A DNA stretch of 64,000 nucleotides, taken from the NCBI GenBank assembly GCA_964480515.1, contig CAYZOT010000001.1, positions 215,288-279,287 of the forward strand, read 5' to 3'. The notes under the pieces are model-generated. The model had not been told where the DNA came from. It ran no database searches and saw nothing but the letters and a program-made list of their open reading frames with translations. This DNA is from an uncultured Gemmatimonadota bacterium (GTDB lineage: Bacteria > Gemmatimonadota > Gemmatimonadetes > Palauibacterales > Palauibacteraceae). Made by a program: the position numbers and the translations under genes. This document shows, piece by piece, positions 1 to 64,000 of the stretch (positions are counted from its first letter, which is position 1; the number at the start of each line of letters is the position of its first letter).

Positions 1-218
1 CCAGCAGAGGATCCGTGCAACCAAACTAGGCGGTCACTGTTCTGGTGAGTATTCCATCTTTCGATTGCTTGGACCGCCCGGCGACGGTCCAATATTTGTC
101 TCCCTACATCAGGTCGCGTAAAAGCTATAACTGACTGCAGTGTCGTACCCAAGGACGCAGCCGCAGCGGAAACGCGCTCACCTCGGTTCATTGGGCGTGC
201 AGAAGAGATCCTTGCCAT
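1..218 (-). CDS. waaA: 3-deoxy-D-manno-octulosonate (Kdo) transferase, N-terminal part (runs off the window edge)
   Basis: Not in the ORF track. Manual minus-strand translation from ATG at 218: MARISSARPMNRGERVSAAAASLGTTLQSVIAFTRPDVGRQILDRRRAVQAIERWNTHQNSDRLVWLHGSSAG. The end matches the WaaA 'W-x-H-x-x-S-x-G-E' motif, and GGAGG lies just upstream. Confidence 0.7.
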   Translation of the reverse strand, partial: MARISSARPMNRGERVSAAAASLGTTLQSVIAFTRPDVGRQILDRRRAVQAIERWNTHQNSDRLVWLHGSSA

Positions 219-255
219 CGACCTCCACCCACTGACCTGACCCGGAGTGCCGGGA

Positions 256-543
256 CTACCACTTAACCGAGCCTTCCTGGTCCGAATCTATTTCAGCTTG
301 TACATCCCCTTCACCAAAGAGGAAAGAACGAAGATTTGCATAGAGAAACTCTCGTGCACTCGGTTCATTCAGCTTGAGTCCGTAATGGTTGATAAGCAGC
401 ATCTGGTGCTGTTTCCACTCTTCCCAACAGTCGGCACAGATCGCCTCTACGACCCGCTCTCCCAACTCATTTGGAAACGGCTGCCGTTCGATCCGGTCAG
501 GGCTCTTGCGATCACATCGATCGCACCCGAAAGGTTCTGACAT
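256..543 (-). CDS. yggX: Fe(II)-trafficking / oxidative damage protection protein (YggX family)
   Basis: Motifs PFPNELG, ICADCWEEWK.HQMLLINHYGL and REFL are typical of YggX. Start placed at the second Met (MSEPF). Confidence 0.85.
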   Translation of the reverse strand: MSEPFGCDRCDRKSPDRIERQPFPNELGERVVEAICADCWEEWKQHQMLLINHYGLKLNEPSAREFLYANLRSFLFGEGDVQAEIDSDQEGSVKW

Positions 544-615
544 GGCTAGATTGGGCCGATCATTGAACACCTCAACTATTATGATCTAATGAGGGATTGG
601 AAACCCGAAGCAGGA

Positions 616-1731
616 TCACGGGTCGGTTCTCTGTCCTACCAACTGACCCAAGGCTTCCCACGGATCTCTCAGGCTCGCCTCCTGCATTAATACTTGTAAG
701 GTCCTTAAAATACTCTCGTGGCTCTGGTATACACTCTCGAACTCGTCGAGCCGTGTATAATAGAGTAAGCGCGATATCATCCAAGCGTTATTGAGTTCGC
801 CTGCGTCAAGGCGTCGCCCTGAATAGCGGGCTGACAGCTCATAATCATCATTGAATCGGCGAGCCGCATCCGCGAAGACTTCTCGTTTACCTTGTCGTTT
901 CTCGTCGTCCGACAGGTCCGATTCGTACACGGCGTTAAGAGGCTCGAGTACCGAGTGGAAGAACCGCCCGAAACGTCGAGTGTCCTCCCATCGTTGACGG
1001 GCGCGCCCACACGTGATCGGATCTTGCACTGCATCACAGAAAAAGGCGATCGCGCCCCGATTCCCTACAAAAGTGGCGAAACTCTCGTTGAAATCGGCTT
1101 GACCCTTCAGAAATAATGTACTGTGCGTAATCTCGTGTATAATTGTATCGACGAGTGCCAGGCTGTCGAGGCGCAGCGTCGTGGACATGATCGGATCCGG
1201 AAACCAACCGAGCGTAGAGAACGCGGATACGGGTTGCACAACCACATCGTACCCTTCTTCCTCAAGTTTTCTTGCCTCGGAAAAAGCCGCCTGGAAGTCG
1301 AAGTGTCCTTTGTATGGAACATGTCCCACTATCGGGAACCACCACGTTTTCCATTTGAGTTCGAATTCTGGGGCCGCAAGCACATTGAGGGCGAGGGTGT
1401 CTCGGTCCAGTTGGGCAAAAGTCTCATAGCTTCGACCAGCTCGCAAACCCAACTCATGCTCTGCGAAGTCGCGAACGTCGAGTACAAGGCGAAGCTTATC
1501 ACGCGTAAGCTTTGTCACAGCAGTATCATGAACCATAGCTCGAATCGGGCGTCGTGCGGACAGTATGCGTGCTTCTTCCCAACCGGCCTGAAGCACGTAC
1601 GTAGGAGAACAGCCAACCCATACGAGTGCAAACAGAACGAATCCAGTTCGTCCTAACCACTTGAGCTTGACTGGCCAGTCCACGCTGGATCTGTGGGGAA
1701 CGGCAGCACGTTCTTGTGAATTCTTAGGCAA
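616..1731 (-). CDS. Predicted zinc aminopeptidase lipoprotein (DUF2265-like)
   Basis: Lipobox-like WVGC; W.FPIVG.VPY.G.F; AFSTLGWF.DP; HEITH zincin motif followed by FNESFA. Confidence 0.8.
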   Translation of the reverse strand: MPKNSQERAAVPHRSSVDWPVKLKWLGRTGFVLFALVWVGCSPTYVLQAGWEEARILSARRPIRAMVHDTAVTKLTRDKLRLVLDVRDFAEHELGLRAGRSYETFAQLDRDTLALNVLAAPEFELKWKTWWFPIVGHVPYKGHFDFQAAFSEARKLEEEGYDVVVQPVSAFSTLGWFPDPIMSTTLRLDSLALVDTIIHEITHSTLFLKGQADFNESFATFVGNRGAIAFFCDAVQDPITCGRARQRWEDTRRFGRFFHSVLEPLNAVYESDLSDDEKRQGKREVFADAARRFNDDYELSARYSGRRLDAGELNNAWMISRLLYYTRLDEFESVYQSHESILRTLQVLMQEASLRDPWEALGQLVGQRTDP

Positions 1732-1738
1732 AGCTAAA

Positions 1739-4225
1739 TCAGTCCATTACGAAATTGATCATCCGGTCCTGTACGAAAATAATTTTCCGAATGTCACCAC
1801 CGGCCAAATGGCGGGTTACGTTTTCTTCCGTCAAAGCAGTCTCCTTCACTACCTCCTGAGATGCGCCTACGACCACCTGTATCGTCGCACGAAGTTTACC
1901 ATTGACCTGTACCGGTAGATGCAACACGTCAGTAAGCAGTTTGGCCGGATCATAGGTTGGCCAATCAGCATAATCGAAAATACTGGACTCGCCACCTAGC
2001 CTCGCCCAGAACTCTTCGGAAATATGTGGTGCGATCGGTGCCAACAAGATAACGAGTGGGCGAACCTCATCGAGGGAAGCGGTGCGGCCATCTGCTCGGA
2101 GCACATTCAGATAATCCATCATAGCCGCAATGGCGGTGTTGTACTCGAGGCCTTCGAGATCTTCGGTGACCTTCTTTATTGTGGCATGGAGCGACCGTTC
2201 CACCTCTTCATCATCAAACCCTGAACGCCCAGCCGTTACAGCTTTTACGACGCTATCCCAGAGTTTGTTCATGAAGCGGTGTGGTCCAGCCAGTCCACGA
2301 TCGCGAAAATCGCCCCCTGCCTGAAAAGGACCCAAAAACATGAGATACATACGAAACGTATCCGCACCGAATGTTGTCATGTATTCATCCGGTAAAATCA
2401 CATTGCCGCGTGATTTCGATATCTTGGCACCTTCTCTTATCAAAAGCCCATGCTTCCGAAAACGGTGATAAGGCTCTTCAGACTCCAAGTGCCCCAAATC
2501 ATGCAGCACCATCGTGAGGAAGCGCGAGTAGAGTAGGTGGAGCACCGAGTGCTCTTCGCCGCCAATGTAGCTGTGGACCGGCCACCACTTCCGAGTCCGC
2601 GCCGGATCGAACGGACGATCATCAAAATCGGTTGACGGGTACCGAAGGAAGTACCAACCTGAATCTAGGAAGGTGTCGGACACATCGGTTTCACGATGCG
2701 CTTCGCGACCACACTCAGGACATGTCGTCCTATAGAACTCCTGGACTCGCGCGAGCGGACTCACGCCCGTTGCTGTAGGACGGAAGTCTTCGACGTACGG
2801 CAGCCTGACCGGAAGGTCTTCTTCCGGTACCGCTTGGGGGCCACACTCATCACAGTAGATAATGGGAATGGGCGGCCCCCAGTAACGCTGTCTCGAGATA
2901 CACCAATCATGAAGTCGAAAATTGACCTCAGCCTGCGCGAACCCCGACTCAGCTAGCCAGTCTACTATGGCTCGCCCACCCTCATCGGCTTTCAGTCCAC
3001 TGAAGCGATTGGAATTGATGAGGATTTCTTCAGAGGTACAATCGACAAACGCCCCTTCGGTCAAACTCAGTTCGACGCTTGCCGGATCACTACTCTCAGA
3101 TAGCATGTCTTGCGAACACACAACCGGCGCAATGCGCAACCCATATTCCATCGCAAACTCGAAATCGCGCTGGTCATGGCCGGGAACGGCCATGATTGCG
3201 CCCGTCCCGTATCCCATGAGAACGTAGTCAGCAATCCAGACCGGCATGTCTTCGTTGCTAGCCGGATTGCGCGCGAACATTCCGGTGAATACTCCAGTCT
3301 TCTTTTGACCATCCGTCTTCTGACGTTTGACAAGATCAATTGTTGCAGTGGTTTCACAATACGCCTCAACCTCGGCGCGGTGGTCATCGGTGACGATTAG
3401 CGGAACGAGCGGGTGTTCAGGGGCCAGCACCATAAACGTAGCCCCGAAAATCGTGTCAGGTCGCGTCGTGAACACCTCGATCGCGATCTCGTCTTCTTCG
3501 GACTCCGCTCTTAGTGGAAACCGGATCTGAGCCCCTTCGGATCGCCCAATCCAATTTCGCTGGGCAGTCTTGGTGGTCTCAGACCAGTCGATCCAATCCA
3601 GGTTGTCTAGCAGACGTTGAGCATAGTCCGTGATCTTAAAAAACCATTGGCTCAGCTTCTGTTGCTCGACCGGTGTGTCGCACCGTTCACAGAGACCGCC
3701 AATCACTTGCTCATTTGCCAGTACAGTCTGGCAGGACGGGCACCAGTTGACGGGTGCTTCTTTTTTTTCGGCTAGCCCCGCCTTGAACAACTGCACAAAT
3801 AACCACTGCGTCCACTTATAATAAGTAGGATCAGTCGTATCAACGGTACGAGACCAATCGGTCATAAGACCTGCTGCCCGGAGCATCCGCTCAAAATTTG
3901 CAATGTTAGATGGGATGAGCTCCAACGGATGCGTATCGACCTTGAGCGCATAATTTTCGGAATGGATCCCAAACGCATCATATCCGATTGGCTCAAACAC
4001 ATCGTCGCCCTGAAGCCGACGGAACCGTCCATAGATGTCCGCCCCGGTAAAGGCGTACAGGTTCCCCACGTGCAGACCTTCGGCGGACGGGTACGGATAC
4101 ATCATTAGGTTGAAGAACGGGCGCTCAGCTGCGTCCAGGTCGGGCTCGTTCGTCCCGTTCTCCTCCCAAAATGTTTGCCACTTCTTTTCGACCTCACTTG
4201 GGTCGTAAGTCGTGTATTCCGTCAT
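1739..4225 (-). CDS. leuS: Leucine--tRNA ligase
   Basis: MYPYPS..GLHVGN (HIGH), FTTRPDT editing domain, WCISRQRYWG, KISKS (KMSKS variant), C-terminal VQVNGK. Confidence 0.98.
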   Translation of the reverse strand: MTEYTTYDPSEVEKKWQTFWEENGTNEPDLDAAERPFFNLMMYPYPSAEGLHVGNLYAFTGADIYGRFRRLQGDDVFEPIGYDAFGIHSENYALKVDTHPLELIPSNIANFERMLRAAGLMTDWSRTVDTTDPTYYKWTQWLFVQLFKAGLAEKKEAPVNWCPSCQTVLANEQVIGGLCERCDTPVEQQKLSQWFFKITDYAQRLLDNLDWIDWSETTKTAQRNWIGRSEGAQIRFPLRAESEEDEIAIEVFTTRPDTIFGATFMVLAPEHPLVPLIVTDDHRAEVEAYCETTATIDLVKRQKTDGQKKTGVFTGMFARNPASNEDMPVWIADYVLMGYGTGAIMAVPGHDQRDFEFAMEYGLRIAPVVCSQDMLSESSDPASVELSLTEGAFVDCTSEEILINSNRFSGLKADEGGRAIVDWLAESGFAQAEVNFRLHDWCISRQRYWGPPIPIIYCDECGPQAVPEEDLPVRLPYVEDFRPTATGVSPLARVQEFYRTTCPECGREAHRETDVSDTFLDSGWYFLRYPSTDFDDRPFDPARTRKWWPVHSYIGGEEHSVLHLLYSRFLTMVLHDLGHLESEEPYHRFRKHGLLIREGAKISKSRGNVILPDEYMTTFGADTFRMYLMFLGPFQAGGDFRDRGLAGPHRFMNKLWDSVVKAVTAGRSGFDDEEVERSLHATIKKVTEDLEGLEYNTAIAAMMDYLNVLRADGRTASLDEVRPLVILLAPIAPHISEEFWARLGGESSIFDYADWPTYDPAKLLTDVLHLPVQVNGKLRATIQVVVGASQEVVKETALTEENVTRHLAGGDIRKIIFVQDRMINFVMD

Positions 4226-4394
4226 TAATCGGCCCCAGGCGTATACGCGAGACGGCGGGGCCCCATGGGTCCCGCCGCTTCCGAGAAGATGGCGACAGCT
4301 TTCGACCGAAACAACGTTAAGAGTCGGCCCGGGTAACCAATAAGGGTGGGGCCGAGCGGCAAGCTCGGCTAAATCCTATCGGCGTTCGCGATCG

Positions 4395-4809
4395 CTACTC
4401 TGTGCTAGACCCTCTAGCCATCATGTCGTCGAGGCTCCACTTCCCTGCTCCAGCCGTCCATAGGAAGAGAAATAGGAAACAGAAAAGAACGGATCGTTCG
4501 CCACCATTCTGAATCGGCCAAAATCCTTGAGGAAAGTGTGCCATCCAGAAGGCTACCGCCATTTGCCCGGCTAGAATGAAGGCCACGGAGCGAGTTTTGA
4601 ACCCGATCAAAATCAAGATGCCACCGAAGAATTCCAAAATTCCAGCAATCCCGAGGGGCCACGTCAACCAGCCTACCCCGGCTCCGGTGTCACCCACCCC
4701 ACCTAGCCAACCAAACAGCTTTTGTGCACCATGCTGCCAGAACATGAGTCCGGTGACAATCCGAAGTGCCGCGTGTGTTGTGCTCTTACATCCGTCGGGT
4801 GCCTTCACT
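4395..4809 (-). CDS. DoxX family membrane protein
   Basis: LRI..GLMF..HG.QKLFG, EFFGG, G.G.WSLD. Start re-placed at GTG 4809, downstream of an AGGAGG Shine-Dalgarno. Confidence 0.88.
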
Positions 4810-5070
4810 GCGCCTCCTGGTTGGGGCTTGACCGAGATTTGCCCCCTTCTCTGATTATCCTGTAGGGGGCACCGTTCACATATCGTGGCCCTATAATGAG
4901 GACCGCTATCTGTCATATCATACTAGCGTGGAGGATCTTACTCGAGCCAAAGCAATGCAAGGGCGAGTTCATGGTGAGATGAAAGCGAAATCGCCTCATT
5001 CGACTGCTCATGCCAGTTTATTCGCTACTTTGCTTGCTCTCCCGCGGCACTCGCCATACCGTGGCCCCCT

Positions 5071-5826
5071 ATGTCAGAGCACACCGCGTTCTCGGGAAGT
5101 GTCCCTGTGGGCGTTGCCGTCGCTCTCCTAGTATCACTCCGCGAGCTTGACACTCCTGCCGACCCGGAAGTGCTCGGAGAATCAGATCTTCCGCTCAACC
5201 TACGACGGCGATTAGGTCTATCTACTGTCGTTATCGATCAAATCCGTCGTTACGAACAGCACAAGCGAAACGTTAGTGCGACCGAAGTGGCAAGCTTATT
5301 TGAGCTCATAAGCCGACGAGTTGATGCCCGTCGCATTTTCGAAGATGCTGGCAAGCGTATCGCACTAGAAGATTACTCTGGACGTCGCCTGTTATCCAAA
5401 CTAGGCGTGAGGATCACGCCTCAGCGTCTTCGGTCTTATCTCGCATGGAACAGAGTTCGAAGAATCACTCGGCGGATCAGTCCAGGAGCCACTATAAGGG
5501 TTGAACGAAAGGTGCACACGCTGACAGTTCAACACAGCCTCTCAGCGACTGCAGCCGAAGGCGGCACGGGGTGCTCCGTCATTAATGGCATGATTCGACA
5601 AGTCTTTACGGACTATCGAGCCGGAGACTCAAAGGTTAAGCATACAACGTGCGAAGCCCGCCTCGGGGACTACTGCCAATGGTCTCTCGAATCGGTGGGA
5701 CCCAGCAAAAACAAGAGTCCCGATTCGACAACTCATCACGAACAGGCCGGAAACGGGGCCACAAGCGACGAAAAAAGCGCCACCACGACCTCGCCGATTC
5801 ATTCCGATTCCGTCGCTATAGACTGA
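5071..5826 (+). CDS. Hypothetical protein with a V4R-like C-terminal region
   Basis: Long ORF with a GC...CEARLGDYCQW Cys/Glu pattern resembling V4R ligand-binding domains. Confidence 0.5.
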   Translation: MSEHTAFSGSVPVGVAVALLVSLRELDTPADPEVLGESDLPLNLRRRLGLSTVVIDQIRRYEQHKRNVSATEVASLFELISRRVDARRIFEDAGKRIALEDYSGRRLLSKLGVRITPQRLRSYLAWNRVRRITRRISPGATIRVERKVHTLTVQHSLSATAAEGGTGCSVINGMIRQVFTDYRAGDSKVKHTTCEARLGDYCQWSLESVGPSKNKSPDSTTHHEQAGNGATSDEKSATTTSPIHSDSVAID

Positions 5827-6752
5827 GTGTTAGGCGACGGATCGAGCTCCGGCTCCACATGCACCGTCACATTTGAAAACCCCATTTCCATGGCGATCCG
5901 TTGCTCAACAGAATCGGCGATATCATGTGCACTGATCACCGACTCTTCTCGACCTACGTGAATGGTCAGTTCGGCAAAGCCAGCCCCCAATTTCCCCCGA
6001 GATCGGATTTGACTTGTCGTCTTAACACCTTTGATCGATCCGGCAACTTTTTCGATTTCGACGGGATCTAGTGCGCGCTCGTCAACGAGGACTGGGATCG
6101 TTTCACGAAGGATCTGAAAGCCTGACCAAGCGACCACAAGCGCCACAAGTAACGCTAGAACTGCATCCGCCCAAGTCCATTCAAATATCACGGTCACGAC
6201 GAGACCTGCCAGAACTCCAGCCGTTACGAATACGTCGGAGGCGGTGTGTCGAGCGTCAGCTATGAGAATTTCACTTGATAGCCGCTGCCCCGCTTTTGCC
6301 TCTCCTACAGCGACAACCCCGTTCACTAATATTGCTCCGGCAAGCACTGTGATCATTAGCGGGTCGATGCTCGGAGCACTTCCACCCTGAACCAGCCTAG
6401 TGATTGCTCCCTGGATTAGTTCGAAACACGTGACAGACAAGAATCCCGCCACTCCTAGTGCTGCGAGCGTTTCAAATTTCCCGTGTCCATAGGGATGTTG
6501 CTCATCAGGAGGTGCCGCAACCAATCGCATTGCGAAAAGCCCGACGAGGTTATTGACCGCGTCAATTCCCGAATGTGCGGCATCTCCGAAAACCGCAATG
6601 GAGCCAGAGCGAAGTCCCACAAATAGCTTGGCGACAATCACCATCAGATTCGCGACCAATACCCATACCAGAACGCGACGTACTTCACGGTGGCGGTCAG
6701 CAGTCAGAGGCCACTCGGAGGGATGAGGCTCATGCTGTTTGTGAATGTTCAC
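5799..6752 (-). CDS. Cation diffusion facilitator (CDF) metal transporter
   Basis: DAAHS..D, PPD..HPYGHGKFE, ADARH..SD, C-terminal VHVEP. Confidence 0.93.
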   Translation of the reverse strand: MNIHKQHEPHPSEWPLTADRHREVRRVLVWVLVANLMVIVAKLFVGLRSGSIAVFGDAAHSGIDAVNNLVGLFAMRLVAAPPDEQHPYGHGKFETLAALGVAGFLSVTCFELIQGAITRLVQGGSAPSIDPLMITVLAGAILVNGVVAVGEAKAGQRLSSEILIADARHTASDVFVTAGVLAGLVVTVIFEWTWADAVLALLVALVVAWSGFQILRETIPVLVDERALDPVEIEKVAGSIKGVKTTSQIRSRGKLGAGFAELTIHVGREESVISAHDIADSVEQRIAMEMGFSNVTVHVEPELDPSPNTQSIATESE

Positions 6753-7027
6753 CTCCGGAAGCGTCTTCCACGATCAAAACTGAGTCGACTCGAATCCTGG
6801 ACTTCCAAGTCTTCCTCGTCTTCCTCGTCTTCCTCATCTTTCATCTCGCTGGTGAGCGGTCGCCGACCACCACGCAGCAGCCACCTGAGCGGTGACTCGC
6901 GGGGGGCTTTTCCGGTTTTGGCGTCCTTGTCGTACATACCCGGATACCCGAGTCCGGCCCAAATGCCAAACGCGAACGCTAAAACTGCCGGAACAAGAAG
7001 AATCAGAAGGAGGGTCCCGTCGCTCAT
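6749..7027 (-). CDS. Small single-pass membrane protein
   Basis: N-terminal TM helix and acidic tail. GGAG precedes the ATG, and the stop overlaps the CDF start (GTGA). Confidence 0.6.
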   Translation of the reverse strand: MSDGTLLLILLVPAVLAFAFGIWAGLGYPGMYDKDAKTGKAPRESPLRWLLRGGRRPLTSEMKDEEDEEDEEDLEVQDSSRLSFDRGRRFRR

Positions 7028-7254
7028 CTATCTCCCAGCTTTATCGACAACCGATCAGCTCACAAAGATCATGAACCATAATACTAAGGCCTATATACCT
7101 TCCACAGTCGGTTCTCTTCGACGCATGCAAACTTCTTGCGTTCGTCTGCGCACGTCTTCTAATGTTAGACTTTCACGGACCGCTAAGTAGCGACCCTGGT
7201 GGAGCCCTGACAAGCCGCTGCCTCACTCTCCCGTATGATCTTGAGCGATAACCT

Positions 7255-9240
7255 ATGACAGAACCACACCGAGAGATTGACGTCCTCCTCGACGAAAAGC
7301 GTACCTTCGCGCCAACTGCCGAATTTGCGACGACTGCGCACGTGAACGACCAGTCGCCCTATGAAACAGCCGACCTGGACCGCCAAGCCTATTGGGAGCG
7401 TTTGGCCCATAAACTTGATTGGTTTGAGCCATGGGACGAGGTGCTGGCGTGGGATTCGCCATTCTCGAAGTGGTTCGTAGGTGGCAAGCTGAACGCCGCC
7501 CACAACTGTCTAGATCGTCACCTTGAAGCGCGAGGATCCAAGACGGCACTACTGTGGGAAGGTGAACCAGGGGACGTCCGATCGTTTACTTACCGTCAAC
7601 TCCATACAGAGGTCTGCAAGTTCGCAAATGCGCTCAAGGGACTCGGGGTTGAGAAGGGCGACAGAGTGGCAATCTACCTCCCCATGATCCCGGAAGCAGC
7701 AATCGCCATGCTCGCTTGTGCGCGGCTAGGTGCCCCTCACTCGGTTGTATTCGGCGGGTTTTCACCACAGTCACTACGCGACCGGATCGAGGATGCCGAT
7801 GCGAAGTGCGTAATAACGGCCGACGGCGGATACCGACGAGGTGAAATTGTACCACTAAAGCAAAACACTGACGCTGCGATTGAGGGGTTGGATTATGTGA
7901 CCAAAGTCGTCGTCGTACAGCGAACGGCGGCATCCAATCCAAAGAATGCGACCCATGGGACCTTAGTCGAAATTCCGACCTGCAATATGAGAACCGAGCG
8001 AGATCATTGGTATCACGAACTCATTGACCAGGCCTCAGAAAACTGCCCAGCCGAAATCATGGACTCAGAGGACCTGCTCTACATTCTCTATACTTCGGGG
8101 ACGACGGGAAAACCCAAGGGCGTCATGCACACAACGGGAGGATACCTGACTCAAGTCAATGCAACTTGCGAATGGGTATTCGACCTGAAAGAAGATGACG
8201 TCTATTGGTGTACTGCAGATGTAGGATGGGTAACCGGACATTCTTATATCGTGTACGGACCGTTGGCCAACGGTGCAACCATACTCATGTACGAAGGAGC
8301 GCCAAATTGGCCTGACCGTGGTCGTTTCTGGAACATTTGCGACAACTACAACGTCACGATCTTCTACACAGCACCGACTGCCATTCGAGCATTCATGAAG
8401 TGGGGCGACAAGTGGCCCGCCAAGTATGACCTGTCAAAACTTCGGCTACTCGGGACAGTGGGAGAACCCATCAATCCAGAAGCTTGGATCTGGTATAATG
8501 AACATATTGGGGGTGGTGGCTGCCCAATCGTAGACACATGGTGGCAAACTGAAACGGGCGGGATCATGATCACCCCACTTCCCGGCGTAATCACAACGAA
8601 ACCCGGAACAGCAACAGTCCCGTTCCCTGGCATTGAGGCAACAATCCTTGACGAAAAAGGAGACTCTGCCGAGAGCGGATATCTTGCCATCACATCACCG
8701 TGGCCATCGATGTTACGCGGCATTTGGGGTGATGAGCAGCGCTATCGAGATACGTATTGGTCCAAGTGGCCTGACATCTACTTCCCAGGGGATGGGGCTC
8801 GCGTTGATGAAGATGGCTACATCTGGATCATGGGCCGTGTCGATGACGTTTTGAACGTGGCAGGACATCGGATTGGGACTATGGAGGTCGAGTCCGCACT
8901 CGTTGACCATGAAACAGTAGCCGAAGCTGCAGTGGTCGGACGGAATGACGAAATCAAAGGGCAGGCCATTTCCGCGTTCGTGAGCGTGATCGATGGAACG
9001 GACACATCAGATGAACTGCGCGAGGAGTTGCGTGACCATGTGACCAAGCAAATTGGCGCCATTGCTAAGCCAGCTGATCTTATCTTCGCAGCCGAACTAC
9101 CAAAGACCAGAAGCGGAAAGATCATGCGTCGTTTACTCCGAGACGTAGCCGAGGGTCGTGCACTGGGTGACACGACGACGCTGGCTGACCCAGCTGTTGT
9201 CCAGGAACTCCAAGAACAGTATGCAAATAGCGAAGGATAG
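7255..9240 (+). CDS. acs: Acetate--CoA ligase
   Basis: [46 protein letters not shown]. Confidence 0.97.
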
Positions 9241-9329
9241 TCAGGTTCCACATCAATGGTTCCTGAGCTCTGCCGCAAAGCCTAATTTGCTTCTGGAGAT
9301 GGCGAATCTAACTATATTGCTCTGACCTC

Positions 9330-10568
9330 ATGAATACCGCGCTGTCACCTTCTGGTTCTGGGAACAGGTATCAACAACTCGCGTTGTTAGCCACCGCAGA
9401 GCTTTTCACCATGGCTCTCTGGTTCTCGGCGAGTGCAGTTGTTCCTGAGCTACGTGACACCTGGGGACTGACTAACAGCGATGCCGCCTGGCTTACGATG
9501 TCGGTTCAGATCGGATTCGTTACCGGCGCCTTTATTTCGGCCGCATTGACGCTTTCCGATGTGTGGGATCCACGACGATTAATTGCTGGTTCGGCGGTAC
9601 TGGGAGCAACCGCTACTGCCGCGATCCCTGCATTCGCAGATGGAATGGCACTGGCTGTTCCCTTACGGTTCGTGACCGGCCTCGCCCTAGCCGGCGTCTA
9701 TCCTCCCGGCATGAAGATCATGGCCGGCTGGTTTAGGGACGGTCGCGGGATGGCGATGGGAGTGATGATCGGGGCGCTTGCGATTGGGAGTGCCACGCCC
9801 CACGTCCTCCGGCCTCTGGGTGTGGCAGGTTCGTGGCAGATGCTCCTCTATGCGGCTGCGGTGCTAGCTCTGATCGGAGCCACGATTGCGAGACTGGGAC
9901 TGCGCACGGGTCCACACCAAACACCGGCCGCGGCATTCGATCCACGTGCAGTGCGCCGGATCCTTGGGGACCGGGCGACCATGCTCGCCAACGGCGGCTA
10001 CTTCGGGCACATGTGGGAGCTGTATGCCGTTTGGACCTGGGTGCCCACCTTTCTGGCCGCCAGTTTCGCTGCTGATCAAAGTGCGGCAACGACCCAGGAA
10101 ACGGCCTCCTATCTGGCGTTTTTAACCATTGCCATAGGAGGACTCGGTTCGACCGCAGCTGGAGTGCTTGCCGACCGAATTGGGAGAACTCTGATAACCA
10201 TCGTAAGTATGATCGTGAGCGGTGCATGTTGCATTATGATTGGTTTTTTGTTTGGCGGACCTACGTGGCTAGTCGTGGTTGTTTGTCTCGTATGGGGATT
10301 TGCCGTGGTTGCTGACTCCGCACAGTTCTCAACGTGCATCAGCGAACTCGGGGAACCCGAATACGTAGGCACCGCCCTGACACTTCAAACCGCAGTCGGT
10401 TTCCTTATCACGGTTGTGACGATTCGGCTTCTCCCCGTATGGGAGTCAGCCTGGGGGTGGGAGTGGGCTTTTGCACCGCTCGTAATAGGACCTGCGGTCG
10501 GCACGTGGAGCATGTTTGCCCTACGGAGAAGACCCGAGTCACGACGGATCGCCGGAGGTCGTCAGTAG
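9330..10568 (+). CDS. MFS transporter
   Basis: About 12 hydrophobic segments; G.LADRIGR motif A; GYFGHMWELYA. Confidence 0.9.
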   Translation: MNTALSPSGSGNRYQQLALLATAELFTMALWFSASAVVPELRDTWGLTNSDAAWLTMSVQIGFVTGAFISAALTLSDVWDPRRLIAGSAVLGATATAAIPAFADGMALAVPLRFVTGLALAGVYPPGMKIMAGWFRDGRGMAMGVMIGALAIGSATPHVLRPLGVAGSWQMLLYAAAVLALIGATIARLGLRTGPHQTPAAAFDPRAVRRILGDRATMLANGGYFGHMWELYAVWTWVPTFLAASFAADQSAATTQETASYLAFLTIAIGGLGSTAAGVLADRIGRTLITIVSMIVSGACCIMIGFLFGGPTWLVVVVCLVWGFAVVADSAQFSTCISELGEPEYVGTALTLQTAVGFLITVVTIRLLPVWESAWGWEWAFAPLVIGPAVGTWSMFALRRRPESRRIAGGRQ

Positions 10569-10618
10569 CGGTATCTTGGCTCATACACGCCCACTTCACT
10601 CTGCAGGCGGAGCCTTGG

Positions 10619-11416
10619 ATGTTGATCGAAGAGAATCCAAAAACAACCCTCTCTTTATTCGCCGTTCTACTAGTGCTCGGTTGTGCCGGAGCAAGCAGCG
10701 ACCCGGACAACACTCCGGAGATCGAGTTACACGATCCGTTGACCATCATGACACCTCCCAACCAGCTAACTGAAGAAGAAACCGCCGAAGGATTTGAACT
10801 ACTGTTTGACGGAGCATCATTGCATCGTTGGAGAGGGTACGGTTGCGATCGAGTTCCGGCCGGGTGGACGGCAACAGGAGGCACAATCGCTTTTGCACCA
10901 GATGTGGAAGGGGAGCCCCAAGACCCACCTTACGTTTGCGGTGACCTTATCACACGGGAGACTTACACCGATTTTGATCTTCGACTCGAGTGGAAGGTGA
11001 ATTCGGCAGGGAATAGCGGAATTTTCTTCGGCATTGTCGAAAACAACGGACCACCATACGAGTCTGGGCCGGAGATGCAGGTGCTCGATAACGATGGGCA
11101 TGCTGATGGGAAAAACCCACTAACGTCAGCGGGATCTAACTACGGATTGAACGCGCCATCGGTGAATACTACACGGCCGGCTGGCCACTGGAATCAAGCG
11201 CGCATCACGCGTCAAGGAGACTACGTCGAATATTGGTTGAACGGCCTGAATGTTGTCGAGTACAAACTTGGATCTCCTGAGTGGAGACAACTTGTCGCCA
11301 AAAGCAAGTTTGCTGACTGGCCCGACTACGGAATACACCACGAGGGGCACATCGGGCTCCAGGACCACGGCGATCCAGTCTGGTATCGGAACATCCGGAT
11401 TCGAAGACTCAACTAA
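10619..11416 (+). CDS. DUF1080 (3-keto-disaccharide hydrolase-like) lipoprotein
   Basis: LFDG.SL, DFDL.LEWK, GNSGIF, EMQVLD, GHIGLQDHG, YRNIRIR; lipobox LVLGC. The ORF-track extension from 10334 overlaps the MFS gene and was discarded. Confidence 0.9.
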   Translation: MLIEENPKTTLSLFAVLLVLGCAGASSDPDNTPEIELHDPLTIMTPPNQLTEEETAEGFELLFDGASLHRWRGYGCDRVPAGWTATGGTIAFAPDVEGEPQDPPYVCGDLITRETYTDFDLRLEWKVNSAGNSGIFFGIVENNGPPYESGPEMQVLDNDGHADGKNPLTSAGSNYGLNAPSVNTTRPAGHWNQARITRQGDYVEYWLNGLNVVEYKLGSPEWRQLVAKSKFADWPDYGIHHEGHIGLQDHGDPVWYRNIRIRRLN

Positions 11417-11534
11417 TCAAAACCACACCTTGTACGTTGTACGCAAAAGTCGCTTATAAAGGACAGACGTCGAAGCCTAGAGATAGTGGAATAGAGGATA
11501 TGGTGTGGCAGGATAGTGATCGGAACATTGTTAG

Positions 11535-12413
11535 ATGAACGTACACCTGGTCGACGGAACGTATGAGTTATTTCGACACTTCTATGCCATGCCCTCAGCA
11601 AAGAACGCGGGCGGGCATGAGGTCGCCGCGGCCCGTGGTGTAGTCGGGTCAATGTTGCGGCTCGTCGAATCAGGAGCTACCCACATCGCCGTAGCCACCG
11701 ACCACGTGATCGAGTCGTTTCGGAATAAACTCTGGCCAGGCTATAAGGATGGATCCACGATTGATCCAGCGCTCCTTTCGCAGTTCCCCTTAGTCGAAGA
11801 AGCACTAGAAGCAGCCGGATTTGTCGTATGGCGGATGGTGGAGTATGAGGCAGATGATGGAATGGCATCCGGTGCTACGATGGCATCGGCTGACGAGCGT
11901 GTAGAACAAGTACTCATCTGCACCCCCGACAAGGATCTCGCTCAATGCGTAGTCGGCGATCGCGTTGTTCAATTCGACCGAAGACAACGGATTCTTAGGA
12001 ATGAAATCGGTGTGATCGACAAGTTCGGAGTAGGTCCGGGCGCAATCCCAGATTGGCTTGCACTGGTGGGAGATACTGCGGACGGCTTCCCAGGGATTAA
12101 GGGGTTTGGTGCCAAAACCTCAGCGGCACTTCTTTCCTGTTACGCTCGGATCGAAGACATCCCACCAGAGGGAAAGGACTGGGTTGTTTCAGTGCGCAGT
12201 TCGGAACGTCTCGCCATTCGACTTTCTGAGCAAATCGAGGATGCCATCCTATTTCGTCAACTCGCGACACTCGTCACTGACGCACCAGTTTCCATGAATG
12301 TGGACGAACTGGAGTGGAAGGGGGCCCACACAAGCTTCCCATTGGTCGCCCAAGTGCTCGATTCGGTCGACCTGGCTCACCAAGCCGACCGACTAGCCGA
12401 GGCACTGGCGTGA
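11535..12413 (+). CDS. Stand-alone 5'-3' exonuclease / flap endonuclease
   Basis: LVDGT, EADD, DKD, LALVGD.ADGFPGIKGFG.KT helix-hairpin. Confidence 0.92.
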   Translation: MNVHLVDGTYELFRHFYAMPSAKNAGGHEVAAARGVVGSMLRLVESGATHIAVATDHVIESFRNKLWPGYKDGSTIDPALLSQFPLVEEALEAAGFVVWRMVEYEADDGMASGATMASADERVEQVLICTPDKDLAQCVVGDRVVQFDRRQRILRNEIGVIDKFGVGPGAIPDWLALVGDTADGFPGIKGFGAKTSAALLSCYARIEDIPPEGKDWVVSVRSSERLAIRLSEQIEDAILFRQLATLVTDAPVSMNVDELEWKGAHTSFPLVAQVLDSVDLAHQADRLAEALA

Positions 12414-12416
12414 GGT

Positions 12417-13925
12417 TTAATCCTCGATCTTCGGAACCGCTTCCATCAATAGAGAAATAGCCGCGTTCAGATTGCGACCACCAGGTCCTGACCCTGTATA
12501 TTTACCTAAGCGTGCAATGACGAGTCCTCGGGCCGGAATAATGACCGTGTACTGTCCTCCGGCACCGGCAAACGCTCCATAATCGTCTTCAATCGGAAAC
12601 CCGAGGTCTTTCCAGAGGAAACCTCCCCCATACACAGGTCGTCCGTCATCCTCCCAAGCTGGGGCAACCTCAAACGCGTAATCCACGTATCCCTCAGGCA
12701 AGATGCGCTCTCCCTCCCACACCCCATCCTGAAGGTACAGATTGCCCAGTCGTGTCCAATCGCGCGCGGAACCGAATTCATACCCTTGAGTTAGGAAGTT
12801 TCCGTTCGGGTCCGTCTCCATGATGAGGTGTTGGATTCCGAGTTTGTCGAACAGATGGCGTTGGGGAAACGCATGATAGTTCTCACCGCGCCCCTCGACA
12901 GCGAGTCGGGTAAGATAATTTGTGAGCGCTGGGTCGGTGTTCCGATATCGCCCAACTGTATTGGGCTCCCATTGCTGTGGGCGCGTTGACGCCCACTCAA
13001 ACGCATTGTATCCCGTGTAGAGGTAGAGGTGGTCAGGGTACCCCATCTCGGGCGTGTAGTCGGGATCACCAGGCGCGACAATCCGGATCCCACTCGACAT
13101 CCTCATGATGTCGGCAATACGGATTTCGCTTCGGGCATCTCCCTGCCATTCCGGTATCGGAGCAGGTTGCCAGAGGTCGTAGACACCCTGCTGAATGAGC
13201 ACAGCCATAAGCGTCCCTGTAAGTGACTTGCCCATCGACCAACTCTCGAAGGGCGTATGCATATCAACGCCGGGCCCGTAATCCTCCCCGATGATGCGAC
13301 CCTTGTATGTGACTACAAAGCCAAGTGTCTTCCCTTCCTGATCCATCGCGATCTCGACAGCCTCATTGACTTTGGCCATATCGATTTCGGACGGGGCAGG
13401 CATATCGGGTAAAACGTCACCCATTGGCCACGGGGTTGTCTCTGGATCCGGGGTCATTGGCTCGACAACAGAGGGTTCGAAGTAGATGGAGTCCTCTCCC
13501 AGCGGGTGCGTAATACAACCTTGACTTCCATATAGCTTGGCGGAACGAACAATCCCTGATCCGAGTGTCAGACTCACGCTCTTGTTCTCAAAGTCCACCA
13601 CCGTATCGACCACTGCAGACCGCTGATCGAAGGGGCTGGTAAAACCACCCACGTTCGCCGCAGCATCACGCCAATCTAGACCTGTGATAAAGACAGCCGA
13701 GCACAACGTCTTCGCGAACCCAGACGTGTGGTGAACAATCGGCTCTCCAGGAGGCGGATCCCACTGCGTCGGGAGTTCAAGAGATTCACCGCGTGCAATG
13801 AGTGCTGCCACAGGATCGTCATCGGACGCACCTCTGGCATCCATCGCCTCTTGAGGCCCACAAGCAATCAATCCCGTAAGCATCAAAGACGAGATTGATA
13901 GTGTTCGAGTTTTCACGCGCTGCAT
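12417..13925 (-). CDS. Serine hydrolase lipoprotein (class C beta-lactamase / NylB-like fold)
   Basis: Lipobox LIAC; SWSMGKS (SxxK); YRN (YxN); GAGGQ. Confidence 0.85.
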   Translation of the reverse strand: MQRVKTRTLSISSLMLTGLIACGPQEAMDARGASDDDPVAALIARGESLELPTQWDPPPGEPIVHHTSGFAKTLCSAVFITGLDWRDAAANVGGFTSPFDQRSAVVDTVVDFENKSVSLTLGSGIVRSAKLYGSQGCITHPLGEDSIYFEPSVVEPMTPDPETTPWPMGDVLPDMPAPSEIDMAKVNEAVEIAMDQEGKTLGFVVTYKGRIIGEDYGPGVDMHTPFESWSMGKSLTGTLMAVLIQQGVYDLWQPAPIPEWQGDARSEIRIADIMRMSSGIRIVAPGDPDYTPEMGYPDHLYLYTGYNAFEWASTRPQQWEPNTVGRYRNTDPALTNYLTRLAVEGRGENYHAFPQRHLFDKLGIQHLIMETDPNGNFLTQGYEFGSARDWTRLGNLYLQDGVWEGERILPEGYVDYAFEVAPAWEDDGRPVYGGGFLWKDLGFPIEDDYGAFAGAGGQYTVIIPARGLVIARLGKYTGSGPGGRNLNAAISLLMEAVPKIED

Positions 13926-14032
13926 AGAGTCCTCCGGTCAGTTTCCGAAACGTCCGCCTGAACGTGCGCGGGTTCTCGTACCTCGACAAGGTGGAGGAAC
14001 TCGGAACCCTGTTTGAGCAAACCGCATCGGAT

Positions 14033-16384
14033 TCAGTTGGGCTGGACCAACTTGTATTCTCGTGGTGGCTTTGATCCCATGAGATGCTCTACGAAATAGT
14101 CCCACGTTCGCCGGATCAGATAGGGTTCACGGGCATATCCATGATTCCGATTCGGAAACACGAGCATGTCGAAATCTTTGTTATGCTTCATGAGTTCGTT
14201 TGCCACCACGATGGTCATATTTGGATGGACGTTATCGTCGAGCGTCCCGTAATGTAGTAACAGCTTTCCCTTCAGATTTGCAGCCAGGTTTTGGTTCGCC
14301 TGCGAGTCGAAGCTGTCGGTACCATCACCGTTGTGGGTTAGCAGGCCCTGGTACTTCTCACCCCACTTCGAACTGTAACCACGCTGATCATGGTTCCCGG
14401 CGCCCGAAACAGCCACCTTGAAAAAGTCCGGATGCCTAAGAATGGCGTCCGTCGAAGCGAAGCCGCCCCCTGAGTGCCCAAAAATTCCGACACGATCCAG
14501 GTCGACCGGATATGTGAGCGCCAACTCCTTGAGTGCTGAAATATGATCTGGGATGCCATTGTCTCCCATATCTTCATAGTAGATGTCATGAAACGCCTTC
14601 GATCGAAATGGCGTACCCATCGCGTCAACTGAAAAGGCAACAAACCCGAGTTCTGCAAACGCATGTCCCTGCCCTCGGGGCCCAGTTGTGAACCCGGGCG
14701 ACCTAATGGGCCCTATTTGTGGGCCTGGGTAAACGTAGTCGATGATCGGATAGCGCATCCCCTCTTCCCGGTCCGGCGGGAGCCAGAGGTATCCATACAC
14801 ATCGGTCACGCCGTCACGTGCCTTCGCAACAAAACGAACGGGAGGTTCCCAACCAGCCTCAAGGAGCGGATCGATATCGGCTTCCTCGATAGTCATTAGA
14901 ACACGACCCTCGACATCTCTGAGAACGGTCATCGGAGCCTCAGAGCGCAGGGAATACGTATCTACGAAGAACCGTCCCCCCGGCGACACGCTCACCTCAT
15001 GATCCATATCCTCAGGCGTAAGAAGCGTGACCCCACCACCATCAATCGAAGCTCGGTACAGATGCCGAGTATAAGGATCCCGATCCGGTTCACGACCGAC
15101 GGCTGTGAAGTAGACCTGACGGGATTCGTCGTCTACGTAAAGCAGGTCGAGCACAAGCCAGGAACCGCTCGTGACCTGATTCTTGAGTTGACCATTTTCT
15201 ACATTGTACAAATATAGGTGTCCCCAACCATCACGTTCTGAGAACCACACAACTTCACGGCCGTTATCAAGCACCTGCCAGTTCGGTGTGAGTGAAGTGA
15301 GCTGGTTGAGTTCAACGTATGTATCCCCATTTTCGACAATTACGGACCGGGAAACTCCAGTGGAGGCATCCATCTCCATTAGTGTTTGAGTCTTGTAATC
15401 ACGCGTCCCATCTACAAAAAAGACGCGCTCACCATCCGAACTCCACTGAACGTTCGTCCAAGTCGGTCCGGCATTATCATTCCCGCGACCAATAGACCGC
15501 GCCACCATGGGAGCACGATCGGCGCGCACCCCTTCACCAGTTTCGACATCGAACACGTAAAGCTCCCACTGAGGTATCACTGAATCCCCCGGCATCGCAT
15601 ACCGATAGCTATGAAGAATCGGCCGTCCGACAGCCGCCTCAAGCAAGTGGAGATCCTTTATGTCACGCTCGTCATAGCGGTGAGTCGCGATTCGACGTCC
15701 GTTGGGCGACCACGGCAGGACCGGTGCAGGCTTGTCCCCGCTACGCCGGTTTGTAATCCCTGCGCAGCACCCCTCAGGAACGACGCCATAGCCGTAGTGA
15801 AGCTCTCCGCCCTGTGACAGTTGACGTTCTTCATCCGTTGACGTGTCTCGTACCCAAAGGTTTTCGCCGCGTGAAAACGCTGTGTGCGCACCATCGTTTG
15901 ATTTTATTTCATCCGTAACCCGCGCTACCGAATCGGGGCCACTGCAGCTATAGGACAGGATATCGCACTGCCAGCGCTCGAAAGTATCGGTCCAAAACTG
16001 GATCTCGCCTGAGCTTGTAAACTCGAATTCGTCGAAGGGAAGGTGCCCAGCCTCGTAGTTCTCCTCTCCTGCCTCTGACAATGCTGCTGCCAGTTGGTCA
16101 TGATCAAAGACCGGTCGTCGTGTACGGGCACCCGCATCGACCATAATGAACTCATGTCCGCCGAAAACTTGGTTTCGATACCAAAACCGGTTGTCATCAA
16201 CCCACTTCGGTTGTACCGATGTCCCAGCTGTCAACTTCTCGGCGTTCCAGTAGACAAACTGCTCAGCACGAGCGTAGTCACTTGTGGTCAGAGCATCCGG
16301 CGAATACGCCGTCGTGGTTTGGCTCGACAAGTTTTCAGCTGTGAACATCACGAGTATGGAGACGATCAAAGCGAGTCGTTTCAT
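14033..16384 (-). CDS. Secreted S9 peptidase (DPP IV N-terminal propeller + alpha/beta hydrolase)
   Basis: Signal peptide MKRLAL after AGGAGG; GHSGGG nucleophile; DDNVH; FPNRNHG. Confidence 0.92.
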   Translation of the reverse strand: MKRLALIVSILVMFTAENLSSQTTTAYSPDALTTSDYARAEQFVYWNAEKLTAGTSVQPKWVDDNRFWYRNQVFGGHEFIMVDAGARTRRPVFDHDQLAAALSEAGEENYEAGHLPFDEFEFTSSGEIQFWTDTFERWQCDILSYSCSGPDSVARVTDEIKSNDGAHTAFSRGENLWVRDTSTDEERQLSQGGELHYGYGVVPEGCCAGITNRRSGDKPAPVLPWSPNGRRIATHRYDERDIKDLHLLEAAVGRPILHSYRYAMPGDSVIPQWELYVFDVETGEGVRADRAPMVARSIGRGNDNAGPTWTNVQWSSDGERVFFVDGTRDYKTQTLMEMDASTGVSRSVIVENGDTYVELNQLTSLTPNWQVLDNGREVVWFSERDGWGHLYLYNVENGQLKNQVTSGSWLVLDLLYVDDESRQVYFTAVGREPDRDPYTRHLYRASIDGGGVTLLTPEDMDHEVSVSPGGRFFVDTYSLRSEAPMTVLRDVEGRVLMTIEEADIDPLLEAGWEPPVRFVAKARDGVTDVYGYLWLPPDREEGMRYPIIDYVYPGPQIGPIRSPGFTTGPRGQGHAFAELGFVAFSVDAMGTPFRSKAFHDIYYEDMGDNGIPDHISALKELALTYPVDLDRVGIFGHSGGGFASTDAILRHPDFFKVAVSGAGNHDQRGYSSKWGEKYQGLLTHNGDGTDSFDSQANQNLAANLKGKLLLHYGTLDDNVHPNMTIVVANELMKHNKDFDMLVFPNRNHGYAREPYLIRRTWDYFVEHLMGSKPPREYKLVQPN

Positions 16385-16530
16385 GGTATCCTCCTGATTA
16401 GGACTACACGAAACATAGTCACTTTTCCTTAAGATCTGGTAGAGTACGTAGTTAGACGAGAACAACGCGGCCGTTGCGGACCTTTGTGGCCGCGCGCTAG
16501 CGTGGCGTTGGACTTTAATCAGGAGTTCAA

Positions 16531-18000
16531 TTGCAAGTAGCTACAGGACAAGTCCGGCCTCAACGCTTGTTCGTCGCAAGCTGTGTCTCATTGGTCGCTA
16601 CTTCGGTGACGTTTGCCGTCATCGGTGCGATCATGCTCACGCTCAAGCGTGAGTTCACGCTGTCAAACCTTGAGATCGGGTGGATTGGTGGCGCCGGCCT
16701 CTGGGGTTTCGCGGTATCACAACTCCTGTTTGCCCCCTTCTGCGACACGCTCGGTATGCGCCGGCTGCTCCGATTGGCATTCCTATGTCACCTCGCAGGC
16801 GCAATAATTCTCGTCTTCTCGGGCGGTTTCTGGCCGTTGTTCTTTGGGGCGCTGACGCTCGCGCTGGGTAACGGCCTAGTCGAAGCTGCGTGTAACCCAC
16901 TTGTGGCAACGCTTTACCCTGACAACAAAACGGTCAAACTAAATCAGTTCCATATGTGGTTCCCCGGAGGAATTGTCATCGGATCTGTACTTGCCTACGC
17001 GCTCGATCAGATCGGACTTGATGCGTGGCAACTAAAGGTTTGTTTGATCATCCTGCCTACGCTCACATACGGGTGGCTCATCCGGCGCGAGACATTCCCA
17101 TCCACGGAAGGAGTCCAGGCTGGCGTGAGTATGCGGGAGATGTTTCGGGTAACACTCACGACCCCGCTAATGCTACTCATGCTATTTTGCATGGTGATCA
17201 CGGCCTCGACTGAACTGGGGCCGAACCGATGGGTTCCACCTGTACTGGAGGCCGGCGGGATCCCTGGTATCCTTGTCCTCGCTTGGATCAACGGGATTAT
17301 GGCGGTGCTTCGGTACAAGGCAAGTTTCGCGATAAAACGATTCTCCCCCACCGGCGTCCTCCTGTCCAGCGCAGTTGTGTCTTTCTTTGGTCTCTTATGG
17401 CTTAGCTACGCTGGAACGACTTTGGTCGCGTTCACATCTGCCACAATTTTCGCTGTTGGAATTTGCTATTTTTGGCCGACCATGCTTGGCTTCGTTTCAG
17501 AACGCATACCCCGCTCTGGCGCACTCGGGCTTGGGCTTATGGGCGCCATCGGTATGGCAAGTGTGGGCCTTATTACAACACCGTGGATGGGTCGGATCGC
17601 AGACGAACTCGGGCACGAACAGCTCCCGTTGGCCGAGACAACCGAACTTTTACACGACGTTGAGGCTTCATTCCCCTCACCCGACGAAACGAACGACTCG
17701 GATTTGGCCGCAGCCAGTTTTGCGGTTGAAGATGTAATAGCGCGCATGAGTGTAGATGGAGCACTGCCAGAACTGATGACCGCTAATGCGCTTCGGGCCA
17801 TTCTCAACTCGGGCGGCCCAGACGACCTTGTCGACCGTGCTGGTGCCATCCTTGGACCTTCAGAAAACTATGGTGGGCGTGCCTCTTTCCGGTATATCCT
17901 CCCATTCACGGGTGCACTGATTCTCATCTTCGGGTTGCTCTTCGTACAGGACCGACGGACAGGCGGGTACCGTGTGACCCGTATCGAAGAAGGAGTGTAG
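16531..18000 (+). CDS. MFS transporter (probable sugar/glycoside permease)
   Basis: TTG start after AGGAG; many TM segments; GNGLVEAACNP, LNQFH.WFPGG; first gene of a sugar oxidoreductase operon. Confidence 0.85.
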   Translation: MQVATGQVRPQRLFVASCVSLVATSVTFAVIGAIMLTLKREFTLSNLEIGWIGGAGLWGFAVSQLLFAPFCDTLGMRRLLRLAFLCHLAGAIILVFSGGFWPLFFGALTLALGNGLVEAACNPLVATLYPDNKTVKLNQFHMWFPGGIVIGSVLAYALDQIGLDAWQLKVCLIILPTLTYGWLIRRETFPSTEGVQAGVSMREMFRVTLTTPLMLLMLFCMVITASTELGPNRWVPPVLEAGGIPGILVLAWINGIMAVLRYKASFAIKRFSPTGVLLSSAVVSFFGLLWLSYAGTTLVAFTSATIFAVGICYFWPTMLGFVSERIPRSGALGLGLMGAIGMASVGLITTPWMGRIADELGHEQLPLAETTELLHDVEASFPSPDETNDSDLAAASFAVEDVIARMSVDGALPELMTANALRAILNSGGPDDLVDRAGAILGPSENYGGRASFRYILPFTGALILIFGLLFVQDRRTGGYRVTRIEEGV

Positions 18001-18007
18001 TTACAAC

Positions 18008-19168
18008 ATGCTGCGCTTTGGAATGGTAGGGGGCGGTCCAGGCTCCTTTATAGGGGAAGTACACCTGATGGCTGCCGGCCTGGATGGACAGGCCCAGCTC
18101 GTGGCTGGCGCGTTCTCATCCGATCCCGCAAAGTCAAAAACCAGAGGGCATGAGTTGGGTCTTGATCCCAACCGAATCTATGGGACCTATCAAGAGATGG
18201 CTCAAGCTGAGGCGGCCCGGGAGGATGGCATCGACTTCGTGGTGATCGTCACCCCTAATCACTTACACTTCGATATCGCTCGCGTATTTCTCGAAGCAGA
18301 GTTTCACGTAGTCTGCGACAAGCCCCTCACGACCACCCTGGAGGATGCCGAGGAACTATGCCGTGTGGTAGCGGAGGGCAGATCCGTATTCGTAGTTACA
18401 CATAACTACACAGGGTACCCAATGATTAAAGAAGCCCGCCAGCTGGTCCGCGAAGGACGACTAGGCCGGGTTCGTCGTATCCAAGTCGAATACATACAGG
18501 GATGGCTCTCCACTCCTCTCGAACAAACAGGACAACGGCAAGCCGTTTGGCGTACCAACCCGACTCAAGCTGGCATCGCAGGGGCGTTAGGAGACATCGG
18601 GACCCATGCCCATAACCTTGCCCGCTATGTGACCGGCCTAGAGGTCGAAGAGCTATATGCAGATCTGACTACATTTGTTGAAGGACGAGAACTCGACGAT
18701 GATGCAAGTCTGCTTCTTCGGTGGAGTGATGGCGCGCGAGGAACACTCATAGCATCACAGATTGCCTACGGTGAAGAGAATGGCCTCACATTACGCGTCT
18801 ATGGGACTGAAGGTTCGATCGCATGGAGACAGGAAGAGCCAGAGACATTGATGCTCAAGATTGACAATATGACGACGATTTCTCGACGAGGCACCGCGGA
18901 GCTTAGTGAAATGGCCCAGCACTGCTCACGTCTCCCGCCAGGGCATCCCGAAGGCTTCATTGAAGGCTTTGCGAACTTGTACCAAAACGCAGTACGGACA
19001 ATCGAAGCGCGAAAGGCCGGGGGCCATCCCACAACAGCCGACCTCGACTTTCCAACCGTGTGGGATGGGGCAAGGGGAGTTCACTTTATCGAACGGGCGC
19101 TGGAGAGCACACGATTGGGTGGCTGGGTTGATGCACGCTATACACCACCGCAGGAGCCCTCTCAATGA
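18008..19168 (+). CDS. Gfo/Idh/MocA family NAD-dependent oxidoreductase
   Basis: GMVGGG..SFIG, VTPNHLH, CDKP, GDIGTH, GHPEG. Confidence 0.93.
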
Positions 19169-20169
19169 TGGGAAGACCAATAACGCTTTTCACAGGCCAA
19201 TGGGCTGATCTTTCTCTACAAACACTCGTTGAAAAGGCGGCAACCTGGGGATACGACGGGCTTGAACTTGCGTGTTGGGGAGATCACTTCGATGTGGTCC
19301 GCGCGACAGAAGAGAAGGAGTATGTTGAAAATCAGCGCAGCCTGCTATCTACACATGGACTGAGTGTCCATGCGATCTCGAATCACCTCGTCGGGCAAGC
19401 AGTGTGCGACCCCATCGATGAACGTCACCAACCTCTCCTACCAGATCGAGTCTGGGGCGATGGCGACCCAGAGGGAGTACGGACACGCGCAGCAAGCGAA
19501 ATGCGGAGGACAGCAGAGGCAGCGGCAAAACTAGGAGTGCCTGTCGTTACAGGTTTCACTGGGAGTCCTATCTGGGCTGCAGCATACGCCTTTCCACCGC
19601 ATACAGCCGGGTATGTCGACGCCGGGTTTCAGGAGTTCGCCGACCGGTGGAACCCCATCCTCGACGCGTTTGATGAGGCCGGGGTAAAATTCGCGCTGGA
19701 GGCTCACCCCACTGAAATTGCCTTTGATTTGTCGACCGCAGAACGGGCGCTCGAGGCCGTCTCTCACCGGGAAACGTTCGGTTTCAATTATGACCCAAGC
19801 CACTTTGCTTATCAGGGCGTGGATTACATCCAGTTCCTATACGATTTTGCGGACCGCATCTACCATGTCCACATGAAGGACGTATGGTGGTCCGACGTGC
19901 CCACGCGATCAGGAACGTTCGGGGGGCACCTTGAGTTCGGACACGTCGATCGAGCGTGGGACTTCCGGTCCATCGGGCGAGGACGGGTCGACTTTGAGGA
20001 GATCATGCGAGCGCTAAACCGAATTGGTTACGCCGGGCCCCTATCAATCGAATGGGAGGACAGCGGATTAGATCGCGAGTATGGCGCCCGCGAAGCCTGT
20101 GAACAGGTCCGGGCGATGTCATTAGCACCCACCGACAGAGCCTTCGATACCTCGTTCTCTGCAGACTAA
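19165..20169 (+). CDS. Sugar phosphate isomerase/epimerase (xylose isomerase-like TIM barrel)
   Basis: [37 protein letters not shown] metal-binding set. Confidence 0.92.
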
Positions 20170-20190
20170 TCCGAAGATTGGAAACCAATC

Positions 20191-22227
20191 TTAAGACCCC
20201 AGACCACCTACCGTTTCATCGGACACCGGAGTCGAGGGAAGCGGGCTCCATAACGTACTGACACCAAGATCGTATGGTACCACGCTCCAGTCTCCGCTTT
20301 CATCATCGGGGAGCAAGAAGAGGGGGAAACGGTCCGGGTACGCCTCTATGAGGCGTGCGTTTTCTTCCGGTCCAAGATCGCGAACCCAGAGTGGTCCCTT
20401 CGGCGGCAGGCCGGGCAGATCATCAAGCCATAGATAGTTCGTAAGTCCCAAAGAACCAAGAGAGTCCGATTCAAAATCACGCTGACAACGGGTGTTCATC
20501 TCAGACAAGGGCAGACCAGCCATCGACGCCTGAAGCTGACACGGATGGAATCGGGTGAGTAATGTCCGGACACTGTCGAGCCGAAGCCCACCGCCGGCTA
20601 ACATCCCACCCACGCGGTCTGCCCAAGGTTCGTGAACAAAGACTAGCGATGGGCCTGACACATCGACGATCGCGCGCGGAGCTAACCGTGCCGAGTGTCG
20701 GGATAAGCGTTCCGGCGCCCCACGTAACGCTCCGAAGGTGAGAGCCGTGAGTAAGACGAGTGTAAGCCAGTCCGAAAACCACTGCAGACGAACAATACGA
20801 ACAAGTCCTAGGGCAGCCAGAACAAAGATGGCACACCAAGCGGGTACAGCCTCACCAAGCATACGCGGTCCAAAGATGAGGTCATGGTGCCAGTACAGCG
20901 CACTTGCCAAAACCGGCAAGGAAGCCCAGGCAAGAAAGATACGCTCGCCCCGAGTTAGTTTGGGGGCAAAAAGCAGGAATACACCGACAAGTGCGACTAT
21001 TGGAAACGGGGTTCCAAGAAGCTCACGTCCAAGTGAAACGAGCTCTGCGGAAGTATATCCGATAGCGTGTGTTACCCCATACATACGACCCCATGGATCC
21101 TCGTGAAATCCAAGACCGTGGTTCGGCCCGGAGGCCGCCACATATCCAAGCCTTAAGGGGGCTCCAAAAAAACGTGTGTTAAACCAACCAAATGCGATCG
21201 CAAACGGCAGGCCGCCTAAGGACCACCAACCAAGCCGTTTCCCGAGCCATGTCCAATTCAAACCGTAGCTCGGAGTCTGATCACTGACCAAATCCGGTTT
21301 ACCAATCTCGGATTTTATGGTTGATCGCCGATGTCTCTTAATCGATGTAAACCAGATTCCTGTTGTTACAACTACCCCTATCACAAGGCCGGAGACTGGA
21401 CGTGTCATCACCATGGCCCCAACCGCCGCACCCGCGCCTAGAGACCAGAGTGCGGTCCCATCCTCGGCTCGCAATGCGAGATAGAGTGCGACAGCAGCAA
21501 AGGCTGCAACGGTCGCATGGTTCATTAAACTCCCGGCGAGTGCTAGCAGAAGCGGACTACAAACGCTGAAAAGTGCTGCAAGCCGTGCAACACCTATCCT
21601 CCCAGGAAGAAGACGCTCGAACGAAAGGACCAGACAAAAGCCCATGACCGCCATCGCAATAGCCATCGAAACCCAGGGCGCACCAAGGGCAAAACCCGCT
21701 GCGAGCACCATAGCGTGCGCAGGCGGGTACTGAGACACCCAGCCAGCAGCTGTTTGAATCATAAACTGGATCGACCAAAACTCAGGCATAGCGAGTGGCG
21801 GACCCGATAGCTGTCCGGCAGCGAAGTAACGTGCCTGGATGAGCTGCACGCTGGCATCGTTCACTACTGTTCGTCCATCAAAGACGAACTTCGAGACCCA
21901 TATGGTTAGTGCTGCCCCGATGCCTCCGATGATGGTGGCTACTAACCACCGGGGCGGACGGGCTATAAGTGAACCTAACGAGGCTGCCGCGCGGGAGATT
22001 CGTCCACGCGTGACTAGAGCGATGCCAAGACTGGCCAAAAGGACGATGGGTACCCACCACCCAGCAACCAAGCCCCAGGTAAATTCCCACTGTTCGGCCC
22101 CTGCGCGCCGCATGAGATCCTCAGGAGTAGATTCTCCTGCGTTGAGCACAAAGAACGCGGGCACGGCGACAAGTGCAACGAACATCAGCCCAAGTAGACG
22201 TCTCCCTGCATCAAAAACCTGGTTCAC
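20191..22227 (-). CDS. GT-C fold membrane glycosyltransferase (ArnT/PMT-like)
   Basis: Multi-pass; ND...QA..FAAG.L, W.SQYPP, TRP, N.RFFG.P...GY, GPR patterns typical of this group. Confidence 0.65.
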   Translation of the reverse strand: MNQVFDAGRRLLGLMFVALVAVPAFFVLNAGESTPEDLMRRAGAEQWEFTWGLVAGWWVPIVLLASLGIALVTRGRISRAAASLGSLIARPPRWLVATIIGGIGAALTIWVSKFVFDGRTVVNDASVQLIQARYFAAGQLSGPPLAMPEFWSIQFMIQTAAGWVSQYPPAHAMVLAAGFALGAPWVSMAIAMAVMGFCLVLSFERLLPGRIGVARLAALFSVCSPLLLALAGSLMNHATVAAFAAVALYLALRAEDGTALWSLGAGAAVGAMVMTRPVSGLVIGVVVTTGIWFTSIKRHRRSTIKSEIGKPDLVSDQTPSYGLNWTWLGKRLGWWSLGGLPFAIAFGWFNTRFFGAPLRLGYVAASGPNHGLGFHEDPWGRMYGVTHAIGYTSAELVSLGRELLGTPFPIVALVGVFLLFAPKLTRGERIFLAWASLPVLASALYWHHDLIFGPRMLGEAVPAWCAIFVLAALGLVRIVRLQWFSDWLTLVLLTALTFGALRGAPERLSRHSARLAPRAIVDVSGPSLVFVHEPWADRVGGMLAGGGLRLDSVRTLLTRFHPCQLQASMAGLPLSEMNTRCQRDFESDSLGSLGLTNYLWLDDLPGLPPKGPLWVRDLGPEENARLIEAYPDRFPLFLLPDDESGDWSVVPYDLGVSTLWSPLPSTPVSDETVGGLGS

Positions 22228-22422
22228 AAATCCAGACCGTAGTTTGTGTTTCAGATTGGGAAAGACTCAAATAAAACCATAACTCCAAGGGTCCGCCAAC
22301 AGCGCTCACAAGGCTAAGATCAGGCAATACTTCCCCCCACTCAGTAGTGACCACCTCTGTGTAATAGAGAAGCCCATAGTAAAGGAAAGTAGCATTTTGA
22401 GCTGTGTTCTGTTCTGGAAAAT

Positions 22423-22451
22423 CTTGACTCGTCGCTGACAGCTCCTAATTT
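22423..22451 (+). promoter_or_regulatory. Candidate sigma70 promoter for the ABC operon
   Basis: TTGACT-16 nt-TAATTT about 115 nt upstream of the ATG at 22567. Confidence 0.3.
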
Positions 22452-22566
22452 CGCGATCATGTTCCATACTCTTTTGTACAAAGGTTCGGGACAAGAACAT
22501 ATTTAACTGGAGAGATTTTTTGATGACTTCGCGGGAGCGCATGAACACCTCAACTGGTGAGAATCT

Positions 22567-23577
22567 ATGTCACTCGTAGCACTAACCGATGTCGTGAAGA
22601 CGTTCGGAGAAACGCGTGCTGTGGATGAGGTAAGCTTTTCGATTGATCGAGGTGAGGTTGTTGGTTTCCTCGGTCCAAACGGAGCGGGCAAAACCACGAC
22701 CATGCGACTTCTTACCCAACAGCTCGAGCCTGACGCAGGAACAATCAACATTGATGGCCTATCAATTTCAGAACACCCGGCGGAAATTCGGCAGAGAATC
22801 GGATATCTGCCCGAAACTAATCCGTTGTATCAGGACATGCTGGCGGGAGAATACATCACGTTTATGGGTCGCCTCCGCGGGATGGGTGCAGAGGAAATCC
22901 GATCGCGCACCGATTCTGTTGTATCTAACACGGGCATCGAAGACGTCTATTATCGACCAATCAGTCAATTGTCCAAGGGATATCGTCAGCGGGTCGGACT
23001 AGCACAAGCAATCTTATCTGAACCGGAGATCTTGATCCTCGATGAACCAACTGAAGGGCTCGACCCAAACCAACGAGTCGAAATCCGCAGTCTGATTACG
23101 CACCTGGGCTCCGAGCGAACCGTCCTCCTTAGTACACATGTCATGCAAGAAGTGCAGAATACATGCTCTCGAGTTGTCATCATAAGTGAGGGTAAAATCG
23201 TAGCCGACGGTTCCGTTGATTCATTAGTTGAGGGACATGGTGGTGCTCGCGTGATAGTTGAGTTGGATGGTCTGGGACAAGAGGTACAGAACGCACTCGA
23301 GTCTGTTCCATCGGTTAGCAGTGTCAAACCATCGCCCAGTAAGACCAACCGGCCGCAGTTCGTGGTGCAGGGTACAAGTGGTACAGACCCCAGGCCCGAC
23401 ATAGCTTCGCTGGCCGCCGCGCGAGGCTGGCCACTTTGGGAACTACACCTGGAACAGGCGAGCCTGGAAGATCTATTTCGAGAGCTTACCGCTAGCTCGA
23501 CAGAAGACGGGCGACATGATGATTCAAACGAAGCACCAGGGGACACAGAATCGAAGCCAATGGGGACAGAACGATGA
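22567..23577 (+). CDS. ABC transporter ATP-binding protein (GldA-like)
   Basis: GPNGAGKTT, LSKGYRQRVG, LILDEPT, STH. Confidence 0.95.
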   Translation: MSLVALTDVVKTFGETRAVDEVSFSIDRGEVVGFLGPNGAGKTTTMRLLTQQLEPDAGTINIDGLSISEHPAEIRQRIGYLPETNPLYQDMLAGEYITFMGRLRGMGAEEIRSRTDSVVSNTGIEDVYYRPISQLSKGYRQRVGLAQAILSEPEILILDEPTEGLDPNQRVEIRSLITHLGSERTVLLSTHVMQEVQNTCSRVVIISEGKIVADGSVDSLVEGHGGARVIVELDGLGQEVQNALESVPSVSSVKPSPSKTNRPQFVVQGTSGTDPRPDIASLAAARGWPLWELHLEQASLEDLFRELTASSTEDGRHDDSNEAPGDTESKPMGTER

Positions 23578-25811
23578 AAGCTCGTATCTGGTCAATCGCG
23601 TGCCGTGAGTTAGGCAGTTACTTCAATCACGCCACTGCTTACATCCTGCTTGTCATCTTTCTGGTCATCAACTTCTTTTTCTTTTTCCGGGATGCATTCT
23701 TACTAAACGAGGCCTCCCTGCGACCCATGTTGGGCCTTCTCCCTTGGCTGTTTCTCTTTTTCATTCCTGCGGTGTGCATGCGCTCACTGGCCGAAGAGAG
23801 AGAAGCAGGAACACTAGAACTGGTCCTGGCTCAACCTGTTGAAGTATTGGAATTCCTGATCGGTAAATTCGTGGGTGTCTACCTGTTCCTCCTCATCGCC
23901 ATGGCAGGAACATTAGGGATTCCTGTTGGACTGTCGTGGGGTGCAGACATCCAGGTCGGCGTCATGTTCTCGCAATATCTGGGTTCTGCTTTTCTTATTG
24001 CGGCGATGATATCGGTGGGGCTATTCGCCTCTGCTCTAACCCGAAATCAGGTAACCGCCTTCATCTTGGGCGTCACAATCTCGTTCGTACTCTACATGAT
24101 CGGGCTTCCTTCAGTAGTCTTAACGCTACCTAGCTTCCTGGCCGTGATCGCAACGCGACTTGGTATCTTAGGGCACTTCGAGAACGTTGCACGTGGAGTT
24201 ATCGATCTCCGAGACATACTCTACTTTGCCGCCGTAACGGCAGCCTTCATGTCGCTCACATATTTCTCTGTGATGCGCGAGCGTCTGAGCCGCGAGCGTG
24301 AGTCATACCGCCGCCTTAAGCTCGGAGTGCTGGGGCTCGTCGGCATCTCCATCTTCGCGGCTCTTGCGGGGGCTCAGCTGAGAGGACGACTAGACCTCAC
24401 GCCCGGAAAGCTTTACACGCTATCCAAACCAACGAGCGAACTTCTCCAGGAGTTAGAGGACCTGGTAACCATTAAACTCTTCCAGTCGGCCGAACTCCCT
24501 CCGGAGTTGACCCCTGTAAGCCGGAGTGTCGATGATCTCTTACGAGATTTCGACGCGGCCGGGGGGGGGAACATCAACTTCGTGAGGCTTGACCCGGACG
24601 AAGATACAAACGCACAGGAAGAGGCTTCACGTTTGGGCATAAATGCAGCCCAGTTCAACGTGATCGGTCAAGGTGAGATGTCGATCCGTGAGGGCTATTT
24701 TGGTCTGGCAATCCAATTCGCCGGCGAGAGCGAAATTATACCGCTCGTTCGCCAAACGAACGATTTGGAGTACCGTCTAGCTTCGATAATCCGATCCATG
24801 ACGCGGGAAACCCGTTCCATCGTCGGTATGTTGGAGGGTCATGGTGAGTTCAATGCAAGTAATCAGATGCGGTTGGCGTCAGGCCGCCTGGGTGAAGAAT
24901 ACAAGATTGAGACGTTCACCCTGGACTCGACGAAGATCTCTGTACCTGATTCATTTGACGTGGTCGTGATCGCGGGCAACACGACGCCACTTGCCCCTCA
25001 CGAAGGACAGCTTTTGGGGCAGTTCCTTGATCAAGGTGGCAGCCTGATGATCATGGTTTCGGGAATACAGGTGGATTTCCAGTCGCTGTACGGTGGACCA
25101 GCCTTTCACCCAACGCTCGATGCCCTGCTCGAAAGCAAAGGACTCGGGATAGTTCCGTCGGCGACCTTCGATATTGAATCGAGCGAACAAGTTCCTGCTC
25201 CTTCCAGCTTTGGAACCGTGTTTTACCCATATCCCTTGTGGCCACTGGGACAACCAGCGGCAGAACACGCCATTGTAAACGGCATCAGGAGTGTACCTCT
25301 TCGCTGGGCCAGCCCTATTCAAATCGAGGTCGAAGACAGTACGTGGGTGACGCCACTCCTCACGACGACCGATATCGCAGGCCGCCTGCGGACACCTGTA
25401 TCTATCGATCCAACACAGGATTGGGAGACGGTGATCCAACCCGAGGATCTCCAAGCCGAAACTCTCGCGGTGGCCTACAATGAACCTGGTGCCGGACGGA
25501 TTGTCCTGGTGGGCTCACCGGCATTCATTCAGGACGAACTGCTTCAGAGCTCACAGTTCGGTCTTGCTGGAATGACCTTCTTCCAAAACGCCATCGACTG
25601 GTTGGCACAGGACGAAGCACTGATCACCATACGCTCCAAGAACCGCGCTCCACCGCAACTGCTGTTCGAGAGTGACGTGCTTAGCGACGCCGCTCGGTAC
25701 GGGAACATGGTGGGAGTTCCATTGCTATTCATCTTGTTCGGAGTCATGCGCGTTGCACGCCGTCGTGGTATCCAGCAGCGTAACTTCGAAGCGGGTGGAG
25801 CACTGTTATGA
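23574..25811 (+). CDS. Fused ABC-2 permease + GldG/GIFT-like periplasmic domain (GldF-GldG-like)
   Basis: AEERE.GTLE, RGVIDLRD, then RLDLT..K.YTLS, LEY.L, GHGE, NAIDWL.QDE.LI.IRSK; ATGA overlap with the upstream gene. Confidence 0.88.
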   Translation: MKARIWSIACRELGSYFNHATAYILLVIFLVINFFFFFRDAFLLNEASLRPMLGLLPWLFLFFIPAVCMRSLAEEREAGTLELVLAQPVEVLEFLIGKFVGVYLFLLIAMAGTLGIPVGLSWGADIQVGVMFSQYLGSAFLIAAMISVGLFASALTRNQVTAFILGVTISFVLYMIGLPSVVLTLPSFLAVIATRLGILGHFENVARGVIDLRDILYFAAVTAAFMSLTYFSVMRERLSRERESYRRLKLGVLGLVGISIFAALAGAQLRGRLDLTPGKLYTLSKPTSELLQELEDLVTIKLFQSAELPPELTPVSRSVDDLLRDFDAAGGGNINFVRLDPDEDTNAQEEASRLGINAAQFNVIGQGEMSIREGYFGLAIQFAGESEIIPLVRQTNDLEYRLASIIRSMTRETRSIVGMLEGHGEFNASNQMRLASGRLGEEYKIETFTLDSTKISVPDSFDVVVIAGNTTPLAPHEGQLLGQFLDQGGSLMIMVSGIQVDFQSLYGGPAFHPTLDALLESKGLGIVPSATFDIESSEQVPAPSSFGTVFYPYPLWPLGQPAAEHAIVNGIRSVPLRWASPIQIEVEDSTWVTPLLTTTDIAGRLRTPVSIDPTQDWETVIQPEDLQAETLAVAYNEPGAGRIVLVGSPAFIQDELLQSSQFGLAGMTFFQNAIDWLAQDEALITIRSKNRAPPQLLFESDVLSDAARYGNMVGVPLLFILFGVMRVARRRGIQQRNFEAGGALL

Positions 25812-26731
25812 ACAATAAACAGCTTAAGCTGATCGCAATTGTGCTTGGCGCCGCAGTGCTCTTGTATCTGCCACGGATCTTCAGGGATGATGGAAGTGGT
25901 GGCTCGATCGATGTTGGGGATGGATTTCGATTCGTGCTTGAAGACACCGTAACGCGGATCGATATCGTTGAGCCCGATAATGCAGGTACGATCCGACTAG
26001 AGCACGGGTCAAATGGTTGGACTGTCGACGGTTACCGGGCGGACGAGAGGAAGGTGGAGAATCTGCTCGAAGTTCTGCCCAACCTGTATTCGGACGTTTT
26101 GGTTGCGCGAAATCCCACGAATCATAACAGGATGGGGGTATCCGAATCTGGACGCCGCATCTCTGTATACACAGATGATCCTGTTCCTCTAGAGTTTTAC
26201 CTCGGGATCCGCGACATCAGAGGAGCGGGATACTTTGTCCGAATTCCGGAAATGGACGCCGTTTTTCGGCTAGACAGCCCGGTATGTGGCTACCTGAATC
26301 GCGAACGAGATGGTTGGCGACCTCGAACGATCGCAGCGATCGACACCGCACAGGTGCGTCAGATCGTCCTACAACGAGAGGGGACAGAGACCATCCTCCA
26401 CCGCGGTGATTCAGGCTGGACGGCTGGCGAGGCAGTGGCAGACAGCGCAGCCCTGCAAGGAATCCTCGGGCTGCTGCCAAACTTATCGCTAACTGCGTTC
26501 ACGTCAGAGGAGGAAGCGGCAGCAGCGGATTTTTCTCAAGCACAGACAGCTGTAGACGTGTTCTATTCGACCGAAGAGGCCGCAATGGAAGAAACCCCAG
26601 CGCTCTCTCTTCTCTTGATTCAGGATGAAGAACAGGGAGACTGGCTCGTCCGACACACTGCCGGTTCTGAAGTGTACCGACTAGCAACCTTCACCGTGAA
26701 CCGACTTCTCCCTGATAACCTGACGCCATAA
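25808..26731 (+). CDS. DUF4340-like membrane-anchored protein
   Basis: N-terminal TM anchor; two W...G..AD repeats; usual position after GldG-like genes; ATGA overlap. Confidence 0.75.
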   Translation: MNNKQLKLIAIVLGAAVLLYLPRIFRDDGSGGSIDVGDGFRFVLEDTVTRIDIVEPDNAGTIRLEHGSNGWTVDGYRADERKVENLLEVLPNLYSDVLVARNPTNHNRMGVSESGRRISVYTDDPVPLEFYLGIRDIRGAGYFVRIPEMDAVFRLDSPVCGYLNRERDGWRPRTIAAIDTAQVRQIVLQREGTETILHRGDSGWTAGEAVADSAALQGILGLLPNLSLTAFTSEEEAAAADFSQAQTAVDVFYSTEEAAMEETPALSLLLIQDEEQGDWLVRHTAGSEVYRLATFTVNRLLPDNLTP

Positions 26732-26791
26732 CACGTTCTTGCCTGTGTAAGGGAGACGGCGCTAGCCCGTTTCTGATCTGAACTGTGAGCC

Positions 26792-28192
26792 CTAGGTGGT
26801 ACCAGGTTCTGTCATCGCTCGAAGATCAAGGATGCGATCAATCTCATGCTTATCGACGAGATCCTCTTCCATAACTAGTTCACGTAGAGTTCGGTTTTCT
26901 TTAAGCGAACGCTTGGCAAGTTCGGCTGCTTTATCGTACCCAATCACAGGGGCCAACGCGGTGGCAAGGGCGGCTGTTGCTTCGGCGTTGTGGCGGCCTT
27001 GTTCCTCATCTGCCGTGATTCCGCGAACACACCGGTCGGTGAACTCACTGCATACCGTGGATAGGATCTGGATGCTTTCCAAGAGATTATGGGCCATAAC
27101 GGGGATCATGACATTGAGTTCCAGACTCCCGGACTGTCCTCCGATTACAATGGCCGCGTCATTACCAATCACCTGGGCGCACACCTGACACAAGGATTCG
27201 GCCATGACCGGGTTCACCTTCCCCGGCATAATGGAAGATCCAGGTTGGACTGCCGGCAGTGTGATTTCCCCCAGCCCAGTACGTGGGCCTGAAGAGAGCC
27301 AACGGAGATCGTTCGCAATCTTCATGAGGCTGACCGCCACCGTACGGAGGGATCCACTGGCCTCTACCACCGCATCGCGTGCACCCTGTGCTTCGAAGTG
27401 ATTGGAGGCTTCTTTGAAGTCTATATCAAAAAGTTCACTCAAGACTCTCGCAACACGGCTGCCAAATTCGGCGTGTGTGTTTATGCCGGTACCTACAGCG
27501 GTACCGCCAATCGCGAGTTCGGAAAGCGATTCGCGAGTAGACTCCACACGGCGGATACCGTTCGCGACCTGGCTCGCGTATCCTCCGAACTCCTGACCCA
27601 GCCGAATAGGTGTTGCATCCTGAAGGTGTGTCCGGGCAGCCTTAACCACGTCATCAAACTCTTTTGCTTTATCCGTCAGTGCATCGTGAAGCACACGGAG
27701 CGCTGGTAGGAGCTCTCGTTCGATGGCTACTAGCGCCGACACATGCAACGTCGTTGGAATCACATCGTTAGACGACTGACCCATGTTTACGTGGTCATTG
27801 GGGTGCACGGGCATGCGAGACCCTACTTCACCACCCACAAGTTGGATTGCCCGATTCGCTATCACCTCATTCGCATTCATGTTCGTCGAGGTTCCGGAGC
27901 CAGTTTGGAAAATGTCTAATACGAAATGCTCATCGAGGTCGCCGACCATCGCTTCCTCAGCTGCTTGCTCAATTATGGCTCCAATTTCGTGATCAAGGAG
28001 ACCAAGCTCTTGATTCACTTTCGAGGCGGCGAGCTTTATCGCTCCCAACGCTTGAATGAATCCGCGTCCGAACTGCAGGTTTGAGATGGGGAAGTTTCGC
28101 CTAGCTCGTTCCGTCTGGGCGCCATACAGGCAATTCGATGGGATGTGCATCTCACCCATCGAATCTTTCTCGATCCGGCGATCTCCGGTCAC
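26792..28192 (-). CDS. fumC: Class II fumarate hydratase
   Basis: QTGSGT.TNMN.NEV, HPNDHVN..QSSND, RTHLQDATP, GSSIMPGKVNP. Confidence 0.96.
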   Translation of the reverse strand: MTGDRRIEKDSMGEMHIPSNCLYGAQTERARRNFPISNLQFGRGFIQALGAIKLAASKVNQELGLLDHEIGAIIEQAAEEAMVGDLDEHFVLDIFQTGSGTSTNMNANEVIANRAIQLVGGEVGSRMPVHPNDHVNMGQSSNDVIPTTLHVSALVAIERELLPALRVLHDALTDKAKEFDDVVKAARTHLQDATPIRLGQEFGGYASQVANGIRRVESTRESLSELAIGGTAVGTGINTHAEFGSRVARVLSELFDIDFKEASNHFEAQGARDAVVEASGSLRTVAVSLMKIANDLRWLSSGPRTGLGEITLPAVQPGSSIMPGKVNPVMAESLCQVCAQVIGNDAAIVIGGQSGSLELNVMIPVMAHNLLESIQILSTVCSEFTDRCVRGITADEEQGRHNAEATAALATALAPVIGYDKAAELAKRSLKENRTLRELVMEEDLVDKHEIDRILDLRAMTEPGTT

Positions 28193-28250
28193 TCGAGGTT
28201 TCTCCTAGTGCGTGGGGGTAGGCGTGAAGGCATCGGGTTTGCTCTGCCGC

Positions 28251-28739
28251 CTAGAACTCAATCCGATCGCCGACACGAACACCATTAGCTTCAAACCAAC
28301 CCTGGTTCATTTCGAGGGCGTATGTCATAGGTGCCTTCGACATATGTGTATCGGTGACCTGTGGCTCCATTTGCTGGATGTCGACAATTCGCCCTTCCCG
28401 GTCTGCATATGCAATGTCAAGAGGAATCAGAGTATTCTTCATCCAGAACCCTCGCGTCTGCTCGGTCGTGTAGACGAAAAGCATACCGTGGTTTTCTTCC
28501 ATCGACTCGCGAAACATCAGTCCACGTGAGTGCTCCTCCGGCTCATCCGCAATCTCTACCTGGATCTGGACGCCCGCCACCCGAATTGGAACACGGATAT
28601 CCAGCGACGCGCCCGTCTCTTCCGCCGCAGCTGGACCCTGTCTGTCCAGGCTAGTATCGCGAATCCCTGCGTCCACCGGTCCACACGCCAACAAACCAGT
28701 CGCGACGAACCCTAACACCCATTCTCGTATGTTTTTCAT
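28251..28739 (-). CDS. DUF192 domain lipoprotein
   Basis: Lipobox LLAC; RGLMFRE, GMLFV, FWMKNT..PLDI, ALE.N.G. Confidence 0.92.
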   Translation of the reverse strand: MKNIREWVLGFVATGLLACGPVDAGIRDTSLDRQGPAAAEETGASLDIRVPIRVAGVQIQVEIADEPEEHSRGLMFRESMEENHGMLFVYTTEQTRGFWMKNTLIPLDIAYADREGRIVDIQQMEPQVTDTHMSKAPMTYALEMNQGWFEANGVRVGDRIEF

Positions 28740-28980
28740 CTTCTCAAGCCGTATACGGTGAACAACAAAGAAAAAATGCCGCGAACGCCGCTCTCCAGAC
28801 CACCAATCATAACCTGCCCGTAGTCCCTACCTAGTCAGTGGGATACAAGTTCAAGCTATGTTTCTTTTCGTGACCAAGGCTGATTCGGTTCAACTAAAAG
28901 TAGCAGCTGCAGTAGTGCTGGGGAACGAGTTGCAAGGCCACATGACATCTTTATCTTCTCAATAGCATGAGAACGGGTCT

Positions 28981-29505
28981 ATGGACCCTCGATTCAACAT
29001 TTTCCCCCTAGACAAAATGACCAATGTCGTCACGCGCCGACCACCCCTTGGGTGTGCCGCCATAACGCTCAGCCTTTTCCGGGCTGCGCTTCAGAAGCAC
29101 CAACTCCCAGTCACAAACCAGCGTGAAATAGTAGCACGCACACTCTTTGCTTCGGGCCAACTATTGTCGGCCGACGAGATCATCGAACGTCTACGAGATG
29201 GAGGTGCACATGTAGGAAAAGCCACAGTCTATCGAACACTGGGCCTACTAGTTCAGGTCGGGCTCGCTAGTGAGCACGACTTTGATGAAGGTTTCAAGCG
29301 ATATGAGACACGCATCGGACCTGCACGCCATGATCACCTCATCTGTACCTTGTGTGGTGTAGTCGAAGAGTTCCATCGTGATGACTTGGATCGCGTGCAA
29401 TCCGAAGTGGCTAAACAGAAAGGATTTCGCATTCTGACGAGACAATTCAAACTCTACGGACTTTGTGCTCAATGCGATAAGGAATCCAGCGAGGCACTGA
29501 GTTAA
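28981..29505 (+). CDS. fur: Fur family transcriptional regulator
   Basis: T.QR..V, ATVYRTL, HDHLIC..CG, C-terminal G.C..C. The true start may be ATG 29017. Confidence 0.9.
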   Translation: MDPRFNIFPLDKMTNVVTRRPPLGCAAITLSLFRAALQKHQLPVTNQREIVARTLFASGQLLSADEIIERLRDGGAHVGKATVYRTLGLLVQVGLASEHDFDEGFKRYETRIGPARHDHLICTLCGVVEEFHRDDLDRVQSEVAKQKGFRILTRQFKLYGLCAQCDKESSEALS

Positions 29506-29533
29506 CTTAACTAAATTCTACAGGGAGGTTCCA

Positions 29534-30121
29534 CTGAGCTCTCCGCACGAGCAGCTCTGCAGGTTACTGGCCGATCGGTCATTTCGACTGGGGGATTTCA
29601 CACTCTCTTCCGGACGAAGAAGCGATTATTACATCGATTGTCGAACTACAACGATGCATGCTCAGGGCCAAGTGCTCATCGGAGAGGTCGGGTTGGATGC
29701 GATCCGAGCCACAAATCTGAAGCCGGACGCAATTGGGGGGCTCACGATGGGCGCCGACCCCGTAGCCTATGCAATCGCAGGAGAAAGCTGGCGCTCGGGC
29801 AATCCGCTCCATGCATTTTCGGTCCGAAAGGAAACAAAGCAATATGGAAAAGGCCGGCTTATCGAGGGTTGTTTCGAGCCTGGTGCAAGCGTGATCGTCG
29901 TCGAAGACGTCATCACCACGGGCGGTTCAGCACTTAAGGCGTGTGAAGCGGTGGACCATGCCCGTGGCAAGGTCCTTGGCGTACTCAGCTTGGTCGACCG
30001 CGAGGAAGGGGGTCGGGCTGCACTAGAGAAAACCGGTCTTGAAACCATTGTGCTTTACACGGCGAGCGACCTGCGTGCGTGCGTGCAGACATCAGATGCC
30101 ACGGGAGAAGATACCCCCTAG
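29534..30121 (+). CDS. pyrE: Orotate phosphoribosyltransferase (probable CTG start)
   Basis: VVEDVITTGGS PRPP motif; VRKE.K.YG. The conserved N-terminus GDFTLSSG..SDYYIDC lies upstream of the ORF-track ATG at 29654, in frame with CTG 29534 behind GGAGG. Confidence 0.92.
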   Translation: MSSPHEQLCRLLADRSFRLGDFTLSSGRRSDYYIDCRTTTMHAQGQVLIGEVGLDAIRATNLKPDAIGGLTMGADPVAYAIAGESWRSGNPLHAFSVRKETKQYGKGRLIEGCFEPGASVIVVEDVITTGGSALKACEAVDHARGKVLGVLSLVDREEGGRAALEKTGLETIVLYTASDLRACVQTSDATGEDTP

Positions 30122-30157
30122 ACCGCCCTTTTCTAGCTTTTCCTGCCGAGATCTCAA

Positions 30158-33100
30158 TTAGAAGCCAGCACCACTGAGGCTGAACTGCCACATCCAGTTC
30201 TTATCAGGTCGCCCGAAGGGGCGAACAAAGTCAATCTCCCCTATGGCAAACCCGAAAAGATTCGCGCGCACGAGAAGGCCTGCGCTCGCAACCCAGTCGC
30301 GATCTCCGAAACTGCATGGCTGACCCTGGCAATTAGGATCGCCAGTTGTACTCCATGCTTTACCGACGTCGTAGAACGCTCCGATCTCTACCGGCGGAGC
30401 CCCGGGGGCCGAAATAACCCCAATCCCACCTATGAGCGGGAGCCGCAGCTCGATGTTCCCAACAGCGATACGACTTCCAATGAGCTGCTCAATTACAGGG
30501 CAGTTGAAGAAACCTGTTTGAGCGGCTGGGCTTTGGCATTCTATCCGAGCATCAAAGGAGGTGTTTTGATAACCTCGCACGAGCTGTGGCATACCAAGGT
30601 ACATACGTCCAAGACGACCATCGGAACCGTCAACACCCCAGCGCCCGACATGGAGAGCACGCCCTGCAAGGGTGAAGGGTTTTATTCTGAAATATCGACG
30701 CAGGTCAGCCTGCATTGTGACGAAATTCAAGGAACCCATGGCGGGCTCAACCTCTAGTCGGAACCGTTGACCCATCATGGGGCTGGTTCCTCCATAAATT
30801 GATGAATCGTAGACAAGAGCCGCACTAGCGGTACCAAAGAGTAAGCTTTGTGGGGCACAGCTCTGGTAGAAGATCTCAGTACTCTCACACCTGGGAAGAT
30901 CCGTCTGTTCCTGAAACAACAACTCACCCGTAAACCGATCTGTCCCATACCGCTCAATGTTAGCGGCGAAATCGAGCTGACGAGCCGATCCTGAAAACTC
31001 GACCCTTGAGTTTCGATTGAATGGGTAGGCAACGATACCCGTAATCTGCCGGTTGATTTCAAAGAAGCGAAGTTCGGTTATTTCGATCGCTTGTCGACCC
31101 TCGTATGTCCCAGCTTGATACCCAAACTGTCGCAGCACCATGGGAACTTGACCACCGATGACTGCCCAGTTCCAGCGCGACGACAGGTTTTCGTACCCCA
31201 CCAGTGCCGCCGTCCCCTGGAGAATGTTGCCGAATGACGTATTAATGTTGAGGAGCGTCTGTAGGGTCTTGTTACCCATCAGGTCAGACCAGTAAACACT
31301 GGCGCCAGCGGCGAAAAATGTGCCAAAGTCGCTGGCCCCGAATGCTAGAGTCGGGTTCGACACAAAGTCGAGACCGAGCGAGGACTGGTAATCAGCATCT
31401 TCGAATGTAATCGGATCCACCAACCCCAACCGGGCATTTTGGAGGATCTGAGGGTGGTCAAGCGATATGCGCTCGACCGGTGGAATCACTGACGCATCGA
31501 CCTGTACAAGCATTTCCGGTGCAGGCTCACCCACGAGAACTTGGGGATCGTCAATTACGTAGATTTCGTAACTGAACGGGCCACCTTTATTAACACTGAA
31601 GGCAACTTCACCTGTCTGTTTGGCAACCGAGATCGCTGGACTAATGCTGCTTAGCCCACTGACACCGGTCCACAAGTCGGTTATCAGATGAAGCTCTCGA
31701 GTTGCCATATCCAGACGATATAGGTTCGAAATCCCATCATGGTCCGATACGAAGTAGAGGTTCTGACCTTCGGGGGACCATTGAGGATTGAAGTTCCGGA
31801 ACTGATCATCAAACCCGGGAAGTGCCTGTATATCACCCGTCTCAAGATCGTAGAGTGCAATCTGATAAGGGCCGGCAACCAACAACTCAAGATCAGTCGT
31901 AAACCGATCTGTCGTGAATGCTAGGTAGCGACCGTCCGGCGACCACGACGGTTGTAGATCAGCATATTTATCAGTGGTCAGTCGGGAAATATCTTCTGTC
32001 TCTAGATCTACGATATATAGATCCGTATAACCGTTCTGGTGGCCCGTAAAGGCAACCCGGGTCCCATCCGGAGACCAAGTTGGCGTATAGGCTTCGCCGA
32101 CCGGGTTAAGTCTGACTTCACGGGCAATTTTCCCGCCCTCTAGAACATCTAGGACGCTGATCACAGCATCCCCTCCGCTCACCCCCGCCACAACGAAATG
32201 GCGCCCGTCTTGGTTCCATTCCCCGGCCGAGCTTACGAACTGAAGGCTCTCGAAGTGTGGGTCCACCATATTTTTCGTAAGACGACGCTTCACTTCTCCG
32301 GTGTGAGCATCAGCGAGAAACATCTCGATCGAGAACAGATCACGTTCGGACATGTAGATAATTTCGTCGCCATCCGGACTAATGGCGGGCCCAAGATTGA
32401 GAATCCCATCCTCTCCCTCTGGCTCATATACCACTCGACGGCCGTATGCATCCGGGCTCTGGGTCTCGTTCCGCGCCTCGGCAAAGTATGACTCTGTTTC
32501 GTTTCTCCAGCGGTTGGAGAGATCATTGATCGGTACTTCAAGAACCATCTCGATCGAACCAAATGGATCTCCCGTCCGGCCCGCGAGGTTGAGAATTTGT
32601 CCAATCTTCTCATCACCAAACGTGCCACCAAGATAAGACCATACGGCGTGTCCATAACGGTAGGGGAAGTACTGTGGATCGTTAAGGTCAGGTATATTGG
32701 GGAACCCGTCCTCTAGATCCAGCGCATCACGCATCCACATAGTCGTGAACGGGTCGATTGGCCCAATCGATAAGTATTCCGCCATCCCTTCGATAAACCA
32801 AAGTGGTAAGCGCATGGCACCGGGTATGTCGAGACTTGGGCCTCCTGTCCCCTGCCCCGTGATATCGAACTGGAACGCATGCACCAGCTCGTGTCCGAGA
32901 AGATGATCAGTCTCACTAAGCGAGACCATCATCGGCATCACCAATCTTCGCTTCAAGATTTCCGTGAAACCCTGTGTCCCTTCATCGATGAATTGACCGG
33001 AAGTATTGGTCTGCTCGAAATCTGAGTGGTCTGCGTAAAGAACAATGGGCTGTCGCTGACGGAATTCATGGTCAAAAACGCGGGATAAGCGAGCATACCA

Positions 33101-33322
33101 GCGCTCAGCTTGACGTCCCAGGAGCCGCGCGGCTTCAGCCTCTACCTCGTAGTAGTAGACATCAAAATGCTCGGTCTTCAACACCTCCCAATCGAAGGAT
33201 TGATAGACCACTTTATTACGCCCAAAATATTGGCCTGCTTGTGCGTCAAGCGACTCGACCACCGGCCCTGTCGAGGTACCCAAAATGCCAAGAAAACCAG
33301 CTATAAGACTTCTCCGAACCAT
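30158..33322 (-). CDS. Omp85/BamA-family outer membrane protein with N-terminal zincin domain and PD40/TolB propeller
   Basis: Signal peptide MVRRSL; QYFGRNKV.Y; HELVH + P.WF.EG.AEY; WSPDG repeats; VRGY barrel motif; C-terminal Phe. Confidence 0.85.
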   Translation of the reverse strand: MVRRSLIAGFLGILGTSTGPVVESLDAQAGQYFGRNKVVYQSFDWEVLKTEHFDVYYYEVEAEAARLLGRQAERWYARLSRVFDHEFRQRQPIVLYADHSDFEQTNTSGQFIDEGTQGFTEILKRRLVMPMMVSLSETDHLLGHELVHAFQFDITGQGTGGPSLDIPGAMRLPLWFIEGMAEYLSIGPIDPFTTMWMRDALDLEDGFPNIPDLNDPQYFPYRYGHAVWSYLGGTFGDEKIGQILNLAGRTGDPFGSIEMVLEVPINDLSNRWRNETESYFAEARNETQSPDAYGRRVVYEPEGEDGILNLGPAISPDGDEIIYMSERDLFSIEMFLADAHTGEVKRRLTKNMVDPHFESLQFVSSAGEWNQDGRHFVVAGVSGGDAVISVLDVLEGGKIAREVRLNPVGEAYTPTWSPDGTRVAFTGHQNGYTDLYIVDLETEDISRLTTDKYADLQPSWSPDGRYLAFTTDRFTTDLELLVAGPYQIALYDLETGDIQALPGFDDQFRNFNPQWSPEGQNLYFVSDHDGISNLYRLDMATRELHLITDLWTGVSGLSSISPAISVAKQTGEVAFSVNKGGPFSYEIYVIDDPQVLVGEPAPEMLVQVDASVIPPVERISLDHPQILQNARLGLVDPITFEDADYQSSLGLDFVSNPTLAFGASDFGTFFAAGASVYWSDLMGNKTLQTLLNINTSFGNILQGTAALVGYENLSSRWNWAVIGGQVPMVLRQFGYQAGTYEGRQAIEITELRFFEINRQITGIVAYPFNRNSRVEFSGSARQLDFAANIERYGTDRFTGELLFQEQTDLPRCESTEIFYQSCAPQSLLFGTASAALVYDSSIYGGTSPMMGQRFRLEVEPAMGSLNFVTMQADLRRYFRIKPFTLAGRALHVGRWGVDGSDGRLGRMYLGMPQLVRGYQNTSFDARIECQSPAAQTGFFNCPVIEQLIGSRIAVGNIELRLPLIGGIGVISAPGAPPVEIGAFYDVGKAWSTTGDPNCQGQPCSFGDRDWVASAGLLVRANLFGFAIGEIDFVRPFGRPDKNWMWQFSLSGAGF

Positions 33323-33506
33323 CCAAACCTCCAAATAGTGCAATGCGTTGACACAATCTCTTCTGTAAGAGGACTTGGGCGCCAGATGGCTTCTGACCCA
33401 AATCCGCCCAGTCAACGCCTCAGATCTGTACTTTGCAACGTAAGCTGTCTTTCATTTCCAGTTCACTTCATGACTATATGATAATGACGACCCCATGGCG
33501 CTTACG

Positions 33507-34265
33507 TCACTCGGAGCATCGACGCACGAAACCGTCTAGAGTGTCAGCTGCACGACGGGCCTCTTCGGCCTCACGGTAGGGGCCCGCAACCACACGGTAC
33601 CACCCATCATTGTGTTCTACACGCGAGGTAAACCCTGCTCGCTCAGTTTCAACCCTCCTCGATTCTGCGGCATCGGGGTCGCGAAGTGAGGCTACCTGCA
33701 CAATCACACACCCACCACGAACTGATACTAGATCACCTCCCGGCTTCAGAATTGTAATTAACACCTGTGCAGTTCCGGGTCCAATCATGCCCAGTGCCCT
33801 CGCGCCGGCTCGTGAGACATCGAGAATTCGGTTCTTAACAAATGGACCACGATCATTTACCACAAGTTCAATGGATCGATTGTTATCGCGATTATCGACA
33901 CGGATACGGGTGCCAAACGGCAGGGCTTGGTGGGCAGCCGTCATCAAATCCATATCATAAACTTCACCCGATGCGGTTAGTCGGCCGTGGAAAGGATCAC
34001 CGTACCAAGAGGCCACTCCTGTCTGGGTCCAACCAATTGCGTAAGAGTCTGTGCTGGGGGAACCGGCCGGCACTACGGAAGCCGTACGAGCCGAACAACC
34101 AGCGAGTGTGAGACAGAGGAGAATGATGAGAGTGCGGTCGAGAACAAAGAAAAGGTTCCTATTGCAACCCCAGGATTTCGAAGAAAAATGGCAGTTCGCT
34201 CCCTGAAAAACGTTGCTAGACTCATGACACAGTTTAGACAGAAAAATGGTCACACGTCCAACCAC
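33507..34265 (-). CDS. rlpA: Septal ring lytic transglycosylase RlpA with SPOR domain
   Basis: G.ASWYG..FHGR.TASGE, TAAH..LPFGT, NDRGPF, DVSR; C-terminal SPOR; lipobox LAGC. Start uncertain. Confidence 0.9.
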   Translation of the reverse strand: MVGRVTIFLSKLCHESSNVFQGANCHFSSKSWGCNRNLFFVLDRTLIILLCLTLAGCSARTASVVPAGSPSTDSYAIGWTQTGVASWYGDPFHGRLTASGEVYDMDLMTAAHQALPFGTRIRVDNRDNNRSIELVVNDRGPFVKNRILDVSRAGARALGMIGPGTAQVLITILKPGGDLVSVRGGCVIVQVASLRDPDAAESRRVETERAGFTSRVEHNDGWYRVVAGPYREAEEARRAADTLDGFVRRCSE

Positions 34266-34269
34266 TCAC

Positions 34270-35712
34270 TCATAAGACACCTCCTTCCCAAGGGCCCCAT
34301 ATACCCAATGTGTAACTGAGATTTCCGGGGCCATCCACAGTCAGATCCCCCTGAATGTTCACAAACAATGTCTGACCATTAGGGCTGAAACATGCACCGG
34401 CGAATTCCCTGTTATTGAGCATATTCTGAGCGAACGGGAAGATCTCTCCATCCGGAGTTAGGCCGCGCAGGTGTGTCACGCCTGAGTTGTCTTCACAGAT
34501 CAATATTCCACCACGCGGACTTACGGTGATATTGTCTGGCCGGTTGAGCACATCGATAGAAGGAGATTCGAACACAAGCACGAGCGCTTCCGACTCAGGC
34601 ACGTAACGCCATACTTGACCCAACTCGGCATCGCCTCCGGTCGAATCATGGAAGTAGACGCTGTCGTCATCAAACCAGCATCCTTCGAGCCGAGAGAATC
34701 GCGCGGCGCCGTTAGTATACCCTTGAAAAAATACGGCAGCAGGTTCGCGACCGGCATCGACTGGGTCGGGATCGCGTATAGGAAGCCACTCGACATCGAG
34801 CCACTCACCCACTCGCTGATTTACCCGCATATCGACCTGTGGGCGTCCCCTTACAGCCAACATCTCTAAAACCCCTCCATCTGAAAGAATGCCAGGGGTT
34901 TTAGGTCGAAAACGGTAAAAACCAGAGCGGCGCTGACCATCTCCTAGAGACTGGGGGCCATCTTCCGTTTCGTAGACAAATCCGGTGCGCGGATCTACCG
35001 CTATGGCCTCGTGCGTGAAGCGGCCCATGGCTCGAAGGGGAACAGCCTTTTCTGGAGCGCCCGCATCGACACGAACTTCGAAGATGTATCCGTGCGGAAC
35101 GGTCCAACCTCGGGGTATTCCCTGCGTAGACTCCTCACAACTGAGCCAGCTGCCCCAGGGAGTAGGGCCACCTGCGCAATTGATAAACGTACCACCGAGG
35201 CTGACAAAATCTCGTTCGAGCGTCGGGCGGCCATCAGAGCCAATTCTCACGTCGAGGGTAGTCGTGCCCCCACCTGCGAGAGGGTCGTACGCCAAATCAG
35301 GGCTCACTAGGGGTGCAGTTCGACCTGGCAAGGTAGAATCCTCGTGATTTCTCACCAATCGAATCACGCGATCTGTTCGCGGAAAGACCGCCATACCATC
35401 ATGTGCACGAGGTGTCAGGGCCCCGTCTGACATCAATTGCCCTTCTACACTCAAAACCGTGTAGTGAAACCCCGCAGGCAGGGCAATCTCGGGACCGACC
35501 TCGACGAGCGGTCCATACCCGGCGACACTCCTGCTCTGTCTATTCCTCCAAGAAGGCTGCCCACACGCCAGAAGTCCCGAAAGGGATGGGGCCAAAACTG
35601 TTGCCCCGGCATAAAACCCCGCCTTACGAACGAACCCACGCCTTCCCACACTAACAGACGCGTTGTCGACCTGCGCAGGAGTGGTGCTGGGCGGTCTAGG
35701 ATCAATCTTCAT
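34270..35712 (-). CDS. PhoX-type (DUF839) alkaline phosphatase, Tat lipoprotein
   Basis: GRRGF twin-arginine signal with LLAC; NCAGG.TPWG.WLSCEE, GRF.HEA, PDN, CED, E.AG..FSP.G..LF.N.Q. Confidence 0.9.
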   Translation of the reverse strand: MKIDPRPPSTTPAQVDNASVSVGRRGFVRKAGFYAGATVLAPSLSGLLACGQPSWRNRQSRSVAGYGPLVEVGPEIALPAGFHYTVLSVEGQLMSDGALTPRAHDGMAVFPRTDRVIRLVRNHEDSTLPGRTAPLVSPDLAYDPLAGGGTTTLDVRIGSDGRPTLERDFVSLGGTFINCAGGPTPWGSWLSCEESTQGIPRGWTVPHGYIFEVRVDAGAPEKAVPLRAMGRFTHEAIAVDPRTGFVYETEDGPQSLGDGQRRSGFYRFRPKTPGILSDGGVLEMLAVRGRPQVDMRVNQRVGEWLDVEWLPIRDPDPVDAGREPAAVFFQGYTNGAARFSRLEGCWFDDDSVYFHDSTGGDAELGQVWRYVPESEALVLVFESPSIDVLNRPDNITVSPRGGILICEDNSGVTHLRGLTPDGEIFPFAQNMLNNREFAGACFSPNGQTLFVNIQGDLTVDGPGNLSYTLGIWGPWEGGVL

Positions 35713-35873
35713 GAGGAGTCATTGATAATGCCTTGAAATCGATGGTTAAACCCAGCCCCGTTAGAGTGCAGCCGCGTCAGCGACTTTTCCATATATTGTA
35801 TAATAGTTCGGAAGTGGCACAGGCAAAAAAGGCGCGCCTGCCCGCGTCTGCGATTCCAATCTGAGAGGTACGC

Positions 35874-36659
35874 ATGCTGTACTCAAATGTGCGATTCATT
35901 TTAACAGCGGTCTTTTTGGGAACTCCATCCTTGGCTGTAGCTCAAGAGTTTACGGACTTCTGTCCTGACGGCAACGAGGAGACTGACGCCGCTGTGGTTG
36001 GCTATGTTACCGACCCAGATCTTAACACAGTGGTGCCAGGTGTTTCTGTTTCAGCAAGTTGGGTTCAAGACGGAGCACGGCGCCGTATCGTAGCAGATGC
36101 CAGCCTAGAAGGACTCTTCGCTCTCTGCGGGCTTCCACAAGAGAGTGAGGTTTCACTGCGCGCCTCTTTCGGTGACCGACGAGGGTCAGCTGTGCCATAC
36201 ACGACTTCCGCAATCCTAGCTCAGCAAGACCTCTACCTATCTCTCACCGCGGACAACGAAGAAGAAGTTAATGACGAAGTCGGATCGCTCGCGGGAGGTG
36301 GGTCGGGACGTGCGTATAGCGCTGATGTTATTCGGGCAGAGGATCTCCTCTACCTTCCTGAAATGAGCGTATACCAGCTCTTGCGGCAGCATCAACGAAT
36401 TCGCTTCGACCGGTTCACCGGGATGGGTGAAGTCATTTTGTTCGATCACGTGGTCTCCACGAGCCTTAATAACGGTCGCTTCACCGCGGTTCAGGTCCTA
36501 GTCAATGAACGGCCGCAGGGTGATGGCGTCTCGGTTGTTCGAGGGATGTCGATCGACGAGGTCCAAAGAATTGACATCTTATCTCGCTCCGAGGCGAGCG
36601 CTCGGTATGGGGGTGATGGCTGGATTGGTGCAATCGTGATTACTACAAAAGACCGCTAA
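35874..36659 (+). CDS. Secreted protein, carboxypeptidase regulatory-like + TonB-plug-like domains
   Basis: Signal peptide; VVG.V.D...G.F.LCGLP; C-terminal I.RIDIL...EA..RYG.....GAIVITTK. Confidence 0.65.
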   Translation: MLYSNVRFILTAVFLGTPSLAVAQEFTDFCPDGNEETDAAVVGYVTDPDLNTVVPGVSVSASWVQDGARRRIVADASLEGLFALCGLPQESEVSLRASFGDRRGSAVPYTTSAILAQQDLYLSLTADNEEEVNDEVGSLAGGGSGRAYSADVIRAEDLLYLPEMSVYQLLRQHQRIRFDRFTGMGEVILFDHVVSTSLNNGRFTAVQVLVNERPQGDGVSVVRGMSIDEVQRIDILSRSEASARYGGDGWIGAIVITTKDR

Positions 36660-36702
36660 ACCACAGTCACCACGGCGACTCCGGACCGAGATCTAACGCT
36701 TC

Positions 36703-37635
36703 TTATTCCCCCGGCATCGGGGTCGCCACCAGGACCGCCGTTACAAAAAGAATTGCCAACCCTCCAACCAGTTCGATAGCCACGGTCAAAGGCAGTCGAC
36801 CTGATCCATGCGATGCTTGCACACGGCCCTGTGCTCGCTTCCAATTAAACGCACCGAAACCGAGCACAATAAGTAACACCGCTAATTTTAGACTCAAGCG
36901 CTGACCGTAAGGTGAAGTCCACATCGACGATATTTGATCCACATGGACCCATGAGGCGAGAAGTCCCGTGATGCCAATAGCGGCGGCAGAAGCCAAAGCC
37001 AGTGGCGAGAAAGACGCGATCCACCCGATGAGATCAGCTTTCGGAACGTAGTCGCCGCGCCCTTTGGCAACCACAACTGTGCCCGTTATTACGAACAGCG
37101 TTCCAAGCCACACGCCAGCAGCCATCACATGTACAAAATCTCCAATCACGAGAGCAACCGTCCAGCGCTCTGACCCATAAGCGTGGCCGGAAAAAGCAGG
37201 AGTGAGCGCGAGCACAAACACGGCCAGTCCTGCTAGAATCCAGAGTGCGGATGATAAGTTTTTGCTACGGTTTCCTGCCGCAATGAAGGCGAATAAGGCG
37301 ACGATGCCGAAAACAGCTTGCCAGGCCCATGCTTGTCCCCACGTGGTGCTCCCTACCAACAACGAAAGCTCACTTGTCAATGACGCGTAGGGATCGCGAA
37401 ACACCGCGAACTGGGCCGCGAGTCGTCCCAATGATCCTATAAGTAACAGGCAGATCGCAAAGACTCCAAAGTAGGCGGAACCTGCCACGACATCGTAGGA
37501 ATCCAGATCATCGGGCGACCGGGTACTCAGCGGGTGTTTTGGAAGGATAAGGCCACGAAATACAAGTGATCCGACAGCAGTCAGGATACCGGCAAAAAGC
37601 AGCCATCTCGAGAGGATACCAAGCACATACCACAT
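36703..37635 (-). CDS. copD: CopD family copper transport protein
   Basis: GHA, D..HV.AAG.WLG, FS..A, YG..L..K; downstream of copC. Confidence 0.88.
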   Translation of the reverse strand: MWYVLGILSRWLLFAGILTAVGSLVFRGLILPKHPLSTRSPDDLDSYDVVAGSAYFGVFAICLLLIGSLGRLAAQFAVFRDPYASLTSELSLLVGSTTWGQAWAWQAVFGIVALFAFIAAGNRSKNLSSALWILAGLAVFVLALTPAFSGHAYGSERWTVALVIGDFVHVMAAGVWLGTLFVITGTVVVAKGRGDYVPKADLIGWIASFSPLALASAAAIGITGLLASWVHVDQISSMWTSPYGQRLSLKLAVLLIVLGFGAFNWKRAQGRVQASHGSGRLPLTVAIELVGGLAILFVTAVLVATPMPGE

Positions 37636-37678
37636 GGCGACAGTCCTCAGCTACAGGAGAGAGACAACCGCGTTAAGC

Positions 37679-38083
37679 TCATCTTTCAGTTCGCAATTCG
37701 AACTGAAAGTCGCCGCGTACGACGTGACCGTCCCGGGCCATAGCCCGCCATAAAACCTCATAGGTTCCGTACTCAAGACGCATCGGAATTGAGGCGACAA
37801 CGATCTTGTCGTCTTCTGCCGTGGCTATTGTCTTCCCGATATCGAGCGGGTCGGCGTCCACCGGGCGAAGACGGAGGGACGTCCCAGTCATCTGCGGGGC
37901 TTGAGTAAATCGAAGTCGAACCTCTTCGGGCGACTCCGCCAGTTCCTCATCTGCTTTCGGCCATGATTCGGCCAAGGCAAGATGTGGTGCGTTCGCCGTC
38001 GCACGACTTGGAGCCAGGATCCCGAAGGGTAGCGATACTCCCAACAAAACAATGAGTCCCGTGAGAACAGGTTTTAATGACAT
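37679..38083 (-). CDS. copC: CopC periplasmic copper-binding protein
   Basis: Signal peptide, HL.L.ES.P, W.....DGH...G...F. Start at MSLKP (alternative 38125). Confidence 0.88.
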   Translation of the reverse strand: MSLKPVLTGLIVLLGVSLPFGILAPSRATANAPHLALAESWPKADEELAESPEEVRLRFTQAPQMTGTSLRLRPVDADPLDIGKTIATAEDDKIVVASIPMRLEYGTYEVLWRAMARDGHVVRGDFQFELRTER

Positions 38084-38221
38084 AACTTTGCCAGTTTCAA
38101 TTTTCGGCTGCTCATGACCGTTCAAACTCCGGCTCTAATCTGGCCAACTGCACGCGGGCAAGTGACCTCAAGCTGTGGAGGAGACACTGGCCTCAACAAC
38201 ACACTTCGGAACGGTCGGCAG

Positions 38222-41200
38222 TCATGGCACCAGTCGAACCAGTTCCGCGTATGTGGTGTTTGCTATCTCATCCAAAGCTGCGGCCCGCTCCTCGATGCCA
38301 AGGATAAGTCGGTCGAGTAACTGTTGTTGCCCCTCGGTTGGCGGTGCATCTGCCATCGAAGCGAATGACATGAGCCGAGCTAGTTTGCTATCGATGGCAG
38401 TCGGCTGGGCGATCAAATCCTGGCCGGCCCGTGCTCGGTACTGCACCAAACGTTCCTCGACTCTATATAGATCGGTGTTAAGCTTAGTGAGTGACTCTTG
38501 CAGTTCCTCGCCACCCCCACCCCGTTCAACCGCGCGCTCGGCTTCGGACCGCATGCGACGAATCTGACCTACAAGATCCATAGTCTCAGTAAGACGATTC
38601 CGCACGGCGACAAGAAAATCAAACTGCTCTCGCAGTTGCTCATCAGTATATTTGACGCGCGGATCCCGTACTACAGTGAACGGCTGGGACCATGTGCGTC
38701 CATCCACTGTGAGTTCGATTGTGTAACTTCCCGGCGGAACGCGAGGACCATCCGATCGCCCCTGGAACACTGCGTTTTCAAGTACCCTAGCCGGCGCTAC
38801 ACGGAGATCCCAAACGAAGGTGTTCGCACCCAGTTGGATCGATGGGCGATCTTGTGCTCCAACACCTCCGAGGACTCCACTACTTGGACCCATCCACGGG
38901 CATCCCCCACTTGGAGTTGGTTCTTCAGAAGCACTGCTGAACTCCCGAATGATACGACCCGCTTCAAGGATTCTAAGTGTCAAATCCCCTTGGGGTTTGT
39001 GTGCCAAATAATACGGTATCACAACTCCGTCAGGCGGATTGGCGCCCGCCGGATCTCCTGCCCCAGGGCGACCCATGGCAGAGAACAATGCGGCCGGTGA
39101 TGCCCCCGGGTTGAACCGTGTCGTCGATCGAGGGTTGAAAAGATGGTGGGCTGTGATCTCAACAGACGATAATTGTTGAAGAAGCGCGGCATTATCGAGT
39201 ATCCAAAAAGATCTGCCATGTGTAGCCGCTATCAAGTCTCCATGACTCACGACTAGGTCGTGGATCGGGACAACGGGCAGATTTAGGGCGAGTGATTGCC
39301 AACTGTCACCGTCATCAAACGATACGTATACACTGCGCTCGGTCCCCGCGTAGAGAAGCCCCGCCCTGTCTGGATCCTCTCGAATTACGCGGGTGAAATC
39401 GTCCGTCGGAATCCCATTTGTGATCTTCGTCCACGTACGACCAAAGTCCTTTGTCCGGTATAAGTACGGTCGGTGGTCGGAAAGTTTATATCGGGTTGCA
39501 GCCACATAGGCAGTCCCAGGATCGTGCTGCGATGCTTCAATAATCGATATCATCGCGAACTCAGGGAGGTCCGGTATTGTTACGTTTTCCCAACTGCGCC
39601 CAGCATCCGTTGATACGTGGATGTATCCATCATCGGAGCCCGCCCAAAGGAGACCAGAGCTAATGGGGGATTCTGCAAAGGCAAAGATGGTGGCATACCA
39701 CTCTGGGCCGTATGCCTCACGCGTGATAGGTCCCCAATAGACACCTGTGTTCTCTTCTCCATATTCCGGGGTCGATTCAAGGGTCGATGGGTCCGCACGT
39801 GTTAGATCAGGGCTGATCACCTGCCAACTCTGCCCTTCGTCCTGCGATCGATGGACAAATTGCGATGTAACGTAGAGGGCGTCCGGATCGTGTGGCGACG
39901 TCATCACCGGGTATGTCCACCAGAATCGGTAGTTGATGTCTGCAGACCCCCACCCGTAGTGCGTCTCCGGATTGGGGGAAATATCGCGCACTTGCTTGCT
40001 ACGATGGTCGTAGCGGTAGACCCAATGGTGGTCGCCGGCGTATACGATGTTCGGGTCCTCAGTATTAATCGCGATGTACCCGTCTTCACCACCTCCTACC
40101 GTATACCAGTCCTCGATCGATATCCGACCAAGATCTGATCGGCTAGGCACCGAGATCGTCGTATTGTCCTGTTGTGATGCATACAGGCGATAGGGTTCCT
40201 GGTTATCGGTGGTAACGTGATACATTTGAGCTGTCGATTGGTTAAGTAGAGACGACCAAGAGAGTCCTCCGTCGAAGCTTACACTTGCCCCACCATCACT
40301 ACCGTTGATCATACGCATGGGGTCTTCAGGATCAATCCACAGATCGTGGTGGTCCGGGTGCGGCGTGAAAACCTGTGAGAACGTCTCTCCACCATCGGTT
40401 GACTTCCACAGAAAGACATTGAGAACAAAAACGGTATTCTCATCGCTAGGGTCGGCCACGATATGGTGGTAGTACCAAGGTCGCTGAAGAAGGTTTGCGT
40501 CGTCATTCACACGCACCCACGTGTCGCCACCATCATCCGATCGGAATATTCCCTTTTCGCCGAGAGTCGCATCGACGATCGCCCATACCCGGTTCGACTG
40601 AACGGGGGAAACTGTAACGCCGATGCGTCCTTTGAGTCCTGCCGGCATACCGGGATTGTTTGTGAGTTCGGTCCAGGTGTCACCCCCATCGATACTTTTA
40701 AATAGGCTCGTACCGGGTCCAGCACTCCGAAATCCCCAAGGAAAGCGACGCAACTCCAACATAGAAGCATAGATTATGTCAGGATTCTTAGGGTCAAGAA
40801 CAAGATCGATCGCACCTGTATTCTCATCTCGATACAAAACCTTATCCCATGTAGCACCACCGTCACGGGTTCGGTAAACGCCGCGAGCTTCACTGGGACC
40901 CCACGCATCGCCTAGCGCAGCAACCCATGCTATGTCGGGATCAAGTGGGTGCACTCTTATCCGTCCAATTTGTCTCGTAGCCTCAAGCCCCAGGTGTCGC
41001 CACGTCACACCACCATCATCCGTGCGGTATACCCCGTCACCGTGCGATGCATTACCACGGATGCACGCTTCTCCCATACCTACGTAAACGACATCCGGCC
41101 GCGAACGAGCGACCTCAACGGCCCCCACTGAACCAGTTCGAAAGAACCCATCTGATACGTTATTCCAGTTGGCGCCCGCATCTTCTGTCTTCCAAACACC

Positions 41201-41428
41201 CCCACCAGCACTGCCCTGATAGAACACAAGTTTGTCAACAGAGTGACCCGCGACCCCGAGAACTCGCCCACCACGTGTAGGGCCAACCGATCGCCACGTC
41301 AGGTGGCTGAGGAGGTGTTCGTCGACACCCTGGGCCTCAATATCTGCCAATGGAAAAGCCATGATCAGGAGTGTAAGCGCGATCACAAACGAGCAGTCGG
41401 TACGTTGAATCATCAGCCCATGGTCCAT
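38222..41428 (-). CDS. Secreted BNR/VPS10 (sortilin-like) repeat protein, glycosyl-hydrolase-like
   Basis: WRSVGP.RGGR; repeated S.DGG.TW Asp-boxes; ATHGRS.WILD; C-terminal coiled region. Confidence 0.85.
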   Translation of the reverse strand: MDHGLMIQRTDCSFVIALTLLIMAFPLADIEAQGVDEHLLSHLTWRSVGPTRGGRVLGVAGHSVDKLVFYQGSAGGGVWKTEDAGANWNNVSDGFFRTGSVGAVEVARSRPDVVYVGMGEACIRGNASHGDGVYRTDDGGVTWRHLGLEATRQIGRIRVHPLDPDIAWVAALGDAWGPSEARGVYRTRDGGATWDKVLYRDENTGAIDLVLDPKNPDIIYASMLELRRFPWGFRSAGPGTSLFKSIDGGDTWTELTNNPGMPAGLKGRIGVTVSPVQSNRVWAIVDATLGEKGIFRSDDGGDTWVRVNDDANLLQRPWYYHHIVADPSDENTVFVLNVFLWKSTDGGETFSQVFTPHPDHHDLWIDPEDPMRMINGSDGGASVSFDGGLSWSSLLNQSTAQMYHVTTDNQEPYRLYASQQDNTTISVPSRSDLGRISIEDWYTVGGGEDGYIAINTEDPNIVYAGDHHWVYRYDHRSKQVRDISPNPETHYGWGSADINYRFWWTYPVMTSPHDPDALYVTSQFVHRSQDEGQSWQVISPDLTRADPSTLESTPEYGEENTGVYWGPITREAYGPEWYATIFAFAESPISSGLLWAGSDDGYIHVSTDAGRSWENVTIPDLPEFAMISIIEASQHDPGTAYVAATRYKLSDHRPYLYRTKDFGRTWTKITNGIPTDDFTRVIREDPDRAGLLYAGTERSVYVSFDDGDSWQSLALNLPVVPIHDLVVSHGDLIAATHGRSFWILDNAALLQQLSSVEITAHHLFNPRSTTRFNPGASPAALFSAMGRPGAGDPAGANPPDGVVIPYYLAHKPQGDLTLRILEAGRIIREFSSASEEPTPSGGCPWMGPSSGVLGGVGAQDRPSIQLGANTFVWDLRVAPARVLENAVFQGRSDGPRVPPGSYTIELTVDGRTWSQPFTVVRDPRVKYTDEQLREQFDFLVAVRNRLTETMDLVGQIRRMRSEAERAVERGGGGEELQESLTKLNTDLYRVEERLVQYRARAGQDLIAQPTAIDSKLARLMSFASMADAPPTEGQQQLLDRLILGIEERAAALDEIANTTYAELVRLVP

Positions 41429-41673
41429 TTGTAGAGGTCTTAACTATGTGCGGGAGTTAACCTTCGGGCCGAATTTTGTCCCAAGATTACGTCTCCCAAA
41501 AACAATCCTTCTGCTAAATGTGTCGGTGCATGCCACCGGGGAAAAGTGGGTATCCAGAGTGTGACGGTTTGTAGGTTTGTATCGTCTATGTAGTTAGGAC
41601 ATACACTTTTCTGAATCTGAGAAGAGAATTTGGGTCCCGGGTCACAGACCTCTTTTGGTTAAGGTGAATACCA

Positions 41674-42369
41674 TTGATTGATGATTTAGAAGGCGCTTCG
41701 CGAATCCGGCACCTACAGAAGTTAGACTCAGGGGCGACACGGACGCGATTTACAATCTGCCTCGCAATTTCGTCACTTCTTCACGCCGGAATCCTTGCAT
41801 GGGGCCGAGTCGGCATTTTAGAGCCGCCACCTGCAGAAACAATCGCTATGCAATCAATTCCTGTCGCAGACAAAGAAAGCTCGGCCAAACGGTTGATTCA
41901 GGTTATTCAAATTCAACCACCGACATTGGTTCGTTCGAGCGGATCAGAAGGTGGGCGGGTGGCAGACACTAATAGAGAAGTGAGACCCACCGTACCGCCG
42001 CTCGCTTCGGCACCTGCCCTACCCACGATCGGGCTAGAATTGGCCTTTCTAGAAGAAGCTCCCCTAGCTTTACCCGGTTTCACCCTTGTCAACCACGATG
42101 AAAAACGACCGAACCGTGGAATCATCCTTCGAACAGGTAGCACCGCGGGATCAACTACGAGTTTCGCTGGGCAAGGAAACACGGGGCGATTTGGAACTGG
42201 ACGGGGCGGAAGGGGAGGATCCTCCATCGGCCGAGGTCGAGGTGGCGACTGCATATCAATCGGACTGATAAACCCAGCAGGCCGGATATCCGGCCTACGG
42301 GGACGAGGAGCCTCTTTCCCGACAGGCCGCATTGGGAGCTTCGGCGGAAACCGTGGATTTCGGCCTTAG
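41674..42369 (+). CDS. Hypothetical membrane-anchored protein (TonB-like anchor, Gly/Arg-rich tail)
   Basis: TM helix with S-x3-H (SSLLHA), Pro-rich linker, GRGG-rich C-terminus. Confidence 0.45.
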   Translation: MIDDLEGASRIRHLQKLDSGATRTRFTICLAISSLLHAGILAWGRVGILEPPPAETIAMQSIPVADKESSAKRLIQVIQIQPPTLVRSSGSEGGRVADTNREVRPTVPPLASAPALPTIGLELAFLEEAPLALPGFTLVNHDEKRPNRGIILRTGSTAGSTTSFAGQGNTGRFGTGRGGRGGSSIGRGRGGDCISIGLINPAGRISGLRGRGASFPTGRIGSFGGNRGFRP

Positions 42370-42472
42370 CTCACTCCCAAAACATTTGACTAGATGAGCC
42401 GGCGTCAGACCTCATCCCAATTAATCCGTACCGGGCCCTTCGCCCACAAAAAATTCTGTCTTGTCAGAGTGG

Positions 42473-43654
42473 TTACTGCGAGCCACTCGGCCATGGAGCG
42501 CCTTGGTTCTTTTCCGTAACTGGCCCCATCCCCATGTACGTAAACTTCTGAACTCGCTTCCCCTCGTACGTCTCTGTAGTGAAGATGTTACCCTCAGAGT
42601 CGGTCGCGATGCTGTGAACTGCGAAGAAAAGACCCGGCTGTCGTCCGCCATCCCCGAAGCTCGTGACAATCTCGAGTGATGCCCGATCCATGACATAGAC
42701 CTTCATATTCTTACCATCAGCCAGATACATAAACTTCTGCTCGGGGTCGCGTGAGAATGCGATATCCCATGTCGATCCATCGCCAAGCGTGCGGGGGGCA
42801 ATGCGAACCTCGTTCACAAATGTTCCGTCCGTTTTGAATACTTGAACTCGGTCGTTAGGACGATCGCAAACGTAGACCAATCCATCGAACGTTGGTTCCG
42901 CGCAGTGGACAGGAGTCCGGAACTGTTGAATCAACGGAGCATCCGGATCGTATGGACCCATGTTCGTGTCGTCTGGCGTATTCCCGTAGGCCCCCCAGTA
43001 CCGCTTGAATTCTCCAGTTGACGCGTCGAGTACGGCCACTCGCTTATTCCCATATCCGTCAGCCAGATATGCTTCGTTCGCTTCTGCATCAAAAGAAATC
43101 TTGGCTACCCGTCCAAAGTGTGTCGTACTATTGCTATCGATTTCCTGTCCTACTTCACCATATTGCGCCAGGAACTGCCCATCTCGCGTGAACTTGAGGA
43201 TGTGAGAGTCCGCGCCGTTTCCCCCGATCCAAACGTTATCCATGTGATCAATGGTGATCCCATGGTTGGACGAAGGCCAATCATATCCGTCACCTGGCCC
43301 ACCCCACGAATCAGCAAGGTTCCCCTCGGGATCGAACACAAGAACTGGTGGAGCCGCAACACAGCACTCTCCTGTCGGAGGATCTTGTTGTGCACCCAAC
43401 TCCGTCCGTTCATTGCCGTTACCGCGATGGATGATATACACGTAATCGCGCGAGTCGACGCCGACACCAATCGTGGACCCTAGGATCCAGTGGTTTGGAA
43501 GCGGCTTGGGCCACAGCGGGTCCACCTCAAACATAGGAGCTTCAACCCGAGTCTCGGAGACCTCCGCTACTCCGTTTAGGGCTGATTGGCCCCATCCAAG
43601 AGCAACAACAAGTCCAACCAAGACGCCCACGGTGCTTAGGGTGCGTTTACTCAT
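42473..43654 (-). CDS. Secreted NHL-repeat beta-propeller, PAL-like
   Basis: FEVDP.WPK.LP..W.LG, IHRG, NHGI, ADGYGN.R, VH, CDR.N.R.Q.F, VHS; signal peptide. Confidence 0.82.
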   Translation of the reverse strand: MSKRTLSTVGVLVGLVVALGWGQSALNGVAEVSETRVEAPMFEVDPLWPKPLPNHWILGSTIGVGVDSRDYVYIIHRGNGNERTELGAQQDPPTGECCVAAPPVLVFDPEGNLADSWGGPGDGYDWPSSNHGITIDHMDNVWIGGNGADSHILKFTRDGQFLAQYGEVGQEIDSNSTTHFGRVAKISFDAEANEAYLADGYGNKRVAVLDASTGEFKRYWGAYGNTPDDTNMGPYDPDAPLIQQFRTPVHCAEPTFDGLVYVCDRPNDRVQVFKTDGTFVNEVRIAPRTLGDGSTWDIAFSRDPEQKFMYLADGKNMKVYVMDRASLEIVTSFGDGGRQPGLFFAVHSIATDSEGNIFTTETYEGKRVQKFTYMGMGPVTEKNQGAPWPSGSQ

Positions 43655-43831
43655 AATTCTTGTATCTCCTTCCAAAACTCGAGGTGTTTCCTAACCTTCA
43701 CGCTACATACCCAGTCCGGGTTCGTCCAGACACCCGAAACAAGGTCAATGTAGCGCACACGACCTTTAATCGTTCTCATCAGCACCGTAAGAAAATAGAC
43801 TGCATGGGAAAATACGAGAAGTGCGAGACTA

Positions 43832-45277
43832 GTGGAGCGTAAGGAACTCGTGGGCAAAAACCGAAGAAAGCAAGCTGTTATAAAGGGAGCTGTGCCTATA
43901 AGCATCGCGGGCATACTGTTCATTTCTTCCTCAGTTTTAGCCACAACATTCGACTCGCCCAGGTCAGAGAAGTATGAGGCAGGGTCGAGAAACGTTCTCC
44001 ACGAAATCCCATCAGATGTAACCATCCAGACATTTGTGAAGCCCGAAGGGGGGCGACTTCGCTTTCTAGTCAGAGTCCCTCTTGAGGCTATGCGAGATAT
44101 AGAGTTTCCCCAGCGTGGGCCAGGATATCTGGATCTGACAGCTGTGGATTCTTACCTGCATGATGCTACCCAGCTTTGGATCGCCGACTACGTCGCCTTC
44201 TTCGAAGAAGATCGTCGCCTAGCAAAACCAAGAATCATCAAAACGCGCATCTCATTACCATCAGACAAGTCCTTCGCGACATACGAAGCAGCCTTAGCTC
44301 ACGTTTTAGGCCCAACCTTAGGGCCAGATGTCGAAATACCCTGGCAGCAGGCGATCCTCGACGTGCTGCTCGAATACGACATCGAATCGGACCAGTCTCG
44401 CTTCTCAATCAATCCGGGGTTTGCTCACCTTGGGTTGAGAACTGTGACAGTTCTCCGGCTCTTGCCGCCTGGACGATCTGAACGGGCGTTCCAATACACG
44501 GGTGATCCGGGACTCGTCAGACTTGATCCGAGATGGCACCAAGCTACGCTTGCGTTTATTCGGCTCGGTTTCACCCATATCCTAGATGGGATCGATCACC
44601 TTCTTTTTCTTTTCTGCCTAGTCATCCCCTTCCGGCGACTTCGCGGCCTCATTCCAGTTGTCACGTCATTCACTGTTGCTCATTCGATCACATTAATCGC
44701 CTCTGCATTTGGGATCGCTCCCAGAGCGCTCTGGTTCCCTCCCCTGATCGAGACACTGATTGCGCTTTCAATCGTGTACATGGCACTGGAAAACATCGTA
44801 GGCGCGCGACCTCGGAAGCGCTGGCTTCTTGCATTCGGATTCGGCCTCATCCATGGGTTCGGTTTCTCGTTTGCGTTAAGCGAATCACTTCAGTTCGCTG
44901 GCTCGCACCTCCTGACTTCTCTGTTTTCTTTCAATATCGGCGTGGAGTTGGGACAAATTTTCGTGGTCATGATCACTGTGCCTGTGGTGGAGTTCATCTT
45001 CCGTAAAGTGGTCGCTGAACGGATCGGAACGATCCTACTATCGGCTCTACTCGCTCATACTGGATGGCATTGGATGACTGACCGAGGGTCACAGTTACTG
45101 CAATACGAATTCCAGTGGCCTGCCGTCGACCTAGCACTACTCGCGAACCTAATGCGGTGGCTAATGCTGGCCGTGATCATCGGAGGGAGCGCATGGCTCC
45201 TCAGTCATCCTTTCAGACGGATGTTGCATGCCGAAGAAGAAGAGAAGTCTGTAACAAAGAGTGTCGATCGGACTTGA
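43832..45277 (+). CDS. HupE/UreJ family metal transporter with periplasmic N-terminal domain
   Basis: G..HIL.G.DHLLF, FT.AHS.TL, E..IA.SI, FG..HG.GF, FN.GVE.GQ. Confidence 0.9.
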   Translation: MERKELVGKNRRKQAVIKGAVPISIAGILFISSSVLATTFDSPRSEKYEAGSRNVLHEIPSDVTIQTFVKPEGGRLRFLVRVPLEAMRDIEFPQRGPGYLDLTAVDSYLHDATQLWIADYVAFFEEDRRLAKPRIIKTRISLPSDKSFATYEAALAHVLGPTLGPDVEIPWQQAILDVLLEYDIESDQSRFSINPGFAHLGLRTVTVLRLLPPGRSERAFQYTGDPGLVRLDPRWHQATLAFIRLGFTHILDGIDHLLFLFCLVIPFRRLRGLIPVVTSFTVAHSITLIASAFGIAPRALWFPPLIETLIALSIVYMALENIVGARPRKRWLLAFGFGLIHGFGFSFALSESLQFAGSHLLTSLFSFNIGVELGQIFVVMITVPVVEFIFRKVVAERIGTILLSALLAHTGWHWMTDRGSQLLQYEFQWPAVDLALLANLMRWLMLAVIIGGSAWLLSHPFRRMLHAEEEEKSVTKSVDRT

Positions 45278-45411
45278 TCAATTCCGGGCAAGACCTCTGT
45301 CGCAGAATGGATCCGTCTCGCTAGCTTTCCCTATAGATTCATTTTAACCAGGGGTGGGGTTGGGCAGTGTCAATGCTGACGTATGCTAAGAAACCAGGAC
45401 AGGAGTAACAC

Positions 45412-46098
45412 ATGATTCGGGCAATCTCGCTTTCTATGATCCTGCTAGTTTTCCTCACCCAAGGGGCATCGGGGCAGGACGAGAACATGAGCTTCTTCAT
45501 AACAAGTGCTAATCCGGGAAGTGGTGCGGATCTTGGAGGCCTCGCAGGCGCCGACACCTATTGTGAAACGCTCGCCGACGCTGCAGGGGTTGGTGATTTG
45601 ACATGGCGCGCCTATTTGAGCACGACAGGCCCTGGGAGCGTCAACGCTCGCGATCGAATCGGCAATGGACCATGGCACAATTTCGAGGGGACATTGGTAG
45701 CAAGAGACGTAGAGCATCTCCATAGCAACGGCCCAAATCTCACCAAGGGTACCATACTTACCGAGATGGGTGACGAGGTGAATGGTCGTGGCGATCAACC
45801 CAACATGCATGACATCCTCACCGGAGCACTGATGAATGGTAACGCGTCGAGCTCGAGTGATGACACGACATGCAGCAATTGGACATCCAGCGATGAGGGG
45901 AGCGCACTCGTTGGGCACCATGACCGACAAGGGGGTGGGCAGAACCCAAGCTCATTCAATTCTGCCCATGGTTCGCGAGGGTGCAGCTTAGAAGCTTTGA
46001 GAGGGACCGGAGGAGATGGACGATTCTACTGTTTTGCGACAGATGGACCGGGTGGCCTCGTCCAACTCCGAGCGGTAAAGGAATACGTATCACCTTGA
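45412..46098 (+). CDS. Secreted endostatin / C-type-lectin-like (DUF1554-like) protein
   Basis: Signal peptide; LGGL.GAD..C..LA..AG, W.AYLS, HDILTG, C.NWTS, FYCF. Confidence 0.72.
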   Translation: MIRAISLSMILLVFLTQGASGQDENMSFFITSANPGSGADLGGLAGADTYCETLADAAGVGDLTWRAYLSTTGPGSVNARDRIGNGPWHNFEGTLVARDVEHLHSNGPNLTKGTILTEMGDEVNGRGDQPNMHDILTGALMNGNASSSSDDTTCSNWTSSDEGSALVGHHDRQGGGQNPSSFNSAHGSRGCSLEALRGTGGDGRFYCFATDGPGGLVQLRAVKEYVSP

Positions 46099-46134
46099 CC
46101 GAACGCTAGTAACGACACCGCTACCAACTGGCCT

Positions 46135-46169
46135 AAAACGGCCCCAGCCTAGTTGGCTGGGGGCGTTTT
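46135..46169 (+). terminator. Intrinsic terminator (possibly bidirectional)
   Basis: AAAACG-GCCCCAGCC-TAGTT-GGCTGGGG-GCGTTTT: GC-rich stem flanked by A and T runs, 37 nt after the stop at 46098. Confidence 0.7.
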
Positions 46170-46258
46170 CTATACTTCAGAAGCGGTGCCCAACGAGCGA
46201 ATGTCAGTCTAAATTCATATAAAACACCGTACACCTATGCCCCACCGGAGGGAGAGTC

Positions 46259-47284
46259 GTGATGATCAATACACGTCCATTTCGTCTTGGCGTTTTCGCA
46301 TGGGCCACCTTGCTCTTTGCAGGCCCCAATATCATCGAGGCACAAAATTACGCCCCGAACCCATATACGGTTGTCGATGGGTGGGCGAAGATGGAGACTG
46401 GCCGTGCGTGGGGAGCCACTAGCGCCGTCTACCCTGACATTGATGGTCAGCACATCTGGGTGGGAGAACGGTGTGAGGCAAACAGCTGTGTCGGCCGCGA
46501 TGACCTAGACTCCGTCCTCCTATTCGATCCTGACGGCAACCTGGTACGGAGCTTTGGGGCGGGAATGATCGTGTGGCCTCACGGCATTCATGTCGATTTC
46601 GATGGCAACGTGTGGATTGCCGATGCGAGGGGAGAGGGTGACAAGGGACACCAGGTTCACAAGTTCAGTCCCGAAGGCGAACTACTTATGAGCCTCGGAA
46701 CAGCTGGCGTAGCGGGTGACGGATCAAACGAATTCAACAGCCCTTCGGACGTCCTCGTGGCACCGAATGGTGACATCTTTGTCGTCGATGGGCACGGATC
46801 CGGTGGCAACAATCGCGTGGTAAAGTTCCATAGCGATGGAACCTTCATGAAGACATGGGGCCAAACTGGTGGAGAAGATGGAGAGTTTCGTGACCCTCAC
46901 GCGCTCGCCATGGACTCTCAGGGAAGATTGTTTGTAGGCGATCGTGGTAACTCCCGCCTCCAGATTTTCACTCAAGACGGTGAGCACATCGCTACTTGGA
47001 CACAGTTTGGACGACCTAGTGGTCTTTTCATAGACGTCCATGACATCCTCTATTCGGCCGATTCTGAATCCAACGCTACCTGGGGGAGAAATACTGGTTG
47101 GAAACGGGGAATCCGAGTCGGAAGCGCTATCGATGGATTTATAACTGCCTTCATCCCAGACCCCGAACCAGATCCAGATAACGCTGGTACAACTGCAGCC
47201 GAAGGCGTCGCTGTCGACGCACAAGGGAACGTATACGGAGCTGAGGTAGGTCCACGCCAACTACGTAAATACGTCCGACGATAG
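46259..47284 (+). CDS. Secreted NHL-repeat beta-propeller, PAL-like variant
   Basis: Signal peptide; ERC..NSC, WPHG, F..P.DV, DGH, F..PH.LA.D..GRLFV.DR.N.R.Q.F, AEGVAVD. Confidence 0.85.
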   Translation: MMINTRPFRLGVFAWATLLFAGPNIIEAQNYAPNPYTVVDGWAKMETGRAWGATSAVYPDIDGQHIWVGERCEANSCVGRDDLDSVLLFDPDGNLVRSFGAGMIVWPHGIHVDFDGNVWIADARGEGDKGHQVHKFSPEGELLMSLGTAGVAGDGSNEFNSPSDVLVAPNGDIFVVDGHGSGGNNRVVKFHSDGTFMKTWGQTGGEDGEFRDPHALAMDSQGRLFVGDRGNSRLQIFTQDGEHIATWTQFGRPSGLFIDVHDILYSADSESNATWGRNTGWKRGIRVGSAIDGFITAFIPDPEPDPDNAGTTAAEGVAVDAQGNVYGAEVGPRQLRKYVRR

Positions 47285-47375
47285 GCTTCTCAACTCGGCC
47301 GTCCGCACATCGTGTGAACCTGAGACCGCGAAGATCAAGGCGAGCTGACTTCGGATCAGTTGCACACCAAGCCCT

Positions 47376-48920
47376 ATGACACAATCGATCATGCGCGATG
47401 TTATCGTGATCGGCGGAGGACCCGGTGGAACTGCCGTCGCGACCTTGCTCACATCGCAAGGTCACGACGTGGCACTCCTAACACGCCCGACTCCCACGGT
47501 GGCGTGGCTCGCTGAATCGATTCCCGCGTCGGCCCGTAAACTCCTGATACAGGTGGGAGCGCTAGAGGCCGTGGAAGCGGCGCGATTCATCCCTAACGAG
47601 GGGAATATGGTCTGGTGGGCGGGAGGTCCAGAACGATTGGAACAATTTCCGCGAGGTCAAAGTGGTTTTCATGTGGACCGTGGTGGACTTGAAGGCGCTC
47701 TCCTAGACCTAGCTAATAAAGTTGGAACATTCGTTTGTTCCGACGCACCGGTTCGGAGTGTCACGAAAGAACCCGAGGGGTGGCACGTGGAGGCCGGCAC
47801 ATCAACTCATCGTGCACGGTGGGTACTGGACGCATCCGGTCGGAGTGGGGTAGTCGCCCGCCACGATATGCGGATCCGCGAACGTGATACAACTACGCTT
47901 GCCCTCGTAGGACAATGGGAGGATACGGCTCCGGATGCCGAAGACCCCTCATTGACTCTCGTGGAAAGCTATAAAGACGGTTGGGCCTGGTCTGTTCCCA
48001 CTTCTGAGACTACTCGATGCGTAACGGTCATGGTTGACCCGCGCCGGACTGAGATGCGTCGGGAGCTAGGGCTTGACGGGATGTTACGGTCTGAACTCGC
48101 AAAGGCTCATCAACTTTCTGACCGACTAAGTAGAGGTCGGGTGATTGGGTCAACACGCGCGTGTGCAGCATCGGTATACGGAGCGAGCAAGTTCGGGCAA
48201 CCTGGCTTACTACTCGTAGGCGATGCAGGATCTGCCATCGATCCTCTCTCGTCGTACGGCGTAAAAAAAGCGCTATCGTCAGCGTGGTTAGCCGCTGTGG
48301 TTGTGCATACGGCGCTCAGTGATGAAACGATGGCAAACACGGCAATCGATTTCTTCGATGCGCGCGAGAAGGAGGTATACGAAACATACCGTGCGCGTTC
48401 AGTTCCGTTTCTGGAAGAGGCCCTGGACGCTCACGGACACGCATTCTGGGAAGCGCGTGTCATAGCAGCACGAGCGGCAAGCGGAACCGAATCCAAACAC
48501 GTGCACGATGGGACCATCGACGACCCCTATGATCGTGCGAACGCCGAGCGAGAGGCAGAGAAGTTCGTGGGAGATCCAGTGGTCCGCACCGTTTACGAGG
48601 AAATTCGCACGCGGCCTAATATCGCCTTGCAGCCGGGTCCAACTCTCGGGATCACAACCAAACCTGCTGTAGTTGGCAACCAGATCGCCCTGGAACCACA
48701 CCTCACGTCAAAGACATTACCTCAGGGCACGCGTTTCATACGTAACGTAGATTTGCGCCGTCTCGTCGAATTGGCACCCCACCAAACCCAGGTGCCGGAC
48801 TTCTTCTCCGCATATAACGCAGCAGGCACTCCTGCGGATCTGGCCGACTTTTTGGCTGCACTTGCAGCAACTGTCGGGGCCGGATTTCTCAAGCTAGATG
48901 AGGCACCAAATGAAAACTGA
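47376..48920 (+). CDS. qhpG: FAD-dependent monooxygenase for CTQ biogenesis (QhpG)
   Basis: GGGPGG Rossmann motif, DASGR, GWAW..P, GDA...DPLS..G; C-terminal extension; directly upstream of qhpA. Confidence 0.85.
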   Translation: MTQSIMRDVIVIGGGPGGTAVATLLTSQGHDVALLTRPTPTVAWLAESIPASARKLLIQVGALEAVEAARFIPNEGNMVWWAGGPERLEQFPRGQSGFHVDRGGLEGALLDLANKVGTFVCSDAPVRSVTKEPEGWHVEAGTSTHRARWVLDASGRSGVVARHDMRIRERDTTTLALVGQWEDTAPDAEDPSLTLVESYKDGWAWSVPTSETTRCVTVMVDPRRTEMRRELGLDGMLRSELAKAHQLSDRLSRGRVIGSTRACAASVYGASKFGQPGLLLVGDAGSAIDPLSSYGVKKALSSAWLAAVVVHTALSDETMANTAIDFFDAREKEVYETYRARSVPFLEEALDAHGHAFWEARVIAARAASGTESKHVHDGTIDDPYDRANAEREAEKFVGDPVVRTVYEEIRTRPNIALQPGPTLGITTKPAVVGNQIALEPHLTSKTLPQGTRFIRNVDLRRLVELAPHQTQVPDFFSAYNAAGTPADLADFLAALAATVGAGFLKLDEAPNEN

Positions 48921-48986
48921 TGCCTCCAAAGACTGGCGCTCAGGCGAACGCGTTCGCACCATAAGTCGATCAAGAATGGAGAATCG

Positions 48987-50732
48987 ATGACACAACGTGT
49001 CCGCTTTGCTAGCCTAGCCATCGTTTCGGCTCTTGGCATCACTGTGCTCGCGGCTTCACGACTGGAACCACCGGTTCCGGGCATGACCTTCGCGAATGAA
49101 CACGGCCCTTCATCCTTTGGAGTAGAGGATGAAGGGTATCCGATCGACAATGAGACGGTCATCGCCCAGTGCGAACGGTGTCATGAACAAGACGAACAGG
49201 GACGGATGAGCCGAATATCCTTTGAGCGGAAAACGCCCGAAGGTTGGCAAACCTCGATCCGACGTATGGTCGCCCTCAATAACGTGCGGTTGGAGCCTGA
49301 AGAAGCCCGCGAAGTCGTGCGCTATCTATCCAACCGACAAGGTTTAGCGCCTGAAGAGCTAGAACCTGGGCGATTCGAGGTCGAACGACGCATCGATGAT
49401 TATGACTATGAGGGTGATGATGACGTCGAATTTACGTGCATACAGTGCCATAGCATGGGGCGTGTGATCACCCAGCGAAGGACTCGAGAAGAATGGGCGC
49501 TCCTGCTCGCCACCCACCGTGGCTTGTATCCACTGGCCGACCGCCAAGGTTTTCTTAGTCGTGATCGAGGTGACGACGATGACAGCCGACAGCCTATGGA
49601 TATTGCTATCGATCACCTATCAGAGGCGTTCCCACTCGAAACTCCGGAATGGTCTTCTTGGTCAGCATCGATGCGGCCACCACGTCTCGCTGGCACATGG
49701 GCCCTAGCAGGCTTCGAATCAGGAAAAGGACGTGTATTCGGTACACTCGAGATTGTAGCGGGCAACACCCCAGATGAGTTCACCACCTCATCTGAATATA
49801 CATATGCGGAATCCGGCGAGTCTATTCGTAGTACGGGACAAGCAGTCATCTACACGGGTTATCAATGGAGAGGCCGATCGAATCGCGGCGACGATGGTGA
49901 ACTCCGCGAGGTAATGATGGTCGATCGTGAGTGGCAGGACATGGACGGGCGCTGGTTCACAGGAGCGTACGACGAGTTCGGTATCGATGTGGAACTGAGA
50001 CGCACGAGAGGCGAAGCAGTTTTGACAGGAGTCCACCCACGTGCTTTGCGGGCAGGGGCCGGAGCAACGGAGGTCCGGCTCTATGGCGCAAATCTTCCGA
50101 CCGACGCGAGTCCGACCGCCTTCGATTTCGGACCAGGCGTCAGGGTCGAGTCAGTGACTGCAGCAAACCCTAGCATGATCGCACTTCGCGCATACGTAGA
50201 AGATACTGCCATGATCGGTGGACGTGACCTTTTTCTCGCAGGTGCAAACCTGACCGACGCAGTGCGAATTCACGACGGCGTCGACCGCATTGAGGTCTCA
50301 CCTGACTGGGGCATGGCCCGTGTGGGGGGATCGACAAACTTTCCTAAAGGCTATCAGGCTTTTGACGCGATCGGATGGGACAACGGACCAGACGGGCAAG
50401 CGAATACCCTGGATGACCTTGACCTCGGACGCATCACCGCCACTTGGAGTATGGAAGAGTATACGGCCACTTTCGACGATGATGACATTGCCTATGTCGG
50501 CGAATTAGGACCCGATGGAATCTTCACACCGGCTGAAGACGGTCCTAACTTGAATCGGAAGGGGAGCCAAAATAATGTGGGCGATGTCTGGATTGTGGCC
50601 ACGCACGCAGGACCGGAAGCCATGGCCAATAACCCACTTCAAGCACGCGCGCACCTCATTGTAACTGTTCCGCTATACCTTAAGTTTGATCCATGGCAAA
50701 GCGGATTAATGCCTGGAAGACTAGTACCGTGA
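48987..50732 (+). CDS. qhpA: Quinohemoprotein amine dehydrogenase alpha subunit (diheme cytochrome c)
   Basis: Signal peptide; CERCH and CIQCH heme motifs; SRIS..RKTPEGW...I.RM; YTGY.WR; F.P...GPN..R....NN.G; LIVTV. Confidence 0.95.
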   Translation: MTQRVRFASLAIVSALGITVLAASRLEPPVPGMTFANEHGPSSFGVEDEGYPIDNETVIAQCERCHEQDEQGRMSRISFERKTPEGWQTSIRRMVALNNVRLEPEEAREVVRYLSNRQGLAPEELEPGRFEVERRIDDYDYEGDDDVEFTCIQCHSMGRVITQRRTREEWALLLATHRGLYPLADRQGFLSRDRGDDDDSRQPMDIAIDHLSEAFPLETPEWSSWSASMRPPRLAGTWALAGFESGKGRVFGTLEIVAGNTPDEFTTSSEYTYAESGESIRSTGQAVIYTGYQWRGRSNRGDDGELREVMMVDREWQDMDGRWFTGAYDEFGIDVELRRTRGEAVLTGVHPRALRAGAGATEVRLYGANLPTDASPTAFDFGPGVRVESVTAANPSMIALRAYVEDTAMIGGRDLFLAGANLTDAVRIHDGVDRIEVSPDWGMARVGGSTNFPKGYQAFDAIGWDNGPDGQANTLDDLDLGRITATWSMEEYTATFDDDDIAYVGELGPDGIFTPAEDGPNLNRKGSQNNVGDVWIVATHAGPEAMANNPLQARAHLIVTVPLYLKFDPWQSGLMPGRLVP

Positions 50733-52156
50733 CCCAACTCGCACTTCGTGAATTCCACGTCTTCGATGCGGCAGGCGGGCGTTTTCTGTACCTGGTCCCA
50801 TCAGCGGGGATCTTCCAGATCGACGAGCCTTCGAGTGCGATCGTGGATTTACTGGACCGCGGACCATGCGCCCCGGAGAAGATCGTTCACGACCTGTCTG
50901 AACAGTATCCCGAGGACCGGTTACGGAACGGCTTACTCGAACTACAACAGATCCGAGCAATCGGCGAAGCAGGAGCCCCTCAGGAGCAGGTTGTTAACGA
51001 CCTGCCCCCGGATGGTTTCCCGCTAACGACGATGGTCCTCAATGTGACCAACAAGTGTAACCTCGCATGCACGTACTGTTACGAGTATGGCGAGGACAAG
51101 ATCGTCGACACCACCTGCAGTGATCAACCCAAGTTTATGGCCGACGATACGGCACAAGAGGGTGTCGAACTCCTGCTTAAGGAGTCAGGTCCACTCGAAG
51201 TTGCACACCTCACTTTCTTTGGTGGCGAGACTCTCCTGAATTTCCCAGTCCTCCAGGATACGGTTGCCTACGGGCGACAACGCGCTGAAGAGTTGGGGAA
51301 GAAGATCGAGTTCAGCCTCACGACAAATGCAACACTGCTGCGGCCAGATATCATCGAATGGCTGGCTGAAAATGAGATTGGGGTTACGGTATCGATTGAT
51401 GGACCCAAGGAAATGCAGGACCGAATGCGAGTGTTCCATAGCGGCAAGGGGTCCTACGAGACGGTCCAACCAAAGATCAAGGAACTCTTGAAACGGCATA
51501 AAACCCGGCCTATTGGAGCCCGGGTCACCCTCACGAGAGAAAATCTCGATATCCACAGAATATATGAACATTTAACGGGTGAAATGGGGTTCTGGGAGGT
51601 CGGTTTCGCACCCGTCACCACAGCTTCCGGACGAGACTACGAAATTGAGGATGAGGGATATGAGCGCATGCTACAGCAATTCGATGAATTGGCACACGAC
51701 TGGCTGGAGCATGCGGTTCAAAACAAGCACCATGGGTTTTCTAACGTCAGGGACACGTTAGAGGAAATTCATAAAGGTGTGAGCAAAGCTTATCCGTGTG
51801 GCGCTGGGCTTGGGCTCATGGGCGTTTCAACGGGTGGAGATGTAGCACTTTGCCACCGTTTCGCTGCATCGGATGATCACAATTTCGGGACTACGAAAGA
51901 CGGGATCGATCGTGATCGTCAGCGACAATTCCTCGAAGACCACCACGTGAAGCATAAGACGGACTGTCATACTTGTTGGGCCAGACCGATATGTGCTGGT
52001 GGATGCTATCATGAGGCACATACCCGGTTCGGGGAGACGACTGCACCCAACCTCCACTTTTGTAACTGGGTGCGAACTTGGACACACACGTGCTTAGAAG
52101 TGTACGGAGAACTATCGGCACGGAATCCAGACTATCTTACACGTTTCGACCATTGA
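50729..52156 (+). CDS. qhpD: Radical SAM/SPASM thioether-forming maturase (QhpD/PeaB)
   Basis: CNLACTYC; FFGGETL; SPASM PCGAG..CHRF..CHTCWAR..CAGGCYHE..C; N-terminal RRE-like region; GTG overlapping the qhpA TGA. Confidence 0.95.
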   Translation: MTQLALREFHVFDAAGGRFLYLVPSAGIFQIDEPSSAIVDLLDRGPCAPEKIVHDLSEQYPEDRLRNGLLELQQIRAIGEAGAPQEQVVNDLPPDGFPLTTMVLNVTNKCNLACTYCYEYGEDKIVDTTCSDQPKFMADDTAQEGVELLLKESGPLEVAHLTFFGGETLLNFPVLQDTVAYGRQRAEELGKKIEFSLTTNATLLRPDIIEWLAENEIGVTVSIDGPKEMQDRMRVFHSGKGSYETVQPKIKELLKRHKTRPIGARVTLTRENLDIHRIYEHLTGEMGFWEVGFAPVTTASGRDYEIEDEGYERMLQQFDELAHDWLEHAVQNKHHGFSNVRDTLEEIHKGVSKAYPCGAGLGLMGVSTGGDVALCHRFAASDDHNFGTTKDGIDRDRQRQFLEDHHVKHKTDCHTCWARPICAGGCYHEAHTRFGETTAPNLHFCNWVRTWTHTCLEVYGELSARNPDYLTRFDH

Positions 52157-52208
52157 CGATGGTATCGGGCAAGTTTCGGAAGATTTTCAATAGTGAGGGA
52201 GAAAAGCC

Positions 52209-52544
52209 GTGAAGCACTTGAAACCGATTAACCAGAAAGCCGGCCGCATCGAGGCACAAATTGTTCGCGAACAACTCGATGTAGTGGGACTTGAGAGCGC
52301 TCCGCCAACAGGGCCACACATTCCCATAGGCTGCTCACTGGTGTTCGCTCCCGGCTGGGAGGTAGACTCTAGTGGCGGTACCGCAGGTCTATGCCAACCC
52401 GTGGAGCGTGACCTGTTCGATTGTCACTTGGCCTGCTTCTGGCCGGCTCATGTCCCGGACCAACTCAACCATGCACAGGACTGGACCGGAAGATGCGCAG
52501 CAGCCCAGAAAGACTGGCGCAAACTCGACCTAGTATTCCCGTGA
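52209..52544 (+). CDS. qhpC: Quinohemoprotein amine dehydrogenase gamma subunit precursor (CTQ peptide)
   Basis: Leader MKHLKPIN.KA; GC....PGWEVD, LCQP.E.DL..C...C.WPA.VPD, DWRKL..VFP. Confidence 0.96.
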   Translation: MKHLKPINQKAGRIEAQIVREQLDVVGLESAPPTGPHIPIGCSLVFAPGWEVDSSGGTAGLCQPVERDLFDCHLACFWPAHVPDQLNHAQDWTGRCAAAQKDWRKLDLVFP

Positions 52545-53662
52545 TTCGATACCGCTTCTCCCCAATACTCCTTCTCACAGGTTTCCTTGTAATCAGCCTG
52601 CCGGTGTCGGTATCCGCACAAGACAACGGGGATAACGCCTATTGGTACATGGGTAACTACGGGAACGAGGTTATCGTTTGGGATGAAGCTACCGAACAGA
52701 TCGTGGACTACATTCCAGTTAAGCGCGCGATCGCCTTGGGTCTCACAGTCTCAAGAGACCATTCCCGCCTTTTCGTGGTAGATCCCTTTCGCGAGACAAT
52801 TGAAATTGTCGACATAGGTACAAAGAAATCAGTCGGTGAGTTTACACTATCAAGAGGTCGTACTAGGACTTGGATCAGTTCGTTTGAGGTGCACCCAAGC
52901 TTGGAATGGGCTGCGATACTGGTGCAGAGCCGGACCAAGCTCGTCGACCGGTACGAAATCTCTGATCCGACCATCCTGAAATACGACCTGACCACCTATG
53001 CGGTTACGGATACCATTCCGTGGCCGGACGATGAATCCGAAACTGCTCGCGGATCTTGGCGCTTGAACTCGCCTAATTTCCGGTTCTCTCCGGACGGCGA
53101 ACTCCTCTACATGTTCACCGATGACTTGATTGCACTTAACTCAGCCGATTTCAGTGAAGTCGATCGCTGGGAAATCTCCGAACCGTTCGAACCCGGGCTA
53201 GGTGAGATGTCTCTTCCTTTCGGCGAAAGTCCGTATCAGGAGGAAGAAGGCATCTACACGGGGCTCTTCCGAATGACGGACCCCGTCCAAAACCGTCGCC
53301 TTATGGGGATCGCTACGGTTGATATGGCGAGGAAGGAAGTGGATTTCCAACCGATCGGGCCGTCGGAATCGGTCACCTTCCGCATCTCACCAGATGGAAC
53401 CAAGGGATATGGACTAAAATCGCAAATCGGACATTACGAAATGTGGAAGTTCGATCTCACTGCCCCACGTGTTTCGGATCGGATCACGTTCGAGGGACGA
53501 CCTCGGATGGCCCTGATGCCAAGTGCTGACGGAACGCGGATCTTCATCTATAACGCCGGGAATACGATCGACGTATACGATGAGGCCACGTTCGAATACC
53601 TCCGAACCATTGACTTAGGCGCTGACATGACGGGAGTGGTCGTAGTCCCCGACCCAGAGTGA
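52541..53662 (+). CDS. qhpB: Quinohemoprotein amine dehydrogenase beta subunit (beta-propeller)
   Basis: GTG overlapping the qhpC stop; signal peptide ending VSA-QD; SPDG propeller repeats; C-terminal GADM; located after qhpC. Confidence 0.85.
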   Translation: MIRYRFSPILLLTGFLVISLPVSVSAQDNGDNAYWYMGNYGNEVIVWDEATEQIVDYIPVKRAIALGLTVSRDHSRLFVVDPFRETIEIVDIGTKKSVGEFTLSRGRTRTWISSFEVHPSLEWAAILVQSRTKLVDRYEISDPTILKYDLTTYAVTDTIPWPDDESETARGSWRLNSPNFRFSPDGELLYMFTDDLIALNSADFSEVDRWEISEPFEPGLGEMSLPFGESPYQEEEGIYTGLFRMTDPVQNRRLMGIATVDMARKEVDFQPIGPSESVTFRISPDGTKGYGLKSQIGHYEMWKFDLTAPRVSDRITFEGRPRMALMPSADGTRIFIYNAGNTIDVYDEATFEYLRTIDLGADMTGVVVVPDPE

Positions 53663-53669
53663 TTCACGG

Positions 53670-55397
53670 GTGATTGTCGACCCACACTTTCGACGGGCCC
53701 TCGCGTACGTTCGACCCTATACGTGGGCACTGCTGCCTGTGGTCTTGATGTCGCTTGGAGGGACTGGACTCTCACTCGTACTCCCCTACCTGTCCAAAGT
53801 ACTTATTGATGATGGAATTCTTAGTCAGAACTTTCCTGCTCTAGTCCGGACCATCGCCCTGTTCTTGGGCGTCACGATCTTGAGCTTCGGCGTGAATGTA
53901 GCCAGTGGGATGAGATACACGCGGGTGTCCGCTGACATTCTCTTCGACATGAGATTAGCGCTGTATCGGCACTTACAGCGCTTGTCCCCGCGATTTTATG
54001 CAACGAGGCCACTTGGCGATGTCGTGTCACGCATTAACAACGACATCGGTGAAATTCAGCGTGTAACAGCCGACACGGCACTAGGTTGGTTGGGTAACGT
54101 CCTGTTTCTTATCGGAACGGTGGCGATGCTGATCTGGCTGGACGTCCGGTTATTTCTGGTCGGATTAATCTCGCTTCCCCCAAGCCTTTGGGCTCTCCTT
54201 AAATACCGACAGCAGCTCGAAACACGCGTTACCCAACTACGTGAGCGAAGCGCAAATATTGGAAGTTTCCTGATTGAAACGCTTCAGGGAATGCGGGTCG
54301 TCGTTGCTTCGAATGCTCAAGAACGCGAGACAACACGTTTTCGGGGCCACAACGATCGATTTGTCCAGTCTCTGCTATCGATGCGTTGGTTTACGTACTT
54401 GGCCGGTGGGCTTCCAGGGTTACTACTACAGGTGGGTACCGCAGCGGTGTTCCTTTACGGTGGATATCGCGTAATTACAGGCGAAACAACGCTCGGCACC
54501 TTTGTCGCCGTCATGGCCTATCAAATGCGACTCCTAGTGCCCGTTCAGGCCCTGATGGGACTGTATGCAAACCTTGCTAGTGCACGCGCGTCGCTTGTCC
54601 GTGTCCACGAAATACTCGATACAGAACCGGATGTGAAGGAGAATGACCACCCCACCCGATTGCACGAAGTGTCGGGCCAACTTGCATTCGATCGAGTGCG
54701 GTTCGGGTTTGGTCGAGGCTATACCGTGCTCGATTCCGTCAGCTTTGAGATTCCTGCCGGCCAGGTCATCGCACTCGTCGGGGCGAGTGGAAGTGGGAAG
54801 TCGACCGTTGCGGACCTGCTTATCCGACAGCTTGACCCTGAAGAAGGACGGGTCCTATTGGATGGGTACGACTTACGGGACTTGGCACTCGAAGATGTCC
54901 GTCGGAATATTGCCGTGGTCGACCAGAATCCGTTCATCTTCCACTCTTCAATGGCTGAAAACATTCGTTACGCACGCCCTGACGCAACTGATCAAGAGGT
55001 GGCACTATCAGCTGAAGCCGCCGCCTTAAGCGATCTGATCGCGTCGCTACCGGATGGACTCGACACAATCGTGGGTGAGCATGGTCAGCAGTTATCTGTA
55101 GGTGAACGACAGCGACTAGCTGTGGCAAGAGCTTTTCTCACCCGTCCAGCAATCCTGATCCTTGATGAAGCAACAGGAGCACTTGATCCGGTTTCCGAGA
55201 AACAGGTGCTCGCGGGACACAATGCTCTGATGTCTGGTCGCACAACGGTAATCATCACTCACCGTTCCGCACTCGCCAAACAAGCAGATCGCATCATTGT
55301 GATTCGCGATGGACATATCGCCGAAGACGGACCAGCTACTGAACTTGCAACCCGTGAAGGTCCCTTCCAAGCGTTATTCGCCACTGAAGGCATGTGA
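53670..55397 (+). CDS. qhpF: ABC exporter, fused permease-ATPase (QhpF)
   Basis: 6-TM domain + GASGSGKST, LSVGERQR, ILDEAT; inside the qhp operon. Confidence 0.88.
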   Translation: MIVDPHFRRALAYVRPYTWALLPVVLMSLGGTGLSLVLPYLSKVLIDDGILSQNFPALVRTIALFLGVTILSFGVNVASGMRYTRVSADILFDMRLALYRHLQRLSPRFYATRPLGDVVSRINNDIGEIQRVTADTALGWLGNVLFLIGTVAMLIWLDVRLFLVGLISLPPSLWALLKYRQQLETRVTQLRERSANIGSFLIETLQGMRVVVASNAQERETTRFRGHNDRFVQSLLSMRWFTYLAGGLPGLLLQVGTAAVFLYGGYRVITGETTLGTFVAVMAYQMRLLVPVQALMGLYANLASARASLVRVHEILDTEPDVKENDHPTRLHEVSGQLAFDRVRFGFGRGYTVLDSVSFEIPAGQVIALVGASGSGKSTVADLLIRQLDPEEGRVLLDGYDLRDLALEDVRRNIAVVDQNPFIFHSSMAENIRYARPDATDQEVALSAEAAALSDLIASLPDGLDTIVGEHGQQLSVGERQRLAVARAFLTRPAILILDEATGALDPVSEKQVLAGHNALMSGRTTVIITHRSALAKQADRIIVIRDGHIAEDGPATELATREGPFQALFATEGM

Positions 55398-56155
55398 TTG
55401 GACTTTTGAAGATCGAATCGACCGAGGCGCGGAACGGAGAGCTGCCCAGATTAGTCCGATGCGGAGAACCACCGCTCGGAGGTCGTACGGGACGTGGAAT
55501 TTCCATCGCAGTTATTGATAGTGGATACCACCCCGGCCACCCACATATAGAGCGGATTGCGGGTGGTGTTGAGTTCAATTCCGCTGGTGAACCCAGCAAT
55601 GACCTCGTGGACCGGTTAGGGCACGGGACGGCGGTCACCGCGGCAATACAAGAGAAAGCACCGGAGGCCGATATCCACGTCGTGCGGGTTTTTCACGATA
55701 TGCTTGCAATCAGTTCACGGACGCTTGCCACTGCGATTGATTGGGCAAGCGAATCAGGCTGTCGGATTGCGAATTTGAGCCTGGGGACCCCTCACGAATT
55801 TCGGGTAGAGGACTTAGCCCCGGCTGTAGAACGCGCCGTAGAACGAGGGACAATTATTGTGTCTGCGTACGAACTCGAAAAAGAGCGTTGGTTCCCAGGA
55901 AGCTTATCGGGTGCGTTGGGGGTGATACTCGATTGGGATTGCCCAAGAGATGCTGTCAGGATCGAAACTCGTTCGGACCGGTCGATCGTAGCTGCTTCAG
56001 GTTATCCCCGCCCAATACCGGGTGTCCCGCCTGAGCGTAATTTGAAAGGGATCAGCTTTGCCGTGGCTAATACATCCGGGATGCTCGCGCTCGCGTTAGA
56101 AGATCGCCCTGACGTACGGACATCGGATGCTTCTATCGAGGCACTATCACCATAA
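55394..56155 (+). CDS. qhpE: Subtilisin-like leader peptidase (QhpE)
   Basis: IDSG / GHGT / GISFA catalytic triad, NLSLG, no signal peptide, GTGA overlap with qhpF. Confidence 0.88.
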   Translation: MIGLLKIESTEARNGELPRLVRCGEPPLGGRTGRGISIAVIDSGYHPGHPHIERIAGGVEFNSAGEPSNDLVDRLGHGTAVTAAIQEKAPEADIHVVRVFHDMLAISSRTLATAIDWASESGCRIANLSLGTPHEFRVEDLAPAVERAVERGTIIVSAYELEKERWFPGSLSGALGVILDWDCPRDAVRIETRSDRSIVAASGYPRPIPGVPPERNLKGISFAVANTSGMLALALEDRPDVRTSDASIEALSP

Positions 56156-56211
56156 CCTCATTCTTCCAAGATGTTTCGAAACTCAAAACATTAGCCACAA
56201 GCAACATTCCT

Positions 56212-56634
56212 TCATAACGGGCGTTCAAAATCGACTATGTTCTCCCATTCCCGCGCGTCTGAGCGTGCGACAACAGCAACTACCGGATCGGTGTCACTCA
56301 TGTTGAAAACCTCGTGGGGAACTCCGGGCTCAATGAAGATGAAGTCCCCCGCCTCGTTCTCCAGCACATTCTCTAGACGCGGACCAAACTCATGCCGCAC
56401 ACGCCCCTCGAGGATATAGAGCATTACCTCGAAACCAACGTGGATGTGTGCGTAAGCAATCCCTCCAGGCGGTATCCTTGCAACATTCATGGACAAAGCT
56501 TTCGACCCTACGTTTTCCGCCCACATGCCGCTCTTGTATTCAATCCCGTTCCAGTGGCGGAGTTCCACCCCTGTCCGGATCGTCGAGATGCCATCGTGCT
56601 TCTCGACAACTGACTCTGGTATCCTATCTGTCAT
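56212..56634 (-). CDS. Cupin domain protein
   Basis: AHIH..FE....ILEG; GDFI.I.PG.PH. Confidence 0.88.
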   Translation of the reverse strand: MTDRIPESVVEKHDGISTIRTGVELRHWNGIEYKSGMWAENVGSKALSMNVARIPPGGIAYAHIHVGFEVMLYILEGRVRHEFGPRLENVLENEAGDFIFIEPGVPHEVFNMSDTDPVVAVVARSDAREWENIVDFERPL

Positions 56635-56689
56635 GGTTTCGTTTCCGTTCGATTTCGTTAGATGGTGGTCTCAGAGTTTGATCCATAGC

Positions 56690-57706
56690 CTACGCTACCT
56701 CTCCTGCGTCCACCACGAGCACACCTGATCCGTCAATTGAATCTCTTTTCAACGCCAATAGAGCCTCGTTCGCCTCCGCCAGTGGGAAACGTGTAATCTT
56801 TGGACGGATGGGGATCTCTGTCGCAATGCGCAGGAGGTCCATACCGTCGTCGCGAGTGTTGGCTTCGACACTTTGGAGTCTCTTTTCGTGGAAGAGATGA
56901 CTTTCGTAGTCGAGTGCCGGGATCCTGCTCATGTGAATTCCAGCAAGTGTCACTGTCCCGCCTGGACCGACGGCTTCCAGCGTTGGCGGGACCACCTCTC
57001 CAGCAGGAGCAAAGATGATCGCTGAATCCATATCAATTGGAGGAGAATCTCCTGGTCCGCCCACCCATGTGGCACCCATGCTTTGGGCTAGCTCACGGTG
57101 TCCTTCTCCACGCGTAACCACGTAAACATCATAACCCCGATAACAAGCGATCTGGAGCACAACATGGGCAGATGAGCCGAAACCCACGAGGAGGAGATTC
57201 CCTTTTGAGGGCACTTCAGCACGACTTAAGGCGCGGTACCCAATAATCCCGGCGCATAAAAGTGGGGCAGCCTCATCGTTCCCAAATTCAGGGGGTATTG
57301 CATAAGCAAAGTCCTCGGATACGGTCGCAAAATCAGCATACCCGCCGTTTTCATGGTACCCTGTGTATGATGATCGGCGGCACAGATTTTCCCGTCCTGT
57401 AGTGCAACATGAACAATCACCACAAGTCCCTCTCAACCATGCGATCCCCACACGGTCGCCAAGCGAGAACTGACTTGCCCCTTCACCCATCGCATCGACA
57501 ATACCGATCACTTGGTGGCCGAGAATCAGTGGTAAACGTCTCGGGATCAGATCTCCTTCAATTACGTGAAGATCGGTTCGGCAGATTCCGCACACCTTCA
57601 CTCGGACCCGGATCTCGCCCCACTTCGGCTCAGGATCAGGCAGTTCAATGAGACGAAGCGGTCGACTCTCGATGGGACCATGACGATCGAGGACGCAGGC
57701 ACGCAT
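56690..57706 (-). CDS. Zinc-dependent alcohol dehydrogenase family protein
   Basis: CGICRTDLH, GHQ..G, C..C..C.......C structural Zn, APLLCAG.IG. Confidence 0.92.
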   Translation of the reverse strand: MRACVLDRHGPIESRPLRLIELPDPEPKWGEIRVRVKVCGICRTDLHVIEGDLIPRRLPLILGHQVIGIVDAMGEGASQFSLGDRVGIAWLRGTCGDCSCCTTGRENLCRRSSYTGYHENGGYADFATVSEDFAYAIPPEFGNDEAAPLLCAGIIGYRALSRAEVPSKGNLLLVGFGSSAHVVLQIACYRGYDVYVVTRGEGHRELAQSMGATWVGGPGDSPPIDMDSAIIFAPAGEVVPPTLEAVGPGGTVTLAGIHMSRIPALDYESHLFHEKRLQSVEANTRDDGMDLLRIATEIPIRPKITRFPLAEANEALLALKRDSIDGSGVLVVDAGEVA

Positions 57707-57744
57707 AGATCAGGCTCTCCGAGATCACTCTCTCTTTGACTCTA

Positions 57745-58628
57745 GCTCACCGTTCCTGAAGAGGTCCTTGAAGGAAATACACGGGATCGGTCGGAAGCGC
57801 CGCAACATCAATGATTTTGCCTGCTGCCATGACGACCGACTGTCGTCGGATGTTCTTAATGTCCTGAAGTGGGCTGGCATCGAGGACAAGAAGATCGGCG
57901 AGCTTGCCCACCTCAATCGTACCAAACTCGTCTAGCTGGCCAGCAGCAATGGCACCGTTCTTCGTAGCAGATACGATGGCATCTCCAGGACTCATACCAA
58001 GTTCCACCAGCCCTTCAATCGCAAGCAGCGTCCCAATCCCCGGCTCCTGCCAGATCGGCTTTGGGGCTCGTGTGAATTGAAGATCTGCTGCGGGGTTGTT
58101 ATCCGTCCCAAGAGTCACGATACAGCCGCCCTCAATCATCTTCGTTGCGTTGAGCCGGGACATCTCGGCACTGTGCCCCAGTGCGTTTCGCTCTCGTCGG
58201 AGTTGATACGACGTCTTCTCACGATGTACGGGACGCCGCAGGCGACCCCAGTCCGTCCCTTCTGCCTCAGCAACAAGGCGCCGCTCTGCTGCCGCCTTAT
58301 CGGCCAAATGCTTCTGCCACGCCGGTCCCGTCCACCTGTTCACCAACATCGAGCAGATGATCCCACGTTCCCGGATCTGATCAACGAGTTCGTCGGACAT
58401 CTCACGGTCAGCCAGAACTTCCGGGTGTTGAATGAGATCAATCCCAGCTTCGATTGAGAGTCGGAGTCCTTCCGGATTTGTGGAATGGATTTCAGCGATG
58501 AGGCCGCGTGCGTGCGTTTCCTCAACGATGACACGCTGCGCCTCGGGTGAGAACGCGATCAATGTGGGGAAGGCCCAGTGGCTTGTTCCGCCGTATTTGA
58601 CAAAGTCCACGCCCTTATCAAGGTAGTC
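57745..58628. repeat. 884-bp exact direct repeat, copy 1 (3' half of amidohydrolase A)
   Basis: Line-by-line comparison with 60667-61550 (offset 2922) showed no mismatch; first mismatch at 58629 G vs 61551 A. Confidence 0.95.
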
Positions 58629-59285
58629 GTTGATCGCAACACGGAGCTCCTCCGGATACATGTCCATGAGCTCCTCACCCGCCCCCTGTGCGATGTGATC
58701 GGAGAACTGCTCCTCGTATAGGGAAAGGTCATCTTCAGGGATGAGCGCGAAGGTGATCGAATAAGGGCCACCCCACCCGACGATGTTGCCCGCCACCTGA
58801 AGCCGCGGCCCGATGGCCTCTCCAGACGCGATCGCATCCCGAACCTGCTTGAGTTCGGGGAGAGCACCATAACTGTCGCGAAGGTGCGTCACTCCATGTT
58901 TAAGATGCATCTGAGCCGATTCTAGTGTGAGTTCTGGACCCATCATCCTATAAAATACCGAACTCTCTTTCCGAGCCTTGTTGCCCCCCCCATAGAGTGA
59001 GATGTGTACGTTAGTATCGACGAACCCAGGCGTAACAAACTTCCCGGCCCCGTTGATCACCGTTGCTCCAGAAGGGACATCGGTGGATGCCGTTGGCCCC
59101 ACAGCAACAATCCTTGAGCCTTCGACGACTATGGTAACCCCCTCAACTGGGGGCCCTCCGTTCCCATCGATGAGTGTCGCTCCGACAACCGCCGTCGCCT
59201 GCCCCTCAATTCCGTGGGGGAGAACAGCTGTGGCCAGAGATATTAGGGTAAGGGTGGCGAAAAACCCCTTTGCGAGTTGATACAT
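57747..59285 (-). CDS. Secreted amidohydrolase-superfamily protein A
   Basis: Signal peptide; GATLIDG.G, PGFVDTNVH, VK, IH, QHP, GTD, G.IEVGKLADL.VL...PL.DI.N. Confidence 0.88.
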   Translation of the reverse strand: MYQLAKGFFATLTLISLATAVLPHGIEGQATAVVGATLIDGNGGPPVEGVTIVVEGSRIVAVGPTASTDVPSGATVINGAGKFVTPGFVDTNVHISLYGGGNKARKESSVFYRMMGPELTLESAQMHLKHGVTHLRDSYGALPELKQVRDAIASGEAIGPRLQVAGNIVGWGGPYSITFALIPEDDLSLYEEQFSDHIAQGAGEELMDMYPEELRVAINDYLDKGVDFVKYGGTSHWAFPTLIAFSPEAQRVIVEETHARGLIAEIHSTNPEGLRLSIEAGIDLIQHPEVLADREMSDELVDQIRERGIICSMLVNRWTGPAWQKHLADKAAAERRLVAEAEGTDWGRLRRPVHREKTSYQLRRERNALGHSAEMSRLNATKMIEGGCIVTLGTDNNPAADLQFTRAPKPIWQEPGIGTLLAIEGLVELGMSPGDAIVSATKNGAIAAGQLDEFGTIEVGKLADLLVLDASPLQDIKNIRRQSVVMAAGKIIDVAALPTDPVYFLQGPLQER

Positions 59286-59570
59286 TGATAGCCTCCTGTC
59301 AGTCTGAGCTTGCGAACAATCACAATAACAGAACTAATGGAATCGGAGTAGCGGGTCAGCGCGTTCCCCTCCTTCAAAACAATCGCGAGAAAAATGAAGA
59401 GATATAGCTACACAGAGTCTTTCAGATCGACCAAGACGTTATGGGTTACGTTTCGCTTCCAATCTAGGCTTGGCTTGAGTGCGCGTGCGCATTAGCGTGT
59501 CATTTCACCGAGTTCAAACCTTCACGTTAGAGTAGGGTGAGGACACAAAAAATCGGCATGGGAGACTGAG

Positions 59571-60635
59571 ATGGTTCAGGGTACGAGCACGTTTCCAATC
59601 ACACGAGTCAAAGACTCACGACGCGAGTCGGTCGACTTCGACAATCTACCATTCGGCACAGTCTGGTCGGACCACATGTTCGTGGCAGATTACGCGGATG
59701 GGGCTTGGAGTCGAGGAAAAATCCAGCCCTATGGCCCCATCGAGATCCACCCAAGCGCCAAGGCGCTTCAGTACGCGGTTTCAGGGTTCGAGGGATTTAA
59801 AGCACACAAGATGCCCACAGGAGAATGCGCGGTTTTTCGTCCGGAGATGAACCGGAACCGACTCAACAGAACTGCGCAGCGCCTGATGATGCCAGAAGTT
59901 CCCGAAGAGTTGTTCTTTGACGCAATGCGTGAACTGCTCGAGGTCGATAAAGACTGGCTTCCCGACGCAGACCAAGGAGCACTCTATATCCGACCGAGTT
60001 ACTTCGGAATCACGCCGACCTTAACAGTGGCCCCTGGCGATGCGTTTCGTCTCGTAATCATGACTTGTCCTGTGGGCGGCTACTTTTCAGACGATATTAG
60101 TCTGACTATTACCCGAGAATACGTGCGCGCATTTCCGGGCGGCACTGGCTCCAACAAGCTTGCAGGCAACTACGCGCCTACGATGCTCGCTTCGGCTCTC
60201 GCCCAGAAACAGGGATATCATAATGTGGTCTGGCTCGACGGAGTCGAGAAACGTTATATCGAAGAGTGCGGTGTGATGAATGTGTTCTTTGTGATCGATG
60301 GCACCGTGGTAACGCCACCTCTTGAAGGAACCATCTTACCGGGAGTCAACCGTGACTCGGCAATCCACTTATTGGCCGACCTCGGAATCCCATGTGAAGA
60401 ACGCCGCGTGTCCGTGGATGAACTCCGCGAAGCGGCTGCAGCGGGAATACTCGAAGAAATGTTTGGCTGCGGCACCGCGGCAGCGATTGCACCGGTCGGC
60501 CGACTGGGGCTCGAGGACGAAGACATTACCCTTGAGTTGGAATCAGATTCCATTGCGAACCGACTCAAGGCAGAACTGTTCGGGATCCAGACCGGGACAA
60601 TCGAAGATCGACACGGATGGTTAATGCGTTTGTAG
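59571..60635 (+). CDS. ilvE: Branched-chain amino acid aminotransferase
   Basis: FG..WSDHM, LQY...FEG.KA, LYIRP, K.AGNY, E.G.MN, IL.G..R.S, GTAA. Confidence 0.93.
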   Translation: MVQGTSTFPITRVKDSRRESVDFDNLPFGTVWSDHMFVADYADGAWSRGKIQPYGPIEIHPSAKALQYAVSGFEGFKAHKMPTGECAVFRPEMNRNRLNRTAQRLMMPEVPEELFFDAMRELLEVDKDWLPDADQGALYIRPSYFGITPTLTVAPGDAFRLVIMTCPVGGYFSDDISLTITREYVRAFPGGTGSNKLAGNYAPTMLASALAQKQGYHNVVWLDGVEKRYIEECGVMNVFFVIDGTVVTPPLEGTILPGVNRDSAIHLLADLGIPCEERRVSVDELREAAAAGILEEMFGCGTAAAIAPVGRLGLEDEDITLELESDSIANRLKAELFGIQTGTIEDRHGWLMRL

Positions 60636-60666
60636 AGAACTACAATAAGCCACGTCAGAGCCCGCT

Positions 60667-61550
60667 GCTCACCGTTCCTGAAGAGGTCCTTGAAGGAAAT
60701 ACACGGGATCGGTCGGAAGCGCCGCAACATCAATGATTTTGCCTGCTGCCATGACGACCGACTGTCGTCGGATGTTCTTAATGTCCTGAAGTGGGCTGGC
60801 ATCGAGGACAAGAAGATCGGCGAGCTTGCCCACCTCAATCGTACCAAACTCGTCTAGCTGGCCAGCAGCAATGGCACCGTTCTTCGTAGCAGATACGATG
60901 GCATCTCCAGGACTCATACCAAGTTCCACCAGCCCTTCAATCGCAAGCAGCGTCCCAATCCCCGGCTCCTGCCAGATCGGCTTTGGGGCTCGTGTGAATT
61001 GAAGATCTGCTGCGGGGTTGTTATCCGTCCCAAGAGTCACGATACAGCCGCCCTCAATCATCTTCGTTGCGTTGAGCCGGGACATCTCGGCACTGTGCCC
61101 CAGTGCGTTTCGCTCTCGTCGGAGTTGATACGACGTCTTCTCACGATGTACGGGACGCCGCAGGCGACCCCAGTCCGTCCCTTCTGCCTCAGCAACAAGG
61201 CGCCGCTCTGCTGCCGCCTTATCGGCCAAATGCTTCTGCCACGCCGGTCCCGTCCACCTGTTCACCAACATCGAGCAGATGATCCCACGTTCCCGGATCT
61301 GATCAACGAGTTCGTCGGACATCTCACGGTCAGCCAGAACTTCCGGGTGTTGAATGAGATCAATCCCAGCTTCGATTGAGAGTCGGAGTCCTTCCGGATT
61401 TGTGGAATGGATTTCAGCGATGAGGCCGCGTGCGTGCGTTTCCTCAACGATGACACGCTGCGCCTCGGGTGAGAACGCGATCAATGTGGGGAAGGCCCAG
61501 TGGCTTGTTCCGCCGTATTTGACAAAGTCCACGCCCTTATCAAGGTAGTC
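60667..61550. repeat. 884-bp exact direct repeat, copy 2 (3' half of amidohydrolase B)
   Basis: Identical to 57745-58628; the ORF track shows the same duplicated shadow ORFs at offset 2922. Confidence 0.95.
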
Positions 61551-62210
61551 ATTGATCGCAACACGGAGTTCCTCCGGATACATGTCCAGCATGTCTTCAC
61601 CCGCACCCTGGGCCAAGTGATCGGAGAATTGTTCTTCCCAAAGTGATAAGTCCGTATCAGGAATGAGCGCGAAGGTGATTGAAAAGGCTCCACCCCACCC
61701 GACGATGTTGCCCGCCACCTGCATACGCGGACCCACTTCTGTGCCTGCCGCAATAGCATCGCGTACTTCAACCAGTTGAGGAAGCTGGCCGTAGCTGTCC
61801 CGGATATGTGTGACACCATACTTGAGGTGCATCTGAGCCGATTCAAGCGCAATCTCAGCACCCCGTTCCCAGTAAAACACAGCAGTCTCTTTTCGGTGTT
61901 TTCCAAAACCTGCACCGTACAAACTGACGTGGACATTCGTGTCCACAAACCCAGGCGTCACAAATTTTCCAGCCCCGTCGATCACCGTTGCTCCGGAAGG
62001 AACATCGATGGCTGCACGTGGCCCGACGGATACGATACGCGCTCCGTTGACCACAACCGTGGCATCTGCTAGCGGCGGGCCACCATTACCATCAATCACT
62101 GTCGCGCCAACAATTGCGGTTGTGCCCTGCCCCACTGCCTCGGAGGCGAGTGAAACGAAAATCAACGTGGTAATAGCTAGAAAGCCCAAAAATCTTGTCA
62201 CCGACATCAT
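60669..62210 (-). CDS. Secreted amidohydrolase-superfamily protein B (paralog of A)
   Basis: Start re-placed at MMSVTRF (signal peptide); same motifs as A; C-terminal ~290 aa identical to A. Confidence 0.88.
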   Translation of the reverse strand: MMSVTRFLGFLAITTLIFVSLASEAVGQGTTAIVGATVIDGNGGPPLADATVVVNGARIVSVGPRAAIDVPSGATVIDGAGKFVTPGFVDTNVHVSLYGAGFGKHRKETAVFYWERGAEIALESAQMHLKYGVTHIRDSYGQLPQLVEVRDAIAAGTEVGPRMQVAGNIVGWGGAFSITFALIPDTDLSLWEEQFSDHLAQGAGEDMLDMYPEELRVAINDYLDKGVDFVKYGGTSHWAFPTLIAFSPEAQRVIVEETHARGLIAEIHSTNPEGLRLSIEAGIDLIQHPEVLADREMSDELVDQIRERGIICSMLVNRWTGPAWQKHLADKAAAERRLVAEAEGTDWGRLRRPVHREKTSYQLRRERNALGHSAEMSRLNATKMIEGGCIVTLGTDNNPAADLQFTRAPKPIWQEPGIGTLLAIEGLVELGMSPGDAIVSATKNGAIAAGQLDEFGTIEVGKLADLLVLDASPLQDIKNIRRQSVVMAAGKIIDVAALPTDPVYFLQGPLQER

Positions 62211-62259
62211 ATGCGAGGTTCCATTTTGGTTGAGTATATTTGCTTCTTTCCAACGAACA

Positions 62260-63990
62260 CTAGGGACTGTCGGCCTCATAGACGATCTGGCCACCTGCGA
62301 TGGTCACAAGTATGGGGATGTCCCGGATTTCATCGATGGGTACGGTAAGTGGGTCACCGCCTAGAATGACCAAATCGGCCAACTTCCCCACTTCGATGGA
62401 GCCGAGCATATCTTCTTGGAAAGTACCGTAGGCACCGTTAATCGTGTACATACGTAACGCCTCTTCACGGCTCACACGCTCGATCGAGTCACTCACTGCA
62501 CCCGTAATATCTTCCCGAGTAACGTAGGTCCATAACCCAAGCATGGGGTCGATGGGAGCCACATCGGAACCACCCTTCACAACGACACCAGCATCCACCC
62601 AAGTCTTATTTGGCATCCAATTACTCCCCAACTCATCTCCCCACATCCGTTTGAACGACTTTCCAATGGTCCAACCCATGGGCTGCTGAGTTGAGATTAC
62701 AACACCAAGCCGTTTGGCCTGTTCAAGATTGCGCTCTGTGGGTTTGAGGCCAGCATGCTCGAGCGTCCACCTGAGACCCAACAACGGAAGCTCGTCGTCC
62801 ACTTCATCCATCGCGTCCAGTGCGAGATCAAGTGCAGCATCTCCGACACAGTGTACAAACATGCGTACGCCGTATTTATGTGCAGATCGCATCACTAACT
62901 TCAGGCTCTCTTTGTCCCACCCGCGCAAGATCCCGCGATAACCAACACCAAACTGCTCTTCCGCATATGGCTCTCGCATATAGGCTCCCTGCACGCCCCC
63001 ATCTAGTGACAGCTTGATCCCCGCAATGCGAACCCACTCACTCCCAAAGCCCGAAGGTGCCCCAATGTCACGGACAGCTTCGTCGATCACTTCGGCACTC
63101 GCATTAGCGTACTCAGTCCCTCGGAATCGAGTAAGAACATGCCATCGTATTGTCAGATCGCCGTTTGCTTCAAGCTGATTAAGAATTTCGATTTTATCGC
63201 GACTCTCGCTGAGTGGCCCATCCATATCGACAAGGCTGGTAATACCTGCCGCATTGAGTCCTTCCACAGCGAGTCGAGCAGCCTCCACCATGTCCTCTCT
63301 GGTGGGGACTGGAGTCAGTCGCTCTACCGGTCCCCAAGCGAATTCTTCCAACAACTCTCCCGTCGGGACACCATCTTCGTCGCGAACAATTGTCCCTCCC
63401 ACCGGATCTGGCGTCTCCCGTGTGATGCCAGCCATCTCGAGCGCCAAACTGTTCACATTTCCATCATGCCCCTGCGTATTCATGTAAAACGGGTTATCAG
63501 GCGCCACTTCGTCGAGTTCGTAGCGATCAGGGAGTCGACCTTCCCTAACGAATTCAAGGCTAAAGGGACCACGGGCCACGATCCATTCACCCGGAGGTGT
63601 TTGAGCAGCACGTCCTCGGACATGCTCCAGTATTCCCTCCAACGTCAACATCTCACCTGTGGCAAAGTTGAGGGAACTGCGGTCGAGGCCATATCCAAAA
63701 GCATGGATGTGTGAATCGATCACACCGGGAATAACGGTCCTGCCCTCCAGATCAATTACGTGAGTTGCCACTCCCCTTAGGGGTAGTATCTGGTCTTCGT
63801 CACCGACAGCGACGAAACGACCATCTTTGATCGCAACAGCACTGACTACACGAAAATCATTATCAACTGTGATGATTTTTCCGCCGTGAACGACGAGGTC
63901 GGGAGCCAGCATGTCTGGAACAGAAGAATTTTCGCCGCACGAAACCGCAGCTAAAGAGGCAAATACCGCCAATTGTGATAAATGTCGCAT
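62260..63990 (-). CDS. YtcJ-like / amidohydrolase_3 lipoprotein
   Basis: Lipobox AVSC; PG.IDSHIH, H....NS.AL..AGI...TPDP.GG, K...DG, HC.GD, EH, GSD, YT.NGAY. Confidence 0.92.
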   Translation of the reverse strand: MRHLSQLAVFASLAAVSCGENSSVPDMLAPDLVVHGGKIITVDNDFRVVSAVAIKDGRFVAVGDEDQILPLRGVATHVIDLEGRTVIPGVIDSHIHAFGYGLDRSSLNFATGEMLTLEGILEHVRGRAAQTPPGEWIVARGPFSLEFVREGRLPDRYELDEVAPDNPFYMNTQGHDGNVNSLALEMAGITRETPDPVGGTIVRDEDGVPTGELLEEFAWGPVERLTPVPTREDMVEAARLAVEGLNAAGITSLVDMDGPLSESRDKIEILNQLEANGDLTIRWHVLTRFRGTEYANASAEVIDEAVRDIGAPSGFGSEWVRIAGIKLSLDGGVQGAYMREPYAEEQFGVGYRGILRGWDKESLKLVMRSAHKYGVRMFVHCVGDAALDLALDAMDEVDDELPLLGLRWTLEHAGLKPTERNLEQAKRLGVVISTQQPMGWTIGKSFKRMWGDELGSNWMPNKTWVDAGVVVKGGSDVAPIDPMLGLWTYVTREDITGAVSDSIERVSREEALRMYTINGAYGTFQEDMLGSIEVGKLADLVILGGDPLTVPIDEIRDIPILVTIAGGQIVYEADSP

Positions 63991-64000
63991 CGAAGAAAAA

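Follow-up and report, generated by a model that had tools for sequence, protein, structure and literature searches.

Gene content of the operon

A complete quinohemoprotein amine dehydrogenase (QHNDH) operon, recognised by profile matches and gene order, lies on the forward strand at positions 47376-56155 of the window, that is, the whole 64,000-nucleotide stretch of DNA that was analysed. Its genes, all in forward orientation, are qhpG, encoding the flavin monooxygenase for CTQ formation (47376..48920; NF049967, 224.4 bits, slightly below the cut-off of 240), qhpA, the dihaem alpha subunit (48987..50732; TIGR03908, 457.5 bits, cut-off 274), qhpD, the radical SAM/SPASM thioether-forming maturase (50693..52156; PF04055 and TIGR03906, the latter with 554.3 bits, cut-off 453), qhpC, the precursor of the gamma subunit (52209..52544; 111 residues from a GTG start; PF08992 and NF037958), qhpB, the beta subunit (52541..53662; 373 residues from GTG 52541; TIGR03907, 43.8 bits, cut-off 223), a gene for a qhpF-like ABC exporter (53670..55397; PF00664 and PF00005) and qhpE, a subtilisin-like leader peptidase (55394..56155; PF00082 and NF049966, the latter with 157.8 bits, slightly below the cut-off of 165).

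Among the neighbours of qhpC, QhpA and QhpD score above the cut-offs of their models, QhpG and QhpE just below and QhpB far below; because of this low TIGR03907 score, the name qhpB was given partly by operon position. QhpB had no Pfam match, and an alternative start of its gene is ATG 52493. The protein is strongly divergent from the curated beta model, while QhpA, QhpC and QhpD score well above their cut-offs, and the beta subunit of enzymes with a five-Cys gamma subunit may be substantially unlike the solved ones. The exporter gene at 53670..55397 was named from the operon context, as its product had no match to a QhpF-specific model.

Several genes overlap, namely qhpA and qhpD by 40 bases (50693-50732) and the exporter gene and qhpE by 4 bases (55394-55397), and the stop of qhpC and the start of qhpB share the bases GTGA (52541-52544); such tight overlaps suggest translational coupling. 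Among the best 80 of 578 confirmed genome loci, the nearest belongs to an uncultured Gemmatimonadetes MAG (97% identity), followed by loci of Candidatus Palauibacter (86-89% identity).

The gamma subunit and its canonical cross-link sites

The open reading frame at 52209..52544 translates as the initial annotation had described, and its product is assigned to the QhpC family by PF08992 (E = 2.7e-33, 114.2 bits, cut-off 25) and NF037958 (QH_gamma, 126.7 bits, cut-off 50). It aligns without gaps to the gamma chains 1jju_C and 1jmx_G, residues 40-111 of the query corresponding to residues 5-76 of the chains (E = 1.1e-20 and 3.1e-22, respectively). Residues 1-35 (52209..52313) form a putative leader peptide, whose boundary was taken from the mature-chain numbering of the solved structures and would place the cleavage site after residue 35. 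The leader motif KHLKxINxKA is kept in homologs, with N8, K10 and A11 nearly invariant.

The translated protein has Cys at positions 42, 62, 72, 76 and 96. Conservation was assessed in those homolog rows that passed a filter on the seven canonical residues only (250 of 383), from which fragments and frame-shifted rows had been dropped. Translation and alignment to the solved chains bear out the earlier statement that the canonical pairs are intact, and the Paracoccus equivalents C7, E16, C27, D33, C37, C41, W43 and D49 were correctly given (offset 35). The thioether pairs are C42...E51 (Cys-x8-Glu, equivalent to C7-E16; 52332..52361; spacer of 8 in 249 of 250 rows), C62...D68 (Cys-x5-Asp, equivalent to C27-D33; 52392..52412; spacer of 5 in 249 of 250 rows) and C76...D84 (Cys-x7-Asp, equivalent to C41-D49; 52434..52460; spacer of 7 in all 250 rows), and the CTQ cofactor pair, placed by alignment to the solved chains, is C72...W78 (equivalent to C37-W43; 52422..52442). 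In the available part of PMC13692751, QhpD is described as making three links, one Cys-Glu and two Cys-Asp, and the part of PMC7876137 at hand states that one iodoacetamide-reactive Cys remains for CTQ in the known QhpC. According to the latter paper, QhpG helps the cross-linking of the Ps. putida protein to go to completion. In the QhpC of the present operon, the thioether bonds and CTQ are predicted features.

Some homologs depart from this pattern. Three of them (P0180, P0263 and P0339) have Thr at position 72, the place of the CTQ Cys, and keep W78 and the three thioether pairs; they may carry a tryptophylquinone without the Cys link, represent an inactive form or contain sequence errors. 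We considered whether C96 replaces the CTQ Cys in such proteins and rejected this, since P0180 and P0263 lack C72 and keep C96, but P0339, also without C72, has Asn96. QhpC-like domains were also found at one end of long proteins (P0255, 557 residues; P0198, 600; P0145, 472; P0130, 320; P0124, 260), which may have arisen by fusion, for instance to a gene next door, or from mis-called starts; P0255 has Ser at the position of C76, and an unrelated tail of 450 residues follows.

A fifth Cys and its distribution

As the initial annotation had pointed out, an additional Cys, C96, precedes D102 (RCAAAQKDW) with the same C-x5-D spacing as in C62-D68. The segment C96-AAAQK-D102 occupies 52494..52514 (codons 52494-52496 for C96 and 52512-52514 for D102), exactly the interval assigned to it earlier, and is the candidate fourth thioether pair. 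In both solved chains, C96 aligns with Ala61 and D102 with Asp67, and the two distinct gamma sequences in the PDB thus both have Ala at position 96.

The proposal of a fourth bridge had been staked on C96 being kept in close relatives, which is the case in all of the 120 closest homologs (best 120 of 2382) and in each of 80 genome loci (the 80 top-ranking of 578 confirmed). These 80 loci span Gemmatimonadota, Longimicrobiales, Vicinamibacterales, Blastocatellia, Bryobacteraceae and Terriglobia, and all of them, their QhpD genes included, represent the Cys class. Among 150 listed representatives of clusters at 50% identity, Cys is present in 49 of the 58 that cover the C-terminal motif. A search with a profile built from seven divergent QhpC members matched at least 120 proteins, 113 of which passed the core filter; 75 of these rows have Cys96 and 38 have A, S, N or K, and the Cys96 lineages among the matches are named in their sources as Sporosarcina soli, Planococcaceae, Terriglobales and Candidatus Sericytochromatia. 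Proteobacterial-type proteins (Rhodospirillaceae-seeded search, best 120 listed) have Cys96 in 0 of 120 cases, the residue being A in 111, S in 5, V in 2, E in 1 and L in 1. All of these homolog samples are ranked lists biased toward their queries, from which no family-wide frequency can be derived.

Within the Cys96 clades, Ala and Ser do not occur at position 96, and the one exception to Cys is a Tyr (P0134). A quick tree was computed for 92 rows, namely the query and 91 rows thinned at 90% identity from the 251 rows (of 383) left by the core filter, using 71 columns with the trait column taken out; it is based on a short alignment, resolves only a minority of its forks and has no inferred root. 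In this tree, a single clade of 39 rows (SH-aLRT 94) takes in 32 of the 33 non-Cys rows, the other one is the lone Tyr inside the query's own clade, and all further clades are entirely Cys. The Cys96 label requires 7 changes on the tree versus a mean of 27 after shuffling, and 0 of 500 shuffles were as low. The initial annotation had envisaged a distinct class of gamma subunits; a five-Cys class does exist, but it is no small novelty, comprising all sampled lineages except one proteobacterial-type clade. Judged by these sequences, the five-Cys gamma subunit is the common form among the sampled lineages and the characterised four-Cys enzymes are the exception, and loss of Cys96 in the proteobacterial clade is the parsimonious reading of this rootless tree of a short alignment.

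The same data bear on the reading that Cys replaced Ala at position 96 neutrally or by chance, without any function, or that it is a sequencing artefact. An exchange of Ala for Cys is conservative, and an acid at a matching spacing is expected in 13% of cases; such an origin is contradicted by the 120 of 120 homologs and 80 of 80 loci with Cys, by its presence in many distant lineages and by the clustering on the tree, and we regard it as extremely improbable.

Potential partners of C96 other than D102

The initial annotation had found no disulfide partner for C96, and the translations agree: the only Cys of QhpA are the four at positions 62, 65, 151 and 154, all within its two CxxCH motifs, and QhpB, read from GTG 52541, has none, the two Cys of the longer open reading frame 52421-53662 being upstream of any plausible start. 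Among the relatives, QhpA has exactly four haem Cys in 62 of the 68 loci with at least 85% coverage, and QhpB has no Cys in 63 of 78 loci. On these Cys counts of QhpA and QhpB, an inter-subunit disulfide at C96 was ruled out.

Additional Cys occur in individual subunits of the relatives. The aligned part of QhpB contains one Cys in 13 of the 78 relatives (L003, L006, L008, L009, L029, L065, L067, L071, L076, L077, L079, L080 and L081), two in one (L020) and four in one (L063). Among the 68 QhpA sequences with at least 85% coverage, four have five Cys, one has six and one has seven; the loci with extra Cys in QhpA are L013, L021, L040, L052, L068, L080 and L081, and QhpA of L013 has 18 Cys at 69% coverage.

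A different covalent or ligand role of C96 would be a disulfide that joins two gamma subunits or ties one to an outside protein, a link to one of the nearby Trp (W92 at -4, W103 at +7) or the binding of a metal along with the class-specific His. In favour of such a role, C96 is unpaired and conserved, W92 and W103 are nearly invariant, and H73 is present in all 120 closest QhpC homologs (best 120 of 2382). The two Trp are, however, just as invariant among four-Cys sequences, QhpA and QhpB have no Cys to offer, and the His vary across the C96 lineages (H, Y, S, A, D or N at position 73, Q or H at 81, and H, N or S at 88), so that C96 is not accompanied by a conserved metal site. We know of no precedent in QHNDH for such a role of a Cys, and we consider it unlikely.

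H73 (52425-52427), H81 (52449-52451) and H88 (52470-52472) are a feature of the Gemmatimonadota/Acidobacteriota subfamily of QhpC. A metal site formed by these three His and C96 was rejected, the His being specific to that subfamily.

D102 and the spacing of the candidate pair

The initial annotation had proposed co-conservation of C96 and D102 as a check of the fourth bridge. The first half of this expectation holds, as C96 is conserved; the second is uninformative, because D102 is invariant irrespective of C96 and the test therefore does not discriminate. Both D102 and W103 are present in 250 of 250 core-filtered rows, whatever the residue at position 96, and D102 occurs in all 41 rows without Cys96 and in all 120 proteobacterial-type four-Cys rows. 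D102 is evidently conserved for reasons that hold in four-Cys enzymes too, and its own invariance, as read from the alignment, removes the main apparent support for a C96-D102 bond. It also fits the alternative that C96 never enters a cross-link and keeps a free thiol, being a small residue on a packed face of a C-terminal helix to which D102 stands at +6 by coincidence.

An acid is located exactly six residues after C96 in 209 of 209 C96 sequences (D in 205, E in 4). The four with Glu (P0160, P0331, P0337 and P0357) form a clade with an insertion, in which D102 is shifted to +7 and Glu occupies +6. The support that this clade lends to a fourth bridge is modest and stems from one evolutionary event; it is modest because Glu or Asp directly precedes D102 in 2-12% of the remaining rows as well. 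In the mature QhpC, 9 of 70 positions are followed by an acid at +6, and 24 of 70 by one at +6, +8 or +9. Measured against this chance level, the C96-D102 spacing by itself is weak evidence, and it is the conservation of C96 that exceeds chance.

The cross-linked Cys of QhpC have an acid at +6, +8 or +9, and the CTQ Cys has none at +6 to +9; in the alignment, an acid follows C72 at these distances in 0 of 248 rows. By this site rule, which is drawn from sequence, C96 is on the cross-linked side. A free thiol at C96 would break the rule that QhpC Cys with an acid at +6 to +9 are cross-linked.

D102 is the sole invariant acid downstream of C96 outside the known bridges. D107 was considered as partner acid and rejected: it is found in 120 of 120 close homologs (best 120 of 2382), but C96 lineages farther away have Q, N, T, K, P, E or C instead (84% D/E across the Cys class), and the solved chains have G and Q. 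Some variation in ring size is tolerated in nature, as P0241 has Cys-x8-Asp in place of C62-x5-D68. The QhpC of P0241 has seven Cys, with extra ones at positions 54 and 107 that possibly form a disulfide, and the x8 ring results from a three-residue insertion.

Local structure around C96

Residues W92, C/A96, A99, W103 and L106 form a conserved stripe in an Ala-rich segment, with the 4-3-4-3 spacing of one face of an alpha-helix, and this periodicity favours C96 as a free thiol packed on such a face. AlphaFold2 (AF2) models were poor for both the QhpC precursor (73 sequences; mean pLDDT 53.7) and its mature part (66 diverse sequences; mean pLDDT 51.5); both have a weak helix at 92-99/101 and 103-105, with pLDDT near or under 60, and the first of these stretches would also be in line with an unlinked, packed Cys. 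By our own geometry estimate, a regular helix separates residues i and i+6 by about 10 A, beyond the reach of a thioether. Pro97, which is shared by 81 of the 120 four-Cys sequences and a part of the Cys96 sequences, implies that any helix begins at or after residue 97, which would place residue 96 in the cap region. The chain in a cap region can fold back on the first turn, which qualifies the helix argument against a C96-D102 bond.

The intervening segment is alike in both classes, reading A-[SA]-A-[QE]-[KR]-D-W-R in the C96 class and [PD]-S-A-x-[RK]-D-W-R in the four-Cys class. The similarity of residues 97-101 suggests one shared backbone conformation, with Cys or without, and is a further point for the free thiol. 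So is Ala at position 96 of 111 of the 120 proteobacterial-type sequences and of both solved chains; the frequency of Ala in this class, which lacks a fourth bridge, has the pattern of a small packed residue and argues against a cross-link.

The complex of QhpA (32-581), QhpB (27-373) and mature QhpC was predicted with a score of 0.39, the best of three controls reaching 0.00. This is weak support. In the benchmark, 116 of 157 solved complexes and 2 of 215 mismatches came up to this mark, and just 18 of the 157 had a score of at most 0.60. Contact agreement was at least 9% and partner pLDDT at least 29 in these runs; contacts were not part of the output, and the score does not show the placement of C96. 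A similar complex has already been solved, and any pass of such a prediction could reflect memory.

A fourth thioether as the favoured reading

A conserved free thiol is a serious rival to a fourth thioether. It would be kept for packing or because a thiol is needed near the cofactor, for instance as a redox buffer or for a step of CTQ biogenesis. Packing alone, however, would let Cys, Ala and Ser swap within clades, but 209 rows from very distant lineages all have Cys, and Ala occurs in just one clade. Moreover, a second free thiol beside the CTQ-forming Cys of an exported protein would presumably risk mis-linking. Taking both sides together, we regard a free C96 as a real possibility that we nevertheless rather doubt.

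The fixation of C96 over deep divergence without a disulfide partner argues for a fourth thioether, and a QhpD-made bond between C96 and D102 appears to be the single best explanation of this residue, in which our confidence comes close to even without reaching it. Cross-linking at C-beta need not abolish another role of the carboxylate, by analogy with the cross-linked Asp33 of the known enzyme, which the available part of PMC7876137 discusses as the equivalent of a conserved active-site Asp.

According to this proposal, QhpD would act in the cytoplasm on the linear, leader-bearing QhpC and form the sulfur-to-methylene bonds C42-E51, C62-D68 and C76-D84. A fourth bond, between S-gamma of C96 and C-beta of D102, would produce a ring of seven residues, as in C62-D68, and C72 alone would stay free for the later Cys-Trp link of CTQ. 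The fourth bond would be made by an ordinary QhpD, because the site obeys the Cys-x5-8-Asp/Glu rule of the known sites.

The initial annotation had invoked a QhpD with extended processivity instead. This we could not support, because the protein matches TIGR03906 throughout, without an added domain: residues 20-485 of 487 align to profile positions 2-461 of 467, and the 13 Cys include CxxxCxxC at 122, 126 and 129. For a fourth bond, should there be one, a site encoded in the substrate is a simpler account than a special QhpD.

More broadly, gamma subunits with four thioethers would be widespread and, by parsimony, probably ancestral, both studied enzymes would belong to a derived proteobacterial clade in which the fourth bridge was lost, and the same ordinary QhpD would link any Cys with Asp or Glu at +6 to +9, the choice of sites being encoded in the substrate. 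We advance this wider scenario tentatively, judging its chances to be somewhat below even.

Significance

QHNDH is a textbook case of radical-SAM thioether cross-links within a genuine protein, as opposed to a peptide natural product, and to our knowledge its gamma subunit has always been described as having three bridges plus CTQ. This three-bridge description rests on one clade; the other sampled lineages carry a fifth, invariant and unpaired Cys with an acid at bridge spacing. No mention of a fifth QhpC Cys was found in the QhpC and QHNDH literature searched, which did not include the primary structure and QhpD papers, and priority may lie elsewhere.

If the fourth bridge is real, the canonical description of the gamma subunit changes, the two classes provide a natural test of how QhpD picks the Cys to be linked and spares the CTQ Cys, and enzymes that form ranthionine-type cross-links gain a further design rule. 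Should C96 remain unlinked, the conservation of a solitary thiol next to the quinone cofactor of an exported enzyme calls for an explanation of its own.

Comparison with known systems

The QhpC reported here resembles those of Paracoccus denitrificans and Pseudomonas putida (1JJU/1PBY chain C and 1JMX/1JMZ chain G) in the gapless alignment of the mature domain and in the three Cys-Asp/Glu pairs and the CTQ pair with identical spacing, and the operon has the same partners, namely QhpA, QhpD, QhpB, QhpE, QhpG and the ABC exporter. It differs from both solved gamma chains in its fifth Cys, where these have Ala61, and in the motif beside the cofactor, which is CHLAC here and CSDPC or CADPC there, as well as by the presence of H81 and H88. 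The beta subunit is highly divergent from those of the two known QHNDH (43.8 bits against the TIGR03907 cut-off of 223). The leader, of about 35 residues, is longer than that of the Ps. putida QhpC, which has 28 according to the part of PMC7876137 at hand.

QhpD of this operon is similar to the ranthipeptide-type maturases PapB, the SCIFF maturase and CteB, its next best matches being PapB and SCIFF maturases. QhpD and PapB-type maturases make thioethers between Cys sulfur and a non-alpha carbon of Asp or Glu, as described in the available part of PMC13692751. If the fourth bond exists, the enzyme encoded here would differ from the known QhpD in making four links instead of three in one 76-residue protein, with the same domain architecture.
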